Sequence record: MT679221.1 | DNA length: 64,000 nucleotides | Reading direction: 5' to 3' (one strand) | Shown here: in pieces, positions 1 through 64,000 of the stretch | Position numbering within the stretch: the first letter of the stretch is position 1 | Layout of the letters: each line of letters opens with the position of its first letter | The notes under the pieces: generated by a model | Seen by the model: only the letters and a program-made list of their open reading frames with translations | What the model was told of the DNA's origin: nothing | Databases searched by the model: none | Position numbers and translations under genes: made by a program

Positions 1-387
1 CAGACGGGCATTATCCGTATGGAATTGTTCGAGAATGGTCAAATCATTGAACCACGTTTCTACCATTGGGAAAACGGCGTCTTCTCGCTACGTAACCGTA
101 AAGTTCATGTCGAGAAAGCGTACTACTTAACAGAGTCGGCAATACACGACTGGCGTAATATGGACTTATGGCCACTGCATCTTTATCCAAAAGCGGCAAA
201 AGTGCTTATTGAGTGGTTATTCCCAGATTGGGATTGCCCGGATTGGTGGTGGGATAAACCTGTGTTACCACCAAGTGTGATTGATGAAATCACGAAGTTC
301 TATCGCCGTGTCCTGTTGACGCAATTTAATACCACGATTATAGCCATCAGAGGAGCCGATAATGCTCAAGGCGAACAAGAGGGGTGA
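1..387 (+). CDS. Hypothetical protein; frame is open from base 1, so probably 5'-truncated by the window
   Basis: ORF track 19..387; no stop upstream in frame and no SD before ATG19; overlaps the next gene start. Confidence 0.6.
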   Translation, partial: QTGIIRMELFENGQIIEPRFYHWENGVFSLRNRKVHVEKAYYLTESAIHDWRNMDLWPLHLYPKAAKVLIEWLFPDWDCPDWWWDKPVLPPSVIDEITKFYRRVLLTQFNTTIIAIRGADNAQGEQEG

Positions 388-1717
388 TACTAAATTCGTT
401 CCTGTTGAACCTGAAATTCCGATTATCAATAAACCGCAGGACGGGGTGAAAGAAGCCAGCAACTTGGTAACGATTCCAACCCGCACCACGGTAACGGACT
501 TCGACAGGATTCCGAAACAGTATCTCCTGCAATACAACGAAGGTTCTGAATGGCCGGTTGATTTTTATCACGCGTTGTCGGGTCGCAACGATCCGAAGAC
601 GATGTTCGATACTCAGAATGACAGCCCTACGCAACAGCTGCTTAAGATTGTTAATCTGTCATTACGTGTTAACGCACCGCTCGACCGTACGCAGGACGAA
701 CAACGTAAGACTTTCGAACTGACCGGGACGTCGACCCTGGTAGCATCGATTACACCGAACGAGGGTGACTTCTTTGTTGCGCCGATAGGCGACCATCGAC
801 ACGGTCTGTTTAACATCACTGCCGTTACTCGAATGTCGAACAACAAAATTGCAACGTACCAGATACGTTACACGATGTTGTACGAGATTACACCGCAGAT
901 TGCAGAGACGATTCGTCTGTGCACTGTGAGAACGCTCCATTACGTCCGTGAGCGCGCGTGGACCGGTGGTGATACCTTACTGACCCCCAACGAGTATCGT
1001 ACGTTCCTGGAACTGGGAGACCGCATTAAGGACATTGAGACGACGTTTGTTCGCCGTTTCTACGATACCAGTTTAGAAACCCTTGCTTATCCACGCGACT
1101 GGAAACTCGACGGGTTAAAGGCAGGTGGCTACTACGACGTCTTCTTGGCGATGTTTGTGAAGGCTATCGGCCTTCGAACTGTTGGTAAAGATATCCGTAT
1201 TTACCCACACCCGCCGAAACCTGTGCAGGATATCGAAACGCTGTTCACGGTGCTGTTAAATCAACAGCCAGGACTACTACCGTACGTCGAGAAAGAATGC
1301 AGCGCAGTTAACCCGCGCACTTTCAGAACGATGCAGACCCGCAACACCATCGCGTGGTCACAGTTCAGTTCAACGCGCTTCTTTACATCACAGATTCGTC
1401 AGTTGGCAACGTACGATGGGGAGTGGCCAGAGTTCGAAGCATTCGAACCGGTTATGTTCCCTGAGTATCAGGGCAACGCAGGCGAGGATATGGTGGCTTT
1501 TCTGCCGTTGACGTATAAACCCTACCTGTTAAGCGAAACGTTCTATAGCGGCTCGTACAGCTCGGTTCTGGAGCATTGTTTGTACCTGTATCTGAACAAA
1601 CAACCAGTACCTAGTGAAGTGGCTGCGCGTTTAGCAGAATTGGTGCTGGCTTTACCGAAGGACAGTCAGTTCTATTACGTCCCGATGGTCTACGTGATTT
1701 TGAAATACGCGAGGTAG
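362..1717 (+). CDS. Virion structural protein, probable baseplate component (phiKZ gp87/88-like, SPN3US gp62 position)
   Basis: 451 aa; LRV..PL and PNEGDFF..IGD.R.GLF.IT motifs recalled from phiKZ-like baseplate proteins; synteny. Confidence 0.6.
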   Translation: MLKANKRGDTKFVPVEPEIPIINKPQDGVKEASNLVTIPTRTTVTDFDRIPKQYLLQYNEGSEWPVDFYHALSGRNDPKTMFDTQNDSPTQQLLKIVNLSLRVNAPLDRTQDEQRKTFELTGTSTLVASITPNEGDFFVAPIGDHRHGLFNITAVTRMSNNKIATYQIRYTMLYEITPQIAETIRLCTVRTLHYVRERAWTGGDTLLTPNEYRTFLELGDRIKDIETTFVRRFYDTSLETLAYPRDWKLDGLKAGGYYDVFLAMFVKAIGLRTVGKDIRIYPHPPKPVQDIETLFTVLLNQQPGLLPYVEKECSAVNPRTFRTMQTRNTIAWSQFSSTRFFTSQIRQLATYDGEWPEFEAFEPVMFPEYQGNAGEDMVAFLPLTYKPYLLSETFYSGSYSSVLEHCLYLYLNKQPVPSEVAARLAELVLALPKDSQFYYVPMVYVILKYAR

Positions 1718-1719
1718 TA

Positions 1720-2259
1720 ATGTCGGAGAAGAAGCGCAGTGCAGCATTTATGCTGTTTAAAGCGTGGGTGTTCTTCCGGGTACCGGAATACGCAACCATC
1801 ACAACCTACGCCAGTCAGGAACACGGATTGTTCTTGCCAGAAGACCCGAAGAAACGACAAGCGTTGTTACTGAACATGAAGCCTATCTATCTGCACCCCT
1901 CAGAAGCCGCTGAGTATTTAGCGACCGGTGGTGCGTTAGATGTACACGACCCGCATGACGGGATTAAAGTGTACGGGTGGATTATGGAACACCTTGCGGA
2001 CTGGCTGAACTATCTGGAGAACCCGACGCTGATTTACCGGGAAGTCCCTATCGAAGGGTTGCGTCAGTTCAATGTGCTGGCTTCGAAACTGTTTCCTGTG
2101 GCTAACCGCTACGGGTATTTCAAGAAACCCACGGCAACGATGGCGGACTGTGTTCAGTCGTTATTTGGGCAGGTCCGCCTGGAGTCTAAACTCCACCGTT
2201 TTAATGATACGATTATGAAACGTATTGAGTACGCTTATAGAGCCCGAGGAGGTCGCTAA
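1720..2259 (+). CDS. Conserved hypothetical protein of phiKZ-like phages
   Basis: 179 aa; tightly coupled to neighbours (TAGTAATG, TAATG). Confidence 0.7.
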   Translation: MSEKKRSAAFMLFKAWVFFRVPEYATITTYASQEHGLFLPEDPKKRQALLLNMKPIYLHPSEAAEYLATGGALDVHDPHDGIKVYGWIMEHLADWLNYLENPTLIYREVPIEGLRQFNVLASKLFPVANRYGYFKKPTATMADCVQSLFGQVRLESKLHRFNDTIMKRIEYAYRARGGR

Positions 2260-3572
2260 TGTCGTTTGGTCGGTTACAACAGATGGCGAACGGACACATC
2301 GCTAATGCTCGGGGGTTACCGGCTATCGACTACGGGATATTCCTCACGGTACACGGTGCCCCAGTGACGGTGTTGAAGATGCTGTCTATCATTCACACCG
2401 GTCACTTTACGCGCGATATCTGTTTATTGACACATCTCACCTTGGCTATACCCTACAGCCACATGCGAATGATCACGTCGTCCGCAGAAGGGGATTTGAA
2501 GGTAAAGCTGTTATTGCGTCGTGGACAGAAAATCGCGGGGGTCTTTAACTACCGCGGCATCGTGATAAATAACCGCGACCACAACGCGGAATCACCGACG
2601 ATGTTCTTGAGTCAGTCTGATGAGAAATCTATCGCATTGGTAACATTGGAGCTGATGGATGAGTCGATGTGGTTCCTGCGTAATCGTCAAGTGGGCGGCA
2701 TCTACCACGAAACAGATGGGTTAACAGTGGCACGCTCGATACTGGCGGATACGTTGCCGGAAGGGGTGGCTGCAGAGGGGCAGTTGAAAGGGATTGAATA
2801 CGATGAAGAAGAACAGCAGGCATATCGGGACATCGTTATACCAGACTCTGAAGACTTCTTAAGCGTGTTTGATTATCTGCAGAACCATTACGGCGTTTAC
2901 AGCAAAGGTATTGGGGTCTTCCAATACCTACAACGATGGTATCTGTATCGACCTTGGGACTCGTTGAAGTTTAATAACACAACGAAGCCTAAACTGGTCA
3001 TCTATAATCTGCCTCGTGAACAGGCTGCTCACATTGACCGCACCACCGATATCGCGGGTAATGTTATCTATCTGATTTGTGGCGGCGACACCAGTAGTTT
3101 GGAATACCGTGACCAGGCCGCGCTTAACCACGGTACGGGTTACCGGGTGGGGTCTGTACGTGTGTTGGATGGGCGTAGTAGTTCATTTACGCCTGGCGAC
3201 ATCAGTATGACCACACCTGATAAGTTTGTGGCGCAGGCCGACCCTGCTGCGTATCCAGGCGGCGTGGTTAACGCACCAATCGATCCTGATAAGCACTTTA
3301 GCGATACCGATAAACCGCAGCGGTCTAAACTGGAGATGGGTCTGGGTACGATTGTGCAAACAACCTGGAACCGTTCAACGCACGGCATCCTATATCCTGG
3401 TATGCCAGTAAAATACGTTTTTGCCAACGAGTATGGGGTCTATACCCGCTACGGCACGTTGGTGGGTGAAGTGTTCCAGTCTGCTGTCGACGGTCAAACG
3501 ATGGCATCAGGACGTTATAACACCCAATCACAACTGAGTCTTTGGCTCAAAGATGAAAAATTTACAGCTTAG
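2259..3572 (+). CDS. Virion structural protein, putative baseplate hub (phiKZ gp101-like, SPN3US gp64 position)
   Basis: 437 aa; DYLQNHYGVYSKGIG.F and LYPGMPVK motifs recalled from this family; synteny. Confidence 0.55.
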   Translation: MSFGRLQQMANGHIANARGLPAIDYGIFLTVHGAPVTVLKMLSIIHTGHFTRDICLLTHLTLAIPYSHMRMITSSAEGDLKVKLLLRRGQKIAGVFNYRGIVINNRDHNAESPTMFLSQSDEKSIALVTLELMDESMWFLRNRQVGGIYHETDGLTVARSILADTLPEGVAAEGQLKGIEYDEEEQQAYRDIVIPDSEDFLSVFDYLQNHYGVYSKGIGVFQYLQRWYLYRPWDSLKFNNTTKPKLVIYNLPREQAAHIDRTTDIAGNVIYLICGGDTSSLEYRDQAALNHGTGYRVGSVRVLDGRSSSFTPGDISMTTPDKFVAQADPAAYPGGVVNAPIDPDKHFSDTDKPQRSKLEMGLGTIVQTTWNRSTHGILYPGMPVKYVFANEYGVYTRYGTLVGEVFQSAVDGQTMASGRYNTQSQLSLWLKDEKFTA

Positions 3573-3580
3573 TCATCTAG

Positions 3581-3588
3581 TATGACCC
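3581..3588 (+). promoter_or_regulatory. Candidate late (nvRNAP) promoter TATGACCC
   Basis: Identical octamer at 27481 and 39348, each 30-35 nt before a start codon; phiKZ late promoters carry TATG. Confidence 0.45.
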
Positions 3589-3615
3589 GTAAGTAACCTT
3601 AAGGAAAATATTGCA

Positions 3616-4413
3616 ATGAAAGCGATTCACACCTTTCGCATGACCGGCCAAACTGTTCTCGACATTGATGCGTACGAAGCCGCTAACTTCACCAAACCGA
3701 CCAAGCTCTGGGATCGCCTGGTTAAGGTACTACCGCAGAGCGGTGAGGTGCAGTTGGATTTTGTCATGGCATCGACGTTGGATAAGACAGTGGCAGTTAT
3801 TTATACTGCTGACGGTGTGCAGAGTAAGAAGGACCTGGCAATCGAAGATAAAGGCGGGCTGGGTTATCACTTGTTCCTGCACTGCGTAACCACTGCACCG
3901 ATTTCAGCTGCGCTGGCGGGTCAGTACGGTTTCGCGAATGCGTATTTCCTGGCACAGAAACTCGCCGTGAATGTTATTCCGGGTGACGTGACCACTTACC
4001 CTGAATACGTACAGCGTATCCTGCCAGAACACTTCGCTGCAGACGACTACGATTTCAATGTGTTCCGTTTCGCACTGATCGGCGAATCGCGCGATCCGGA
4101 GTACACCGTTGGCCTGCGTGCCTGTCTGCGTCACTCCGTTATCTCTTCGGATGAAGGGATGTCGAATAACGTGAACGAAGTGTTCCCGATGATGCAAGTC
4201 GGTCCGTATATCACTTTCAACTCGTACATTCCGTTCCCGGCACAGATTCTGCCGCCGCAGAACGATAACAGTGTACTGCCAATCGCCGACAAGTATTCAC
4301 TGCGTGCGAGCGAAGCAGTTGAAGTGATTAACGATCGTCGCTTTACATTGTCAGTGACCAGCGGTATCAGTGAACCGGAAGTTGCGGTCTCACAGAGCCT
4401 GGATTTGATGTAA
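3616..4413 (+). CDS. Hypothetical protein, codon usage of a highly expressed gene
   Basis: 265 aa; AAGGA SD; own terminator. Confidence 0.8.
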   Translation: MKAIHTFRMTGQTVLDIDAYEAANFTKPTKLWDRLVKVLPQSGEVQLDFVMASTLDKTVAVIYTADGVQSKKDLAIEDKGGLGYHLFLHCVTTAPISAALAGQYGFANAYFLAQKLAVNVIPGDVTTYPEYVQRILPEHFAADDYDFNVFRFALIGESRDPEYTVGLRACLRHSVISSDEGMSNNVNEVFPMMQVGPYITFNSYIPFPAQILPPQNDNSVLPIADKYSLRASEAVEVINDRRFTLSVTSGISEPEVAVSQSLDLM

Positions 4414-4420
4414 ATGTGTG

Positions 4421-4455
4421 CCTGGTCTCCTTGTGAGACCAGGTCTCTTTATTTT
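4421..4455 (+). terminator. Intrinsic terminator
   Basis: CCTGGTCTC-CTTGT-GAGACCAGG then a T-rich tail. Confidence 0.75.
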
Positions 4456-4579
4456 AGCCCTCTAAACGCACTCACAACCTTCTAAAGCCACTCTAACGGT
4501 AGAACGACCATCTAAAGTGATAAAAGCTCTCAAAACGCGTTTGAGAGCGTTATAGAGGGTGTACTCTGAATAAAAATAA

Positions 4580-4604
4580 TTTCAGATATATATTACCTAG
4601 GTGA
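4580..4604 (+). promoter_or_regulatory. Early (virion RNAP) promoter, copy 1
   Basis: TTTCAGATATATATTACCTAGGTGA; contains the phiKZ early motif TATATTAC; near-identical copies at 34000 and 53275. Confidence 0.8.
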
Positions 4605-4655
4605 TAGAAGACAATCTATCAACTCAATCGACTATTAATCTAAAGGAGTATTGCC

Positions 4656-4799
4656 ATGTTAACTCGTAACCATAAACGTGCCATCTTTGCCATCGTTGCT
4701 GTTGTTGCTTTCGCGGTACTGTCTATCACTGTAACTCAAGATTACAATAAGTGCATCGATAACGGTAACTCTGTTGCCATGTGTACAGGTCGCGGCTAA
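4656..4799 (+). CDS. 47-aa single-TM membrane peptide, absent from the ORF track
   Basis: Hand translation MLTRNHKRAIFAIVAVVAFAVLSITVTQDYNKCIDNGNSVAMCTGRG; AAGGAG SD; TAATG coupling to the next gene. Confidence 0.8.
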   Translation: MLTRNHKRAIFAIVAVVAFAVLSITVTQDYNKCIDNGNSVAMCTGRG

Positions 4800-4981
4800 T
4801 GGACTTTTCTGATGCGCAGTTTGCCGAGTTCTTATCTCACCCGCGTGTTAAACGTGAGTGGGATAATCTCACTAACAGTGTTCGTCGTCAGGACGAAGAA
4901 GAAATCGTTCACGTTACCGCACAAGTCTTACTCGTCTCACCGACAGGTAATGTGTTTCCAATGCAGCAGGAGATTTACTAA
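4799..4981 (+). CDS. Hypothetical protein (60 aa, start revised from 4781)
   Basis: TAATG coupling at both ends. Confidence 0.7.
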   Translation: MDFSDAQFAEFLSHPRVKREWDNLTNSVRRQDEEEIVHVTAQVLLVSPTGNVFPMQQEIY

Positions 4982-5169
4982 TGGGTGTTTTAGTTAATTA
5001 CGATGGTAAAAACGGAATCATGCTTCGCGAAGTGGAAGATAACGAAACGGTAGAGGTGAATCCGCAAACCTCAGAACGTACGTTTATCGTGGGGCCGAAA
5101 AGCGCACTACCGAAGCCGGACTGGAAAGAAGAGCTGGCGAAGTTCCGTGGGGAACTCGGGAAGAAGTAG
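4981..5169 (+). CDS. Hypothetical protein (62 aa)
   Basis: TAATG coupling; terminator follows at 5181. Confidence 0.7.
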   Translation: MGVLVNYDGKNGIMLREVEDNETVEVNPQTSERTFIVGPKSALPKPDWKEELAKFRGELGKK

Positions 5170-5180
5170 TATAGATAATT

Positions 5181-5210
5181 TAATACCACCTACGGGTGGT
5201 ATTATTTTTT
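5181..5210 (+). terminator. Intrinsic terminator
   Basis: TAATACCACC-TACG-GGTGGTATTA then T run. Confidence 0.8.
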
Positions 5211-5221
5211 GCCTAAGGAAC

Positions 5222-5644
5222 ATGAAAATGATTAATGAGAAGCTCCAAAAGTATTTAAAGAATGACACCGACTGGATGGTTCTTGACCAGTACGGACGAT
5301 TTGTTCCGCTATCCAAGGATTCCCCTATACCCCGTGACAAGGCGATTTATATTCCTGACGGTAAGGGCGGTTATCGTTTCTGGGAAGGCCAGGAAGTAAA
5401 AGAGGAAATGTTCTACATGGAGCCGAAGTTCCGTGCGGCGTTCCCATCGAAAAATATCAACGGCTATGTTTACAACGCAATTCCGCCAATTACGCATCCT
5501 AACTTTGAGGTTGTGAACTACCCCGCAACTGTTCTGGATTGGCAACGTGCCATTAGTGAACACTACACGATCCCGCTTGAAGGTGTTTACTTCCCATTCC
5601 GTGATATTAGTTTAGATGACTTTATTAACTCTCTTAAGGACTAA
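5222..5644 (+). CDS. Hypothetical protein (start revised from 5147)
   Basis: AAGGA SD before ATG5222, downstream of the terminator. Confidence 0.7.
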   Translation: MKMINEKLQKYLKNDTDWMVLDQYGRFVPLSKDSPIPRDKAIYIPDGKGGYRFWEGQEVKEEMFYMEPKFRAAFPSKNINGYVYNAIPPITHPNFEVVNYPATVLDWQRAISEHYTIPLEGVYFPFRDISLDDFINSLKD

Positions 5645-5646
5645 AA

Positions 5647-6507
5647 ATGTACAGCATTACTGATTTCATCAAAAGTTCAGATTTCCCCCTACCTCCCGAC
5701 CACGAAGTATTGGCTAGCGATCCGTTAACCGATGCAGCCATTGTCCAGCTGGACCGCGACAAACGTCGTACTTACGTCGTGTTGGTCGAAGGGCAGAGCT
5801 ACGGCCTGTCTTCTTACGACCTGGAGCAGCAAGAGCGTTTCCTCGATGAAAACCGCAAAACGTCAATGTATAGCGCTATCTCTCGTGCGTTGTGCAAGGT
5901 AATGGCAACCATTACAGACAGCAAAAAGCGTATCGCTGTGCTGCAGGGTATCAATGCGCTAACGACCAAAATCCAACAACTTGAAGGTTTCCACTGCCCA
6001 CGATTGGAAGCCGCACAGAAGGATGCTAAGGGCGATGAGGCCATGGCACTGTTTGAAGGCAATACTGTCTTTGCAACAGCTGAAGCATGTTATCTCACCT
6101 ATCCAACTTTTAACTATACGCCAATCAGCGACACCGTAGACGGGATTAAAGTAGAGAACGTTGTGCAATGGGGTCGTGCAAATCTTAAGTTTGTGATGTC
6201 TCATGAAGAAGAAAATCAAGACGGCCTTGGCCAGAAGATTCAACGTTGGTTCACGGCGCGTTTGGACGCCGACTGGGAGGCGCACGTTAACGCAGAGCTT
6301 CGTAAATTTCACGCGGTGGTCGCACTGTTAAAAGAAGACACTCCTGCCCCGAAACAATCGAAGGCACCAGTGGTTGGCTGGACGTGTTCCGGCTGTAACC
6401 GCAATCATGTCGCAACGGTACCGAGAACACATCGCTACACTTCGCAGACAATGAACATTGCTTGTCCGGCTTGCGGTAAGATCAACGAAGTTGATTATAA
6501 ACCGTAG
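5647..6507 (+). CDS. Hypothetical protein with C-terminal Zn ribbon
   Basis: CSGC...CPAC at the C-terminus. Confidence 0.7.
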   Translation: MYSITDFIKSSDFPLPPDHEVLASDPLTDAAIVQLDRDKRRTYVVLVEGQSYGLSSYDLEQQERFLDENRKTSMYSAISRALCKVMATITDSKKRIAVLQGINALTTKIQQLEGFHCPRLEAAQKDAKGDEAMALFEGNTVFATAEACYLTYPTFNYTPISDTVDGIKVENVVQWGRANLKFVMSHEEENQDGLGQKIQRWFTARLDADWEAHVNAELRKFHAVVALLKEDTPAPKQSKAPVVGWTCSGCNRNHVATVPRTHRYTSQTMNIACPACGKINEVDYKP

Positions 6508-6513
6508 TAGTAT

Positions 6514-6545
6514 CCCTCTTACCTTCGGGTAAGAGGGTTTTATAT
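6514..6545 (+). terminator. Intrinsic terminator
   Basis: CCCTCTTACC-TTCG-GGTAAGAGGG then T-rich tail; identical hairpin at 33919. Confidence 0.85.
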
Positions 6546-6555
6546 TTATTTTCCG

Positions 6556-6594
6556 AAAAGAAAATAAAAGGCGCTCTCTCCCGAAGGAGAGAGC
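6556..6594 (-). terminator. Minus-strand intrinsic terminator
   Basis: GCTCTCTCC-CGAA-GGAGAGAGC (UUCG loop on the minus strand) preceded by an A-rich run on the plus strand. Confidence 0.7.
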
Positions 6595-6620
6595 TTATTC
6601 ACATCCACTTAGAGGTTAAC

Positions 6621-6767
6621 ATGAATACCTTTATGCAACAACTGCGTCAGCAACAGCTGAAACATGTCGCTTTTCAACAACGTCTGCAAGAGGTTACCCG
6701 CCAACCGCAGACTTCCACCCGTACCATTAAAGGACTAGGAGGTGACATCATCTTCAATAAGAAGTAA
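6621..6767 (+). CDS. 48-aa peptide, paralogue 1; absent from the ORF track
   Basis: MNTFMQQLRQQQLKHVAFQQRLQEVTRQPQTSTRTIKGLGGDIIFNKK; GAGG SD; paralogous to 6880..7026. Confidence 0.75.
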   Translation: MNTFMQQLRQQQLKHVAFQQRLQEVTRQPQTSTRTIKGLGGDIIFNKK

Positions 6768-6776
6768 CACTAACCA

Positions 6777-6798
6777 GGGGTGTTCGAGCACCCCTTTT
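6777..6798 (+). terminator. Short terminator-like hairpin between the twin peptides
   Basis: GGGGTG-TTCGAG-CACCCC-TTTT. Confidence 0.55.
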
Positions 6799-6879
6799 AA
6801 CTCCCGTGACAGTATATCGGTGCATTGTGTACCACCACAGCGCAGCGATATATTAACAACCTGCCTAAGGAGGCACTAC

Positions 6880-7026
6880 ATGGAACAACTACGTTCGCAA
6901 ATACTTAACTATTACGTTAAGCAAACCCAATTCAACCAACGTGTACAACAGTTGACTGCGCCCAAGCAGAACACTGTTCGTCGTATCAAGGGTTTAGGAG
7001 GTGAAATACTACTAAACAAAAGTTAA
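6880..7026 (+). CDS. 48-aa peptide, paralogue 2 (start revised from 6742)
   Basis: MEQLRSQILNYYVKQTQFNQRVQQLTAPKQNTVRRIKGLGGEILLNKS; AAGGAGG SD. Confidence 0.75.
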   Translation: MEQLRSQILNYYVKQTQFNQRVQQLTAPKQNTVRRIKGLGGEILLNKS

Positions 7027-7158
7027 CATGAAATAACTCTTACCCGAGTGCTGGAACACTCGGGTAATTCCATGCATATAAATAGTTCGTCGTATTTTTT
7101 TTGATCTTGGCAGGACGCATAAACTGCCCGTAGGGGAGCCTAAGCTCCCCAGTGTTCG

Positions 7159-8721
7159 TTAGAACAAATCATCACCCATTCCACCGGTGAAGAAGTTGAT
7201 AGACGACGCTGTTACGGTTTCTTCTTTATCACAATCCCAAGGCAGGATGCCAACATCCTGGAAAGGTATCACTGTGTAGTGATAAGATTCTTTAGTATCG
7301 ATAATGGTGCGGTGCTTACCGCGTTGAACTTCTAAGAAGCTATGGCCGTTGACCACACGCTTGTTAAAATACATTTCACCATCGGCCTCGTTATCAAGGC
7401 TCGAACAACTATCGTAAAGACCACGACCAGGTAAGTTCTTACAGAAGCCTACCGGGTCTAACGCTTTTAAGCGCTTACCTTCTGGGGAAATCTGGTGTGG
7501 GGCAATTAAGAACCCACGGTTGCGTACCACTTGGATGTTACGAGCAATACGATAAATTTCTTTGATATCACTCCCGGCAATGCCGTTGCCGTGTCCTGCT
7601 TTGCTGATTGTGCCTAAGTAGTCTGCGCGAATGCCAACAACATGATAACCACGACGACGTAAGTCGAGAATAAGGTCGTTGATGTAGTGCACTTTAAAAT
7701 CGGAGTTGGTGTGCTTTTGGAAAACGTAGTCCCAACCGTTTGCGCGAATCTTACCACAGAGGTAATCAGACATTGCTGTTGTGTGTGCTAACTTCTCTTC
7801 AGCGGTTGCATCCTGTGCAATGGTCATCTGTGGAACTTGTCCTTCAAAATGACCGTACAGTGCTTGATAGCCGTAAGCTAAGTTAACGTCGAGTTCGTTT
7901 TCTAAACTCAAGTCAAGAATAATTGGTTGCAGTGTGCCCTTCACATCCGCCATTACTTTCTCAGGCGTGTTGAAGATAGGAATCGATAAGCTCAGTAAGA
8001 GACTGAACAAAGACTTACAGTTAAAAGGTAACGCCGGCATTAGCCACAGTTCTTCGGTAATCCCTTTGTTACAACCGAGCATTTGGTTAATGGCTTTCCA
8101 GCCCGTCTGCAAACCATTACCTGCTGCTTTCTTGTTAATCGAGTCGAACACTTTAACAAACGGAGCCCGATTATCTGTAACCAGCTCACCGACCAGTGAA
8201 GGAATCTTATTATGAGAGCGTTCACCGAACGTAGATAGCGCCTCTTTGAGTTCGAGCACTGCGGTGTTCAGATCAACACGCGTCTCAGTTCCATTCAATG
8301 CTCCGAACGCGCGACCCATTTTTGTTTTGAGTTCGACGCTCTGTAAACATTGACGTAATTGGAAATAATATTGAGACAGTTGTCGATTAAGATGCTCGGT
8401 ACGTTTGTCTTCTTCCTCGGGCAAATCGTCTTCGAGGAATTTGGTAATCGTATCGTATAGAGGACGTACTTGAGTGGTGGCCAGCTTCAAGCGCTTCATA
8501 ACGCTCGCGTGGTCGTATTCCATGCCGCCGTCTATGATAGATGTGATAATGTCCTTGATCTCGATGAGTGCAAAGCGCTCTTCGCCATCTTCCGCATATT
8601 CCGGAAGCTTGATCTGCATCAGAACTTTTCTTATGACATCATGATCCTTGCTAGGGTCCGTCAGCATAGATTCTGTATACAGTGCGGCTAAGGCGGTTAT
8701 CAACATCATTTTACTATTCAT
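7159..8721 (-). CDS. dnaB: DnaB-like replicative helicase (phiKZ gp118-like)
   Basis: LQTGWKAINQMLG, Walker-A-like ALPFNCKS, ADYL Walker B, PHQIS, DNEAD, RGKHR; sits next to the capsid gene. Confidence 0.85.
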   Translation of the reverse strand: MNSKMMLITALAALYTESMLTDPSKDHDVIRKVLMQIKLPEYAEDGEERFALIEIKDIITSIIDGGMEYDHASVMKRLKLATTQVRPLYDTITKFLEDDLPEEEDKRTEHLNRQLSQYYFQLRQCLQSVELKTKMGRAFGALNGTETRVDLNTAVLELKEALSTFGERSHNKIPSLVGELVTDNRAPFVKVFDSINKKAAGNGLQTGWKAINQMLGCNKGITEELWLMPALPFNCKSLFSLLLSLSIPIFNTPEKVMADVKGTLQPIILDLSLENELDVNLAYGYQALYGHFEGQVPQMTIAQDATAEEKLAHTTAMSDYLCGKIRANGWDYVFQKHTNSDFKVHYINDLILDLRRRGYHVVGIRADYLGTISKAGHGNGIAGSDIKEIYRIARNIQVVRNRGFLIAPHQISPEGKRLKALDPVGFCKNLPGRGLYDSCSSLDNEADGEMYFNKRVVNGHSFLEVQRGKHRTIIDTKESYHYTVIPFQDVGILPWDCDKEETVTASSINFFTGGMGDDLF

Positions 8722-8735
8722 GGAGCATCCTTAAA

Positions 8736-9260
8736 ATGCAAATTCGTTTTAGTCCACCGTGGGAAGTTCAATCTAACATAGATAAAGGGGCTGGCGTTAA
8801 AAAGTTGGAGGAACTCCAAGCAAGCTTCTTTAACTGGTTATATGACTGCTCGTCGGGCTTTAGTTCCATCATACTGCCAGTGAGTGACCCTATTTCGATT
8901 TATAAATCGATTATGGCACCACCTGCACTTCCGACTCTTTATTATGACCAGGTCTTAAACCTGGTTGAGAAAGGTACGAATGAAACCCTTGCTGATTTAT
9001 ATGGGGAATCATTCGACGGTCGTTTACGTTGGGTGTTCTCACAACGTGGCGATGTTGTTGTGGCGTCTTTTGCAGAAGCTAAATCCGGACCGGGTTTTTC
9101 TTTAAGTGAAGACCACGCTGCGAAAAAGATGTTCTGCGCAGAACTTTTTAAATATATGCGTCCCAAGACTCGTGTCGTGGATGATACGTTCAGTACGTCG
9201 ACGCAGTTTGCTGCGCACGAAGTGCTGACGCAGTTGTACGCATGTCATTTATCTAAATAA
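8736..9260 (+). CDS. Head-associated protein (phiKZ gp119 / SPN3US gp74 position; start revised from 8682)
   Basis: GGAG SD before ATG8736; directly upstream of the capsid gene. Confidence 0.6.
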   Translation: MQIRFSPPWEVQSNIDKGAGVKKLEELQASFFNWLYDCSSGFSSIILPVSDPISIYKSIMAPPALPTLYYDQVLNLVEKGTNETLADLYGESFDGRLRWVFSQRGDVVVASFAEAKSGPGFSLSEDHAAKKMFCAELFKYMRPKTRVVDDTFSTSTQFAAHEVLTQLYACHLSK

Positions 9261-9272
9261 GGTAAACTTGAA

Positions 9273-11573
9273 ATGAAAGATACCCGTATCGCTAGTCTGG
9301 ACCAGCTGGTTCAGCAGGGCAATGCTCTGGTCGCTGCTGCCAAGGCAGGCTCTTCCGCTAATGACGTATGGCAAACCGTAGCCGTTGGCGAATCTGTACG
9401 TAAAAATGCTGCCGGCTTCACCAACCTGCGTGACACTGCTCAGCAGCACTACGAAGCTGTAAACCCTGGCAAAACCATGAGCCACGCTGCTCAGGTTGCT
9501 TCTGCGATGATTCTGGCTGCTGCCGGTCACGAAGACGACTTCATGACCCGTGTTGCTGCTGAGAGCGCGAAGCCGGAATATGCCAGCTACATGCCGATCG
9601 CTATTTCTGGTGCAGCATCTCTGGCTGCTGACTACGGTAAAACTCCGCTGGTCGCAACCGAATACTACACCAACAAAGACCTGGACAAAAACCTGGGTCT
9701 GACCTGGACGCTGAACGTGCGTGCTCTGGAAACTCAATCCAAGTTTGCAGAAACCCTGTTCCCGACCATCACTGTGGACACCAACGACGTCGGCATCACC
9801 GTTCGTACCAAAGTTACTACTGTAACTCGTGGTATCCTGAACGCCCTGCTGACCAAAGACGTGGTTGAAGACAACCGTCAGCCGCTGCATAACGCGCTGT
9901 CTAACCACAAAGTCCTGCAGGACGATGCTATCCGTATCGTACCTTACGTGATGGAAACCGGTGAGAACGCGAAGTTCTTCGTATCCGAAGACATCATCGA
10001 AAACGAAAACGTTCAGCTGGGTCGTGTGCCGGCGTATCCGACCAACTACCTGAGCTTCTCTGAGCGTCGTCTGAACCTGTTCCAGCTGTCTGCCCATCCG
10101 GGTATCGTGCAGGAAGGTTACGATGAAACCGACGAAATCGCACCGGGTGCAGCGCTGGGTAGCCTGCTGCTGTCTGTGCGTAAGCCGACCGAAGAAGCGA
10201 AAGATGGTGCGCTGATCAAACTGAACGTACGCGACATGCAGTTCGCTACCTTCCAGCGTCCTCCTGAAGGTGATGGCCGTGAGCTGGTCCTGCAGTTCCG
10301 TCGCACTGTGTTCTCCCTGAACGCCAAGTCTCTGGACTGGAAAGGTGCTGAAATCCCGGCACTGGCCGCTCTGGCACAGAACGATTACACCATTCGTTAT
10401 TCCATGAACATCAGCATGTCTCTGTTCACCAACGGTCAGTTCTCTGGTCGTGTTGACGTGACTGCACCGTCTCTGGAAATCGAAGGTCTGTACGACGCAA
10501 CTGGTACTGCTGTTGATATCGAAAGCGGCACCGGCAAAGTCATCATCGACAACCTGAAACTGGAGCTGCTGGGCTGGCGCTTCGACGGTACTCGTACCAA
10601 CGAGAACCGGAGAACCCAGGGCCTTCTGCTCGACCCGATTTGGGAACAAGAGAACTACAAACTGCAGTACGGTTCTCCGATCATGACCAAATCTCCGGTT
10701 GGCGTTGAATACGACGACACCGAACGTCTGGACGACCTCGTTTCTGCGGTTAACATCCGTAACGAAATGCTGGCTATCACTCAGACTCTGTCCTACACCG
10801 AAGCGGTTAAGAACGCAGCTGCGTCCATGATCACTCCGTGGGACAAACCTGCTATCCGCGGCCTGGGCCGTCACTGGGTTGCTCCGTGGTACAGCGAAAG
10901 CGACTACGAAGTGGACAAAGTGATTCAGTCTCTGGATACCAAAGATGCGCTCATCAACGCCCGTCAGGGTCTGGTACAGCGTATCGGTGACCAGGTAACT
11001 CGTGCTATTCAGGATTCTCGCTTCATGCCGGCTCTGCGCCTGCTGACTGCGGACCCGAACGCACTGCCGAAAGTTGTTATCGCAACTGACGAACCGACTG
11101 CTGCAATGCTGCTGCTGGTTCAGGGCGACCAGCGTCTGCTGGGCGATCGCTACGAGTACGAAGTTATCACCACCAACGATGACCGCTGGCGTGTGAAGAA
11201 CGAAGCTGACGGCAGCTGGACTCGCCGCCTGCAGTGGGTTCTGAAAGTTCCAACCGCTGATGACGGTTCTTACTGTGTTCTGAACTGGGGTAACCACTTC
11301 TGGTCTCCGATCATGGTAACCAACATCAACATCCAGCGTAACGGCGCTACCAGCAAAGAGCTGGCAGTACAGCCTCGTAACGCACACATCTGCCACTGCC
11401 CGATCACTGGTCTGATCTGGATTAAAGGTATCACCAAGTTCGTGGAAGAGAAACTGGCGTTCAACGTCACTACTACTTCCAACGGTACTAATGGTACTGA
11501 CGGTGGTAATGCTGGTGATGTTGGCGGCGGTGCTACCCAGCCAGGTACTGGCGGTGAAGGCGCTGGCGGCTAA
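9273..11573 (+). CDS. Major capsid protein precursor (phiKZ gp120 / SPN3US gp75-like)
   Basis: 766 aa; extreme codon bias; FAETLFPTITV, GFRFDGTRTN-like and PRNAHICHCP motifs; ATE at residue 130; strong terminator after. Confidence 0.9.
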   Translation: MKDTRIASLDQLVQQGNALVAAAKAGSSANDVWQTVAVGESVRKNAAGFTNLRDTAQQHYEAVNPGKTMSHAAQVASAMILAAAGHEDDFMTRVAAESAKPEYASYMPIAISGAASLAADYGKTPLVATEYYTNKDLDKNLGLTWTLNVRALETQSKFAETLFPTITVDTNDVGITVRTKVTTVTRGILNALLTKDVVEDNRQPLHNALSNHKVLQDDAIRIVPYVMETGENAKFFVSEDIIENENVQLGRVPAYPTNYLSFSERRLNLFQLSAHPGIVQEGYDETDEIAPGAALGSLLLSVRKPTEEAKDGALIKLNVRDMQFATFQRPPEGDGRELVLQFRRTVFSLNAKSLDWKGAEIPALAALAQNDYTIRYSMNISMSLFTNGQFSGRVDVTAPSLEIEGLYDATGTAVDIESGTGKVIIDNLKLELLGWRFDGTRTNENRRTQGLLLDPIWEQENYKLQYGSPIMTKSPVGVEYDDTERLDDLVSAVNIRNEMLAITQTLSYTEAVKNAAASMITPWDKPAIRGLGRHWVAPWYSESDYEVDKVIQSLDTKDALINARQGLVQRIGDQVTRAIQDSRFMPALRLLTADPNALPKVVIATDEPTAAMLLLVQGDQRLLGDRYEYEVITTNDDRWRVKNEADGSWTRRLQWVLKVPTADDGSYCVLNWGNHFWSPIMVTNINIQRNGATSKELAVQPRNAHICHCPITGLIWIKGITKFVEEKLAFNVTTTSNGTNGTDGGNAGDVGGGATQPGTGGEGAGG

Positions 11574-11603
11574 TAATCCGTAAGGATTACGTTGCCTAAG
11601 ATT

Positions 11604-11642
11604 AGCTTACTCCCTTCGGGGAGTAAGCTTTTTCTTTTTTTT
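11604..11642 (+). terminator. Strong terminator after the capsid gene
   Basis: AGCTTACTCCC-TTCG-GGGAGTAAGCT then long T run. Confidence 0.9.
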
Positions 11643-11650
11643 CTAAAAAT

Positions 11651-11675
11651 TTATAGATAGATATTATCTTAGAGA
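11651..11675 (+). promoter_or_regulatory. Early-type promoter, variant class
   Basis: TTATAGATAGATATTATCTTAGAGA aligns with the 25-nt family. Confidence 0.6.
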
Positions 11676-11707
11676 GAGTCATTCGGTTTTAACTTAAGGA
11701 GACAGTA

Positions 11708-12406
11708 ATGGATATCGTTTTAGAGAAATCAAAACTTTCTGCACCAATGTTTGACGGCGCTGGATTTATGGTTCGTGCACACAGGGATATGTCGTGGGCC
11801 ACAAGCTTCGGAGGCGATGCTGATGTCCCCGTAGACCTCTACATGAGCCGTGATGCCGTGGAAGCAGTATTACAGTGGGTAAGAATGTGGGAACTTCATT
11901 TGAGAGGTGATGAAACAGTAAAAACGGTATCAGAGATATTGACAATAAATGATATCAAGTTTGTACTCTATCCCATGTCTGATTATGCTTACACGCGTTT
12001 AAAGGACATGGACCCTATTCAAGCGGCGAAGATTTTTGATACAGTGCGTCAGAACTTTACGACTGGGTTTGCTGAACGTGAACCCTTGTGGGAGTGTAAA
12101 ACTCATCCACTGGGCGGTTACGTTGCGGAGTCGTACAACGTTCCAGGACGTTTCATGCAATTCAGCTATGAGAATGATACCGTCAGATACAACTACCAAT
12201 ACATGAACTGTCCAGCACCGGTGCCGTACGTGTCAGACGACTTGACAATGGTAAGGATCGCCGAATCGTTATTATCTGTTGCGGACACACAGACGTACCC
12301 GCGTAGTGGTTATGTGTTAGAATTGAAACTTGGTTTTGGTGAACTAAAATTAGGCGATTTAAATCGTGACCAACTCCGCGAAATAGCCCAACGCCTAATA
12401 CCCTAA
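11708..12406 (+). CDS. Hypothetical protein with its own promoter, between core genes
   Basis: 232 aa; AAGGAG SD. Confidence 0.8.
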   Translation: MDIVLEKSKLSAPMFDGAGFMVRAHRDMSWATSFGGDADVPVDLYMSRDAVEAVLQWVRMWELHLRGDETVKTVSEILTINDIKFVLYPMSDYAYTRLKDMDPIQAAKIFDTVRQNFTTGFAEREPLWECKTHPLGGYVAESYNVPGRFMQFSYENDTVRYNYQYMNCPAPVPYVSDDLTMVRIAESLLSVADTQTYPRSGYVLELKLGFGELKLGDLNRDQLREIAQRLIP

Positions 12407-12453
12407 TGTTTTTTACGTTACGGGCACTGGGTATGAACCCGTGCCCAAAGTAA

Positions 12454-12478
12454 TCTGAGATAGATATTATCTACGTGA
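12454..12478 (+). promoter_or_regulatory. Early-type promoter, variant class
   Basis: AGATAGATATTATCTACGTGA. Confidence 0.55.
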
Positions 12479-12511
12479 ATAATTCTTTTGGTATTATTAC
12501 TGGGATGCTCA

Positions 12512-13516
12512 ATGAACCGTTATGATTTAGACGTTCAGCCAACGCTAACCCAGCGGCCCATGCACCGTGGTGCCGTGTCGAAGACTATCACGTACGAAAA
12601 TAATACCGGGTTTCCCATTTACGTCACTGAACTCAGTGGCGGGCATTTTGTTTTAGCCCCGTCGTCCACCACAGCGGCGGAATTTGGGATTGTTATTTAC
12701 GTGACCTATACGGTGTTTGCGAACGGTGCTAACCTATCTGGTTTGCGCGACGCACATTCGCCAAAGCAGTATGCGCAGATATGTAAGGAATTAACCACGA
12801 ACGGCGAAACAACGCTGATGTATGTAGTTGATGATATCGGTGCGTTAATGCGAGGCGACTTGGTGGTGTTGAAGAAGCTAGGAATGGCTTTCTCTACCCA
12901 ACCAGTAAAACTCGATTCTGAGGTTATTGGTAAGCCAGGAGGGGATCGTAAAGAATTTGCCTTGGGCGTGGTAGTTGTGCAGAAGTACGAAGACCCAGCA
13001 CCTTTAAAGTGGCTGAGGTTCTATACAACGATGTTGGAAGTCGAACCGATTCGATCGAAGTATTACGACGAGGGTATTTACATGGTAATCGGTGGTGCGG
13101 AGTGTGTCGAAGGGGGTAAGATGATAATGTACGCTTTCGATGACCCGATGTCCCCGTTCCGGGCGTTTGCATCTGAAGATGAAGCGAGGCGTTATCGGTG
13201 GCTCGATAACATTCCAGAGTTGCGAGATGTTCGTGCGAAGCTGGAAGCCACGTATCAGGCCAAGTTGCAAGATCTCGATGAGAAAAAGAATCGGCAAGAC
13301 CTCGATTATCGTACGCAACTTAATAATCTGGCGCTGGAGAAGGAGAGGATTAACACCCTTAACGCAATCCAGACGAATGAGCTTAAGTTGCGTTCCGATG
13401 TTCGTAAAGACCAATACGAGTCCCGAGCTTATCAGCGAAAAGATAGCTCGGAGTTCTTGAAATCCATTCCCGCGTATTTGGCTGCAGGGGTAGCACTCGT
13501 TGGGATGATTCTCTGA
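12512..13516 (+). CDS. Conserved phiKZ-like protein (gp122 position) with C-terminal coiled coil and hydrophobic tail
   Basis: Synteny upstream of the nvRNAP subunit; start revised from 12488. Confidence 0.65.
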   Translation: MNRYDLDVQPTLTQRPMHRGAVSKTITYENNTGFPIYVTELSGGHFVLAPSSTTAAEFGIVIYVTYTVFANGANLSGLRDAHSPKQYAQICKELTTNGETTLMYVVDDIGALMRGDLVVLKKLGMAFSTQPVKLDSEVIGKPGGDRKEFALGVVVVQKYEDPAPLKWLRFYTTMLEVEPIRSKYYDEGIYMVIGGAECVEGGKMIMYAFDDPMSPFRAFASEDEARRYRWLDNIPELRDVRAKLEATYQAKLQDLDEKKNRQDLDYRTQLNNLALEKERINTLNAIQTNELKLRSDVRKDQYESRAYQRKDSSEFLKSIPAYLAAGVALVGMIL

Positions 13517-13527
13517 GGGAGGCCGGT

Positions 13528-15306
13528 GTGTTTAAAGATGCGATTAGGAAGATTAAAGAGGCAGGCGAAATAGTGCCTTTTAATCGTGCAATTGCAGAAG
13601 GAGTTGGGTACACACAAGCTAAAGATGGGATACATGATCGTGTGGCAACCATTCTACGTCGCGAGTTGACGTATGATGAAATCGATAACCCGAAATTACC
13701 AGAAGGGTTAACGGTATTAGGTTGTCGCCAAATGTCGCCGTTTGAAGCTTTTATCTTTAAGTTATCGAAGTCGGATAACAATTCACGAAATAATCGTGGC
13801 CGGTCAATTATTAACATCTCATCCACTGACACGTATATGGTAATGGCCTCGTTCCGAGTTCCAGGTGATCCTCGCCCGGTGCAACGACCAATGAGCCTGC
13901 CGTTTATTCGTCGTGGCGGCTTAATGAACTACTATGGTACAACGTACCACGTAGCACCTGTAATCCATCAACCTGGTATATGTCGTGAGCACGGTGGTAT
14001 CTTTATTAACTTTGACTTCACTCGCAAGGTGTCTATCAAGTTCTGTAAGAAACCAACGAAGATTCTGGTGAATGGTCGCCCTGAGCAGCTGTTCTTGCCA
14101 GGTACATCGAATCTGTTTGTCTCAACCGGACAGATTGGACACGACACAGATGAGAAGCCACTGATGTATTGGCTCTTTGGGCGTTATGGCTTTAAACAAG
14201 CCGTGAAACGTTATGCGGGCGTTGACGTGGCGATTTGGCCAGCGATTAAAGTACGTGATGTGGACTTAACGAAGTATGTGGTGATTCAATCCGGTGAGCC
14301 ACAACTCGCGAAGACCATCCAGTACGTGCTGTTGGTTAAACGTGAAGATATGCCTAACACCGATGCAGGGCGTTGGGATCAAAACGAACATCTGTTGCTG
14401 GTAGCGACTGCCGCATTCTTCAAAGCAGCGCACTACTACGCAGGTAAACAGAACAGTAAGAACGGTCGTGCGCCAACATTACCGGGGCTGTTTACACAGA
14501 TTAATGAAATGGCAATGGACGAAGATATTGCAAACCTCAACTCTGCAGCGTCTTGGCGTGAAGTGTTGGGCCGCAGTATTCGCGGACTGAAGCCTTCGGA
14601 TATCGAACTGAGTCGCAGTATGGACAGCCACTTCCAGGAATGTGAACGCTATGTCAACAGCACCTTCCGTGGTGAGCTGATGGCAAACGATCCGTCCATC
14701 CCTGATGATTTGGATATGTTTGATTTCCTCTGGTATACCACGCAGCTGATGGTACGCACTCGACTTACCAAGCAAGATGATATTCCGTCTATGTACGGAA
14801 AACGTCTCACGGTAACCGATTACCTACTGTTGGGTCAACGTGGCTTTACCACAACGATCTCGAAAATACGTTGGAAGCTGGGTCAGTTGGAACATCGGAC
14901 TCCAGAGACAGCGGCGAAGTCTATTCGAGACGCACTGAACAAACAGATCGTGCTCAATCTGGTGATGCGCACCATTACGAGCAACGGCGGTATCAGTTTC
15001 TTCAATGCCTCTACAGAATCAATGGTATTGGCAGTGTCTACGCACGCCATCGGTCAAACCGAAACCGATGCTAAGCGTTCGAAGAAAGGAGGCAAGACCG
15101 TTAACTTGAACGACCGTACTAAGCACGCATCCGCGTCGCATCTGGAATGTGGTAACGTCTACTACATTCCTAAGTCGGCACCGTTTAAGGCGAACATCCT
15201 CAACCCGTACATGAAGACCAACCCAAGTTTGGTAATGATGCGGAATCCTAAACTGGACCCGTACATCAGACCGACCGAAGAAGACATTGCTAAAATCGGC
15301 CGCTAA
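13528..15306 (+). CDS. Non-virion RNA polymerase beta subunit, N-terminal part (phiKZ gp123 / SPN3US gp77-like)
   Basis: 592 aa; PFNRAIAEG, LPFIRRGG, SMYGKRLTV motifs; position two genes after the capsid gene in SPN3US. Confidence 0.8.
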   Translation: MFKDAIRKIKEAGEIVPFNRAIAEGVGYTQAKDGIHDRVATILRRELTYDEIDNPKLPEGLTVLGCRQMSPFEAFIFKLSKSDNNSRNNRGRSIINISSTDTYMVMASFRVPGDPRPVQRPMSLPFIRRGGLMNYYGTTYHVAPVIHQPGICREHGGIFINFDFTRKVSIKFCKKPTKILVNGRPEQLFLPGTSNLFVSTGQIGHDTDEKPLMYWLFGRYGFKQAVKRYAGVDVAIWPAIKVRDVDLTKYVVIQSGEPQLAKTIQYVLLVKREDMPNTDAGRWDQNEHLLLVATAAFFKAAHYYAGKQNSKNGRAPTLPGLFTQINEMAMDEDIANLNSAASWREVLGRSIRGLKPSDIELSRSMDSHFQECERYVNSTFRGELMANDPSIPDDLDMFDFLWYTTQLMVRTRLTKQDDIPSMYGKRLTVTDYLLLGQRGFTTTISKIRWKLGQLEHRTPETAAKSIRDALNKQIVLNLVMRTITSNGGISFFNASTESMVLAVSTHAIGQTETDAKRSKKGGKTVNLNDRTKHASASHLECGNVYYIPKSAPFKANILNPYMKTNPSLVMMRNPKLDPYIRPTEEDIAKIGR

Positions 15307-15337
15307 TTATTACATCTCTTAAGGAGTATTATTTACA

Positions 15338-17014
15338 ATGAGCATTACTGTTGAACAAATCAAAAACGTCATCGTTAAACACCTCGATCAGGACGCGGTA
15401 CTGTCGCAGTTGAATAACGTGATGCGTAGTCGTAGTATTCCGCCAGATCAGGCGTTAAAGATTGCGACGTATGTTGCGGCATGGGCAGCATCCAAAGGGG
15501 GTAGTGAAGCACAGGTTATCGCATATGCGGTCGATGCGTATAAAGCAGCTGCCTATCAGCAGGTGCATAACGCGGGCGACGCGTATAACGACGATCGTCA
15601 CACCAAACTGGTTAATGCTTGGGAACAAGTCGGTAAGATTCTTGCCGAAATTCGTTCTCAGCAGTCCGGCGGTTTAGGTGGCAGCGGTGGTTTAGGTGGT
15701 GGTAGCAACGCAGGCGGGTTACTGGGCGGTAACAGTTCTGGCGGTGTCCGTGTTACTGATGGCCTGACCATGTCTTCTGCGCCATCCGGCGGTGTTAAGA
15801 TTGGTAACACAGATGCGGCACTAACCGTGATTGCTGGCGGTGCAGGTCTTAACCTGGTTAGTGATCCTATCCTGAACCCACAACCGGCGCAAGTAGTCCC
15901 AGCCACAGCACAACAGCCCCAGCCTGAACCAGCACAGGTGCCTGTACAACCAATGCCGGTGTCTAACGCTACAGTTAATAACCCAGTGCTTTCCCCACTC
16001 GGCGCAACAGAAGAAACCGAGAAGGACACTACCAATGGCCCAATTAACAACATTCTGCAGGAGATTGATTTGATGGAAGACTACGCACTTCACGAGCTGA
16101 AAACCCCCGAGCTTAAAATGTCGATTCCAGCGAAGGAAGCTAACAGTCGCATTAAGCAATCCGTTTACGCGGAAACGCGTGATTGGGCTACACCGTTGCA
16201 AGATATCTTTAACGGTAATGAAGAGGTTGTTTTCTACGACGGGGCTGACCTGATTGTGCGTGCACGGGATAGCTATCGCGCGTATCTGGTCGGTGTTAAC
16301 ACTGATATGTGCGAACGCATGAAGCAATTTGTTGCTAAGCACGACGCACTGAAATCCGATCTCGACAACTTGGCGTTGGTAGAAGATGTTGAAACTATCA
16401 TGGCTAAGGTGAAACGCACGATCGATGAACTGCGTAAGAACACGAAAGAACTGCACGAATATGCGATTGCGAACAGCAGCGAAGCAGAAGTGGTTATCAG
16501 TGAAATTTCTCGCTTTGCTAATGCGTATCTGGCGAATATCACTTTCCTGGTACACAACGCGCTGTCGCTGGGCACTAAGCGTGGTAAAGATGTGCCGAAG
16601 TTCAAAGCTATCGATTTCGAACGGAAAATCAGCGATATTGATTTCTTCGTAAAAGATCTGTTCACAGCAACCGCTGGCGACAACGGCGTAAGTGAATATG
16701 AAGACTGGTTCCGTGACCTGTTCCTGATGGTAGCAAACTCTCTGCGCAAACTGACTATCAAGCTGAGCGATTCTGGCAAGGTGGTTAATCTGATTCAGAG
16801 CCAGTTCACCATCGTGATTCCAGGCATGTACCATTCTGTTGATAAACACGACGTAGTTACGGTAGCGTCTCTGGGCAATACCGCAGACCCGGTTGTGTCT
16901 ATCTACGAAGCAGTACAGGAAAACGTGCCACATGCAATTGTATTGATGCAGCTGCCGCAGCACACTTACTTGCTTCTGAGCAATGGTGAGAAAACTGCAC
17001 CAGTGTTGTACTAA
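15338..17014 (+). CDS. Conserved hypothetical protein with central Gly-rich and Pro/Gln-rich disordered linker
   Basis: 558 aa; AAGGAG SD; GGLGGSGGLGGG and QPQPEPAQVPVQP tracts. Confidence 0.8.
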   Translation: MSITVEQIKNVIVKHLDQDAVLSQLNNVMRSRSIPPDQALKIATYVAAWAASKGGSEAQVIAYAVDAYKAAAYQQVHNAGDAYNDDRHTKLVNAWEQVGKILAEIRSQQSGGLGGSGGLGGGSNAGGLLGGNSSGGVRVTDGLTMSSAPSGGVKIGNTDAALTVIAGGAGLNLVSDPILNPQPAQVVPATAQQPQPEPAQVPVQPMPVSNATVNNPVLSPLGATEETEKDTTNGPINNILQEIDLMEDYALHELKTPELKMSIPAKEANSRIKQSVYAETRDWATPLQDIFNGNEEVVFYDGADLIVRARDSYRAYLVGVNTDMCERMKQFVAKHDALKSDLDNLALVEDVETIMAKVKRTIDELRKNTKELHEYAIANSSEAEVVISEISRFANAYLANITFLVHNALSLGTKRGKDVPKFKAIDFERKISDIDFFVKDLFTATAGDNGVSEYEDWFRDLFLMVANSLRKLTIKLSDSGKVVNLIQSQFTIVIPGMYHSVDKHDVVTVASLGNTADPVVSIYEAVQENVPHAIVLMQLPQHTYLLLSNGEKTAPVLY

Positions 17015-17021
17015 GTAATAC

Positions 17022-17056
17022 GGAGACCTTCGGGTCTCCTATTATTATTTTTTATT
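17022..17056 (+). terminator. Intrinsic terminator
   Basis: GGAGACC-TTCG-GGTCTCC then T-rich tail. Confidence 0.8.
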
Positions 17057-17061
17057 TTATC

Positions 17062-17346
17062 ATGAAAAGGAGTATTAAAATGTCTAGTGTTGAAGCAGTA
17101 ATCTATTTTGAAAACGATGGGGTCGCAGGGTGCGGCTTCCCGAAGACAGCTGGGGTTAAATTTCTGTTGGCAAAGTATAAAGAAGAGCTTAAGAAAACGG
17201 CAGGGCAGAACCCAGGCGTGCCACTGCGTAGTATTTTTCCTGAGATGGAGAAGGCTGCAAAAATTGATCCGGTGTTGGGTATGTTCTGCGGGATGATCAA
17301 AGAGCGATTCCCTGACATCGATAAGTACCACATTACGCTGGCGTAA
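17062..17346 (+). CDS. Hypothetical protein (start at 17062 or 17080)
   Basis: ORF track; AGGAG before the second Met. Confidence 0.7.
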   Translation: MKRSIKMSSVEAVIYFENDGVAGCGFPKTAGVKFLLAKYKEELKKTAGQNPGVPLRSIFPEMEKAAKIDPVLGMFCGMIKERFPDIDKYHITLA

Positions 17347-17380
17347 TTATTATAGAGTAGCTCTATAATGAGGTTCGAGC

Positions 17381-17683
17381 ATGGTAAAGTTCATTGTTGT
17401 CAACATGGATTTTGAGCGTAGTGTGCGTTTTCGCTTTGAGTTACCTGAAAACAAAGCGACTGAAGCTTTCTTAGCCGACTTCCACAAAGCCAAAACCGCG
17501 ATCAGTCATGGACGTCGCTGGCAAATCTTCTATAACGCCCGTAAAGGCCTCCTGAAGGCGTTAAAAGTAGCAAAGGATACAAAGGTATTGGAAAAGCTAG
17601 AACCTTTCCAGAACGACCCTCTGGCGATTGGTATCATGCTCGACGAACTGGTTAATAAACCTAAAGCTGCTACAGAAGATTAA
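17381..17683 (+). CDS. Hypothetical protein
   Basis: 100 aa; GAGG SD. Confidence 0.7.
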   Translation: MVKFIVVNMDFERSVRFRFELPENKATEAFLADFHKAKTAISHGRRWQIFYNARKGLLKALKVAKDTKVLEKLEPFQNDPLAIGIMLDELVNKPKAATED

Positions 17684-17742
17684 AAAAGAAAAGGTACCTC
17701 TCCCCGAAGGGAGAGGTAAACCTTATTTCTTTTTCTTTTTTT
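17682..17742. terminator. Bidirectional terminator between convergent genes
   Basis: A run + ACCTCTCCC-CGAA-GGGAGAGGT + T run. Confidence 0.85.
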
Positions 17743-17744
17743 GT

Positions 17745-20486
17745 TTAGAGGACGTTGTCTGGGTTGTCGTCGGTAGTCCCTTCGTCTTCTGTGCCTTCCG
17801 TTCCCTCGGTGGCTGTATCCGTGGTTTCGGTCGTCTCAGTCGTTTCCCCCGTACTATCCCCGTCGGTTCCGTTATCCGTATCGAGATCGAGGTCTAAATC
17901 ATCGTCACCCCCACCACCGAGATCTCCTTCACCGCCACCGGTGTCACCGCCCGCATCAAAACCACCACTGAATCCGCCAGCAGATTCGTTAGGGTCAAGG
18001 TCAGCATTTTTCGCCAACGTTTCCAGACGACCTGTAAAGCGTTTCGCCAGTTGAATCAACGTCTTCGAAGCAGCCATCGCTTCATCAGTCATCATGGTGA
18101 TGTTGTCTTGACGAGACTTATCGTCGTAAACCAGATCGAAGAAGTCGGTTTCAATGCCTTGTTTACGCAGCCAGTTGCGCGTATAGAAGGATTTGATCAT
18201 CGTCTTCAGATCGTTCGGGTCCATCGTGATGCCTTCCTGCTGAAGTTGCGCAGCAATGTCATCCGTTACAACCAGATCAGCCAGCTTCTCAAAGAACTCA
18301 GTACGTTTATCGAACAACTCCATCTGCGAAGCTGCTGCTGAGGTGTCTGGTGGTGGTAAGGTTACTTTCATACCGTTGATGAAGGCAGCCAGATACTCAG
18401 AGACCTTTTTCGTAATCTGGTCAGTAGTCATCCCATTGCCGTTAGCATTGATGTACTCTGCAATGATTTTAATCATCGCTGATTGCAACGACGGAGAGGC
18501 CAACATCCCATTAACTACGTAACGTGTCAGTGGCTTAGAGAGAATCTCTTGCTTCTTAACAACCTGCTGGGTGACCAGTAACGATTTAGAGAAGATCTGT
18601 GAAGCAAACTCGATGTTCTCGGGGGTCATTACCAGGTCAGGGTCAACACCTGCGATGTGACAAGTGCGACGTAACAGACCTTCGTCGAAATCCTTATCCG
18701 GGTATTTATAATCCGGCGTAGTGTCCGACACAGACACTTTGGTACTACCGTAGTAGTCGTTACCAATAACGTTAAACGCAATACCTGCGTTTGTCGTCAT
18801 TGCCCAGGTGTCGTTCATGTCCCCCCACATCGGTTGACGACGGTTATAGGAGTTCATGATGTCTGTTTTCAGCTGGTCAATTGTTTTCTGACCGTTCATG
18901 TCATCTGGTGCCAACTCAATGTCGTACTGCATGTGACGTGCAGAGTTCAACACCGCAGAGTTCATGGTAGCGAACAACAGCGCCATACGGACAGTAGAGA
19001 TAACGAACGAGCGTTCGGTAATAGATACACCGATACCATCTTCATCAAAGTCCGTGGCAAAATAGCAAAGGTTTTCCGCAGGAATATAAATAACCTGCGT
19101 ATGACGTTTTGCCAGATGGCGCGCCAGCATGATACGGCTGAACGTTTCGGTTACTGTCATGCTAATCTCAGCACCACCCAACGCCTCACCCAACGCTTTT
19201 GTCAGCTGGTCTTCAGCAATCTCACCATAACGCGCTGTTAAGCGGTTAGCAATGTCTGGTGTGATTCGGGTTGTGTTGCCCATCCCCAGATTCGCGCGGT
19301 TGATTGTCGAATCTACCATACCGTCGTTGTTCAGGTAGTTCATGAAGTTCGCATCCCCGTAAAGTGTGGAACGCGAGTTAATGAAGTTACCCATTTCGTC
19401 AACGATGGCCAGATAACCTATGGGGTTACGAACATCGTCACCGATAACGAGTGGGAGTGTGGACTCTGCTGGCAGTAATCGTTCCGTGTATTCGATTTTG
19501 TTGGCATCGGAGAAACTCATCTTCGGTACTTCGCCGTAAAGCTTTTGCTCAGGCGTTTTCTGGTACGCTTCGTTGAGGTCGCCGATGTTGATTAAACCGA
19601 GTTTTGCCTTCTCTTGTTCGCTGTCTGTGAACTGGTCAGCGTTATACTCTGACGCACCTGTCGGCGTAGAAGGTTGTTCATATGCGTACTGCTCTAACTG
19701 ACCGAACAGGCCGGTGCGAGCATTCTCCTGTGCCACACGGCGATAAGCCTCTGGTAGCAGGGTAATACGCGGGTTGTCGGTGATAACGATATCCAGGGAA
19801 GCTAACATACCGTCTGCTTTAAACGGACTGTTAGGGGCTGCTGCAAAGTTAAGTTTAATGGTTTGTGGCTTGGTGGGCTTGTCAGCGCCACGTGCACGAC
19901 CCAGAATACTTTCTACGCCAACCTTCGGTTTGTTTTCACCGCCAATCTTGCCCAGGATACCCAACTGACGTTCAAAGAAGTCAGATTGGCTACGGCGCAA
20001 CGATTCGGTTGCAACAGACGGCTTTAAGCCGAAGAGTTCATCGAATCCGGTATCTGAAATCAGCAACACCGGGCTCGCGCCTTTGGATTTCAGTGCATCG
20101 TAAATCCACTGATACAGTTTGTTGGGTAACTGGCGCGTGTGGTCATGGAATTCACGCACAGGTTCCAATAACTGCTGACGCAGGTCGATCGGGATATCAG
20201 CCACGTTGTCGTAAATCAGCGTGGTGTTAATCAAATCTTTTGTGGACAGGAGCGAGGAGGTCGCGATGGTAACAATGACCTCTAACTCAGGGAGCGCATC
20301 AAAGATACGTTCGGCATTTTTAACGGTGCGAATGCGGCTACTCGCAATGCCCGTGAGTTCTGTACGGGTTGGTGTAACGCCGCCATCTTCACGCTTACCG
20401 CGTTGCTGCTGAGCCGACGGGCTCGTGGACTTACGCAGTATGGCAGCTACCGCGGGGTCGCCCGTTAATTTACTAATATCTTCCAT
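17745..20486 (-). CDS. Portal protein (phiKZ gp129 / SPN3US gp81-like)
   Basis: 913 aa; ATE-161 and AQE-254 counted here match recalled SPN3US portal cleavage sites; acidic C-terminal tail. Confidence 0.85.
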   Translation of the reverse strand: MEDISKLTGDPAVAAILRKSTSPSAQQQRGKREDGGVTPTRTELTGIASSRIRTVKNAERIFDALPELEVIVTIATSSLLSTKDLINTTLIYDNVADIPIDLRQQLLEPVREFHDHTRQLPNKLYQWIYDALKSKGASPVLLISDTGFDELFGLKPSVATESLRRSQSDFFERQLGILGKIGGENKPKVGVESILGRARGADKPTKPQTIKLNFAAAPNSPFKADGMLASLDIVITDNPRITLLPEAYRRVAQENARTGLFGQLEQYAYEQPSTPTGASEYNADQFTDSEQEKAKLGLINIGDLNEAYQKTPEQKLYGEVPKMSFSDANKIEYTERLLPAESTLPLVIGDDVRNPIGYLAIVDEMGNFINSRSTLYGDANFMNYLNNDGMVDSTINRANLGMGNTTRITPDIANRLTARYGEIAEDQLTKALGEALGGAEISMTVTETFSRIMLARHLAKRHTQVIYIPAENLCYFATDFDEDGIGVSITERSFVISTVRMALLFATMNSAVLNSARHMQYDIELAPDDMNGQKTIDQLKTDIMNSYNRRQPMWGDMNDTWAMTTNAGIAFNVIGNDYYGSTKVSVSDTTPDYKYPDKDFDEGLLRRTCHIAGVDPDLVMTPENIEFASQIFSKSLLVTQQVVKKQEILSKPLTRYVVNGMLASPSLQSAMIKIIAEYINANGNGMTTDQITKKVSEYLAAFINGMKVTLPPPDTSAAASQMELFDKRTEFFEKLADLVVTDDIAAQLQQEGITMDPNDLKTMIKSFYTRNWLRKQGIETDFFDLVYDDKSRQDNITMMTDEAMAASKTLIQLAKRFTGRLETLAKNADLDPNESAGGFSGGFDAGGDTGGGEGDLGGGGDDDLDLDLDTDNGTDGDSTGETTETTETTDTATEGTEGTEDEGTTDDNPDNVL

Positions 20487-20497
20487 TGGGGTCTCCG

Positions 20498-22681
20498 ATG
20501 CAGAGATTTAACATTTTTCGTGACCAGGCTATCCAGTTAGCGAAATCCCTGATTGTCAAATCAGAGAGCATCGCACAACAGATGAACCTGGCAATAACCA
20601 AAAACGGCGGTTTCGTTTCCGAGAACCGTGAGACGTGGCGGTATTACCTACACTTAGCAGGTAAACGACATGCAATCGACAAGCCGATATACATTACGTC
20701 ACTCGACACGCAAGAGCAGATAGAGTTAACGACGCAGAACCTCTCCCGTCATAAAAAGACCTCAAACGTATATCGTTCTAACCCGGAGTATATCGACGAC
20801 TTAATCGCCGAGTATCCGGACTACGCAGTATACATTCGCGGTACTTTCAATCCGATTGATATTGCATACGCGATACGTGTCGATGACTGCTCAATTTTGT
20901 ATTACGATCCTGCTTTAGTTGAACCGCAGGAGACGTCGTTAATTACACATATTGAGAACTTTATTCGTGCAGCACATGTGCGTTTCATGGCTGATGGCTG
21001 GAAAGTTCACAACGACTGTTTCGTACTGGCCTTTTACATGCAGCAGTACCCGGTGTGGCCGGGGCTTATCATGTACATCCGCAAACGGTTACAGTTTACG
21101 ACCGAAACGCACTCCTACTACGTGACCGAGTTCTTGGCTTCGCACCAAGAACTGCACGAGTTCATGCCGTACCTGACCCTCAAGCAGAAATTCACACTGT
21201 ATCGCAATATCCGTTACTGGGAACGTAACTCTGGTAAGGAAGAAATCTTTACCTGGATGATTGACACCCTGCTGACGGGTTGGGGTATGCCTGCTGTTGG
21301 ATATAAGGTCGCCCAGCAGATTCACGACCCGACGACGGGCAGTGACGATGACCTGACACCACTCCCGATCGGCTACCAGTCATCGCTTAACTATACTGAA
21401 CGTGACTCGGGCCGTGACCTGGACATTGTTAGCACAACTGACATCATCCAGAAAGAAATCAATCTGGCGTACAATAACCCAGTGCACGAACCTGACTATC
21501 AGGAAGACCTCGATCGGCGTTTGAGCTTGACGCAGTATCCGAACCTGCCAACGAAGTTAGTTGAGGTAACGGCGATTGACCCAGAGGCCATCGAACGTTG
21601 GGAATTTATGCATGGCTTGTTCAACGAGTGGATGCATATCGTGGCACGTGGACAGTACAACATTTACCACGAAATTCTTAACCCAACGAACGGGGATACG
21701 CTAAAGCTCACTTCAAAAGAGCTGCTGGCACTGTTCTTGTATGCGAGCTTCAAAGGTTATTCGGGTGTAGCACTGGATAAAATCCCGGTGTGGAACGTGT
21801 TTGGTGTGCTAATCAAACGCTGGGTTGGTTTTGATGAGATGGAGCAGCATCTGCCAAGCTCATGGCCCGGCCGTTTTAATGCGTTGATTAACTATTACAC
21901 GGACACGCATCATGAAGTTATCGGTAATTTGATGTCTGCAGATGAGTTGTACGATGAAATCAGCGAAATCATGGTGCAGAAGCGTCGTCGTTACCGTTAC
22001 TCGTATAATCGACACAAGCTAGCCGACCGTGCTGCCGGCACAATGCTGTTTACCTACCATTACCGTGACTATAAGTGCGATCTTGACCTACCTTACCGCG
22101 ATTACGACGAGTTCTTCAAAACGTTTGGTTTTGATTACGAGTTAGTCTCCGCGGAAACCTGGCAGGACATCGCCACCGACGCTTTAAACGTGGCCACTAA
22201 TCTGGAAACACGTGCGTCTGTCTCACAAGCTGAAATACAACGCGCGATGGTGCGGTTAATGACGAAACTCTCGTCGTATACTGTCCATTTTGCCGCACGT
22301 ATGGGTTCTGACACCTACGATGTCACCGACCCAGTCATCCCGATTCTGGATGATATTCTCGCAGAGGCTGCCGATACAACAAATATCATTTACCCTCTGA
22401 CAGACGTGCAGCGTGTGAGCCGTAGTTCATTCATGACGACGGATAAGCCCATCCCTGTCGCTCCCGTGATAAAGGAAATGGCAATCCCGCAACGTATTAA
22501 GTTGCGGATGAATGTCTACCCTGGTATCCGCGTGAAGGTCGAGCAGGATGTTGTGATCGATATGGTACAGCCACCTATTGATGTTATCCGTGTGCGGACG
22601 TCATTTGAGGAGTGGACGCTTGCCGAGCGCGTGGCCGACCGTGACATGGATGGCTTCCGGCTAGACCAATTACCAAAGTGA
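20498..22681 (+). CDS. Virion structural protein, probable baseplate wedge (SPN3US gp82 position)
   Basis: WRYYLHLAG..H..D, LYRNIRY..RNSGK and KLSSYTVHF motifs of phiKZ-like baseplate proteins; divergent from the portal gene. Confidence 0.65.
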   Translation: MQRFNIFRDQAIQLAKSLIVKSESIAQQMNLAITKNGGFVSENRETWRYYLHLAGKRHAIDKPIYITSLDTQEQIELTTQNLSRHKKTSNVYRSNPEYIDDLIAEYPDYAVYIRGTFNPIDIAYAIRVDDCSILYYDPALVEPQETSLITHIENFIRAAHVRFMADGWKVHNDCFVLAFYMQQYPVWPGLIMYIRKRLQFTTETHSYYVTEFLASHQELHEFMPYLTLKQKFTLYRNIRYWERNSGKEEIFTWMIDTLLTGWGMPAVGYKVAQQIHDPTTGSDDDLTPLPIGYQSSLNYTERDSGRDLDIVSTTDIIQKEINLAYNNPVHEPDYQEDLDRRLSLTQYPNLPTKLVEVTAIDPEAIERWEFMHGLFNEWMHIVARGQYNIYHEILNPTNGDTLKLTSKELLALFLYASFKGYSGVALDKIPVWNVFGVLIKRWVGFDEMEQHLPSSWPGRFNALINYYTDTHHEVIGNLMSADELYDEISEIMVQKRRRYRYSYNRHKLADRAAGTMLFTYHYRDYKCDLDLPYRDYDEFFKTFGFDYELVSAETWQDIATDALNVATNLETRASVSQAEIQRAMVRLMTKLSSYTVHFAARMGSDTYDVTDPVIPILDDILAEAADTTNIIYPLTDVQRVSRSSFMTTDKPIPVAPVIKEMAIPQRIKLRMNVYPGIRVKVEQDVVIDMVQPPIDVIRVRTSFEEWTLAERVADRDMDGFRLDQLPK

Positions 22682-22688
22682 GAGACTT

Positions 22689-23216
22689 ATGGGATACCGT
22701 ATAGATTTATCAAAAACCCCGAAACAGATTCTGGTTGAGAGAATCAATTACGTTTTTAAGTTATCGTATAGTGAAAATAACTACGAGTTTAACCCACGTG
22801 GGGTGTGGCCGCTAACCCAAGCAGAGCGACGCGCTAAAGGTGTGGAGTCTAAAGTTGCGGCGCGCTTTGTAAATGGGGTACACGGCACTCAAGAGTTTTA
22901 CCTGACTCGTGCGGACTTAAACAAGTTACTTAAAGACGTAACGGTTGAAGTCCCGAAGGGTGCGGCAGAATGGAGCCATGAATTAGTTCCGTATATTGTC
23001 GATGAGCTGGGTCTCCAGCTTGACACCTACGATATCATGGTTGAACCGATTACCCCAGAAATGGAATCGTATGAGGCGCGTTTAATCCCGCACCATCTAT
23101 CTTTCAAAGGCACGATTGCGATTACTTTTGTTGACCCAACTCCCCGTAAGCTGGCGCAGCTGGTAACTAAACGGGCACTCGACGGGTTTCGCCCAGGAGA
23201 ATTTTTAAATGGCTAA
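22689..23216 (+). CDS. Virion protein, dispersed member of paralogue family A
   Basis: N-terminal ILVERIN, Y.R.DL-like and LVT...LDGF motifs shared with the 54-60 kb array. Confidence 0.6.
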   Translation: MGYRIDLSKTPKQILVERINYVFKLSYSENNYEFNPRGVWPLTQAERRAKGVESKVAARFVNGVHGTQEFYLTRADLNKLLKDVTVEVPKGAAEWSHELVPYIVDELGLQLDTYDIMVEPITPEMESYEARLIPHHLSFKGTIAITFVDPTPRKLAQLVTKRALDGFRPGEFLNG

Positions 23217-24096
23217 CACCAAAGTTTACGATGGTAAACTGTCAACAGTGACTCTTAACGCGATGCGACTTACGACCGCGTTATTGACAGGTGCTGACGT
23301 GCAGTACCCACAGAAATCCACGATGAACGAGTTTTATAAACTCATGACCTCGAAAGTTCCCGATGGCGCTACACGTCCGCATTTAGGATACATGTGCGTG
23401 GGTAACCGTGGTCACATCGTTGATCAGTCTGATGTTGTGGCAGACGTTGTTCCCGTCGCGAAATCCCCGATTGCGTCAGGGATGTTCTCGCGCGTTCCAT
23501 TGGTACTGCGTACGTTGGATAATGACTTGTCTGATGAGCAACGTAAACAGTACGCTTTCCGTACTCGTGAAACTATCGGCGCGCGGGATTACTGGGCGTA
23601 TTATCTGAAACGTATCGACATGCGCGCAGTGAAGACCACTGACCTGGATATCACTCGCGAAAACGGTGTTGAAACCGTCAAAGATTTCGTCTATACCGAT
23701 GCGGAACTGAACCCGGTACCGAAAGAACTCCCAGACTACGATTACGACGATGATGGCACTGTAGAGATCCCCGACGGTCGTTATGTTGAATCGGGCGCAG
23801 ACCTGGTGATTCCATGGACTGAGTTTGATGTTCAGGAATACATGAACGTGACGGCGATTCTACGTGGTACGCCACGCAGTTCGATTATCTCTGAAATTGC
23901 GCTGTGCTCTGGCGTTGATACCCCTGAAACGGGTGAGTCGGCTACCGGTTCACAGTTCAGCTACGACGAAGCTATCGGTGTGCAGGCGTTGTACTACATC
24001 TCCCTGTTCACTAACCTGGCACAGACCAACGATCGTCTGTCACTGACCATCCGTATCGGCCAGCCGGCACCGTGGTTCTTAGGGACAGCTAACTGA
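23209..24096 (+). CDS. Conserved virion structural protein (phiKZ gp139-like)
   Basis: GYMCVGNRGH, AYYLKRID, IISEIALCSGVD motifs. Confidence 0.6.
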   Translation: MANTKVYDGKLSTVTLNAMRLTTALLTGADVQYPQKSTMNEFYKLMTSKVPDGATRPHLGYMCVGNRGHIVDQSDVVADVVPVAKSPIASGMFSRVPLVLRTLDNDLSDEQRKQYAFRTRETIGARDYWAYYLKRIDMRAVKTTDLDITRENGVETVKDFVYTDAELNPVPKELPDYDYDDDGTVEIPDGRYVESGADLVIPWTEFDVQEYMNVTAILRGTPRSSIISEIALCSGVDTPETGESATGSQFSYDEAIGVQALYYISLFTNLAQTNDRLSLTIRIGQPAPWFLGTAN

Positions 24097-24746
24097 TGCT
24101 GATTCCTGAGCCGAGGTTACCCGACAGTATGGTGAGGATTGCGGCTGTTGACCCCGGTACTGCCCATCTTGGGATGGCGGTTATCGACTGGGAATTTGGC
24201 CAACCTCAAGGTGAAGTTGTCTGGGCGGGCACGGCTCATGTTGCGGACCCTACGCACAATGGCTCTTTTGGTGAGTGCGTAGGGAAACGCGATGCGCGTT
24301 TGGTAGAATTAGAAGAACGCTTTCGTGAGTTTTTAAAACTGGCAAGGCCGACTTTTGTCGCTACCGAAACTCCGTTCATGCGAAGAGCTAAGCTCTCAGC
24401 GTACGAATCTGGGGTGGAATTGCAACTGATGTTGCGGCGAACGCTTTGGGACGTGTTTCCCGAAAAATATCTCCATGGGTTTAATCCTATTATTGTGAAG
24501 TCGTACGTTGGTGTGGAAGCAAAGGGTACAGATAAATCGCATATGCAACAAGCGGTGACCAAACTCTACGCGAACCATACCCGGTGCGACTTATCGGTAT
24601 TGGATGAACACAGTATCGATGCCGTGGCGGTGGGTAATATCTTCGTCAGGGTCAACTTATTAAACCTAAATAGTCTTCTTCCGCCCAAGGTTAAAGTTCC
24701 TAAAGCTAAGGCCGGTAAGCAGAAAGGAAGACGCCGGAGGAAATAG
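24096..24746 (+). CDS. ruvC: RuvC-like Holliday junction resolvase
   Basis: IAAVDPGTAHLG, ATETPF, VKSYVG, DEHSIDAVAVG catalytic pattern. Confidence 0.85.
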   Translation: MLIPEPRLPDSMVRIAAVDPGTAHLGMAVIDWEFGQPQGEVVWAGTAHVADPTHNGSFGECVGKRDARLVELEERFREFLKLARPTFVATETPFMRRAKLSAYESGVELQLMLRRTLWDVFPEKYLHGFNPIIVKSYVGVEAKGTDKSHMQQAVTKLYANHTRCDLSVLDEHSIDAVAVGNIFVRVNLLNLNSLLPPKVKVPKAKAGKQKGRRRRK

Positions 24747-24748
24747 CG

Positions 24749-25321
24749 ATGTCGCAGTCTTTGCAAGAAGCCTCGACGGATGTGTTGGATGTTCTTATCC
24801 AGGCGGGCACCAATAAATTAAGCCTGGAAGAGAGTAACCGACTAAAAACAGCCGCCCAGACCGCTTTGGGAAGTGATGTTGAAATTGATGTCACTAAACC
24901 TGCTAACGTGATTCTTACTTCTTTACGCCCCCTCATCCTTGAGCAGGTGGGGAACATGGCGAAAACGTTTGAATCGCAAGCAAAAGCCGCCGTAGAAAGC
25001 ATGGATGAAAAGCTCGCCAAAGAAACGTTATTGACCCTGTGGCCAAATTTGAAAGGTCCGCAGAAAGTCCTTATCGTTTTGTTGGTGCTGACCACTGTGG
25101 TGATTACTGGCGCGATGGCCTGGGACACGCACCTGCATTATCCACAGGAGTTAACGGATGTGCTGATTGTGGCGCTCTTACCTTTGTTTGCTCAGGCCGT
25201 GTTCTTTACATGGCCGATTAAGACGCTTGCTTACAATTCGATGGCCATTGGTGCCAAGGTTGTTGAATACAAGCTGAATAAGAGCAACGCGAAGCAACAG
25301 ACTACCGCACCTAAAGAGTAA
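24749..25321 (+). CDS. Membrane protein with two predicted TM helices
   Basis: VLIVLLVLTTVVITGAMAW and VLIVALLPLFAQAVFFTW; basic C-terminus. Confidence 0.7.
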   Translation: MSQSLQEASTDVLDVLIQAGTNKLSLEESNRLKTAAQTALGSDVEIDVTKPANVILTSLRPLILEQVGNMAKTFESQAKAAVESMDEKLAKETLLTLWPNLKGPQKVLIVLLVLTTVVITGAMAWDTHLHYPQELTDVLIVALLPLFAQAVFFTWPIKTLAYNSMAIGAKVVEYKLNKSNAKQQTTAPKE

Positions 25322-25323
25322 TT

Positions 25324-25367
25324 AAGCCCTCTTCTCCTCCTGGAGAAGAGGCTTCTTATTTTTTTTA
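25324..25367 (+). terminator. Intrinsic terminator
   Basis: TCTTCTCC-TCCT-GGAGAAGA stem then T run. Confidence 0.75.
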
Positions 25368-25417
25368 TTACGTCTACGTAAATTACTGTGTAAGCACGGC
25401 CCAAAAGGAATATAAAA

Positions 25418-26056
25418 ATGCAATTACAATTTCGTCAACGGTCTGTACTACTACCGTTTAGCGCTATATTAGGTTCGTTTACCAAAATGCTGTCTGTGGA
25501 TTTTACTGCAGCTGAGAAAGAAGCGCTGTTATTGGCGGCAGTCGAAGAAGTATTGTGGGAGGCGTTTTACGTAGTGCCGTTTCGTAGCTGCTTAAACGCC
25601 CCGTATGTTGAAGGGCAGTTTGTCAGCGCGCTTTCCGCTGCGATTACCAAACGTAAACTAAATGCCATGGCGCATGTCAAAGAGATCACCGCGCAACGAG
25701 GACGGATATTCGCTACCATCAGAAATGTGTTAATTAAAGAAGGGTTTCTTGCAGATGCGTTAGGTCCCGAGGTTCCTTGGGAACCGGGTCATCCACCGCG
25801 TCAGTTTGACCACGGGTACAAGTTAAGTATAATTATGCCACGCGGTAAGCGTGACGTCTCATTGGGGAAATGGTTACAGATAAGTTGGGTTCGTCCTACT
25901 ATCGATTGGCAAGAAATGTCGGTCAATCGCTATCTGGAACACCTGGCAAAAACACCGGCACAGTTTCACCGTTCAACAATCCTGCCGCTACACTTGCTGT
26001 TAAAACCGTCCCTGTCATTGGCAGAAGCCAGATACCTGCTTAGTGGAGAGAAGTGA
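25418..26056 (+). CDS. Hypothetical protein
   Basis: 212 aa; AAGGA SD. Confidence 0.7.
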   Translation: MQLQFRQRSVLLPFSAILGSFTKMLSVDFTAAEKEALLLAAVEEVLWEAFYVVPFRSCLNAPYVEGQFVSALSAAITKRKLNAMAHVKEITAQRGRIFATIRNVLIKEGFLADALGPEVPWEPGHPPRQFDHGYKLSIIMPRGKRDVSLGKWLQISWVRPTIDWQEMSVNRYLEHLAKTPAQFHRSTILPLHLLLKPSLSLAEARYLLSGEK

Positions 26057-26538
26057 TGCTTGTTATTAATGTGGTCGAGGATAAGATTCCCGCGAATGTT
26101 TATCCTGAACTGGTTGAATGGGTGCGCGACTTAAACAGTATCCGCGAGGAGCCTATTAAACTCACGATGTTTGTTGAGGATGATATCGTGCGGGGAATCA
26201 TGGCATGGGAACCTGGCCATTTGGTCTATATGGTTGTGCCCGAAGAATCGCGGCGGGGCGGTGTCGGCAGATTTATGCTTAAGTATCTTCAGCAGAACTC
26301 CGATCGTAAACACATCAGCTGTCGTGTTCACCCGACCAACATTCCCGCGCTAGGATTCTTTCACCAACAAGGCTTCCAGATTGACCGATGGTATATTGCT
26401 GCTGACGGCCAACGGTATTTTCGTATGACGAACTACAATGTTATTTCGTCACACACGCCGCCGGAGGAAAAGCTTTTAACTCATTACGCTGAAAGCGTTC
26501 CCATTTTTCTTTCGATGGCAGAAGGTCATTTCGTCTAA
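26053..26538 (+). CDS. GNAT-family acetyltransferase
   Basis: Motif A RRGGVGRFML and motif B NIPALGFFHQQGF. Confidence 0.8.
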   Translation: MMLVINVVEDKIPANVYPELVEWVRDLNSIREEPIKLTMFVEDDIVRGIMAWEPGHLVYMVVPEESRRGGVGRFMLKYLQQNSDRKHISCRVHPTNIPALGFFHQQGFQIDRWYIAADGQRYFRMTNYNVISSHTPPEEKLLTHYAESVPIFLSMAEGHFV

Positions 26539-26555
26539 ACGAGCGAGAGTGTATA

Positions 26556-27032
26556 ATGATACGTGTTGCTTACGAAACACGAGATACGGATGGAACCCGT
26601 ATAAACGTCATCCGCCGTGTGGAGCTTGTTCCTCAGCATGAACTGAATATTGCAGACAGTTCGCTTAGGGGCACTCCTGTTAAGATTCTGAATCTTACGA
26701 GACGTTCTTTTCATCACAGTAAGACATCACCAGCAATACGGTCCAGTAAAAGAAAAAGTTATGCCGATTTAAAACGTCGGTTGTCCCGGCATTTTCGTCG
26801 GAGTGCCTGGAAGGCTTTAGTTGAGGTTTTGGTCGACGAGCACCTTATCCAGAGGTTGGAGTGGGAAGAAGTTCTCAGGGAAGCGGGCTATCCAACAAAA
26901 CCTTTCTCTTATCACTGGCATCACTTCAAAAAACAGTTCCATGATGCCTTACAGGTATCGCCAAACACTCGCAACATGATTCACCGTTTGGAGAAAATGG
27001 ACTGGCTTCTACCCTATCTGGAAGAGGACTAG
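26556..27032 (+). CDS. Hypothetical protein
   Basis: 158 aa ORF within an operon. Confidence 0.65.
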   Translation: MIRVAYETRDTDGTRINVIRRVELVPQHELNIADSSLRGTPVKILNLTRRSFHHSKTSPAIRSSKRKSYADLKRRLSRHFRRSAWKALVEVLVDEHLIQRLEWEEVLREAGYPTKPFSYHWHHFKKQFHDALQVSPNTRNMIHRLEKMDWLLPYLEED

Positions 27033-27034
27033 AT

Positions 27035-27424
27035 ATGATGCGTGCTGTATTAGCTGTGTTTATAGTCTGCGTTACTGCGCCAGTAAACGCCTTTACCATT
27101 CAGGACTTCCCGCAGTATAAACCGATGTGGGAAACTGACGCACCTGTGAAATTCAGCGACAAAGATGAACCAGTCGTGACGGTGGAAAATGGTGAGTTTG
27201 CCGTGGTTAACTACGGACGTTCTGAACTGTGTCCAGGCGGTGGCTTTTATCTCGTTAACACAAAGCGCAAGACGTACCAGCCAATAGATGCGGGTACGTG
27301 TTCGTCGAAAGTTAAAGCGACAATTGCCCCGTCAGTACGAACACACTGCAGAGTTAATAACCTACGGTTAACTTTTTGGGTAGGTAAAGAAATTTCCGCA
27401 CGGTATCCTTTGTACGATTATTAA
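27035..27424 (+). CDS. Exported protein with a Sec-type signal peptide
   Basis: MMRAVLAVFIVCVTAPVNA-F (AxA-like cleavage site); three Cys in the mature part. Confidence 0.7.
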   Translation: MMRAVLAVFIVCVTAPVNAFTIQDFPQYKPMWETDAPVKFSDKDEPVVTVENGEFAVVNYGRSELCPGGGFYLVNTKRKTYQPIDAGTCSSKVKATIAPSVRTHCRVNNLRLTFWVGKEISARYPLYDY

Positions 27425-27431
27425 ACACAGC

Positions 27432-27468
27432 GTATAGGGGCTTCGGCCCCTATACTGTTTATTATTTT
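27432..27468 (+). terminator. Intrinsic terminator
   Basis: GTATAGGGGC-TTCG-GCCCCTATAC then T-rich tail. Confidence 0.85.
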
Positions 27469-27480
27469 CCTGTGAAGTAT

Positions 27481-27488
27481 TATGACCC
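27481..27488 (+). promoter_or_regulatory. Candidate late promoter TATGACCC
   Basis: Same octamer as at 3581 and 39348; precedes a virion-family gene. Confidence 0.5.
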
Positions 27489-27515
27489 CCCTTAATCAAA
27501 TACCAGGAGCGAGGC

Positions 27516-28133
27516 ATGTCTTTTGTTATTGACTTTAACCACCATCATAGTCAAACCTTGCTCGATTTAGTCAATGCTTTTAATGCTGAAACCGTTTATA
27601 CGCCCCTGACCACAGAACGTATCCGTGTGGAGAGTTATGGTCCACCGGAACCGGACGGTCGTGTAAGTGCTTTGCTGACTAATAAGAGTAAGCCAGATGA
27701 CTATGTGGTTGTGCGTTACCGCAAATTGAGCTTAAATGATATAATCACATTGGGACCTGAACATCTCACGTGGTTTGATTTGTCGAAAGGTAAACCGGCC
27801 GATTTGCGCGTATGGTCTGAACCTGCAATGGCCAGTTTTGAATCGGCGTGTGCAGAACGCGGCATCGTTGTAAGTAAGGCGTGGGAAAACCCCGCGCAAT
27901 GCCACGTAGAGTACGACATCCTGACCGATCGATACATCCTCGTCTATGAATGTGAATCGTTTGTTTACGAATCGCGCACACGTATTACGCTACCGTACCA
28001 TATCGGCCAAGACTTAACCAAGACAACGCTGCCTGGTCTGGAATACGACTTGGCTGGTTTCTGGGGGCGTAAGCTGTTAGAAGAAGTGACTATCACGAAG
28101 CTTAACGGTTTTCGTTATCGTGTGTTTGTTTAA
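27516..28133 (+). CDS. Virion protein, distant member of paralogue family A
   Basis: LLDLVNAFN, VRYRKLSL and TKTTLPGL.Y / ITKLNGF motifs. Confidence 0.6.
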   Translation: MSFVIDFNHHHSQTLLDLVNAFNAETVYTPLTTERIRVESYGPPEPDGRVSALLTNKSKPDDYVVVRYRKLSLNDIITLGPEHLTWFDLSKGKPADLRVWSEPAMASFESACAERGIVVSKAWENPAQCHVEYDILTDRYILVYECESFVYESRTRITLPYHIGQDLTKTTLPGLEYDLAGFWGRKLLEEVTITKLNGFRYRVFV

Positions 28134-28137
28134 GACA

Positions 28138-28178
28138 CTACCCTCGCCCGTTTAGCGAGGGTAGGTATTTATTTTTTT
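28138..28178 (+). terminator. Intrinsic terminator
   Basis: CTACCCTCGC-CCGTTTA-GCGAGGGTAG then T run. Confidence 0.8.
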
Positions 28179-28214
28179 CTTACGAATCGTCCACTCCGTA
28201 TAGGAGGTAAGTCC

Positions 28215-28814
28215 ATGAAAAAGATTTATAAAATTGCGGTAATCGGTTCTCGGAAGACTGATGAAGATACCATGTCTGAAATGTACATGCGATTGTTACG
28301 TGGGTTTAATGCGCTGCACGCCAAAGATTACACGATTCATTTTTCTTCTGGCGGCTGCTGGTGTGGTCCAGACCAATTGCAATTCCGATTTGCCCGACAG
28401 TGGGCGAATACAATCGACCAAGATACCGGCAAGAAAGTGGTGTGGGATGATGAGTTCATTTGTTACCTACCCGATGAGAAAAAGCTCTGGCTCAAGAAAC
28501 AGAATCCCAACGTAGAGTTCCGTGTAATCCCTCAGGATGACCGCTATCGTGAGATAGTAGGTAAGCTTCATCCCGCGCCAGAAAAGCTCCAGGAGTTCGC
28601 CTGGGCGCTTCATGGCCGTAATCTGAATATAATTATGGGCGATGATTTAGCAACGCCTGTAGACGCAGTTTATTACTCTGCGCCTTTAGATAAACAAGGT
28701 AATCCGACCGGCGGTACTGCCATGGGCGTGAAATACGCTAAGCAGTGTGGTATTCCTTGTTACCACCATGCGCTTGAAGGACATCTGTGGCTTGAGAGCT
28801 TGTGCTTATTATGA
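28215..28814 (+). CDS. SLOG-superfamily (DprA/YspA-like) protein
   Basis: IAVIGSR, SSGGCWCGPD, RN..IMG, TGGTAMGVKYAKQCGIP. Confidence 0.7.
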   Translation: MKKIYKIAVIGSRKTDEDTMSEMYMRLLRGFNALHAKDYTIHFSSGGCWCGPDQLQFRFARQWANTIDQDTGKKVVWDDEFICYLPDEKKLWLKKQNPNVEFRVIPQDDRYREIVGKLHPAPEKLQEFAWALHGRNLNIIMGDDLATPVDAVYYSAPLDKQGNPTGGTAMGVKYAKQCGIPCYHHALEGHLWLESLCLL

Positions 28815-28844
28815 CCACGTTGCCTTTAATCAGAGGTCGCTATT

Positions 28845-29117
28845 ATGCAAACTACCAGTTTAGCTCGTCGTTTGTGGGAAGCATTCTTCCCTACGCCGTC
28901 AAAACCGATTAAGAAGGTGACTAGCCTTCGCTTGTTCCCAGGCTCCGAGGATGAGTTCTTCGATTACCTGGAACGCCACGGTTTTGATTCGAAAGTCGCA
29001 CCACAAGAAAATGACCCAATTCAGACAGTTTACACCACGCCGGATACGGGAGAGATATTTGCCTTGTGTGTTCGATGGCCACATCGCAACTACTACTATA
29101 CTTTGACGCAGATGTAA
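28845..29117 (+). CDS. Hypothetical protein
   Basis: 90 aa; GAGG SD. Confidence 0.7.
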   Translation: MQTTSLARRLWEAFFPTPSKPIKKVTSLRLFPGSEDEFFDYLERHGFDSKVAPQENDPIQTVYTTPDTGEIFALCVRWPHRNYYYTLTQM

Positions 29118-29127
29118 GGAGCAGGGG

Positions 29128-30261
29128 ATGTCGACGCTCGATTTAGATTTAGAAGTCCTGACTGACGACTACGATCGCCTGGTCGCACTCGAAGGTCTGG
29201 GAGTTAAGCCCGACTTCCCTGCGGTTTGCGCGATCCGTCAGCGTTGGTGCTTAACCGACGACGGTGAAGATATGTTGGTTGCTCGTGAATCGCGCGAAGC
29301 GATGGAGCGTGCTCAGTTTATGACTGATACTGACCCGCGGGCTGGCATCCATCGCGCAGCAGGGCGCATTACTGCGAAAGCTGTTAAAGGTACTGGAAAG
29401 TTAGTGGGTGCTGGACTAGGTGCAACCGCAAAGGGCGCGGGTAAACTTTCGAAAAAGCTCGCATTACGCTTTTACGATTTCGCGGAAGCGCTAGCGAAAG
29501 AACAAGCCGACCGTTTGAAAGAAATAACTTCGAAAGCTGCTTTCATGGAACGTAAGCTCAATAAGCTTAAAACGCGAATGTCGCTGCTAGATGACCACAA
29601 AACACTCGCTGCGGTCGACGTTCACACGAGTAGCTGGACGTCTAAAATTTGCTTTGAAGATCGACCCGATTTTGAAGCGTGTGTTAAGTTTTCTAAACAA
29701 ACAAACGCGTACGAAGGCGTCGTGCAAAAGTACACGGTTTACACACGCACCGCTCTGAAGAAAAGCAAAGCATTCGAAGGGCCGGGCTTAAAACAAATCA
29801 GCAAGTCCACGAACTGGGCAGTTAAGCGTGCTGCTGGGTTGCTTGGCATCATCGATCCCTTTAAAAAGGTGGAAGCTTTTCCTGTCCCTGGAAATATCGT
29901 TGTGGTTGAGCACCATAGTGGTAAAGTCAGTTGGGCAATTGCGCGTGACGGTGAGTATGGTGAAACCATTAAATCGCTGGATATGCATCAGTGTGGGAAA
30001 GCATTAGAGGCTGTGGAAGCACTTATCAAATCTATTGCTGCACGTGGAACAAAGAACCGTGTTGTGGGCTACACCGGCATTTACGAAGAAGTGGAAGCGA
30101 TGAAGTCCGAGCTTAAGAACCTAGAAGGGGATGAGCTGAAGGAGGCCACGTTACGTTACCGTAATGCAATGGCGATGGAAGACGCTTTCACCACGGCGTT
30201 GGTACGCGTGGCGGAGGGTCTAATGGAGTGGACGAAGCAATCGTTGGCTGAGGTGAAATGA
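29128..30261 (+). CDS. Probable inner-head protein with an N-terminal propeptide
   Basis: Acidic N-terminus with AxE sites (ALE, ARE, AME), then basic helical body typical of phiKZ-like head proteins. Confidence 0.6.
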   Translation: MSTLDLDLEVLTDDYDRLVALEGLGVKPDFPAVCAIRQRWCLTDDGEDMLVARESREAMERAQFMTDTDPRAGIHRAAGRITAKAVKGTGKLVGAGLGATAKGAGKLSKKLALRFYDFAEALAKEQADRLKEITSKAAFMERKLNKLKTRMSLLDDHKTLAAVDVHTSSWTSKICFEDRPDFEACVKFSKQTNAYEGVVQKYTVYTRTALKKSKAFEGPGLKQISKSTNWAVKRAAGLLGIIDPFKKVEAFPVPGNIVVVEHHSGKVSWAIARDGEYGETIKSLDMHQCGKALEAVEALIKSIAARGTKNRVVGYTGIYEEVEAMKSELKNLEGDELKEATLRYRNAMAMEDAFTTALVRVAEGLMEWTKQSLAEVK

Positions 30262-30725
30262 TGAAAATTGTTTTTGTCACCAAGCCCAACTCTCCGTATG
30301 GAAAGAAATACTACGCGGACTTGTTAGGACTACACAACAAGTTATACGACGATCAGAAAATAAAACTTGCCGACTTAAACGGTCGTGAAGGGTTTAATCA
30401 AATCTCAAAACTGGAGGAGGTTTGGGGTGAAGGTACGCTGTGCGCTTGCGCCGTTGATGACCGTGGTGTGGCTGTTGGCTTCATCACCTTTGGCTACACC
30501 AAAAAGGGACAACGTTTCCTCTGGGTATATAACTTTTTTGTAGATGAATCGGTTCGTTCACAAGGCGTTGGTCATGAACTGATCGAAGCCGTAGAGAACT
30601 ATGGCAAATCAAAAGGCTGCGCGTGGATGCAGCTTAACGTGCTCGGTAATAACGACCGTGCTATTGCGTTTTATGAACGTTTCGGATTCCGAACTGAATA
30701 CCAGGATATGGTAAAGGAGCTTTAA
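30258..30725 (+). CDS. GNAT-family acetyltransferase
   Basis: VRSQGVGHELI, NVLGNNDRAIAFYERFGF. Confidence 0.9.
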   Translation: MMKIVFVTKPNSPYGKKYYADLLGLHNKLYDDQKIKLADLNGREGFNQISKLEEVWGEGTLCACAVDDRGVAVGFITFGYTKKGQRFLWVYNFFVDESVRSQGVGHELIEAVENYGKSKGCAWMQLNVLGNNDRAIAFYERFGFRTEYQDMVKEL

Positions 30726-30726
30726 C

Positions 30727-31335
30727 ATGGTAGCTGTCCGCAGCGTGCCACATCAGACTGGCTCGCGATATACTTTTTGTGTAAAGCGTTTTGGGGCAAG
30801 AAATCGCCCTGGTTGGAAGGTGGTACGTGCGATGGGACAGTTCTGGCAATTACCGCCCGGCACGTTAAAATATTTTTCAGTAGACAGAATAGCCCAGTTC
30901 TTAAATGCGGCTGACCCAAGTCAACGGTCCAGTTTTATAGCAGGGGTTGTTTGTCGTCCTGATGGGAAAACACGCGATGCAACCACACGTGGAATTTACT
31001 GGACAGGACAGAACGCGTTTCAGGTTGGCTTACCTTGCCTGAAGTGTGAAGTGACGCCGTTTAATGGCCCCTATGCCGATGCGTACTTCACCGGTATCTT
31101 TGTGTCGTTTAAAGACGACCCGTCTTTAAACTACTTTCTATCGGTAGACAAAGACGTCAGTATTGATACCTTCTACAAATACTTGTTGTTTTACAGCCGG
31201 TATATCCGCGTGACTCCTGTGCATGAAGATTGGTATTATAAAAATCCCTTGAACTATGGGAGGGACAGGAGACTAGAAGGATGTTCTATCGAGAGCTTCA
31301 ACTCTGTACCGCAGCGCTCCATGGCGCTAATGTGA
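30727..31335 (+). CDS. Hypothetical protein
   Basis: 202 aa; AAGGAG SD. Confidence 0.7.
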   Translation: MVAVRSVPHQTGSRYTFCVKRFGARNRPGWKVVRAMGQFWQLPPGTLKYFSVDRIAQFLNAADPSQRSSFIAGVVCRPDGKTRDATTRGIYWTGQNAFQVGLPCLKCEVTPFNGPYADAYFTGIFVSFKDDPSLNYFLSVDKDVSIDTFYKYLLFYSRYIRVTPVHEDWYYKNPLNYGRDRRLEGCSIESFNSVPQRSMALM

Positions 31336-31652
31336 GCAAGAACGGGGACCTGGAAGACGTCGCGCAAGCCTTACGGGCTGTGTCGGAGGTTGACCAGGTC
31401 GACATCGACGCTAAGTATTTAGGCGGCGGTGTAAAGCGTATTCAGTTGACCGTGCGAGCCAAACATGGCAGCTGCTCGTTACATTTTCGAGTCAGTGCGG
31501 ATTATTTCCTGGTACTGCGCTCCACATTCAGTCACGATGGTCGGACTCACCGGGTTCGGTGGATGCACGACATTACTAAATTTGGCTACCCGCTTGCAGA
31601 ACAACGTAAAGTCGTGCATGACTTTATGGCTGCAGTCGTTGCGGGGTTTTAA
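31332..31652 (+). CDS. Hypothetical protein (GTG start revised from 31281)
   Basis: GTGA overlap with the upstream stop. Confidence 0.6.
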   Translation: MSKNGDLEDVAQALRAVSEVDQVDIDAKYLGGGVKRIQLTVRAKHGSCSLHFRVSADYFLVLRSTFSHDGRTHRVRWMHDITKFGYPLAEQRKVVHDFMAAVVAGF

Positions 31653-31664
31653 GGGGAGACTGTG

Positions 31665-32261
31665 ATGTCTGAGATGATTCTCGATTCACTGTTTTTGATT
31701 ACGGTTGCAAACATCAATAAAAACGGCAATCTTCCAGAATACGTAGACATAAGTCGTCATGGCTTTAAGCGTCGTTATCAAATCGGTAAGGTACTAGAGA
31801 TTGCCTGTTTAGTAACGAACATGCGTAGACCGGTGGAAGGCTGTAGCGTTAAACACGCACAGATGATACTCGGACGTGCTATTTCAGAAGTACGTCGTAA
31901 GCGTCGTCGTGCGCCGTATCGCTTTTATCCTAACTCCACCAAACAGGTGGTGGGTGAAGGTGAAGGCGTGGTTGATTTGCGTGAGGCTAGTTGTAATGTA
32001 GGTGGCATTGCGCGTGACTGGTTAATGAGCATTATCAGTAAACATCCACGTACACCTACACCGCAAGAAGGGCAGGCGGTACTCGCACTTATGCGTAAGA
32101 CCCATTTGGTGATCACCGACACACCGAATCAGGCAGCACGAATGCAGCACTATTTGGCGTGTCGTGGCTTTACCACACTCGCAGTGCCATCAGAATACGC
32201 AACTGATATTAAACTTCCGCCAGTCCCCGAGTGGTCTGAACCGAAAGTTGATCATCAGTGA
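31665..32261 (+). CDS. Hypothetical protein
   Basis: GGGGAG SD; terminator follows. Confidence 0.7.
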   Translation: MSEMILDSLFLITVANINKNGNLPEYVDISRHGFKRRYQIGKVLEIACLVTNMRRPVEGCSVKHAQMILGRAISEVRRKRRRAPYRFYPNSTKQVVGEGEGVVDLREASCNVGGIARDWLMSIISKHPRTPTPQEGQAVLALMRKTHLVITDTPNQAARMQHYLACRGFTTLAVPSEYATDIKLPPVPEWSEPKVDHQ

Positions 32262-32266
32262 GTTAT

Positions 32267-32304
32267 ACCCACTCCTTCGGGAGTGGGTCGACTCTATTGT
32301 TTTT
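32267..32304 (+). terminator. Intrinsic terminator
   Basis: ACCCACTCC-TTCG-GGAGTGGGT. Confidence 0.75.
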
Positions 32305-32326
32305 CGGATAGATATTATTTTAGGGA
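32302..32326 (+). promoter_or_regulatory. Early-type promoter, variant class
   Basis: TTTCGGATAGATATTATTTTAGGGA. Confidence 0.55.
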
Positions 32327-32422
32327 GACGTACAAAATTTACGTTTCATCCTTAGCATATGCTAGAAGCCGTTGTGAGTCGGTTAAAACTCACCAACTTA
32401 AACTTAAAAGCGAGTAAACAAA

Positions 32423-33187
32423 ATGTCAAAACTCAATAAAGCAGCAACCAAAGAGTGGCTTTCCGTACCTACCGCAGATGGTCAGTATCGCTACGTATTC
32501 ACGTATGACGAAAATGACCTGACGGCAAAAGGTATTCCGCACATGTTAAGTCACAAACTGATGAACAGCGTGACCGGTGCCACCTTAGTAGGTTCCGGCG
32601 GAAGGACAATCTTTTGTGCCCCTAGTTGGGATCAAACTGAACTGACTAAGAAAATGCTCGGCGAACTCCGGGCGGTTTCCGCACGTCTGTTCTTTAAGCT
32701 GATTGCCAGAAAACCGGCGCTATGGGATGCATGGTCTCAACACAATCTCGAGGCGTTGCGTGGGGAGTGTCTGAATTACGTATTGGTCGAAGAAGTGATT
32801 GATAACTTCTTCGCTAACGTGATGAAAACCGAACGACTGCGTAAGCCGAACGCCGACGGTTATTCGTTTGTCTCCGTTAAGAGCAGCGAACTGATTCGGG
32901 GTGAGTTTGCAGGGCACATCCTTTCGGTAACTCGGAACCTGAGTTTCTTTGGCCAGCCTTTCAGTGAGCCAGTTGTTCAGGTAACTTATGATTTCCGTTT
33001 ACCGTTTACTGTTCGGAATGAGTTTGACCCAGGTCAAGTTTCGTTGAAGTTTTTATATCCTCTCCAGTCATGGCCGTTATTGAAGAAGTTCTTAGCTGAG
33101 CCCCGTGTAGCTGCGGTGCTGCAAGCGTGGATTGATTCATGGCCAGAAAGCATTGAGGAAAAATCGAAAACGCGAGTTGACTTCTAA
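32423..33187 (+). CDS. Hypothetical protein
   Basis: 254 aa between a promoter and a terminator. Confidence 0.75.
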   Translation: MSKLNKAATKEWLSVPTADGQYRYVFTYDENDLTAKGIPHMLSHKLMNSVTGATLVGSGGRTIFCAPSWDQTELTKKMLGELRAVSARLFFKLIARKPALWDAWSQHNLEALRGECLNYVLVEEVIDNFFANVMKTERLRKPNADGYSFVSVKSSELIRGEFAGHILSVTRNLSFFGQPFSEPVVQVTYDFRLPFTVRNEFDPGQVSLKFLYPLQSWPLLKKFLAEPRVAAVLQAWIDSWPESIEEKSKTRVDF

Positions 33188-33193
33188 GTAAGC

Positions 33194-33230
33194 TAGGCAC
33201 TCTTCGGAGTGCCTATTATTTTTTTCTTTA
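33194..33230 (+). terminator. Intrinsic terminator
   Basis: TAGGCACTC-TTCG-GAGTGCCTA then T run. Confidence 0.85.
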
Positions 33231-33288
33231 CGTATGCTCGCTATATTGTGACACCACTACAATTAATTAAACTTTGGGGAAGAATAAA

Positions 33289-33912
33289 ATGTTAAACTCA
33301 GTGGCGCTGGATGGCCCAGACTTTTCTGGCAAATCAACACTCGCGAAAATGATTCAAGCGATGTTGCGCTCCGCTGGCGTTAATGCCATCATCGTCAATC
33401 ACCCGACGAATACCACTGAAGCCGGTATTAGTGCACGTTCTCTGGTTATCCAGCACGCCTCTAACGAACGCATTGCTAAAGCGATGTGTCTGGATTTCCA
33501 ATACACGATGGATTTCGTTGTACCAGAGCACGATGTCGTTATTTTTGACCGTTTTTGTCAATCGACTATTGTCTACCAAGGCGTCGATGGTAAAGGGGAA
33601 GTTTTCCGTTCACGAGTATTAGACCACATTAACGCACCGAAACTTTACGTGGCAACCGATGTATCCTACGAAACCGCCACAGAACGCTTTAAGAAGCGCG
33701 CAGAAGCCCAGGGCAAGAACTGGGATGATGAGGTACTGACAGCGAAGTATCTGCGCTCACAGACTGATTGGGACGCGTTACGCGACCACTACCGTTTTGC
33801 TTTCCACATCACCACAGATGGCGGCGATAAGTTCCCGCTGATGCGTGTTACGGCTGACGACGATATAGCGTTACAAGCCGCGCGTATCGTTGAACGTATT
33901 CTGGCAGGTTAG
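33289..33912 (+). CDS. tmk: Thymidylate (dTMP) kinase
   Basis: P-loop DGPDFSGKST; VIFDRFCQSTIVYQG. Confidence 0.9.
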   Translation: MLNSVALDGPDFSGKSTLAKMIQAMLRSAGVNAIIVNHPTNTTEAGISARSLVIQHASNERIAKAMCLDFQYTMDFVVPEHDVVIFDRFCQSTIVYQGVDGKGEVFRSRVLDHINAPKLYVATDVSYETATERFKKRAEAQGKNWDDEVLTAKYLRSQTDWDALRDHYRFAFHITTDGGDKFPLMRVTADDDIALQAARIVERILAG

Positions 33913-33918
33913 TTGTAC

Positions 33919-33955
33919 CCCTCTTACCTTCGGGTAAGAGGGTATTGTCTTTTTT
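33919..33955 (+). terminator. Intrinsic terminator
   Basis: Hairpin identical to 6514-6537. Confidence 0.8.
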
Positions 33956-33999
33956 ACAGATCGGAACAGTCTTATGCTTTTTGCTTCCAGTCCACTAAA

Positions 34000-34024
34000 T
34001 TTCAGATATATATTACTTAGGTGA
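34000..34024 (+). promoter_or_regulatory. Early promoter, copy 2
   Basis: TTTCAGATATATATTACTTAGGTGA. Confidence 0.8.
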
Positions 34025-34074
34025 GAGTTACTACTAAACTCTCTAATCGACTATTAATCTAAAGGAGTATTCTA

Positions 34075-34440
34075 ATGCGTTTTAAACATCAAACCGTTGT
34101 GTTGGCAAAGAAAGCGTTTTTGGTTCGTCTTTCTTACATTATTACTCGTGTCACTGCGAAGGACGTTACGCAGAAAGACATTGCGTTATTAGTAGGCTGC
34201 TCACCGTCACAAATATCTGCGATTAAAAATGAACGTGAGAAGGCCGTGACTATCGAAACATTGATGCGGGTTGCTGATACACTGCGCCTGAATTACGAAA
34301 TCGTCTACCGTTCTATCAACGGTAAATGTCGTCATAGCTTTAAAATTGAATCATGCATCGATTACATGAACAACTGTCCTATCCGGGTACGAGAAACAGG
34401 ACTTAAAGTCATGGCACGTAAACCTTCTGCAGTAATGTAG
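34075..34440 (+). CDS. XRE-family helix-turn-helix protein
   Basis: VTQKDIALLVGCSPSQISAIKNE...TIETLMRVADTL. Confidence 0.85.
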   Translation: MRFKHQTVVLAKKAFLVRLSYIITRVTAKDVTQKDIALLVGCSPSQISAIKNEREKAVTIETLMRVADTLRLNYEIVYRSINGKCRHSFKIESCIDYMNNCPIRVRETGLKVMARKPSAVM

Positions 34441-34451
34441 GGAGCAAACGT

Positions 34452-34838
34452 ATGAATTGGTTTGTAAATGGTATCACCCGTCGCGTGATGACGGAAGAGG
34501 ATGATCGATGTAAACATCTTAAAGTGGGCTCTATAGCCCCGCGCTATACGGCAGAGTGCGACCCATGGGGCCGCGAAACGTATTACATGTGCGAAGACTG
34601 CTGGGAAAAACTGCAGGCTGCAATTGCGGCGGAAGAAGTGGTCTGCGACGACTGCAAAGGTACCTTCCCGAAACGAGATACCGTTGAATGGAAATGGTAC
34701 GACTTTGACCCCAGACAAGGGGATAAAGAACTTTGTATCTGTAATAACTGCGTGTCTTTACCGACACATTTAAACCGTGTAGAGAATGACCGTCGGGCAT
34801 TTGAACACGACTTTCCAGAAGCAACTTTCTGGGATTAA
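34452..34838 (+). CDS. Cys-rich Zn-binding protein
   Basis: CKHL, CEDC, CDDC, CNNC. Confidence 0.7.
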   Translation: MNWFVNGITRRVMTEEDDRCKHLKVGSIAPRYTAECDPWGRETYYMCEDCWEKLQAAIAAEEVVCDDCKGTFPKRDTVEWKWYDFDPRQGDKELCICNNCVSLPTHLNRVENDRRAFEHDFPEATFWD

Positions 34839-34864
34839 CTAGTGTAAACCTTAAGGAGTATATC

Positions 34865-35521
34865 ATGGCGAAGGCCCCTAAAACTGTAGCAAAAGATTCA
34901 ACGGCAAGCAGCGCGGTTAAATCCACAAAGTCGCGTACCACTGAATCCACGCGTACATCTAGCATTCCGAAGCCGGATGTGATTGTACCGATCAGCGAGC
35001 GCCTGAAAACGATTCACATCGAACGTGAATTTCCGATTGACCTTGGTCAGGAAATCGTTGCGGTTAATCTTGGTAGTGATGTCCGCTTTACTATCTATAA
35101 AGGCGCGCATCTGAACAACATGGTGCTAACCCGCGGTGATGAAGTTATCGGTCTGTCTCGTTACGACACGCAAATCGAAAACATCTATCCGGTGTTTGCA
35201 GTAGCGATGTTGCGTTTGTTCATGCAGGATAAAGCCGACCTTTGTGGCCAGCTTGCGGGTATGGCCGATCGTGTTGGCCACATTCTGCCGACGCTGGTGA
35301 AACTTTACCCGGTTACGATTGATGTGGCGTTCACTACGGTAGACAACAACCACGGCTATATCGTGCTGACCAAAGACGGTAAAGTTATCGCTGGCAATCT
35401 GACTGATAACGAAGTGCAGAAACATATGGACAAATTTGCGTTCATGGTGAATCGCCTAGTGCACGTCAGTGTCAAACATTCCGAAACTTGGACGGCGCTT
35501 GTCTCCAAACCGGAACTGTAA
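34865..35521 (+). CDS. Hypothetical protein with Ser/Thr/Lys-rich N-terminal tail
   Basis: 218 aa; AAGGAG SD. Confidence 0.8.
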   Translation: MAKAPKTVAKDSTASSAVKSTKSRTTESTRTSSIPKPDVIVPISERLKTIHIEREFPIDLGQEIVAVNLGSDVRFTIYKGAHLNNMVLTRGDEVIGLSRYDTQIENIYPVFAVAMLRLFMQDKADLCGQLAGMADRVGHILPTLVKLYPVTIDVAFTTVDNNHGYIVLTKDGKVIAGNLTDNEVQKHMDKFAFMVNRLVHVSVKHSETWTALVSKPEL

Positions 35522-35524
35522 TCA

Positions 35525-35561
35525 TTAAGGGGTCTTCGGACCCCTTAATTTTTTGTCTTTT
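35525..35561 (+). terminator. Intrinsic terminator
   Basis: TTAAGGGGTC-TTCG-GACCCCTTAA then T run. Confidence 0.85.
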
Positions 35562-35610
35562 TACGCATTATCCTCATGTTGTGACAGCAATACCTTTTGA
35601 GGGCATTACA

Positions 35611-36612
35611 ATGAAAACTGTGGCTAAATTGTTTCGCACCAGCATCCGCACTGCCGAGTTCCGAAATAACGTCGGCAGCGATACTGTACGTGCACGCCGC
35701 CTAAAAGAGTTTCTAAAGGACGAGACTTATTCTGTTTACGTGGTGAAGAATAAAGAAACCTGGGAGGGTTATTTAGTGGCCACCTATCGACACGGTGACC
35801 CTACACTAACCTGTCACTATTTTGAGGAGTTTGTACCTGGGGCATTCGATAAAGTTGGTTTGGCCCTTGTGCTCGACCATACCGGATTCGAATATATGTC
35901 GTGCCCAGCACCTACTGACGATGTTGAACAAAAACTGGTCGAAAAAGGGTTTGTTCTTTCAGATATCGTTTGGGCATGTCATTCTAAACTGTTTGACAAA
36001 GTAATCACCGCATCGGAAATCAAGATTATTTCTGGTGATGCATACGCAGAACTTACCAAGGAAGATAAAGACGTTATCCTGAATTTGATTAGCGGTGCAA
36101 TTTGCGAAGAGCTAGAATACGATATGCGTGGCTACTATACACACATTGGTCCGTTAGCAGAAACAGTAATAGCAAGAATTCAGCACGCTAATGTGGAGAC
36201 TGCAATTTGGCGAGACGGTCATGATATCGTCGGTATTGCCCAGATGCGCTTGGTTACACCAGGCGTCGTTGAACTTTCTGGTTTAACCGTTGCACCCACG
36301 CACCGTAAACGTGGCATTGGCCGCCGGCTAATGGGCGCGCTATTCGATTTCGCACAACGTCATTCCGACCAAGTCTATATTGAAACAGCTGCTGATAATA
36401 ATCCAGCAAATCACCTGTACGGCAACATCTTACGTTGCAAGCAGGTACTGCGTACACTAACGTTGAAACGCGATCCTGAACTTATTAGCTGGAAACGGGT
36501 GAATGGGAACCGCGCCGATCGAGTGCTGAAAGAAGAACCTAGCATTCCGGTGGAGACTACAACCAGGCTGACTATCAGTGATATGTTTCAATCTGGCATG
36601 AGAGGATGTTAA
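35611..36612 (+). CDS. Tandem GNAT protein (intact C-terminal domain, degenerate N-terminal domain; start revised from 35488)
   Basis: LTVAPTHRKRGIGRRLM and DNNPANHLY; N-terminal half ends LVEKGF; GAGG SD. Confidence 0.8.
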   Translation: MKTVAKLFRTSIRTAEFRNNVGSDTVRARRLKEFLKDETYSVYVVKNKETWEGYLVATYRHGDPTLTCHYFEEFVPGAFDKVGLALVLDHTGFEYMSCPAPTDDVEQKLVEKGFVLSDIVWACHSKLFDKVITASEIKIISGDAYAELTKEDKDVILNLISGAICEELEYDMRGYYTHIGPLAETVIARIQHANVETAIWRDGHDIVGIAQMRLVTPGVVELSGLTVAPTHRKRGIGRRLMGALFDFAQRHSDQVYIETAADNNPANHLYGNILRCKQVLRTLTLKRDPELISWKRVNGNRADRVLKEEPSIPVETTTRLTISDMFQSGMRGC

Positions 36613-36615
36613 CGG

Positions 36616-37434
36616 GTGATAAAACCAATTTTAAAATGGATGGGTGGTAAGAGTCGTGTACTGCCCGAGCTGCTACAGGTGTTTCCGGATGCTGAGTATT
36701 TCGTTGAACCTTTTGTGGGCGCAGGGTCAGTGTTTTTAAACACTAAATACCCGAACTATATTCTCGGCGACACGAACCCGGACTTAATCGAGTTACTGAC
36801 CATGGCGCGCGATCGTCCGGAAGCGCTGATTCTGGAAGCAAAGGCGCTCTTTGCAAATGGGACGGACCGCGGTCTCTACATGGAACGACGCGAGGGATTT
36901 AACAGCGAAGCAACCACGGGGAAACCTAATCTCCAGCGCGCCGCGATGTTCCTGTATCTTACACGTCATGGTTACAATGGTTTGTGCAGATACAATCAGT
37001 CGGGTGGGTTTAACGTGCCCTATGGTCAACACCCGAACGGTGTCTATTTCCCTGAAGAGGAAATTCTGGCGTGGGCAAAACGTTGTTCGGAAACCAACGT
37101 CGAGCTGCTCTGCGCGGACTTCCGCGACATCCTAAATAAGTGCCCATCTAACGCTGTGATATACGCCGACCCGCCCTACATCCCACTTTCGGATACGGCT
37201 AAACATGCGCAGTATCACAGCAAGGAATTTTCACAAGCTGACCACCGCGAGTTAGCGAAACTTTTAAAACAACAAGCTGCCGATGGCAATAAGGTCGTTC
37301 TGTCAAACGCAGATACGTTACTCACACGTGACATCTACTACGGTTTTACCTGGCGTGAAGTTCAAGTGGGTCGATATATGTCCGCCGATGCGAATAAACG
37401 TAAAGCGGTGACAGAGCTAATCGGCACCTTATAA
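36616..37434 (+). CDS. dam: DNA adenine methyltransferase, Dam (D12 class)
   Basis: LKWMGGKS, EPFVGAGSVF, YNGLCRYN...FNVPYG, DPPY. Confidence 0.95.
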   Translation: MIKPILKWMGGKSRVLPELLQVFPDAEYFVEPFVGAGSVFLNTKYPNYILGDTNPDLIELLTMARDRPEALILEAKALFANGTDRGLYMERREGFNSEATTGKPNLQRAAMFLYLTRHGYNGLCRYNQSGGFNVPYGQHPNGVYFPEEEILAWAKRCSETNVELLCADFRDILNKCPSNAVIYADPPYIPLSDTAKHAQYHSKEFSQADHRELAKLLKQQAADGNKVVLSNADTLLTRDIYYGFTWREVQVGRYMSADANKRKAVTELIGTL

Positions 37435-37443
37435 GGTACCAAC

Positions 37444-38247
37444 ATGCAACTATTTAATCTATACGGTATGGACAAAAATGATCTGACCGTAGAGTTTAGT
37501 GGTCGATTGACCACCTTGGGGCAACTCCGTGAACGGATTCAAGATTTGCGACCAGTCGCAGACCAAGAAGACGACCATTGGTTAGTGTTGAGCAATAGCG
37601 GTCGTGCGCAAATGTATTTTCGTGGATGTCGTTCAGGTATTGTTTACTACATCTACGAGTTGCACGTGCTTTCCGAGCCCCTGTTCCACGAGTGGAAGTG
37701 TTTAACGCGACTCCTGGAAGTGCAGATGCTCGATATTACCTGCTTTCCGCATGACACTGAACACGCAGCACTATACCAGCGCCTGGGGTTCGAAGCTGTA
37801 ACGAAACGTGTGGAGATTACTGTCAGTCCGAAATACGGTTTTACGTCAGACCCATCGGTTGTCCCGTTGGAGACATTGTCATTAGAACAAACCCAGGATG
37901 TTTGCTATCTAATGCGGCCTACGCTAAAAGACGCAGGAACGCGTGAGATGCTGGGTGAATTAGCAAATGGTTTTGTCTCTGCGTTCGTGGGGTTGCACGG
38001 CCAGAAGCCGTTTTCGTTAATGCTTTATAAGGAGTTCCCGAAGAGCATCGTTACTGAGCAATTCTGCTGCCAAACTTTTGACCCGGTTGCTTACTCGGTA
38101 GAGTTTCTAAAACACTACCACGCCATTTTGCATTTGGCGGGACAGAAGGGTAAGAAGGTCAATATGGGCGTTGCGATAGAGCACGAGTTTCCTTCTATCG
38201 AAGGGTTGGAGTATCGTGTAATCACGCATCACTACACCCTTGCGTAA
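37444..38247 (+). CDS. Degenerate tandem GNAT-fold protein
   Basis: IYELHV...HAALYQRLGF motif B; no clear R/QxxGxG motif A. Confidence 0.5.
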   Translation: MQLFNLYGMDKNDLTVEFSGRLTTLGQLRERIQDLRPVADQEDDHWLVLSNSGRAQMYFRGCRSGIVYYIYELHVLSEPLFHEWKCLTRLLEVQMLDITCFPHDTEHAALYQRLGFEAVTKRVEITVSPKYGFTSDPSVVPLETLSLEQTQDVCYLMRPTLKDAGTREMLGELANGFVSAFVGLHGQKPFSLMLYKEFPKSIVTEQFCCQTFDPVAYSVEFLKHYHAILHLAGQKGKKVNMGVAIEHEFPSIEGLEYRVITHHYTLA

Positions 38248-38256
38248 GGAGAGAAT

Positions 38257-39069
38257 ATGCTGAGAGTTATCGAACGCACGGAGAGGATTCTGGACCGAAC
38301 GTGGTTGGAAGACCGTAAGGCGCTATCGTTGTTAAATGATATCGATCCTTCCACGTTACAAGACGAACGTCGTCTTTATTACCGAATCTTTGAAGTGTTC
38401 AGTCGGGACACAGTTGCGCCAGACGCGATCGTGCTCTGTCTGGACCACGGATATATGTTAGAAGTTATCAACATGGTTCGTGCTTTAGACGCCCAGTTAA
38501 CCTCGCTTGCGGATGCTTTACTCCGTTCAGCGGGGTGTAACTACGCGATGCATTTTACTCGTTCGGAGGGGGACGAATATGGACGCATGGGCTTTTGTTG
38601 CGAAACGATAAACTATCGCAAAATTAATTCATCGGTGCCTAGCCACGATGAGGATTTCTGTGGGGATGTCAGTTCGTTGTTCGATAGTAAGAAAGCGTTC
38701 TTGGATTGGGTTAGGATGCTTTACGGTACAAGCTCTATCTACTCAACGCTTGTCATGGGCGGGAGGATGATGTCGTGGCGAAACGCCGATAGTTACAAAT
38801 TGACAGTGCTCTCACATCGTGGACATCGCTGGGTTATTGGCGGATGGTTTACCGCAGAAGGCGTGGTTACTCTAACTCGAGAGGAGTTCGGACTGTTGAT
38901 GCACTGTATCCAGTCTGAATTACCGGTGGGGGATGAACTGATTTACACTTATCACCAATATACTGGGGGGCCTGCCGCAATGTGGTTATTAGAAAACGGT
39001 TGGCTACCTGAAAGTTATGTCTACGGACGTGCCCTGAAAACTACTAATGGAGAAAATAATGCAAATTAA
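38257..39069 (+). CDS. Hypothetical protein, possibly degenerate GNAT fold
   Basis: C-terminal PAAMWLLENGW resembles GNAT motif B. Confidence 0.45.
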   Translation: MLRVIERTERILDRTWLEDRKALSLLNDIDPSTLQDERRLYYRIFEVFSRDTVAPDAIVLCLDHGYMLEVINMVRALDAQLTSLADALLRSAGCNYAMHFTRSEGDEYGRMGFCCETINYRKINSSVPSHDEDFCGDVSSLFDSKKAFLDWVRMLYGTSSIYSTLVMGGRMMSWRNADSYKLTVLSHRGHRWVIGGWFTAEGVVTLTREEFGLLMHCIQSELPVGDELIYTYHQYTGGPAAMWLLENGWLPESYVYGRALKTTNGENNAN

Positions 39070-39337
39070 TCGTACAGTGTCGAAGTCTAAAGAAGTCGTT
39101 TACAACGTTGAAGACGGTGATGTAATGCAGTTCCGTGCCGTTATCGACGAACAGCACGTGCTCCAAGTTGTTTATCCGAAAGAGGAGATGACTCGTGCAC
39201 ATAGTCGCGTGTTGGAAAAACTCGTCGCGAAAGCCAAACAACGCGACGGCATTAAATCCTACAACGTTATGTACGGTTATCAGTTACGTGAGGTGGAAGG
39301 GGAGCTGTTAATCACCCCTGTTCCGGTAACGGCGTAA
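39059..39337 (+). CDS. Hypothetical protein
   Basis: GGAG SD before ATG39059. Confidence 0.7.
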   Translation: MQINRTVSKSKEVVYNVEDGDVMQFRAVIDEQHVLQVVYPKEEMTRAHSRVLEKLVAKAKQRDGIKSYNVMYGYQLREVEGELLITPVPVTA

Positions 39338-39347
39338 TTCGCCATTG

Positions 39348-39355
39348 TATGACCC
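39348..39355 (+). promoter_or_regulatory. Candidate late promoter TATGACCC
   Basis: Third identical octamer, 30 nt before the start codon. Confidence 0.5.
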
Positions 39356-39377
39356 TTAAACACCGTTGAGGTTAACT

Positions 39378-39860
39378 ATGGATATGATCGAATTAGGTCA
39401 GCTCCCTCAGCACGATTTTGATTTAGGCGTGCGTCATGAGGAAGGGGCCGACGCGAACACACTTATGGCCCGCTACTACGAGCTACTGACCGGTCAACCG
39501 TTGGACGATGAACACATCAACCGTTTTGAAAAACTGTTGGCACAACTCATCACCTCTAACGCAGAACGCATTGGCATGTTGAACGAAATGAACTTTGCCG
39601 ATGTAGAGCCATCAGATGCTCAGAAGATTCTTATCGATGGTCCTGTGCCGAGCGATGAAGTACAAGACCTTCTGGCAGGTATCCGTGCAGGCTTCGATGA
39701 AGCTGCTGAGAAATACGCGGAAGAGCTGGCAGATGTCGATTTGGCTGCGCCGGTTGACCCGAATCCGTCTGCAGAGGAGACAGCGGCTGCGAAATTGAAA
39801 CTCGCGCGCTTTATCTGCGCAGCCGTCCTGACAGACGACCGCGAAGAAAACCAACTGTAA
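39378..39860 (+). CDS. Acidic hypothetical protein, possibly head-associated
   Basis: About 35 D/E against about 12 K/R; several AxE sites; GAGG SD. Confidence 0.7.
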   Translation: MDMIELGQLPQHDFDLGVRHEEGADANTLMARYYELLTGQPLDDEHINRFEKLLAQLITSNAERIGMLNEMNFADVEPSDAQKILIDGPVPSDEVQDLLAGIRAGFDEAAEKYAEELADVDLAAPVDPNPSAEETAAAKLKLARFICAAVLTDDREENQL

Positions 39861-39956
39861 GGTTTGCCTCCTTGCCCACGGGTGAGGGGGTCCCTTTTTA
39901 TTTACATCAGTCCACTAACTTATGTGAAACAACCCACGTAAAGAGGAATTAAGAGA

Positions 39957-40274
39957 ATGTGGTTAAGTGCTATTCATCGTGACCTGCCAAAACGTGAAGT
40001 GACTCTTTCTGTCGACGCGGAACCGCTTACCGTTGGTGTCGCTAACTTCGACCGTATGGAAGAAGGACAGTATGTCGTGATGGACGACGATGAAAACGAA
40101 TTCATGTTATTCCATCCCGAAGTTGATGCGTCTGAAATCCGCGAGGGTTCTATCTTGTTTTCTTGGCAAGACAAAGAAACTAAGCAGTGGATGTGGTGCG
40201 TTGCTAACACAACCAATGAAAAAGGTACCGCGTATACCCCAGGGCAGCTTCATGTCGAACCTAAACCCCATTGA
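39957..40274 (+). CDS. Hypothetical protein
   Basis: 105 aa; GAGG SD. Confidence 0.7.
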   Translation: MWLSAIHRDLPKREVTLSVDAEPLTVGVANFDRMEEGQYVVMDDDENEFMLFHPEVDASEIREGSILFSWQDKETKQWMWCVANTTNEKGTAYTPGQLHVEPKPH

Positions 40275-40566
40275 GCCCACGCTCACGCACCAGGAACTGC
40301 ACGTCCGTTTTATGCGGGCGTTCACACCCCCGTTGGGTGGTGAGATTTACGATCGTTCTGTGGTTGCGGAAGTTAAAAGCATCGGCGATGAACTGATAAC
40401 ATTGTCTAATATTGTGACGGGTGTTGAGTTCACGTTACCGTTAAACGTATTCCGGTTTATTCCGCGTGTAAACGAAACGTTGCTCATCGACCGTGTACAT
40501 CATCGGATTATGGCGCAGGTACATCCTAGCCGTAAAGAGTATGTGCGCTTAGAGATGATGGTCTAA
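40252..40566 (+). CDS. Hypothetical protein (start revised from 40090)
   Basis: Short overlap with the upstream gene. Confidence 0.55.
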   Translation: MSNLNPIEPTLTHQELHVRFMRAFTPPLGGEIYDRSVVAEVKSIGDELITLSNIVTGVEFTLPLNVFRFIPRVNETLLIDRVHHRIMAQVHPSRKEYVRLEMMV

Positions 40567-40575
40567 CGCACGACT

Positions 40576-40600
40576 TTTCAGATAGATGTTATTTTACTGA
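40576..40600 (+). promoter_or_regulatory. Early-type promoter, variant class
   Basis: TTTCAGATAGATGTTATTTTACTGA. Confidence 0.6.
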
Positions 40601-40628
40601 ACCTAACTGTAAAGAAAGGAAAAAGTAG

Positions 40629-40934
40629 ATGGCTAAACAATACACAATTGTTAAACGCGCAGGTACGACTCTGCTGTACGTGGAGAAAGGTTGTGAGAAC
40701 ACTGCAACCGCCAAGAAACTGAACCTGCAAGGGTTTCTGTATCAAGGTCTCCGCGCGGGCTTGACCATCACTTTCAAAGGCTTACCACAGGCGAAGAATC
40801 TGCGCGTCGTACGTGCAGACGGTGTAGAGCGTGCCTTGGTAGCCGACACCCCGGTTGATACTATCCCTGCCAGTAAGAAGGCAGCGAAAGCAACCAAGAA
40901 AGTCGCCGATAAACGCAAACGCGTTGTCGCTTAA
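40629..40934 (+). CDS. Small basic protein with Lys/Ala-rich C-terminal tail
   Basis: ASKKAAKATKKVADKRKRVVA; monocistronic. Confidence 0.8.
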   Translation: MAKQYTIVKRAGTTLLYVEKGCENTATAKKLNLQGFLYQGLRAGLTITFKGLPQAKNLRVVRADGVERALVADTPVDTIPASKKAAKATKKVADKRKRVVA

Positions 40935-40940
40935 ATAGTC

Positions 40941-40980
40941 CCCTACCTAACTTCGGTTAGGTAGGGTTCTTTTTATTTTT
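40941..40980 (+). terminator. Intrinsic terminator
   Basis: CCCTACCTAAC-TTCG-GTTAGGTAGGG then T-rich tail. Confidence 0.85.
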
Positions 40981-40999
40981 AACCCTTTGGGGGTATACC

Positions 41000-41452
41000 A
41001 TGTTTCAATGTTCAGTCGTCAATGATGCGGAATTGGCCGCGTACAAGCAGCGCACAATCCGGGCGCTGGATGCTGAAAAACCAGTCGATGTTAAAACGCG
41101 TGCAATTATTAGGGCATTTAGCGAATGGCCGAATATCGCAACCGTTTGGGCGTTCACGGGAGAAGTTCGCAAAGACGGAGACAAGCTACGTACACGTAGA
41201 CACCACAGCTTAACATTTGTGGCAACCGAGGCGGGTCTTAAAGACATTAATCATTTATTAGAAGGATGGCAGCCACACGAATACGGGAAACGTTTTCAGT
41301 TAAACTTTACTTGGCTGCGTCAAGAAGGCAACGCGAATCTCTGTTATCCAAGCTGGACGTTTAGACTCAACTATCGACCTGACCCAGATGTGATGGAAAG
41401 AGTGATGGAGCACTGGCTCGCACTCGCAATTTTTACAGAACATAACCATTAA
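41000..41452 (+). CDS. Hypothetical protein, TYW3-like N-terminus (degenerate)
   Basis: VDVKTRAIIRAFSEWPNIATVWAFTGE; paralogue of the next gene. Confidence 0.6.
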   Translation: MFQCSVVNDAELAAYKQRTIRALDAEKPVDVKTRAIIRAFSEWPNIATVWAFTGEVRKDGDKLRTRRHHSLTFVATEAGLKDINHLLEGWQPHEYGKRFQLNFTWLRQEGNANLCYPSWTFRLNYRPDPDVMERVMEHWLALAIFTEHNH

Positions 41453-41480
41453 ATGAAGACACCCTTAAGGAGAATTAAAG

Positions 41481-41951
41481 ATGCCAGTTTTATACGGTGG
41501 CGTGGATCTGAAAGTTTTGGATCGGTTTAAACTACGGGCATCCGAAGCGCTCGTAAACGGTTGGGTCGAACGTGGGGTACGGGATGCGTGTGAAGTTATT
41601 TGCCGTTACCCCGGCGCGACGACAATGTGGTCATGTCATGGACACGGGCCATATTCTAAAAAGAACTCGCCGGGGGAGTTCCATGTAGTGTTTGTTCTTG
41701 GTGTTGGCTTTGAGCACAAAGCGCATGAGCTAGTTGCTGAGTTAATGAAAGCGGATATTCCACCATTGTGGGATTTATCCATGACGAGACTCTCGTACCC
41801 TGATGAGGATTTCGTTTATGACCTCAGCGAAATCACCCTGAAGAACACGTATAACGCGTGGAAGATAACGTATCGTTATCTGCACACCGAACAATCCCTT
41901 CGCGAAATTCGTAAAGTATTCCACACTGTTTGCAAAAAGGTTTTTAACTAA
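41481..41951 (+). CDS. Hypothetical protein, TYW3-like N-terminus
   Basis: VERGVRDACEVICRYPGATTMWSCHGH. Confidence 0.65.
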   Translation: MPVLYGGVDLKVLDRFKLRASEALVNGWVERGVRDACEVICRYPGATTMWSCHGHGPYSKKNSPGEFHVVFVLGVGFEHKAHELVAELMKADIPPLWDLSMTRLSYPDEDFVYDLSEITLKNTYNAWKITYRYLHTEQSLREIRKVFHTVCKKVFN

Positions 41952-42649
41952 TGGCTAAGCAAAAGAAACCCCGTAACAAAAAGTATAACCCGAAAGTTGC
42001 CACAGAACGTACGGCACACACCGTCGCTGAAAACGCTCTGAATCGTATCACGTTTATCGGTAGTTCGATTCGTCGCCTCGGGCCGTACGCGGGCCGTGGT
42101 TTTCACTTTACGGCAAGTCCTCGTATTCGTGCTATCGCCACAGATATGTTAGTCGGTGGGCTGTTCGACCAACCGCGACCATGGCATCTTTGGGTGATGC
42201 ACCTCACTGAACTCGACACCGGTGAAATTGTAACAGAAACCGCAGTTGCCACACTTGACGATTATACTTTGGCGGACTTCTGTGAACATGCTGAGGAGTT
42301 AGTTAAATCGTTACGCCCTGAACAGGAAGAGGGGAAGTATTTCGGTTATGCATTTGTGGCTGCACCGAACGAGCGATACGACTTCAAAGCGGAAGAAGAC
42401 CAGCTCATTGAAAACTTCATGCATTCTGGACTACTTGATACGTCGTTACATCTGTCGGAAGAACAACAGTTCGTTAGTCGTGCAGAAATGGCAAAGTTAC
42501 TTGTTGGTTATACTCGGAAGTTTGACGTGACCGTTGAACATGTCAAAGAAGTACCAGAGATTGTGAGCAAGAAAGACGAGGTGGTGCTTCCGGTTGACGA
42601 GGTTGTCAGTAAAGTAGCGACCGCGATAGGGGCAACGGGGGATTACTGA
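41951..42649 (+). CDS. Hypothetical protein with basic N-terminus KKPRNKKYNP
   Basis: 232 aa; TAATG coupling. Confidence 0.75.
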   Translation: MAKQKKPRNKKYNPKVATERTAHTVAENALNRITFIGSSIRRLGPYAGRGFHFTASPRIRAIATDMLVGGLFDQPRPWHLWVMHLTELDTGEIVTETAVATLDDYTLADFCEHAEELVKSLRPEQEEGKYFGYAFVAAPNERYDFKAEEDQLIENFMHSGLLDTSLHLSEEQQFVSRAEMAKLLVGYTRKFDVTVEHVKEVPEIVSKKDEVVLPVDEVVSKVATAIGATGDY

Positions 42650-42858
42650 TGAATCTACGTTGGCCGATTGCAGCTGCTGTGTTGTTCTGTATTTATATCG
42701 CCGTCAGTACCAGTACCCGCACTGCAGAACGTCGCGAGACCGCAACCAGCACGTTTAGGATGTGCATTGACCGTGTGGACCCGAACAGTGACACTTATCC
42801 TGATGCGGTGGATGCGTGTCGTAAAGCGGTTGCCATGACACTCAAAGAGGAAAATTAA
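42649..42858 (+). CDS. Small membrane-anchored protein with a Cys pair
   Basis: N-terminal TM; FRMC...DAVDACR. Confidence 0.7.
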   Translation: MNLRWPIAAAVLFCIYIAVSTSTRTAERRETATSTFRMCIDRVDPNSDTYPDAVDACRKAVAMTLKEEN

Positions 42859-42962
42859 TGGAGAATTTAACGCCGATTGAGATAGTGGCGCTATTGACCC
42901 TAGGTTACATGGATTTAATTTTAACCCTACGTTATCAACTTATACGCACGGTGAAACAATGA
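42858..42962 (+). CDS. 34-aa hydrophobic peptide, absent from the ORF track
   Basis: MENLTPIEIVALLTLGYMDLILTLRYQLIRTVKQ; TAATG at the start and ATGA at the end. Confidence 0.6.
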   Translation: MENLTPIEIVALLTLGYMDLILTLRYQLIRTVKQ

Positions 42963-43291
42963 AGAAAGTTTTAGTTCTGTTAGGCGCACTCGTTGCGCCT
43001 ATGGTTGCCCACGCTGCGGACAAACCACTCTTACTCGACCAGGATGTTTACGAACGTGTATTCCTGGAATGCGCTAAAACCTTTAACGGACCACAGAAGA
43101 CAACCTTTAACGATTTGGACGAAGCGTTAGAGGTCTGCCGTGACACTGCAAAAGAAATCGCGGTACGTCAAGGAACCCTCAAAATGGCGGTGGGAAGCAA
43201 CTGGGAAGAAGTGCAGGTGATGGAAAAACCGGGTTACATGGTCGACCTGAACGCTAAGTTGATGCGTGAAGAAAAACAGAAACAAAAGTGA
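42959..43291 (+). CDS. Exported protein with signal peptide and Cys pair
   Basis: MKKVLVLLGALVAPMVAHA-; FLEC...EALEVCR. Confidence 0.75.
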   Translation: MKKVLVLLGALVAPMVAHAADKPLLLDQDVYERVFLECAKTFNGPQKTTFNDLDEALEVCRDTAKEIAVRQGTLKMAVGSNWEEVQVMEKPGYMVDLNAKLMREEKQKQK

Positions 43292-43299
43292 GGTAAAGG

Positions 43300-44307
43300 A
43301 TGACGAAGCTCGTTTCGTTTTCAGCAGGGTTGGATTCCACCTGGATAATGTATCAGCTGTTGTGCAAAGCACCGGCCAATGAAGCGCGACATGTCCGTCC
43401 TGCATATTTCTCCATGTGGAATGGAGGTAACGCGAACTTCATGGAAATTCTTTGTAGTGTGGCCATTGTTGAACGGTTAATGGACAGATACCACGCACAA
43501 ACCGATCGTGTTACATGGGCGGTGCTCGGGGAAGAGAACTTTCCGCCTGTCGTTAGCGCCGGCTACGCTAACGGCTGGTCGCCTCTGGTTCAGCAAGGCA
43601 ATGTTGTTAACGGCCTCGCTAAACTGATGTGCGACATTACACGCAAACAGCACCACGCCTATGCAGTTGTTGGTTGGAATAAGCTAGATGCGTTGGAGAA
43701 TAGTCTAGAGCTGGGAGATTGGACATTAGACGAGTACGCCCGCTTAAAGAGCCTTTATAGCGAACTGATGTATTTCCAAGATCATGCCGGTCGCGTTCCA
43801 CCGCTTCTAACACCTGCGTGGGATAAAGAGAAACTGGAAATGTGGCAGGAGTTGCCGGAAGACATTCGTAGATTGGTGCAGGTCAGTAACTACAACAACT
43901 ACGAATTCGCGATAGACCGTGAGAATAACGTGCTCATCGTTTATGCCCATCCGTCAGCAAAGTCGCAGAATTATCGTAGTCTTGGTATTACACCGTCTGT
44001 GGGATGGGAGATTAAAATCAACGATGCTTACAGACGGGTATGGTGCTCTGCTCTTGGTGGTGCTATTTCTGCTATGGGTTTGGACGTACCGACTTTTGCT
44101 AACTTTAAGGACCCGAAAAGAAATCAGACAACCTTTACGGTAACTGAAGATACTGAAAGACTATTTATCACGTCATTTACAGCAGAAGAGTGGTGCGAAT
44201 ATGCACCGCATTTTAAAGCGCTTCAGGAGAAAGAAAAAGAGAGAGCGAATAATGCCAAAGCAAGTAAAGCTGTGGACGCTCCAACTGGCGAAGTGGCGGA
44301 TAGCTGA
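43300..44307 (+). CDS. QueC-like PP-loop (N-type ATP pyrophosphatase) protein, degenerate C-terminal Cys motif
   Basis: LVSFSAGLDST PP-loop; PLLTPAWDKEKLEMWQELPEDIRRLVQVSN. Confidence 0.65.
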   Translation: MTKLVSFSAGLDSTWIMYQLLCKAPANEARHVRPAYFSMWNGGNANFMEILCSVAIVERLMDRYHAQTDRVTWAVLGEENFPPVVSAGYANGWSPLVQQGNVVNGLAKLMCDITRKQHHAYAVVGWNKLDALENSLELGDWTLDEYARLKSLYSELMYFQDHAGRVPPLLTPAWDKEKLEMWQELPEDIRRLVQVSNYNNYEFAIDRENNVLIVYAHPSAKSQNYRSLGITPSVGWEIKINDAYRRVWCSALGGAISAMGLDVPTFANFKDPKRNQTTFTVTEDTERLFITSFTAEEWCEYAPHFKALQEKEKERANNAKASKAVDAPTGEVADS

Positions 44308-44635
44308 AAAACGGAATTTGCCAAAGCTGGATATAACAGTTAAGTCGGGGCTGAAATATTTGGCACCCGACTGGGACTTTCTGATGGACTACAAGAAGTC
44401 TGACAAAGGCCCCGACGCAGAAGCTGCGTATACCAAACGCTACCTGCAGAAACTTAGTCGGTTGTTTGATGAAGACACTGATAAGTTGATAGAGATTCTC
44501 CGCCGGGGCGAGGTCGTACTAATGTGCTATTGCCCACCAGGGAAATTCTGTCATCGCCACTTGCTAGTTTCTTACCTTATTGAAATCGGTGAGTGGTTCG
44601 GTTATGAAGTAATTTACATGGGCGAGTTATCGTAA
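44252..44635 (+). CDS. DUF488-like protein (start revised from 44201)
   Basis: YLAPDW...Y..RY and VVLMCYCPPGKFCHRHLL. Confidence 0.7.
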   Translation: MPKQVKLWTLQLAKWRIAEKRNLPKLDITVKSGLKYLAPDWDFLMDYKKSDKGPDAEAAYTKRYLQKLSRLFDEDTDKLIEILRRGEVVLMCYCPPGKFCHRHLLVSYLIEIGEWFGYEVIYMGELS

Positions 44636-44646
44636 GGAGAGTCCTC

Positions 44647-45042
44647 GTGAAATTGATTATGCCTAAAACCGTTCCTAATCAGGATATGGTTACGACTACA
44701 CTGTTTTCTGAATCATTACGTAACTCTGTACGTCAGACCGCTTCACGTCTAGACGTGGCAGTTGAAGAACTCGACCCAGAAGTCTTCATGAAGTATGCGT
44801 TTATTGCAGAAGGTTACGCGATCGCCCTGAGTTATGCGCGGTATGTCGATGACGTGACAGAAGCTAAACGTTATTTAGAAGGCTGTTGTCAAGTTTTCCG
44901 TGAAGAAATCACCGAGATGGAGATGGTTGACCGTGGCTTACCTGAATTTGTAAAGGTGGGTTACGATAAGCTGTTGCAATCCATCGCGGATGAGATCAAA
45001 CGTCGCGGGTTAACTGTGGTGCACAGCGCTACACTACACTAA
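44647..45042 (+). CDS. Hypothetical protein
   Basis: GTG start, AAGGAG SD. Confidence 0.7.
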   Translation: MKLIMPKTVPNQDMVTTTLFSESLRNSVRQTASRLDVAVEELDPEVFMKYAFIAEGYAIALSYARYVDDVTEAKRYLEGCCQVFREEITEMEMVDRGLPEFVKVGYDKLLQSIADEIKRRGLTVVHSATLH

Positions 45043-45054
45043 CGGCGTACGAGT

Positions 45055-45097
45055 AGGCTACCACACGATCATATGTGTGGTAGCTTATTTTTTTTGT
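45055..45097 (+). terminator. Intrinsic terminator
   Basis: AGGCTACCACAC-GATCATAT-GTGTGGTAGCTT then T run. Confidence 0.8.
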
Positions 45098-45111
45098 TTC
45101 TGGAGGCGTTA

Positions 45112-45645
45112 ATGGCAGACCGCTATCAGCCCGACCTAACACTCTCGTCGAAAGCGCTTGTCGTGGCGTTGATTAATCACGATAACGGCTTGTCATTATC
45201 GCCTGACGAGATTGTGATAAGCGGAGTAGGGCCAATCGACTTAGGTGTTGAAAGTGCCCGTACCTCGCAAGCGTACATTGCGAAAGCACGTAAACCTAAC
45301 GGCAAGAAGGTTACCGTCTATTACGACCGTCTAGTCGCTAATAAGATTATCGACCCGCAAGGACCGATACTGGTTACTGTAGCTCCCGGCGACACCTATG
45401 CTGATTTAGCGACAGTTGTAAACCAGTTATGCGGTTTAAACTTGTCACGTGAAGACATCTCGACAGGGGTTATTACACCAACAAACGAGCCGTTGATTGC
45501 AGCGATGAGTGACGATTCACCGGCTTGGACGGCTACCTTTACATTCACGGCGTTTAATGAAAAAGAAGCTGTGGCAAGTCTGGATGAAGAAACTGTTTTA
45601 TGCATCGGTGATGATGCAGTGTTAACCTACGGAGACGATGCATAA
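45112..45645 (+). CDS. Virion protein, paralogue family A (start revised from 45073)
   Basis: LVVALINHDN, TVYYDRL, VNQLCGLNLSREDI; GGAGG SD. Confidence 0.75.
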   Translation: MADRYQPDLTLSSKALVVALINHDNGLSLSPDEIVISGVGPIDLGVESARTSQAYIAKARKPNGKKVTVYYDRLVANKIIDPQGPILVTVAPGDTYADLATVVNQLCGLNLSREDISTGVITPTNEPLIAAMSDDSPAWTATFTFTAFNEKEAVASLDEETVLCIGDDAVLTYGDDA

Positions 45646-46115
45646 TGGCAACTGTAGTCAAAAAGAAACGTTTGCATGAACTCGATTCTTACGACGGTGA
45701 TAAGTCGAGCGCAGTAGCGCTTATTAGCGTTGATGAAAAGGAGTACAAACTTCCTCTCAGTGAAATCGGCGGCGGGGCAGATGCAAACCCTATCCAAAAC
45801 TTATCCGGTGCTGACGGTATCGTTGAAATAGATCCCAATATTGCGGACGACTTCATTATCCGTTTAGGTGACCCCACCACTGCGCTTTCTATCACACCTA
45901 TTACCGACCCGGTTCCGGGTACGCGATATGAATTATTACTGACGCTACGTCAGGGTACCGGTGCAAACAAAATCACCTGGCCGGCTTCGGTTAAATGGCC
46001 TAACGGTGCAGAACCTCCGTTATCGTACACGCTAGACGCCGAGGATGTGTTGTCTTTGTCATCTACGGATGGCGGTACAACCTGGAAAGGGGCCATTTGC
46101 GGAACAGGATACTAA
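45645..46115 (+). CDS. Tail-fibre-associated protein
   Basis: ITWPASVKWPNGAEPPLS...DVLSLSSTDGGTTWKG, a C-terminal module seen in phage tail proteins. Confidence 0.6.
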   Translation: MATVVKKKRLHELDSYDGDKSSAVALISVDEKEYKLPLSEIGGGADANPIQNLSGADGIVEIDPNIADDFIIRLGDPTTALSITPITDPVPGTRYELLLTLRQGTGANKITWPASVKWPNGAEPPLSYTLDAEDVLSLSSTDGGTTWKGAICGTGY

Positions 46116-46118
46116 GCC

Positions 46119-49100
46119 ATGCGCAAATTTAAAATCTCTGCTAAACGACATGCGTTGAACTATGCGATGTCGCTGGCTTACGGACATCAGGACTTTGTTC
46201 GCCGCAATACCGGTCTCACAAATGACGCCCACAAAGACCATTATCTGATTAACCCAGAAGGGGTGCTATCTAATAACCGGCATTTCATTGCTGACTCCAT
46301 GGCAGTGTATCAACCTAATGGTGACGCCACCACAGAAGGTCAATCGTTGCTGATTATTGGTTACTGTCACATGTACATTGCTACCAAAAACCGGATGTGG
46401 TTAGATGCGGCGATTCGTGCATGGGAAGCGTACGCTACCTACTATTACGCAGGTCAGGCCATTCCTGAGTCACCGCAACGTTGGATTTGTAACTGGCTAG
46501 TTAACGGTAAAGAACCGGTGCTGTCAGACTATCCGGTGCATCCGACCGAGCCAACCCACGGTGGTTACAAGTGTGTACCGGTGACATTTACGAACGGGCG
46601 TTGCCAGATACCCCATGGCGCACCGTTCTTTGGTGAATATCTGAACAATTTCTTTTCTGCGCATCGTGGCCATCCTACCTGGGGCGCGGTTAATGCTGAC
46701 GTACAGAAAATTAAGGAATCGGAAGACGGGTTAATTGACTGGTCTAAAGTCCCTGATTACTTAATCACCAATCCAGAGAAACCTTACGATGTAAAAGCGT
46801 GGGTGGACTGGAACAGGATGTTAAACGACCCAACCGGATATACCCCAATATGGGGTGGTTCTACCTCGAAAGGTCCGCGGTACGAACCTGACTGGTTTGT
46901 TGTGTGGACGGGTGAGAAGGTTCAAGACGGCGAAGTCATCGAATCCAGTTTACCTGATGCCCAGAAAGGAACCGTACAATTAAAGGACACCAGTATTAAC
47001 GGTGTGTATTTGATTAACTACGCTTCCCAGGTACCTGTAGAGCACGGCGGGTATTTGTTTGACCGCAATGAGCCGTGGCACAACCGTCCGGTCCATACCC
47101 CGTTAAAAGGGTCTGTTAACCAGATGGGTAACGCGGCAGATGCGGAAGTGTGGTTTATTGATGCCTGTTATCTGCTCTGGCGTATCACAGGTGAACCGCG
47201 CTATAAAGCCGCACTAGACTCTGTGTTCTATACAGCGCATGAATACACGTATATCGATGCGAAGGACAAGTTTTTCCGACGTTCTAAGCTAGCCGAAACA
47301 CCATTTACAGATGGTATCTCGTACGACTATAAATACCCCAGCACTGTTGAGGTCGCTTACAGTCGTGATGAAAATGGTGATATTGTGTTCCGTTCTGAGA
47401 AAGCTGTGCAGAACTTTATGGAACAGCAAGCCGTGCGTTTCAGGATAAACAGTCAATCGAAGTTACGTGTGACATATGGCGGTGTTTGCGACAACGGTGA
47501 TGCGCTTGCGTGTAAAGTGATGGTGGATATTAACCCCGTTAAAGCGGATACTGAAGAAGTAAACTGGTACGGCTGTACGCTTCCAGGATCAACATCGATG
47601 GAAGTAAAACAGCATGACATTGGTTTAGGGCATCTGGCCAGAATGACTAATCCGGCCAACGGCGAAGATTACATCATTGCCGATGCGCGAGCATGTTCAG
47701 ATTACGGTGGGTGTACGTGGCAGGAGAAGTTTGAGAGCAACATCTACGATGGTCGTTCAGGCACAATCGTAGAAGCGTTATTCCCGAACGACGATGCGGG
47801 CTTCATTATCGGTTTCTGGTTAACCGATGCTGGAGTTGCGCCCCCACAGTCAATTGTCTATCGTGCTGATGCCGATTTCAACTTCCGTTTCGAAGATACC
47901 AACAAGTGGCGTTGGTGGTGGATGTTGCCCGCGACTAACGGGGAATGGAAACAGGTTATTATTCGCCCTGAAGACGCAACACTCTCGGGCTATCAACCTG
48001 ACCACGATACCGATGTCGAAACAAAACCGTCTGCGCCAAACTACACAACTATCGATCAGGTAACCATACTGCCCGATTCGGCTGTGGAGAATGCGCACTT
48101 TAGCTGGTATTGCGTAAACGATGTTCCGCCACTGTTTAATGCAGATGATGGCTGGACATTAACGTTTCGCATCGCAATTCGGGGAGGTTCTGCATTTACG
48201 GGTAAAGTGGGCGATTGTACGATAAAAGATTACCGTCTTGACTCGCTCGCGTATTGTCCAGGAACGATACCGTTCTCGAACATTTATTCGGAAGGAACGT
48301 ATCAGCTAGGTGCATGGCACGGGATGCCGTATCCTGGCTATCAGTATCCGTTTATGTACACCATACACACCGATGATCGCTACAAAGACTGGCTCTTAAA
48401 TCAGATTCGGTTTATGCACGATTCACAAACCAACTACCAGGCGCAGTTAGGTGAGTTAGGTCCAGGTTGTGCGGCGTATATTTGGAACCGTTGGGATAAC
48501 TACACTTACGGACCGGCAGATACGTGGACAACGTTCCATTGGGGAGATGGACATCCGTGGGCAGGTTATCAGCCACGCGCGTATAACGCCGCTGCGCGTT
48601 GTTGGTACGAATTAGTTGTGCGTGGTAAAGAGGTTCCACCAGAGCTAGTAGAGTACGTTGAAAATTGGGCTAAGTGGCTCGTAGGGTTCTTAGACCGCTT
48701 TGACAACCACACGCCGAATGAATTCCCTACGGCACCAAATAAACCGGTATGGGTAGAGAATGATTTCACAGCACATATGTGTGCGCTCTGGATAGCAGGC
48801 AGCGCTTATGCGGCAATGGCTGGCTGTACAGTGGAAGGGTTGAGCCGTATTATGGATATGGGGATGAAGGAGATGGGTGACAACTTCACCGTCACCGACA
48901 TTCCAGGAAAAGCCATTAACGGTGCCTGGTCTCCGTGGGCAAATCCTACCACGGATAACGGTCAGGCTTTTGGGTTTTATACTGGAGAAGCGATGCGTGC
49001 AATCGGGTTGTATCTCCTCTATAAAGAACACGGCCCAGGACATGATATTTATCGTGACTTGGCAATACCCGACCACACAACAGCTTCACTCGATATAACG

Positions 49101-49136
49101 TTTACTATCCCAGACGATCCGCTCGAAACTAATTAA
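46119..49136 (+). CDS. Large tail fibre/spike with GH8-like six-hairpin glycosidase motifs (SPN3US gp124 position)
   Basis: 1005 aa; TTEGQS (E73) and NAADAEVW...GEPRY (D341); Trp/Tyr-rich inserts. Confidence 0.65.
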   Translation: MRKFKISAKRHALNYAMSLAYGHQDFVRRNTGLTNDAHKDHYLINPEGVLSNNRHFIADSMAVYQPNGDATTEGQSLLIIGYCHMYIATKNRMWLDAAIRAWEAYATYYYAGQAIPESPQRWICNWLVNGKEPVLSDYPVHPTEPTHGGYKCVPVTFTNGRCQIPHGAPFFGEYLNNFFSAHRGHPTWGAVNADVQKIKESEDGLIDWSKVPDYLITNPEKPYDVKAWVDWNRMLNDPTGYTPIWGGSTSKGPRYEPDWFVVWTGEKVQDGEVIESSLPDAQKGTVQLKDTSINGVYLINYASQVPVEHGGYLFDRNEPWHNRPVHTPLKGSVNQMGNAADAEVWFIDACYLLWRITGEPRYKAALDSVFYTAHEYTYIDAKDKFFRRSKLAETPFTDGISYDYKYPSTVEVAYSRDENGDIVFRSEKAVQNFMEQQAVRFRINSQSKLRVTYGGVCDNGDALACKVMVDINPVKADTEEVNWYGCTLPGSTSMEVKQHDIGLGHLARMTNPANGEDYIIADARACSDYGGCTWQEKFESNIYDGRSGTIVEALFPNDDAGFIIGFWLTDAGVAPPQSIVYRADADFNFRFEDTNKWRWWWMLPATNGEWKQVIIRPEDATLSGYQPDHDTDVETKPSAPNYTTIDQVTILPDSAVENAHFSWYCVNDVPPLFNADDGWTLTFRIAIRGGSAFTGKVGDCTIKDYRLDSLAYCPGTIPFSNIYSEGTYQLGAWHGMPYPGYQYPFMYTIHTDDRYKDWLLNQIRFMHDSQTNYQAQLGELGPGCAAYIWNRWDNYTYGPADTWTTFHWGDGHPWAGYQPRAYNAAARCWYELVVRGKEVPPELVEYVENWAKWLVGFLDRFDNHTPNEFPTAPNKPVWVENDFTAHMCALWIAGSAYAAMAGCTVEGLSRIMDMGMKEMGDNFTVTDIPGKAINGAWSPWANPTTDNGQAFGFYTGEAMRAIGLYLLYKEHGPGHDIYRDLAIPDHTTASLDITFTIPDDPLETN

Positions 49137-49141
49137 GTGTA

Positions 49142-49184
49142 TACCAGCTATCCTTCGGGGTGGCTGGTACGCTTTATTTTATTT
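49142..49184 (+). terminator. Intrinsic terminator
   Basis: TACCAGCTATCC-TTCG-GGGTGGCTGGTA (with G-U pairs) then T-rich tail. Confidence 0.8.
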
Positions 49185-49206
49185 CAGATAGATGTTATCT
49201 CAGTGA
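49182..49206 (+). promoter_or_regulatory. Early-type promoter, variant class
   Basis: TTTCAGATAGATGTTATCTCAGTGA. Confidence 0.65.
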
Positions 49207-49263
49207 ACCTCTGAAATTTACGTTTCAATCAGAGCTTATGTCATGTATTAAGGAGCAATTAAA

Positions 49264-49596
49264 ATGTCTAAAGTCTATCACATTGCGGTATTGCGTCAGG
49301 CAACTGACCTTGAAGGCGACGGTGAACTTCGAATGCAGGAAGCCATTCTGAGCACCGTTAAAGAACTTAACCAAGCAAACAATTTCGATGCACGCTTCGA
49401 GGCGCTGCCTGTAAGCCGTAATGCTTTCTACGGCAGTCAAATACTGGCAACCCAGTATGCGATGGCTTTAAGTGAATTGCGCAATAACCCTAGCCCAGAG
49501 ACCGCAGCGAAGATGAACAAGCTGTCGTTATGGATGAATAACCTGGATGTCCCCGCAGCATCCACTGTAAGTGGTTTGGGGGTGGTCAATGAGTAG
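49264..49596 (+). CDS. Hypothetical protein
   Basis: AAGGAG SD. Confidence 0.75.
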   Translation: MSKVYHIAVLRQATDLEGDGELRMQEAILSTVKELNQANNFDARFEALPVSRNAFYGSQILATQYAMALSELRNNPSPETAAKMNKLSLWMNNLDVPAASTVSGLGVVNE

Positions 49597-49924
49597 AGTA
49601 ATCGGTGTTGCCAGACCAATGCGTCTCAATAGGACACCAATGATAGATCGTGATATCGGTGAAGCTGTAAAACAGTTGTCGAATATCGACGGTTACACCT
49701 TTAAAGTGATAACACTGTACGACTACCCAGAAGGTAAAGTTCCGCAAGAGGCGCTGGATAAATTCGTTAATGTATTAGACGATTGCCTTAAGAGTCCAAC
49801 GGACGTAAATCTTATCAAACTAAACACCATGTCCCTTGAACTGTACCGGCTGCGTAAAATGGGCATTCATGCTCGCATCGGTAAAGGTGACCAAACGTTA
49901 GCCGAATACTGGGCTAAACAGTAA
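49589..49924 (+). CDS. Hypothetical protein (start revised from 49571)
   Basis: 8-nt overlap with the upstream gene. Confidence 0.65.
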   Translation: MSRVIGVARPMRLNRTPMIDRDIGEAVKQLSNIDGYTFKVITLYDYPEGKVPQEALDKFVNVLDDCLKSPTDVNLIKLNTMSLELYRLRKMGIHARIGKGDQTLAEYWAKQ

Positions 49925-49951
49925 GCTATTTTAAATCCTAAGGAGCATTAA

Positions 49952-50470
49952 GTGAATATTATCATGAACCTGTATACCAAACGGGAACGTAACGTTTTAG
50001 AATCGGGCGTTGCCCCGGAAGTATTGGCTGCGGGGGATATTAGTATCGACCCATTGAAAGTGAAAGTCGCGGAACTGTTCCCTCGTGATGAATGGGACAT
50101 CTGGTATTTCCGTTGTTCGTCGGTATTAAATGCAATCAAGCAACTGTCTGATTATCAGCCCGGTCCGTATATCGGTACCTGGCACTGGTACGTTCCACGC
50201 ACACCAAACTTCCTTTACCTGCACGACGATGATAAACGTACTCATATTCGCACTGTAGCGACGCCTGCGCGTTTGGAGCGTTATCTGGAGCTAATCCACG
50301 ACCGGCCTCGTAACGAGCTGCAGAGCATCGTAGAGGTGCTCAGACAGGTACCTTTAGACGGTATACTGGAACTGGACATGAAAATCGCCGATCGTCCGAG
50401 ACATTACTGGGAATTTTCCTGGGTAGACGCGAAGTACGAAAACCACAACGTTATCTATCTGAAGCGTTAA
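49952..50470 (+). CDS. Hypothetical protein
   Basis: GTG start, AAGGAG SD. Confidence 0.75.
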   Translation: MNIIMNLYTKRERNVLESGVAPEVLAAGDISIDPLKVKVAELFPRDEWDIWYFRCSSVLNAIKQLSDYQPGPYIGTWHWYVPRTPNFLYLHDDDKRTHIRTVATPARLERYLELIHDRPRNELQSIVEVLRQVPLDGILELDMKIADRPRHYWEFSWVDAKYENHNVIYLKR

Positions 50471-50480
50471 GGGGGACAGG

Positions 50481-50801
50481 ATGTTGAATTGGTTACTGGC
50501 GCTGATTAACAAGCGACAAAAACAACTGTACGAAGAAAACCGAGAATTAGCTGCCGCTAACCGTCGTGTACAGGCCGATAACTTGCAGTTAAGACACGAC
50601 CTCGCGGAACTGGGCGTTAATGCGAGTAGGCTCTGCACGCACATAAGTCGCTGTCACGACATTATCGAACGTATTGGTCACTACCATCTTACGTCCCCTG
50701 CGCGGCGTGTCTATGACGCGGCCGTTCAGGGATTAAAAGATACCAGGAGCGCGTACGACGAGATGTTAGAAGAATTTAGTAAACGTGAGGATAAAGACTA
50801 A
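50481..50801 (+). CDS. Hypothetical coiled-coil protein
   Basis: 106 aa; GGGGGA SD. Confidence 0.7.
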   Translation: MLNWLLALINKRQKQLYEENRELAAANRRVQADNLQLRHDLAELGVNASRLCTHISRCHDIIERIGHYHLTSPARRVYDAAVQGLKDTRSAYDEMLEEFSKREDKD

Positions 50802-51184
50802 TGGAAACACCACCGAACACCGATTTAGCACTGGCTATCGAGCACATGAAAAATCATCAGCTGACGTTACTGAACGCAGGCATAGATGGACAACGTCAAG
50901 GGTATGCACTCGTTGCAAAAGCGGCGTTAGAACTTAACAAGATTCTACTCGCTAAACTCTACGGCCTGGAGAACAGCGTGCTTCACGCAACGCATCTGGG
51001 TGAGGCCAGCGAGCTGGTTACAGACGTGCGCCTATATGCATCGCGCGAAATGGAGCGCTTAGTCAACGAGTGGAACGTTCAGTGTAACGGCGAGCGTGCT
51101 GATAAAGATCCACGTAAAGTTGCACTGACGCCAGGTGTATATATCAAGGACGGTAGCATCAACGAATATACCGGATTTAACTGA
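50801..51184 (+). CDS. Hypothetical protein
   Basis: TAATG coupling. Confidence 0.75.
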   Translation: METPPNTDLALAIEHMKNHQLTLLNAGIDGQRQGYALVAKAALELNKILLAKLYGLENSVLHATHLGEASELVTDVRLYASREMERLVNEWNVQCNGERADKDPRKVALTPGVYIKDGSINEYTGFN

Positions 51185-51201
51185 TCGGTAGATAAGGGTA
51201 A

Positions 51202-51633
51202 TTGATAATGTTAACCATAGACGTAGCTATCTCTATCGAGCTTCAACGCATCGGTGTAGGTACACTAAAACTTCGTTATCGTGATTTACCGCATTACAAC
51301 AAGATGTTTGATGTTGGGGTGATAAAGTTTTATAACCGATACGGGCCAAGAGAACTATGTCTATGGTTTGTCGAGTTAGCGATAACTTATGGCGAGTTTT
51401 ATCATCCTAATGTACCGCATGTCGAACATGTGTCAAGAGGGCACCTGGAAACTTCCAGAGAGTTCTATCAGCGATTGTATGGCGCGATGGAGGAGTCCGC
51501 ACCCATCGACTACGACGTACCACCTGAACTGTTATTAATCGACCATGAAGGAGAAGCCGGTGTCTATTTCATTACGGGGACTGACTATTCACGAGATTCA
51601 GAAATATTTACTCGAGGGCGGGAAACTGACTGA
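51202..51633 (+). CDS. Hypothetical protein
   Basis: 143 aa ORF. Confidence 0.65.
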   Translation: MIMLTIDVAISIELQRIGVGTLKLRYRDLPHYNKMFDVGVIKFYNRYGPRELCLWFVELAITYGEFYHPNVPHVEHVSRGHLETSREFYQRLYGAMEESAPIDYDVPPELLLIDHEGEAGVYFITGTDYSRDSEIFTRGRETD

Positions 51634-51865
51634 CGACTATCAAACCGCAGATATGTTGCTACAGTCATTTGTACCGTTACGTGCTGAGTATTACGAAATC
51701 GCGTTCCTGGGCGATGAATATTGTGTCCGCACGCAAGGGCGTGAATACGAAGCAGTTCGCGTACCGCGCACACTCGGCGGGGTGATGATACTTATCGCTA
51801 ATATCGAAGCACTCAATGCGAAATGTGCGTTATACATCGCACAGGGAGGTCGCAATGGATTTTAA
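51545..51865 (+). CDS. Hypothetical protein (start uncertain)
   Basis: Fills the gap between neighbours; overlaps the upstream gene. Confidence 0.55.
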   Translation: MKEKPVSISLRGLTIHEIQKYLLEGGKLTDDYQTADMLLQSFVPLRAEYYEIAFLGDEYCVRTQGREYEAVRVPRTLGGVMILIANIEALNAKCALYIAQGGRNGF

Positions 51866-52013
51866 GTGGGAACCATTATCGTTAGCAGAAGTTCGTAACA
51901 GAATCGATAGAGCTATTGCAAGGAGAAAACATGTTCGGCCTGTTTCAGGAGAAAAAACAGTTGCGTCGCCAATTAGAAATACTGGAATTGGAACTCAGCC
52001 TATCAAAGACTGA
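51855..52013 (+). CDS. Possible 52-aa protein overlapping the next gene
   Basis: GGAGG SD 5 nt before ATG51855. Confidence 0.4.
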   Translation: MDFKWEPLSLAEVRNRIDRAIARRKHVRPVSGEKTVASPIRNTGIGTQPIKD

Positions 52014-52332
52014 GTTAGAAATTTCGAAAGAAGCGTGGAAAAGAAATCTCGACGAATCTTTCGAAGAACGCCGTAAACTTACGCGATTACTTTCTGAGGA
52101 ACAGTCTAAGAACCGGAAACTCGAAGACGAGCTACGAGATGCCCGACGAGATGCGGATCTGCGTGATAAGATGTTGGGATGGAACCTGGGTGCCCTAATC
52201 TATTTCATAGAGCAGCGTTGGGAACCAAAGACACTCCTTGAGTTACTCTATGAAAAACTCTCCTGCGTAGGTAGACGTTCTGCGGCCATCGAGTATTTTC
52301 GTAGTCACGGTTTCGAGGTAAAAGATGAGTAA
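51931..52332 (+). CDS. Hypothetical coiled-coil protein (start revised from 51916)
   Basis: AAGGAG SD. Confidence 0.7.
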   Translation: MFGLFQEKKQLRRQLEILELELSLSKTELEISKEAWKRNLDESFEERRKLTRLLSEEQSKNRKLEDELRDARRDADLRDKMLGWNLGALIYFIEQRWEPKTLLELLYEKLSCVGRRSAAIEYFRSHGFEVKDE

Positions 52333-52375
52333 AAATAACAGTTTGTTTTCCCTTTAACCATGGAAACCACAAGCA

Positions 52376-52708
52376 ATGAAAACGAAACGAACGTCAGTCG
52401 TGTTCCAGCAGGGACGTGCGCGACTCTATAAAGGTAAGAAACTCATTGGTACATTCGAGTATCAAGAGAACCAGCTAATCGTCGATGTTATCATTCTCGG
52501 TTTAGCAGCGAAGTGGTCACCTTTAAAAAGGACATTAGCCAAACGTGCGATGGAGAAGCTCCGCCGCGACCAGATAAAAGCATTTAACAAACCTTTTCCA
52601 CTTGAGGCGTACCGAGTACAGCCTCGTTGCGCACACATCACGACGTCACCCATGATTGCTAAGCTCGATGTGACCGATCTGAGAGAAATGTTAACTGTAC
52701 GGCCGTAG
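52376..52708 (+). CDS. Hypothetical basic protein
   Basis: 110 aa ORF. Confidence 0.65.
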   Translation: MKTKRTSVVFQQGRARLYKGKKLIGTFEYQENQLIVDVIILGLAAKWSPLKRTLAKRAMEKLRRDQIKAFNKPFPLEAYRVQPRCAHITTSPMIAKLDVTDLREMLTVRP

Positions 52709-52735
52709 TGTCATAGCCCCTTAAGGAGTATTTAA

Positions 52736-53176
52736 ATGTTAAAGCCACGCAAACAGAAAAGATTACAGTTTGTCAAAATAGTACATCCACAGTCACGTCG
52801 TGTTACAGGTGGACGTCTCTACGTGGGTAAACACCGTAGTCGTCTTATCACCTGGTCGGCAATGGCCAACGTAGCCACCCAACTCCAGGCAATGGTTGAA
52901 GACCGTTGCCAGTTAAAAGGGGATTTCTTTCAAGAGAAGAAACCCTATCGTGATATCTTCCGTACACTAAAAGCGTGCTGGGTACTCAGCTGGGTGCCTG
53001 GCCGCGAACAACTTTATTTTCTGCGTAAGTTCCCACGCCCTATGCCGAAGGAAAACATTAACGTTTTCTTAGACAAACTAAAACGTTTTAATGGCATCGG
53101 CATTAACGCTAATAAAGAGCAAGTTTCTGCTACAGTAGCAGCCCGGAAACTCTTACGCGATTATGTGGCCGATTGA
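52736..53176 (+). CDS. Hypothetical basic protein
   Basis: AAGGAG SD. Confidence 0.7.
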   Translation: MLKPRKQKRLQFVKIVHPQSRRVTGGRLYVGKHRSRLITWSAMANVATQLQAMVEDRCQLKGDFFQEKKPYRDIFRTLKACWVLSWVPGREQLYFLRKFPRPMPKENINVFLDKLKRFNGIGINANKEQVSATVAARKLLRDYVAD

Positions 53177-53216
53177 CTTGAGAGGCACTTATCCCAAAAG
53201 CGGTCAATAAAGCAGC

Positions 53217-53253
53217 ACCCTACTCCATCGGGAGTAGGGTTTCTTCTTTTTTT
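53217..53253 (+). terminator. Intrinsic terminator
   Basis: ACCCTACTCC-ATCG-GGAGTAGGGT then T run. Confidence 0.85.
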
Positions 53254-53274
53254 GCCTAGTCCGATTACAATTAT

Positions 53275-53299
53275 TTTCAGATATATATTACTTAGGTGA
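53275..53299 (+). promoter_or_regulatory. Early promoter, copy 3
   Basis: TTTCAGATATATATTACTTAGGTGA. Confidence 0.8.
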
Positions 53300-53351
53300 G
53301 AGTTAACAATTAACTCTTATCTAATCGACCATTATCTTAAGGAGTTTTAAC

Positions 53352-53798
53352 ATGTACATTCTGAATAACGAACTTACTAAATACGCTAGCAAAAACCCGA
53401 TTATGATTTCTTTCCTAATCGTGATGGCGGCCAACAAACAAGACCCCAGCGAATTCACTACTGAGGACTTCGAAGAGATTATCGCCAACGCCAAAGAAGC
53501 CACGTTCCAGACCACAGAACCTACTCGCGACGAGTTCCCTCTAGGTGAAGCCGGCGATGTAATGTTTAACGACATGATTGCTTCGTACTACATCAATAGA
53601 CGTGGTATGGAAATCGAATACGACGAACTTCCTACTAGCAGCTTTGCTGAAATGATTCGTGATTATCGTCGTCAAGTTGTCTCTGACGATGTCGTAAAGA
53701 AATACATGGCACAAATCAGCCCATTCAGTCTTGAATTCGAAAACCGCGCGGTTGCCTTAGCAACACATCGCCTGCGTTTAGAAAAAGAAGTACACTAA
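53352..53798 (+). CDS. Acidic hypothetical early protein
   Basis: First gene after the early promoter; AAGGAG SD. Confidence 0.8.
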   Translation: MYILNNELTKYASKNPIMISFLIVMAANKQDPSEFTTEDFEEIIANAKEATFQTTEPTRDEFPLGEAGDVMFNDMIASYYINRRGMEIEYDELPTSSFAEMIRDYRRQVVSDDVVKKYMAQISPFSLEFENRAVALATHRLRLEKEVH

Positions 53799-53859
53799 TA
53801 ATAACCCGGCGGGCAAAGTCCCGCCAATTCACCTACAATCTACAAAAAAGGAATATCCC

Positions 53860-54078
53860 ATGCGCAACCTCTTCTCCAAATCTGAAATCAAACCTGTTGT
53901 TGAAACCACCGCCAAACGTAAGCCTGACATGATTGACTTGCTGCTGAAGATGTCTGCAGCAGAAGCCAAAGCTTTCATGAAAACAATGAAAGACGGCGAG
54001 AAAACGATTGATAATGTTGAAGTAACCTACGGTGTTAAAGACCGCCCAAAGAATAACGGCCTGGTGTGGATGTGCTAG
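53860..54078 (+). CDS. Hypothetical protein (72 aa)
   Basis: AAGGA SD. Confidence 0.75.
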   Translation: MRNLFSKSEIKPVVETTAKRKPDMIDLLLKMSAAEAKAFMKTMKDGEKTIDNVEVTYGVKDRPKNNGLVWMC

Positions 54079-54113
54079 TCTACAACGGCAGGGACGCTCC
54101 GGCGAGAAGAAAA

Positions 54114-54160
54114 GGGAGCTTCGGCTCCCCTTCTTTTTTGTTTCCTTTTCTTTTTTTGTT
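54114..54160 (+). terminator. Intrinsic terminator
   Basis: GGGAGC-TTCG-GCTCCC then long T tail. Confidence 0.85.
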
Positions 54161-54260
54161 TGCTCTTGTTCGGATTCTGGTACGCACTACGCTTTTAATA
54201 TGCTGGCAGGGGGTCTAAAAATCTTACGACCTCAATAATCCCTTAACTCGAGTTAACGCG

Positions 54261-55058
54261 ATGTCTTTTACTTCAAAACAGAATCTGCTAAAACTCATCA
54301 ACGAAGAGAATAAGATAAGCCCACCGCTTACCTTTGACGATGTTGATATCGGACTGCCGGAGGTTGTGTCAGTAGACGGTCGTGATTCGGAGGTAGTCCT
54401 TACCTCAAAAATGCGCGGCGATGAAGGTACGCAAGTGATTGTGGACTACCATCGTCGTCCATTAGAGGACTACCTTAAAGGCGATGTTGCCTTTGGAGAC
54501 GAGGACGTGCAAACCACGCACGACTTACTCGCGGCGATTAACGAGCGTTTTAATCTGTCTATCTTACCTGAGGATATCGAAGATAACCCCATTGATGGAC
54601 AGACGCACACAGTCGTTGCTGTTGAAACTTCCCACGAGTGGCGAAGTCAAGCGGTCATCGAGCTGAAACCTGCTACACCTCTGGCAGAAGTAGTAACCAA
54701 TACAGAGTTGAGCGGTCTTCTGTACCCGGATCACCAGGACATCCAGTTGGGTCAGGCGTATATCTATTCGCGTGACATCGATTGTAGCCACATCTCTCGT
54801 TTCCTGAGCCTCTTAGCGGTCGGTATCGAGGTAGATGACACGGCGTTGGCAATCGAACTCAACAAATGTGTTCCTGAGATTTGGGTAGCTGAAGATACCC
54901 CATCCCCGTATAACCTGCGTGGTGCCACTGTCGTATTCGACGGCGTACCTGCAGACTTACCGGGAGCAAATACGGCGTTCGCGAAAGTCGTGTCAGTGCA
55001 ACTGACCGATAAATGTACGAACTTCCAGGGCAGCCTCAACCTACACTTTAACAACTAG
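54261..55058 (+). CDS. Virion protein, paralogue family A
   Basis: LLKLINEEN, YNLRGA.V, CTNFQGSLNLHFN. Confidence 0.8.
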   Translation: MSFTSKQNLLKLINEENKISPPLTFDDVDIGLPEVVSVDGRDSEVVLTSKMRGDEGTQVIVDYHRRPLEDYLKGDVAFGDEDVQTTHDLLAAINERFNLSILPEDIEDNPIDGQTHTVVAVETSHEWRSQAVIELKPATPLAEVVTNTELSGLLYPDHQDIQLGQAYIYSRDIDCSHISRFLSLLAVGIEVDDTALAIELNKCVPEIWVAEDTPSPYNLRGATVVFDGVPADLPGANTAFAKVVSVQLTDKCTNFQGSLNLHFNN

Positions 55059-55068
55059 GAGGGTATAG

Positions 55069-55911
55069 GTGTCTATTTACGATAAGCCCTCGAAAGAGAT
55101 GTTGTTAGATGCTATTAACCGACAGAACGGATTAACGGCCAATCCACTCACATGGGAGCAGGTTGCAACTGGCTTCCCTGAGTCTGTCCAAACGCCTGGC
55201 GCTGACCGGAATACGCGTGTGCTCTTATACGGGTTGAACGGCAAGGGCTACAAAGGCAACGTTACGCTCGAATACGACCGTATCGAAATGGAAATTCTGT
55301 TCAGGAACGTAATACCGGTAGTCGTTGCCGACCCGGTAAATAAACTCTCTGAGTTGTTGCCGTTTCTGAATGCGAAATACGGCTTGTCTTTAGTTGCCGA
55401 CGATATCGTTGACCAGTCAGTAAAAGATTTGGGAGAAAGCTGGTTAATCGATGTGACTATTAAGCCCGGTTGCTTGGCCTGGCAAGGTGGTTTCCGTTTA
55501 CGCTTTGCGAAGTTCTTCCCGAACTTGGCGGACGTGGTGACGGATGTTGACCTCAGCGCAATTATCGCACCGTTCGTGGTTGCTAGTAAACCGCAGGCTG
55601 AATATGTGGCGTATGGTTACGATTGGACTGAACTGCAAAAACAGTTCACTACCGATTGGGCTTACAACCGCGCAATCACCGCGGCGGATGTTGAATTGCT
55701 TAACGAAGTGGTGCCATTAAAGTTTGCATATGTGACGGGGGCGACTGCGCAACCTGAACAAATTGCGCTTCAAGGTGCACGATATATGGGGATAACTTCA
55801 GTCACACCGAACGATAGTTACAACCCCGATTATCAGCGTGTGGCGATTATCAAGCTAGCTGCGGACAGCAACTACGCCGGTAATCTCATCCTTCACTATC
55901 TCCCGATATAA
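55069..55911 (+). CDS. Virion protein, paralogue family A
   Basis: LLDAINRQN, GKGYKGNVTLEYDR, GNLILHY. Confidence 0.8.
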   Translation: MSIYDKPSKEMLLDAINRQNGLTANPLTWEQVATGFPESVQTPGADRNTRVLLYGLNGKGYKGNVTLEYDRIEMEILFRNVIPVVVADPVNKLSELLPFLNAKYGLSLVADDIVDQSVKDLGESWLIDVTIKPGCLAWQGGFRLRFAKFFPNLADVVTDVDLSAIIAPFVVASKPQAEYVAYGYDWTELQKQFTTDWAYNRAITAADVELLNEVVPLKFAYVTGATAQPEQIALQGARYMGITSVTPNDSYNPDYQRVAIIKLAADSNYAGNLILHYLPI

Positions 55912-55921
55912 GGATTTTGAC

Positions 55922-56767
55922 ATGCCACTTTTAGCCACTGCTGAAAAGATTATTATCGCGGAGGTTAACGTCGAAAACAATCTCGATTTAAAAGTCGAAG
56001 ATGTGGTTTTCGGTGTCCCTGCGATACCGACGTCTGACGAAGACCTGGCAAAAGCCAATGGTCATAACGCGATGGTGCGCATTCAGGCATTGGCCACCGC
56101 TAATGCTATCGGTGCCACTACCGTGTATTACGATCGTGTTGACTTCGCAGACATGTTTACCGACCCAGACGGGATTCAACCTCTACGTGTTCCTGCACGT
56201 CTCGACGCTGTTTACCAGATGCATGACGTGGTCGGGTTAATTAACCAGTATTACGGTCTCAGCCTTAAACCTGCAGATGTGGTGAATACCGAAATCGACA
56301 GGAAGACATGGCGTGTGGATCTGATTGCCACGCCCACCTCTTTAGGTTGGATAGGGCAACAACAGGTACAGCTGTTACCAGGCGATGCGTTGCTTCCTGC
56401 AAACTTCGAACCCTTAACAGTAACACCTTACGAGTATCCGTATTTTAACATCAAGGTCGGTCAAGGTGCGGTTTATTCGTATCCCTGGCGCTTTGATAAT
56501 TTCGCGGAGGAATTTCAACGACTAGGTGCTGCGATAACCGCAGAACGTCTGGCACAGATTCTCAAAACGGTCACCGGTGATAACTGGACAACGTACCGTA
56601 ACCCAATCGACTTTAACCTTCGTGAAGCCGTCGTCGTCTATAACGGGCGTAACAAAGCGGAATTACCAACCAACCCAGCAGTCGACAACGTGCTGATTGT
56701 GGAGCTGTCGTTGTACTGTCTGAATTTTGGCGGGCGTTTGTATTTGCATTACAACGACCCTGATTAA
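55922..56767 (+). CDS. Virion protein, paralogue family A
   Basis: TVYYDRVD, FNLREA.V, CLNFGGRLYLHYN. Confidence 0.8.
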   Translation: MPLLATAEKIIIAEVNVENNLDLKVEDVVFGVPAIPTSDEDLAKANGHNAMVRIQALATANAIGATTVYYDRVDFADMFTDPDGIQPLRVPARLDAVYQMHDVVGLINQYYGLSLKPADVVNTEIDRKTWRVDLIATPTSLGWIGQQQVQLLPGDALLPANFEPLTVTPYEYPYFNIKVGQGAVYSYPWRFDNFAEEFQRLGAAITAERLAQILKTVTGDNWTTYRNPIDFNLREAVVVYNGRNKAELPTNPAVDNVLIVELSLYCLNFGGRLYLHYNDPD

Positions 56768-56788
56768 TCCTGAGTAAAGGAAGTAAGA

Positions 56789-57700
56789 ATGAAACCTTTA
56801 AACAAAACGTCCGATCAGCTGGTTCTGGATTTTATTAATGAGAAAAACCCAGACGCAGAACTGGAACTTTCTAAAATAACGCTCGGCACACCGACCCCTA
56901 TTAGCGATGAAGGTGCTGATCGCAATACCAGCATGACCCTGACTGCGAAAAAGAACTCCGGGTACATCGGTACTCAGGACGTGACTTATAATCGCCTGGA
57001 AGGCAGTGCGCTGTTCCGTAATGTAACAGCATACCTCGACGTTAAACTACCGAAAACCACCACAGACCTGCTGACGACCCTGAACACCCAATACGGATTG
57101 AAGCTGACCGAAGACGATATCGTTCCGGCGGCTATTCCGGAAAATACCAACCCGCCGCTGACTAACCCGAACGATCCGGACCCAGCACCGGTTGACCATG
57201 TCATTACCTTCAAAGAAGACTGCTACGCTTATCTGGGCAGCATCCCGGTTAAAATCGGTGCTAAGCCTCAGGTTGGTGAACGTCTGAGTCTGGTGGTAAC
57301 ACAAACCAAGCTCGACGGCCTGGTTTACCCAGATGGTCCAAGCGAAGCGAAGGGTCAGGGCTACATCTACTCTTACGGTGTAGACTGCACAGCAATCGCA
57401 GCATTCCTGAAAGTACAGGCGAAAGGTGTTATCGCTGGCGACTCTGCATTCCCGGTTGAGCTGAATAAAGTTGTGCCGGAACTGTGGGTTGCATCTGATG
57501 AGCCTGCGGATTATAACCTGAAAGGTGCTAACGTGTTGTACGTTGGTTCTACTACTGACGATGGCACTGCTTCAGGCGACGATCCTAAGAAACCGGTTGA
57601 AGGTGCAAACACTGCTTACAACCAGGTTCTGCTGCTGCAGCTGGATGACACTCTGTGCACCAACTTCCAGGGCGTCATGTACCTGCACTTTAATGCCTAA
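56789..57700 (+). CDS. Virion protein, paralogue family A; codon usage suggests high copy
   Basis: LVLDFINEKN, SGYIG...YNRL, CTNFQGVMYLHFN; own hairpin at 57714. Confidence 0.85.
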   Translation: MKPLNKTSDQLVLDFINEKNPDAELELSKITLGTPTPISDEGADRNTSMTLTAKKNSGYIGTQDVTYNRLEGSALFRNVTAYLDVKLPKTTTDLLTTLNTQYGLKLTEDDIVPAAIPENTNPPLTNPNDPDPAPVDHVITFKEDCYAYLGSIPVKIGAKPQVGERLSLVVTQTKLDGLVYPDGPSEAKGQGYIYSYGVDCTAIAAFLKVQAKGVIAGDSAFPVELNKVVPELWVASDEPADYNLKGANVLYVGSTTDDGTASGDDPKKPVEGANTAYNQVLLLQLDDTLCTNFQGVMYLHFNA

Positions 57701-57769
57701 TTAGGCCTCGCTGGGAGGAGGAAATCCTCCTCCTGGCTACTCCTTTCTTTTTTGGCCGAGGAGGCTATT

Positions 57770-58609
57770 ATGGCTTTATATAGTCTGTCTCAGCGACAAT
57801 ATCTGTACGATGCGATTAATGCCGAAAACCCGGATGCTGTTCTACCGATGGGTTTAGACAATGCTATCATCGGTACGCCGAAAGCAATCACACCGACAGC
57901 AAGCGGTGCCAATACTGAGATTATCATTCGTGGTCGTCAAGGTCGTGGCTATATCGGTCCTCAGACGTTCCGTTATAAGCGCTTGTCGCTGAACGACTTA
58001 TTTAAGAACATGACACCTCAGGTAACTGCACCGAATGCCTACGGTTGGTTGAACGTGGAGTCGAAACGTACTGCGTTTGCGCAGAACCTGAACGGTCGTT
58101 ATGGATTAAACCTGGTTGCAGATGATATCCCAGAACAATACGTTTATCTGAACGTAAACAACACGATGCGCATTAACGCTAGCTGTATCCAATACACTGG
58201 CAGCATCACCTTTATGTCTATCCGGGGTAAGAATAGTCTCGAAGACCTCGTGGTAAACGACATCTTGTCGGCTTTGAACCACCCTGCAGCAGCAAGCACT
58301 GGTAAGAAATACATGGGCTTCTTGACGTACGGGGAAGACTTTACTGATGAAGTGCAGGTTATGGCCTCGTTTAAGAACGGGCGAATGGATGTAGGAAGTA
58401 ACTTTGATTTGGGTTACACGTCCAATCTGATGGCCACATTGGTCGCACGTGGGGTACCGTCGTTTGATCCGACGAACTGCACAATTACCCGCTACAAAAC
58501 GAGTGAGTTGGCGACCGCCAATAAAGCGTACGATAACGTATTGCTGATTACCGGCATTCAGAACGACCCGAAAGTAATCGGCGAGTGTATGTTGCACTAC
58601 AACAACTAG
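57770..58609 (+). CDS. Virion protein, paralogue family A (start revised from 57752)
   Basis: LYDAINAEN, RGYIG...YKRL, GECMLHYN; GGAGG SD. Confidence 0.8.
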   Translation: MALYSLSQRQYLYDAINAENPDAVLPMGLDNAIIGTPKAITPTASGANTEIIIRGRQGRGYIGPQTFRYKRLSLNDLFKNMTPQVTAPNAYGWLNVESKRTAFAQNLNGRYGLNLVADDIPEQYVYLNVNNTMRINASCIQYTGSITFMSIRGKNSLEDLVVNDILSALNHPAAASTGKKYMGFLTYGEDFTDEVQVMASFKNGRMDVGSNFDLGYTSNLMATLVARGVPSFDPTNCTITRYKTSELATANKAYDNVLLITGIQNDPKVIGECMLHYNN

Positions 58610-58619
58610 GAATTAGCGA

Positions 58620-59507
58620 ATGGCTATTTATCAACCTTCTAAAGACGTCCTGTTGGCAGCAGTGAACGCACAGAACTCGCTTGCTGTTAAGATGACTGAC
58701 ATCATCTGGTCCTCGCCAAAGGACATCCGTGGTACGGAAAAGGAAACGCTGACTAACCGTAACACGCAAATTAAAATTACGGCAGATGGGGTAACGGGCT
58801 CTACCTGGTCGGGTAAGAAAAATGTCTTCTACAACCGCATGAAAGTCGAAGACTTGTTAGTGCTGATTGGTGACACATTGGCGATCGGCCCATCCAACGA
58901 AACCTTGTATGCGGCCATTCCTGGACTGAACCAACGTTACGGTTTTGTTCTGGAAGAAGCTGACCTGCAGGACGCAGATATCGAATGGAACGGTGATAAG
59001 ACCGAAGGTACTGTGCGTGTTGTTGCACATCCAGAGTCTATCGGTTGGGTTGGACAGGCGACATTTAAAGTCGTGAAAGGCGATGAGTCGTTAGTCTCTG
59101 CGGTCACTACTAACGTCCTGACCGGTCTGAAATACCCGAACGGTCAGATGGGTTCCGAAAATGTTACTGCGGTCATTGCAGAGGTTTATTCCTACCCGTA
59201 CAACTTCACTAAGTACCGAGATGCTCTGCTGGCATACAAGCCGGGTATTCTGTCTGGACAGCCGTTAACGGATATGGTTAACCTGCTGAAAGATATCACG
59301 GGTACTGCATGGGTAGCGACCACTTCCGCTTCCTACGGTTTGGCGGGCGCGGAGGTTATCAGCGTTGGTCTGAATGACCCTGTTGCAATGCCGACAAACG
59401 CGAAGTACAAGTATGCGCTGGTGTTGAAACTGCCTGTTACCTGTACCACCATCGTCGGAACGTTGTATCTCCAGTTCAACGATCTGGACGATCCAAGCGA
59501 GGTATAA
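58620..59507 (+). CDS. Virion protein, paralogue family A
   Basis: LLAAVNAQN, FYNRM, CTTIVGTLYLQFN. Confidence 0.8.
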   Translation: MAIYQPSKDVLLAAVNAQNSLAVKMTDIIWSSPKDIRGTEKETLTNRNTQIKITADGVTGSTWSGKKNVFYNRMKVEDLLVLIGDTLAIGPSNETLYAAIPGLNQRYGFVLEEADLQDADIEWNGDKTEGTVRVVAHPESIGWVGQATFKVVKGDESLVSAVTTNVLTGLKYPNGQMGSENVTAVIAEVYSYPYNFTKYRDALLAYKPGILSGQPLTDMVNLLKDITGTAWVATTSASYGLAGAEVISVGLNDPVAMPTNAKYKYALVLKLPVTCTTIVGTLYLQFNDLDDPSEV

Positions 59508-59510
59508 TTG

Positions 59511-60338
59511 ATGATCAACTATGCTAAGCCGTCAAACGAGTTGGTCTTTGACCTCATTAACCGGGATAACCCAAACCTACCTATTAAAGCGTCGCCGGCA
59601 AACTGCTACGTGGAGAAAGTGACACAGGTTCCCGTTAATGCAGCTTCCAACAACCGCAATACGTCGGCACGCTTGCGCGGTATTCAGGGTTCTGGATTTC
59701 GAGACGCAATCACCGTTTACTACGACCGTGTGAACTTAGCGCGGTTATTGCCGTGGGGGCCTTCCGTCCAGGCGCAGTTCGTCACGTTTGACGCACCCAA
59801 CCTCCACTCAGCCTTTTCGGTGCTCTTGGATACCTACGGAGTAAACTTCTCCGCAATCGATATCCAAAACTACTCACTGTTTGGTGCCAATACCCCAAAT
59901 TACACCAATACACAGACCATTGCAGCGCTATCGACATCTCCGGCTTATATCGGTTCTGCGACGTTGCGTTATAACCGTGGTTTACCGGTACTAGACACTT
60001 CGGTGAAATCGGATGTCTTGAATGCGATTCAAGAGCCTATTTCACCGTCTCTCGGTAAGAAGTGTATTGATTTGTTGACGTACGGTATTGACTTTACCGC
60101 GTATAAAAACCTACTGACAGTAGATGCTTCTGGCCTACCGCAGTGGGCTGGTTTGCGTAAGGTGTTGGATGACCTGGGTATTCCGAACTACGCGGGGCCA
60201 CTGAACAGCAACACCGTTCAGGATGTGCCGACTTCCACCGCTCAGTTCGCTAACAAATCGTACGACCGCGTGGTTATCCAAACGGGTATCGATGAGGAAG
60301 GCGTGAAAGGCGTGGCGTACTACCACTATAACAGCTAA
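59511..60338 (+). CDS. Virion protein, paralogue family A
   Basis: LVFDLINRDN, GSGFRDAITVYYDRVNL, GVAYYHYN. Confidence 0.8.
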   Translation: MINYAKPSNELVFDLINRDNPNLPIKASPANCYVEKVTQVPVNAASNNRNTSARLRGIQGSGFRDAITVYYDRVNLARLLPWGPSVQAQFVTFDAPNLHSAFSVLLDTYGVNFSAIDIQNYSLFGANTPNYTNTQTIAALSTSPAYIGSATLRYNRGLPVLDTSVKSDVLNAIQEPISPSLGKKCIDLLTYGIDFTAYKNLLTVDASGLPQWAGLRKVLDDLGIPNYAGPLNSNTVQDVPTSTAQFANKSYDRVVIQTGIDEEGVKGVAYYHYNS

Positions 60339-60343
60339 GTGTA

Positions 60344-60368
60344 GGGGCTCTTCGGAGCCCCATCTTTT
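60344..60368 (+). terminator. Intrinsic terminator (weak tail)
   Basis: GGGGCTC-TTCG-GAGCCCC. Confidence 0.6.
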
Positions 60369-60385
60369 GGCGATGCGGAGTCCCT

Positions 60386-61798
60386 ATGCTATTTTACTCG
60401 AAGGAGTCGGCACTGCTTGTATACGACCAAGTCAATCGGGATAACCCTGATTTAGTTATTAAGCTGACGCCGGCTATCGCTGCTTTAACCAGTGGCCCAA
60501 CCTCAGTTACGTTAAACCAACGTAACACCAAAGCTGTTTTCACCGGGTATCCAGGGACAGGTGTACAAGGTAATGTTACCGTGTACTACGACCGGATTAA
60601 CCTGGCCACCTTATTTAATTTTGTGCCGACTGTGGCTATCAAAGACACAGTCTTAACGGTACGAGACGCGTTACCTGCAATAAACGACGCATTAGGACTT
60701 ACATTAGTTGCTTCTGATTTGCAGTCACCTGACGCAAGTTTACCTAAACCGAGCGTTTCGCCGCAGACGTTGAAATTAAATATCTCAGGCAATTGCCCTG
60801 CGTTTACAGGCAGCTTAACGATACGTTATACCGTCCCGAGTGGTGCAATTTACCCCGATTCTGGACCTGGCCCTAAAACGTTGCTGCAAGGTAACACTAT
60901 CGCGGGTTATTTCGGAACAACCAGAACTGCAGAGTTGTTTACACACTCTCAACTTCTTAATGCCACTATATCGGCCGGTGCGTTACCACCGGTACATTCT
61001 GGTGCCGAAGGTTGGTACAAGTTCTTTTACCAGGGTAGGGTTATTTACCTCCCGATCAGTCCTGTCGCTGGCTCCATCTCCTGGAATACGTTATATACAA
61101 ACGGACTCGTTTACGGAACAGACGATAACGGTAAATACCCTGCAGCGACGCCCGTTAACCAGGGACGCATCATTAGCTTTACAGGCGCAGACAACAAAAG
61201 GTTTTACTTCCGTGTTCGTCTACCTAGTGCCGGGAAAGACCCATACGTCAGCGGCACCCCAACTGCCGCTGAGTTAGCAGGTAGTGAGTTTGAGATGTTC
61301 AACTTTCTGTATAATGGAACGTGGGACAAACCGATTAACAGTTACTGGACGCTGTTCTGTTTATTGAAAGATACACTGAAGACCAACGTCGCCCATCATC
61401 GCATGGCGACGTTGTCTGGAGCAAGTTGGACAAACTTAGAAAAATCATCGAGTGCGGGCAACTACTACTGGTTCCCGGTGCTGGAGTTGGTGGATAAGTC
61501 CACAGTTACCTTGGGTTTAGAAGATATCCACGGTACGGCAGATTACAGTCTCCAACCGTGCAGCGTGTCCGCAGAAAACACATTTAGTCTCAAGCCGTTA
61601 GTGCTCGGTAATCCGGATACTACCGATTTCGAACCGGTAGTTGTTACTTCAGAAAACAGTTTCGCACTGCATCCGCCTGCTTTAATGCTGCCGAAGACAG
61701 TCGACTTCCAACCTATTGCGGCTACCGCTGAAATGTATACGCCCCCCGACAAGACAACGTTAACGTCTCTTAACGGTGAACTGGACGGCTTTAAGTAG
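60386..61798 (+). CDS. Virion protein: family A N-terminal domain fused to a family B domain
   Basis: TVYYDRINL in the N-terminus; GPGPKTLLQG, WYKFFYQG, LYTNGLVYGTDDNG. Confidence 0.8.
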   Translation: MLFYSKESALLVYDQVNRDNPDLVIKLTPAIAALTSGPTSVTLNQRNTKAVFTGYPGTGVQGNVTVYYDRINLATLFNFVPTVAIKDTVLTVRDALPAINDALGLTLVASDLQSPDASLPKPSVSPQTLKLNISGNCPAFTGSLTIRYTVPSGAIYPDSGPGPKTLLQGNTIAGYFGTTRTAELFTHSQLLNATISAGALPPVHSGAEGWYKFFYQGRVIYLPISPVAGSISWNTLYTNGLVYGTDDNGKYPAATPVNQGRIISFTGADNKRFYFRVRLPSAGKDPYVSGTPTAAELAGSEFEMFNFLYNGTWDKPINSYWTLFCLLKDTLKTNVAHHRMATLSGASWTNLEKSSSAGNYYWFPVLELVDKSTVTLGLEDIHGTADYSLQPCSVSAENTFSLKPLVLGNPDTTDFEPVVVTSENSFALHPPALMLPKTVDFQPIAATAEMYTPPDKTTLTSLNGELDGFK

Positions 61799-61809
61799 AG
61801 GTATCTTCC

Positions 61810-62808
61810 ATGTCTTTTACTTTGCGTTGGAAAAATCCAAACGTAATCTCTACGGTAGTAAAAATCTACCGTGATGTTAAAGATATCACACCAAGCGCTT
61901 TGCCTGAACCGATTGCAACGCTCTCAAACGGCGAGACAGAATGGCGTGATACCACCGCCACACCAGGCGCAACCTATTATTACCTTCTGACGGTAACCGC
62001 CAACGGTAAAACAGTGGCATCGTCTAGCCAGAAATATACCATTGAACTGAAGCGGGGAATCGGTCCAATGACTATTCTAAACGGTGACGACCGTTTAGGG
62101 TTTATGGGTGCGGTTCCTTACGACGAACAGTGGCTTCCGTCGCAAATGCCACCTGCATTTTTGGCGATGTTCCCTAACCTACTAACCGATCGTGTGGCGT
62201 TGTATAAATTTACCCGAAACGGGAAGATCTATTACATGCTATCTAATACGTCGCAGTTCCCGAATACGCCTGTGGACTGGGCTTCCCTCTATCAAGCCGG
62301 TTTAGTCTATGGTACAGGCGATGCTGGCCCAGAGAACGGCCATGGAACGCTACCGGCCACTCCACAAGACGCTAAGATAGTCCACAAAGGGGATACGTAC
62401 ATTATGCGTCTTCCTCGCGGCCTGACGACGTCTAGCGAGCCTCCTGCGTATCCTTTCGTAGCTGACTATAATGGGAAAACCCATGATGAAATCGCTTCTC
62501 TAACCAACCCGTGTGAGTATAACGATTTACTTTACACGATGGTTAACGAGGTGCCGAAGAAACAGCGTTGGGCTAACTGGGCAACAATCGGTTATACTTA
62601 TCTGGGACAGGGTACTTTGGGAACCTTGGCACAGTATTTCGGCGGTGGTGTTCTCTGTATGGAACACGATACCGCGGAAGACCGTGTGCTCCATCGTGGT
62701 ATTTTTAACAATGCCGGTGGAACACCCGTATCCACGATTCAGCGTATAAACTATTTATCACCCACCACGAAAGGGCGCTACTACCCTATCTTTGAACTGG
62801 TCGAGTAA
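61810..62808 (+). CDS. Virion protein, family B with FN3-like N-terminus
   Basis: FTLRWKNP..KIYR...YYYLLTV; GIGPMTILNG; LYQAGLVYGT. Confidence 0.8.
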   Translation: MSFTLRWKNPNVISTVVKIYRDVKDITPSALPEPIATLSNGETEWRDTTATPGATYYYLLTVTANGKTVASSSQKYTIELKRGIGPMTILNGDDRLGFMGAVPYDEQWLPSQMPPAFLAMFPNLLTDRVALYKFTRNGKIYYMLSNTSQFPNTPVDWASLYQAGLVYGTGDAGPENGHGTLPATPQDAKIVHKGDTYIMRLPRGLTTSSEPPAYPFVADYNGKTHDEIASLTNPCEYNDLLYTMVNEVPKKQRWANWATIGYTYLGQGTLGTLAQYFGGGVLCMEHDTAEDRVLHRGIFNNAGGTPVSTIQRINYLSPTTKGRYYPIFELVE

Positions 62809-62817
62809 GGGGCAGTC

Positions 62818-63741
62818 ATGACTATACGGTTAAGCTGGCCGTCCCAAGCCAGCAAAGGTCTTACCGCGATTGAAATCTACCGCAAGGAAGGATGGAACGC
62901 AACAATCGACGTTTACAACCCAGGTACACCCCACGCCACCTTATCCGGTAGCGCGGTAGAGTTCGTAGATAATATCGATACCCTGACGAAGAATACAACT
63001 TATCGTTACTGGGTAGCTGCTGTGAAAGATAATGAACGACTTATCGGCAATCCGATTACGCAAGGGTTCTATCCGGACACTGGACCGGGGCCACAAACTA
63101 TTTTGCGTGGCGATTGGGCGTCAGGCTATTTCGGTACGGTATCTAATACCGAGTTCTTTAATACTGCCGAGTTAAAACTCATGTTAACCGCGCAGCAGGG
63201 AAACATGTTTACTTACGACCCTCAGGAATGGCACAAGTTTATTTTCCGTGGGCGAATTGTCTTCTTCCCAGCGACGATGCATTCGAAAAGCAACTCGGTA
63301 CAAATGGCGTATCAGTACGGCATGATGTACGGGACCGATGATGTCGGAAGTATTGTTCCGCAGGGAGCCACGGCGACTAAACAAGATTGTAAGGTCACGA
63401 AGGATGGTCGTACGTACCGTATCCGATTACCTTACGCAGTCCCGTACGACGCGGCACTCTCAGGACAGGATTACAACAACGGTGAATGGCGAAACACAAT
63501 GGGCCGTTTGTATCCTGTCGGTGCACAGTACGCAGCCCTCGGTCTTGGTGCGATTGACTCACTTGAAAGACAAGGCGCGACTGCGCAGCCGAATGAGTCA
63601 GGTGCCGCTGTATTAGCTCCTTTGTTGAGCAACAACATATTCGCTTATGCGTATGGCACCGTGCCTATGGGGATTAGTAACACCGCAGGTGTCGGGAACT
63701 CGGCCACGATATTCTTTGCTTTTGAATTAGTCTTACCGTAA
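62818..63741 (+). CDS. Virion protein, family B with FN3-like N-terminus
   Basis: IRLSWP..IEIYR...YRYWVAAV; GPGPQTILRG; WHKFIFRG; GMMYGTDDVG. Confidence 0.8.
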   Translation: MTIRLSWPSQASKGLTAIEIYRKEGWNATIDVYNPGTPHATLSGSAVEFVDNIDTLTKNTTYRYWVAAVKDNERLIGNPITQGFYPDTGPGPQTILRGDWASGYFGTVSNTEFFNTAELKLMLTAQQGNMFTYDPQEWHKFIFRGRIVFFPATMHSKSNSVQMAYQYGMMYGTDDVGSIVPQGATATKQDCKVTKDGRTYRIRLPYAVPYDAALSGQDYNNGEWRNTMGRLYPVGAQYAALGLGAIDSLERQGATAQPNESGAAVLAPLLSNNIFAYAYGTVPMGISNTAGVGNSATIFFAFELVLP

Positions 63742-63754
63742 TGGAGTAAATACC

Positions 63755-64000
63755 ATGGGGTTGTATACAGAACCTTCAATGGAACTGCTCTGCCAACAAA
63801 TTGTGCGTGACAATCCCGGTTTAGCAGGAAAAATCACCCCTGACTCCATTGGGGTCAGGGGTGTTCCTGTTGCGAAAAACGTTAACGGACGAAACACTCA
63901 GATTACGTTGGTAGGAAAACCCGGTAAAGGATTTGCTGGGGAAATAACGGTATATTACGACCGGTTGAATCTGGCCAGTCTATTTAAGTCTGGCCCGAAC
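63755..64000 (+). CDS. Virion protein, family A N-terminus, truncated by the window end
   Basis: MGLYTEPSMELLCQQIVRDNP...GKGFAGEITVYYDRLNL; GGAG SD. Confidence 0.8.
   Translation, partial: MGLYTEPSMELLCQQIVRDNPGLAGKITPDSIGVRGVPVAKNVNGRNTQITLVGKPGKGFAGEITVYYDRLNLASLFKSGPN

Follow-up and report, generated by a model that had tools for sequence, protein, structure and literature searches.

Does a Dam methyltransferase gene that sits tightly packed among GNAT-like genes in a nucleus-forming jumbo phage belong to a joint DNA modification pathway, or are the two kinds of gene merely neighbors? The window, by which we mean the whole 64,000-nucleotide stretch of DNA analyzed here, is Proteus phage 7 (100% match to MT679221), a nucleus-forming giant Salmonella/Proteus phage of the species Seoulvirus SPN3US. 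The original prediction for this locus favored a Mom-like joint adenine-modification pathway or a Dam-regulating complex, with unrelated neighbors as its fallback, and it is the fallback that lies closest to the evidence. In the reading we consider probable, SPN3US-like jumbo phages transcribe the locus as a single unit of six genes, which brings together two separable things, a lineage-specific array of paralogs and an orphan Dam.

The unit begins after a strong terminator, as had been predicted: an intrinsic-type hairpin with an 11-bp stem, a TTCG loop, and a T-run (35524..35549, plus strand, like all features below) ends the upstream unit. The genes that follow are homologs of gp104 (35611..36612, 333 aa), Dam (36616..37434, 272 aa, with a GTG start), gp106 (37444..38247, 267 aa), gp107 (38257..39069, 270 aa), gp108 (39059..39337, 92 aa), and gp109 (39378..39860, 160 aa, strongly acidic with a pI of 4.1), each of which we refer to by its gp number or as Dam. 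Shine-Dalgarno sequences are present, and the spacings from gp104 to gp108 are 3, 9, 9, and −11 nt. The predicted gaps of 3 to 9 nt among the first four genes were thus exact, and two parts of the unit had been missed, namely gp108, which overlaps gp107 by 11 nt, and an extension through gp109. The latter is the final gene ahead of the next strong terminator, a second intrinsic-type hairpin (11-bp stem and T-run, 39866..39891), at which the unit probably closes. The position of this closing hairpin is matched in Huxley (locus L006, 6346-6367) and phiEaH2 (locus L003, 6430-6455), and both phages also have hairpins ahead of the cluster.

Between the first hairpin and gp104 lies a bipartite 27-nt motif, TTTACGYAT-N10-TTGTGACA (35560..35586), a candidate promoter or operator. 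It has exactly two matches in the 64 kb, where none is expected, the second being upstream of tmk (33227-33253). SPAsTU retains part of it, and more distant genera lack it. No GATC occurs in the intergenic region ahead of gp104, so there is no mom-like promoter under Dam control. If our preferred reading holds, a real transcription unit is now delimited.

Dam and the avoidance of GATC

The methyltransferase gene is intact, in agreement with the original prediction. Its product matches PF02086 (1.3e-53, 182.7 bits, cut-off 22) and TIGR00571 (6e-76, 255.6 bits, cut-off 114.85), and it aligns with E. coli Dam (EcoDam, 2g1p) over the full length at about 45% identity (4e-57). The catalytic DPPY and the SAM-binding FxGxG are both present and aligned to their counterparts in 2g1p. 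Among the seven EcoDam residues with described roles in contacting GATC (PMC4417163), six are kept (K9, Y119, N120, L122, R124, and P134), and Y138 is replaced by His. The enzyme is probably GATC-specific on this evidence. In PADLOC it best fits the orphan-MTase model, and no restriction gene adjoins it.

Situated between the first and second GNAT-like paralogs, Dam would be an ordinary orphan Dam-family methyltransferase, which most likely uses SAM to place m6A at GATC on phage DNA; we found no paper that reports this mark for the phage. Such methylation would shield the remaining GATC sites from methylation-sensitive, GATC-directed nucleases, for example MutH or restriction of the DpnII/MboI type, and the anti-restriction role originally suggested for the locus is plausible for Dam as an anti-restriction or anti-nuclease function.

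Strong avoidance of GATC would operate beside this protection. The observed/expected ratio for GATC in the window is 0.39, the lowest of the 16 palindromic 4-mers. In a comparison of three genomes made without phylogenetic control, GATC was strongly avoided in the two that carry Dam (0.39 here and 0.31 in Huxley), and in CR5, which has no Dam, the avoidance was about twice as strong (0.17; P = 2e-11 and 0.002). This pattern fits ordinary protective GATC methylation. If our preferred reading holds, a nucleus-forming phage that both avoids GATC and carries Dam bears on the question of what still endangers DNA enclosed by a protein shell.

The three GNAT-like proteins

gp104 matches Pfam Acetyltransf_1 over aa 194-270 (2.3e-14, 54.1 bits, cut-off 20.7) as well as phrog_8663, and its acetyl-CoA loop, of the R-x-x-G-x-G type, is intact (R-K-R-G-I-G). 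Matches to GNAT models are confined to residues ~188-272, and GNAT matches in the PDB cover the C-terminal domain only. For aa 1-170, no domain model matched, and an hhalign comparison of the N-terminal with the C-terminal half showed nothing. Both halves are covered when gp104 is aligned with the GNAT1 and GNAT2 families of CR5 (hhalign, 99.2% and 98.9%), and a two-domain model of gp107 (pLDDT 62) aligns with gp104 orthologs in BFVD over ~300 columns in Foldseek. The tandem GNAT of the original prediction therefore stands for the C-terminal domain, while the N-terminal half may be GNAT-like by extension from these alignments.

Neither gp106 nor gp107 matched Pfam, NCBIfam, or PDB sequences, and gp106 did not do so when searched as a profile either. 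That these two are GNAT-like, as had been proposed, now draws on indirect evidence, in the form of profile-profile bridging for gp106 and Foldseek for gp107. The gp106 family is confined to this phage clade, with only 13 relatives among 1.84 billion representatives. In hhalign, gp106 aligned co-linearly with the CR5 GNAT2 family (62.6%, E 7e-5, 153 columns), the third CR5 paralog (26%), and the gp104 family (18.8%), all below conventional significance. In these alignments, R-x-x-G-x-G is replaced, and the loop position is filled by residues without G-x-G. The AF2 model of gp106, built from a shallow alignment (pLDDT 41), is too poor for fold comparison. gp106 would be a divergent, probably two-domain GNAT-like paralog.

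For gp107, no sequence-profile match to GNAT families was obtained, hhalign included. Its AF2 model is also of low confidence and from a shallow alignment, and the top Foldseek matches in the PDB were mostly GNATs, especially tandem GNATs (E 2e-3 to 0.1, TM ~0.3, probability up to 0.99); in BFVD, the Kwan gp104 ortholog was matched at E 6.8e-6. The model points to a probable tandem GNAT-fold protein. The acetyl-CoA loop is missing from both halves of gp106 and of gp107, and the two are proteins of ~270 aa with two-domain secondary-structure patterns and acidic whole-protein charge (pI 5.8 and 5.3). Elsewhere, the phage encodes a further, single-domain GNAT at 30258-30725.

In our preferred reading, the three proteins would be paralogs with two GNAT-fold domains each, and their genes, with the small gp108 next in line, would form a lineage-specific array. 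As the sole keeper of the loop, gp104 would most likely be an acetyl-CoA-dependent N-acetyltransferase, with a small molecule or a protein of the host or the phage as its acceptor. gp106 and gp107, having lost the loop, would most likely act as noncatalytic partners, adaptors, or decoys. Should this hold, two proteins of the model giant phage SPN3US now labeled "hypothetical" can provisionally be called degenerate paralogs of the gp104 GNAT.

Separability of the two parts and rival readings

The arrangement of Dam and GNAT-like genes goes beyond chance insofar as four genera keep it, at protein identities of 22-54%, although their genomes are collinear over the whole region. In Derbicusvirus, all four loci examined (CR5, Derbicus, Phobos, and pEa_SNUABM_38) contain tmk, GNAT1, GNAT2, a third paralog, and a gp108-like gene, and Dam is absent from the array; Pfam values (6e-15 for GNAT1 and 3e-9 for GNAT2) and gp108 homology were checked in CR5 alone. 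A tblastn search of the whole CR5 genome, the only Derbicusvirus searched genome-wide, found no Dam (best E 0.077). phiEaH2 retains Dam, gp106, and gp107 and lacks gp104. gp108 comes after the third GNAT-like gene in every genus, the Dam-less Derbicusvirus included, with 45-93% identity across genera (for CR5_102, 48% at E 1e-14 to 2e-17). Since each part is found on its own in close relatives, Dam and the GNAT-like genes are probably neighbors and not a joint pathway. The neighborhood conservation that the original prediction named as a check is thus real across four genera and broken in Derbicusvirus and phiEaH2, which speaks against both the joint pathway and the Dam-regulating complex, as does the lack of GATC upstream of gp104. 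As a counterpoint, the tight coupling and co-transcription of Dam with GNAT-like genes in four genera would also fit a functional partnership.

One alternative sharpens half of our explanation. The three GNAT-like proteins may be fast-evolving paralogs aimed at host proteins or defense molecules, with gp104 acetylating, gp106 and gp107 binding, and Dam an unrelated passenger. The array does turn over between genera: gp104 is lost in phiEaH2, gp107 is replaced or duplicated (in Machinavirus and Wellingtonvirus, another family stands in its place or beside it), and identities among the paralogs are low. The additional single-domain GNAT agrees with this picture, as does a precedent for phage GNATs that modify host RNA polymerase (Rac, cited in PMC7824862). 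However, no PADLOC or anti-defense family was matched, and the neighboring genes, HTH gp101 and gp102, show much the same divergence (33-35%), so the rate of the array is not exceptional. We regard this more specific version as possible but rather unlikely.

It is more doubtful still that, in the Dam-carrying genera, gp106 and/or gp107 bind Dam and adjust how active or how specific it is, or where it is located (for example, inside or outside the phage nucleus), without modifying DNA themselves. In its favor, Dam and gp106 are separated by at most 9 nt or overlap in every Dam-carrying locus examined, the gp106 family was found only in Dam-carrying phages (searches with Dam and with gp106 each list 27 Erwinia records), and the second paralog of the Dam-less Derbicusvirus still has an intact acetyl-CoA loop. 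The co-occurrence carries little weight, however, because it reflects a single phylogenetic split. Moreover, a different family takes the place of gp107 in Huxley and Wellington with Dam unchanged, and gp106 evolves quickly, with 22-31% identity between genera where Dam shows 53-54%; such a rate would be unusual for an obligate partner.

A rarer reading, to which we assign little probability, is that in the Dam-carrying genera the degenerate gp106 and gp107, having lost the acetyl-CoA loop, were either re-tooled as Mom was, to work on nucleic acid with another donor such as charged tRNA, and add a second, undescribed adenine mark together with Dam, or came to serve Dam alone as partners that govern the place and timing of phage DNA methylation. 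If true, a GNAT fold would have been drawn into DNA modification for a second time.

Least probable of all, and in our view very unlikely, is that the operon is an undescribed DNA-modification pathway in which a bulky adenine adduct is put on phage DNA by Dam, or by gp104, gp106, and gp107 using an acyl or aminoacyl donor in the manner of Mom, FemX, or L/F-transferase. This would suit the co-transcription and tight packing in four genera and the missing acetyl-CoA loop of gp106 and gp107, since Mom is itself a GNAT fold whose donor is a charged tRNA and not acyl-CoA (PMC13219725). FemX and L/F-transferase do appear among the lower-ranked Foldseek matches of the gp107 model (ranks 14-39, probability 0.1-0.6), beneath the acetyl-CoA tandem GNATs. 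Mom, however, was returned neither by Pfam, NCBIfam, and PDB-sequence searches of gp104, gp106, and gp107 nor among the best 50 Foldseek matches of the gp107 model in the PDB (copy to April 2026) and BFVD. No HTH-like insertion was identified in gp106 and gp107, both of them acidic, and the gp106 family has few invariant polar residues. In Derbicusvirus the GNAT-like array occurs with no Dam, and in phiEaH2 Dam occurs with gp104 missing. The continuing strong avoidance of GATC would not be expected of broadly protected DNA, and a review calls DNA-modification systems uncommon in Chimalliviridae (PMC13282480).

Relation to known systems

Phage Mu Mom and this locus have in common the involvement of a GNAT-superfamily fold, the phage setting, and a link between a GNAT-fold protein and Dam. 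Mom carries out Gly-tRNA-dependent hypermodification of adenine, and its expression is controlled by host Dam. It consists of one GNAT domain, which has a basic cleft and an HTH-like insertion, and in it R111, S124, and R151 are essential and D149 is also important (PMC13219725), whereas gp106 and gp107 are acidic, probably two-domain proteins. Mu lacks a Dam of its own, and its Dam link is promoter methylation, unlike the GATC-free promoter region of this unit.

Like the tandem GNATs (MshD, Eis-like enzymes, VipF, and the clavulanic-acid ORF14 protein), which gave the best PDB matches of the gp107 model, gp104 carries a GNAT domain with an intact loop in its C-terminal half, and its N-terminal half is about as large. 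It differs, as do gp106 and gp107, in that sequence-level membership in those families is absent, all matches falling under curated cut-offs; the loss of the loop from both halves sets gp106 and gp107 further apart.

The phage Dam belongs to the same family, above curated cut-offs, as E. coli Dam and the orphan Dams of enterobacterial phages (D12 class, GATC), and shares with them the level of EcoDam identity, the motifs, the six contact residues, and the lack of a restriction neighbor. It is distinguished by its place in a nucleus-forming jumbo phage within a GNAT-like gene array, by the His at the Y138 equivalent, and by a genome that still strongly avoids GATC.

The closest comparison is with the array of Derbicusvirus (CR5, Derbicus, and Phobos), which has the same tmk-adjoining position and tight packing, encodes proteins of the same size (278-296 aa) with homology to gp104 (hhalign 99%) and, less strongly, to gp106, and is followed by a gp108 homolog. 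In contrast, it has no Dam gene, its second paralog still has a recognizable GNAT domain, and GATC avoidance is about twice as strong (CR5). These Dam-less phages therefore offer a natural contrast for asking what benefit a phage draws from its Dam.

Organization of the probable gp104-gp109 transcription unit

The 4-kb region matched Proteus phage 7 (MT679221.1) at 100%, and about 30 other isolates of Seoulvirus SPN3US at 94-98%. These are Salmonella, E. coli, and Proteus jumbo phages of roughly 240 kb. SPN3US encodes a homologue of chimallin (ChmA), and the group is therefore nucleus-forming (PMC10643120). In the SPN3US annotation, gp104 is a GCN5-related acetyltransferase, gp105 is a DNA adenine methylase (Dam), and gp106-gp109 are hypothetical proteins.

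The upstream boundary is a plus-strand hairpin at 35524-35549 with an 11-bp stem, a TTCG loop, and a T-run. It is followed on the same strand by gp104 (35611-36612, 333 aa), gp105 (36616-37434, 272 aa, GTG start), gp106 (37444-38247, 267 aa), gp107 (38257-39069, 270 aa), and gp108 (39059-39337, 92 aa), then, after a 40-nt gap, by gp109 (39378-39860) and the next strong plus-strand hairpin (39866-39891). The spacings from gp104 to gp108 are 3, 9, and 9 nt and then an 11-nt overlap between gp107 and gp108, and the Dam, gp107, and gp108 starts are each preceded by a Shine-Dalgarno-like sequence. Because strong hairpins lie at both boundaries, and at the same two boundaries in the related phages Huxley and phiEaH2, we read the unit as six genes, gp104-gp109. 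The original prediction, a terminator followed by close-packed genes, described a real arrangement; its start and gene order stand, and the unit probably runs about 550 nt beyond its predicted end.

The unit sits within a series of four strong plus-strand hairpins (33919-33942, 35524-35549, 39866-39891, and 40941-40966), each with a 10-11-bp stem, a TTCG or ACGG tetraloop, and a following T-run. There is one hairpin per one to six genes, and in relatives hairpins recur at the matching gene boundaries. The 64 kb contain exactly two copies of a bipartite motif, TTTACGYAT-N10-TTGTGACA (33227-33253 and 35560-35586), against zero expected. Both copies lie just 3' of a terminator hairpin and 5' of the tmk and gp104 start codons, which suggests a promoter or operator common to the two genes; the motif is partly retained in SPAsTU and absent from more distant genera. 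A second word, CAGTCCACTAA, is found at 33988-33998 and 39908-39918, in both cases intergenic and downstream of a terminator hairpin; the first copy precedes the HTH regulator gene and the second precedes gp110. The count of this word by itself is within chance.

gp102 (34452-34838, 128 aa), which adjoins the HTH regulator in four genera, has nine cysteines, several as CxxC pairs, a pattern that suggests a zinc-binding protein. With 73 phage records, Derbicusvirus included, gp109 is conserved more broadly than the GNAT-like genes; in CR5 its homologue lies about 9 kb from the GNAT array. That gp109 mimics DNA in the manner of ArdA or Ocr is only a thought, and one that we set aside: the protein is strongly acidic (pI 4.1; 35 Asp+Glu versus 12 Lys+Arg), yet zero family matches support it. 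Eleven SPFM records (LR535901, LR535903-LR535908, LR535911-LR535913, and LR535917) match this region as at least 40 short pieces, with differing ORF calls, a picture that points to error-rich assembly, not to biology. In SEGD1 (KU726251.1), which lacks feature annotation here, the gp104 homologue (window 35611-36612) matches as two pieces and may contain one break.

A clade-restricted array of probable GNAT-like paralogues

Residues ~188-272 of gp104 form a bona fide GNAT domain with an R-x-x-G-x-G acetyl-CoA loop. The protein had been proposed as a tandem GNAT; this holds for the C-terminal domain, and the N-terminal 170 residues matched nothing in family and structure-sequence searches.

Neither gp106 nor gp107 gave a meaningful match to Pfam, NCBIfam, PADLOC, or PDB sequences, whether searched singly or as family profiles. 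BLASTP detected no similarity between any pair of gp104, gp106, and gp107, domain-by-domain hhalign of the three families gave weak co-linear matches at most, and searching every window ORF by HMM yielded no further paralogues. Both families are clade-restricted, with 13 relatives of gp106 among 1.84 billion representative proteins and 23 of gp107 among 5.8 billion. An IMG/VR scan with gp106 recovered SPN3US itself and nothing else.

AlphaFold2 models of the two proteins were built from shallow alignments (4 and 7 sequences). At pLDDT 41 the gp106 model was unusable, and searching folds with it produced noise. The gp107 model reached a modest pLDDT of 62, and most of its PDB matches have a GNAT fold, in particular a two-domain one: 3n7z, VipF, 2i00, ORF14 2wpx, 5kf2, and WecD, with E-values of 2e-3 to 0.1 and probabilities up to 0.99. 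In BFVD, its own orthologues ranked first, followed by an annotated GNAT of Erwinia phage Kwan (317 aa, E 6.8e-6), judged from its name and length to be the gp104 orthologue. A 276-aa Kwan protein with the length of a gp106 orthologue also matched (E 6e-3); unnamed BFVD accessions were assigned to orthologues by length and organism alone.

Additional evidence comes from the sister genus Derbicusvirus, in which all four loci examined (CR5, Derbicus, Phobos, and pEa_SNUABM_38) carry a three-gene array straight after tmk. It consists of GNAT1 (Pfam 6e-15), GNAT2 (Pfam 3e-9), and a third gene of 278-296 aa, and is followed by a gp108 homologue (48% identity); the Pfam values and the gp108 homology are those of CR5. 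By hhalign, GNAT1 and GNAT2 match gp104 across both halves (probabilities of 99.2% and 98.9%), and the third gene is a divergent GNAT1 paralogue (69.6%). The gp106 family aligns with the CR5 GNAT2 family (hhalign probability 62.6%, E 7e-5, 153 co-linear columns), the third CR5 paralogue (26%, E 7e-4, 205 columns), and the gp104 family (18.8%, E 1.3e-3, 200 columns). In these profile alignments, the 'LGF' segment that closes the N-terminal half coincides, as does the inter-domain segment, and the acetyl-CoA loop falls opposite a gp106 segment that lacks the loop's glycines. The cofactor signature is lost in both gp106 and gp107. Calling these two proteins GNAT-like, as was done originally, is reasonable on moderate evidence from the gp107 fold and the sub-threshold gp106 profiles, without a family-model match for either.

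Other acetyltransferases occur in these genomes. The window encodes another single-domain GNAT at 30258-30725 (155 aa, Acetyltransf_1 9e-18), probably a homologue of the 154-aa SPN3US candidate YP_009153389, which had no spermidine N-acetyltransferase activity (PMC9992855). The CR5 annotation lists two more small acetyltransferases.

Dam as a separable orphan methyltransferase

gp105 matches the Dam family models strongly (PF02086, 1.3e-53; TIGR00571, 6e-76), and E. coli Dam structures match it over its full length (4e-57). The GTG start is correct: translation from it takes in the conserved N-terminal segment, which pairs with E. coli Dam from residue 6 onward. The protein has DPPY and a SAM-binding motif. 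EcoDam contacts GATC through seven residues, R124, Y119, N120, L122, P134, K9, and Y138 (PMC4417163); six are identical in gp105, and Y138 is replaced by His. No nuclease gene adjoins gp105, and its best PADLOC match is an orphan-methyltransferase model. The Dam is intact, as had been noted originally, and we take it to be an orphan enzyme that is probably GATC-specific.

Linkage of Dam to its neighbors is conserved: the order gp104-Dam-gp106-gp107-gp108-gp109 is retained in SPAsTU and, with changes, in Erskinevirus, Machinavirus, and Wellingtonvirus. Cross-genus identities to the window proteins are 53-85% for Dam, 26-78% for gp106, 28-59% for gp104, and 45-93% for gp108. However, these genomes are collinear across the whole region (tmk, HTH regulator, gp102, and gp109-gp115), so the adjacency of Dam and GNAT-like genes alone says little. 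The exceptions are more informative. phiEaH2 has Dam, gp106, and gp107 without gp104. Huxley and Wellington carry a different family of roughly 250 aa at the gp107 position, and in Caitlin this family and a gp107 homologue lie one after the other. Compared as profiles, the two families match only weakly (hhalign 7-13%). These gp107-position loci span 4798-6359 in L004, 4841-5578 in L005, and 4764-5525 in L006 (Huxley). None of the four Derbicusvirus arrays contains a Dam, and tblastn of the whole CR5 genome, five consecutive record stretches joined unaltered as for the GATC count below, found none (best E 0.077). At E <= 1e-60, Dam orthologues are confined to phages also carrying gp106. Based on these exceptions, the conserved core is three two-domain GNAT-like paralogues plus gp108; Dam, between paralogues 1 and 2, is separable from it and was either inserted or lost there.

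Enterobacterial phages have long been known to avoid GATC, which has been ascribed to methyl-directed MutH cleavage. Against a trinucleotide Markov expectation, the window has 116 GATC sites in 64 kb versus 300 expected (O/E 0.39), the Dam-encoding Huxley has 69 in 50 kb versus 225 (0.31), and the Dam-less CR5 has 160 in its whole genome versus 964 (0.17). Among the 16 palindromic tetramers, GATC shows the strongest depletion in the window, with CTAG next lowest. Depletion occurs in every relative checked (loci L003-L007, L010-L016, and L020) and is about twice as strong in CR5 (window vs CR5, P = 2e-11; Huxley vs the homologous CR5 stretch, P = 0.002), in a comparison of three genomes whose statistics ignore phylogeny. 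Short loci of other relatives have O/E of 0.18-0.31 with Dam and 0.04-0.06 without. Such values are consistent with a Dam that protects the remaining sites in the ordinary way and partly relaxes selection against GATC.

We consider it reasonably probable that the locus is a lineage-specific array of GNAT-fold paralogues plus a separable, ordinary orphan Dam. Here, gp104 is predicted to be an active acetyltransferase, gp106 and gp107 would be degenerate paralogues that probably lack catalytic activity, and Dam would protect GATC sites. That gp106 and gp107 instead serve as Dam partners, as in a Dam-regulating complex, seems unlikely to us. The proteins are divergent representatives of superfamilies described before, in a phage whose genome had been annotated. 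Our literature search on SPN3US gp104-gp109, methylation of SPN3US-like phages, and Dam in nucleus-forming phages gave nothing specific, and we found no published experimental data on modification, expression, or localization of the gp104-gp109 proteins. As by-products, two proteins of a model giant phage, so far hypothetical, gain a provisional assignment, and Dam-plus and Dam-minus phages with differing GATC avoidance offer a natural contrast.

Comparison with Mom

The original prediction also proposed a Mom-like pathway in which Dam and the GNAT folds jointly modify adenine. We regard such joint hypermodification as very improbable, and the GATC pattern is not what one expects for DNA under a broad hypermodification shield. 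Mom moves glycine from Gly-tRNA to adenine N6; R111, S124, and R151 are essential, and D149 also matters for activity (PMC13219725). Mom did not appear among the matches of gp104, gp106, and gp107 in Pfam, NCBIfam, and PDB-sequence searches, nor among the 50 best Foldseek matches of the gp107 model in PDB and BFVD. With the acetyl-CoA loop gone, gp106 and gp107 could accept a different donor; FemX and L/F-transferase are among the low-ranked fold matches of the gp107 model, a lead only.

Among jumbo phages, Iyer et al. list Mom-family enzymes, fused to nucleases, solely in other groups (PMC7824862), and a 2026 review states that Chimalliviridae seldom carry DNA-modification systems (PMC13282480). 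In Mu, Dam dependence is a promoter-methylation switch, whereas here the intergenic region at 35522-35610 has zero GATC sites, and we rejected a mom-like Dam-regulated promoter. The proteins differ as well: Mom is a single-domain GNAT fold with an HTH-like insertion and a basic cleft (PMC13219725), whereas gp106 and gp107 are acidic and have two-domain secondary-structure patterns.
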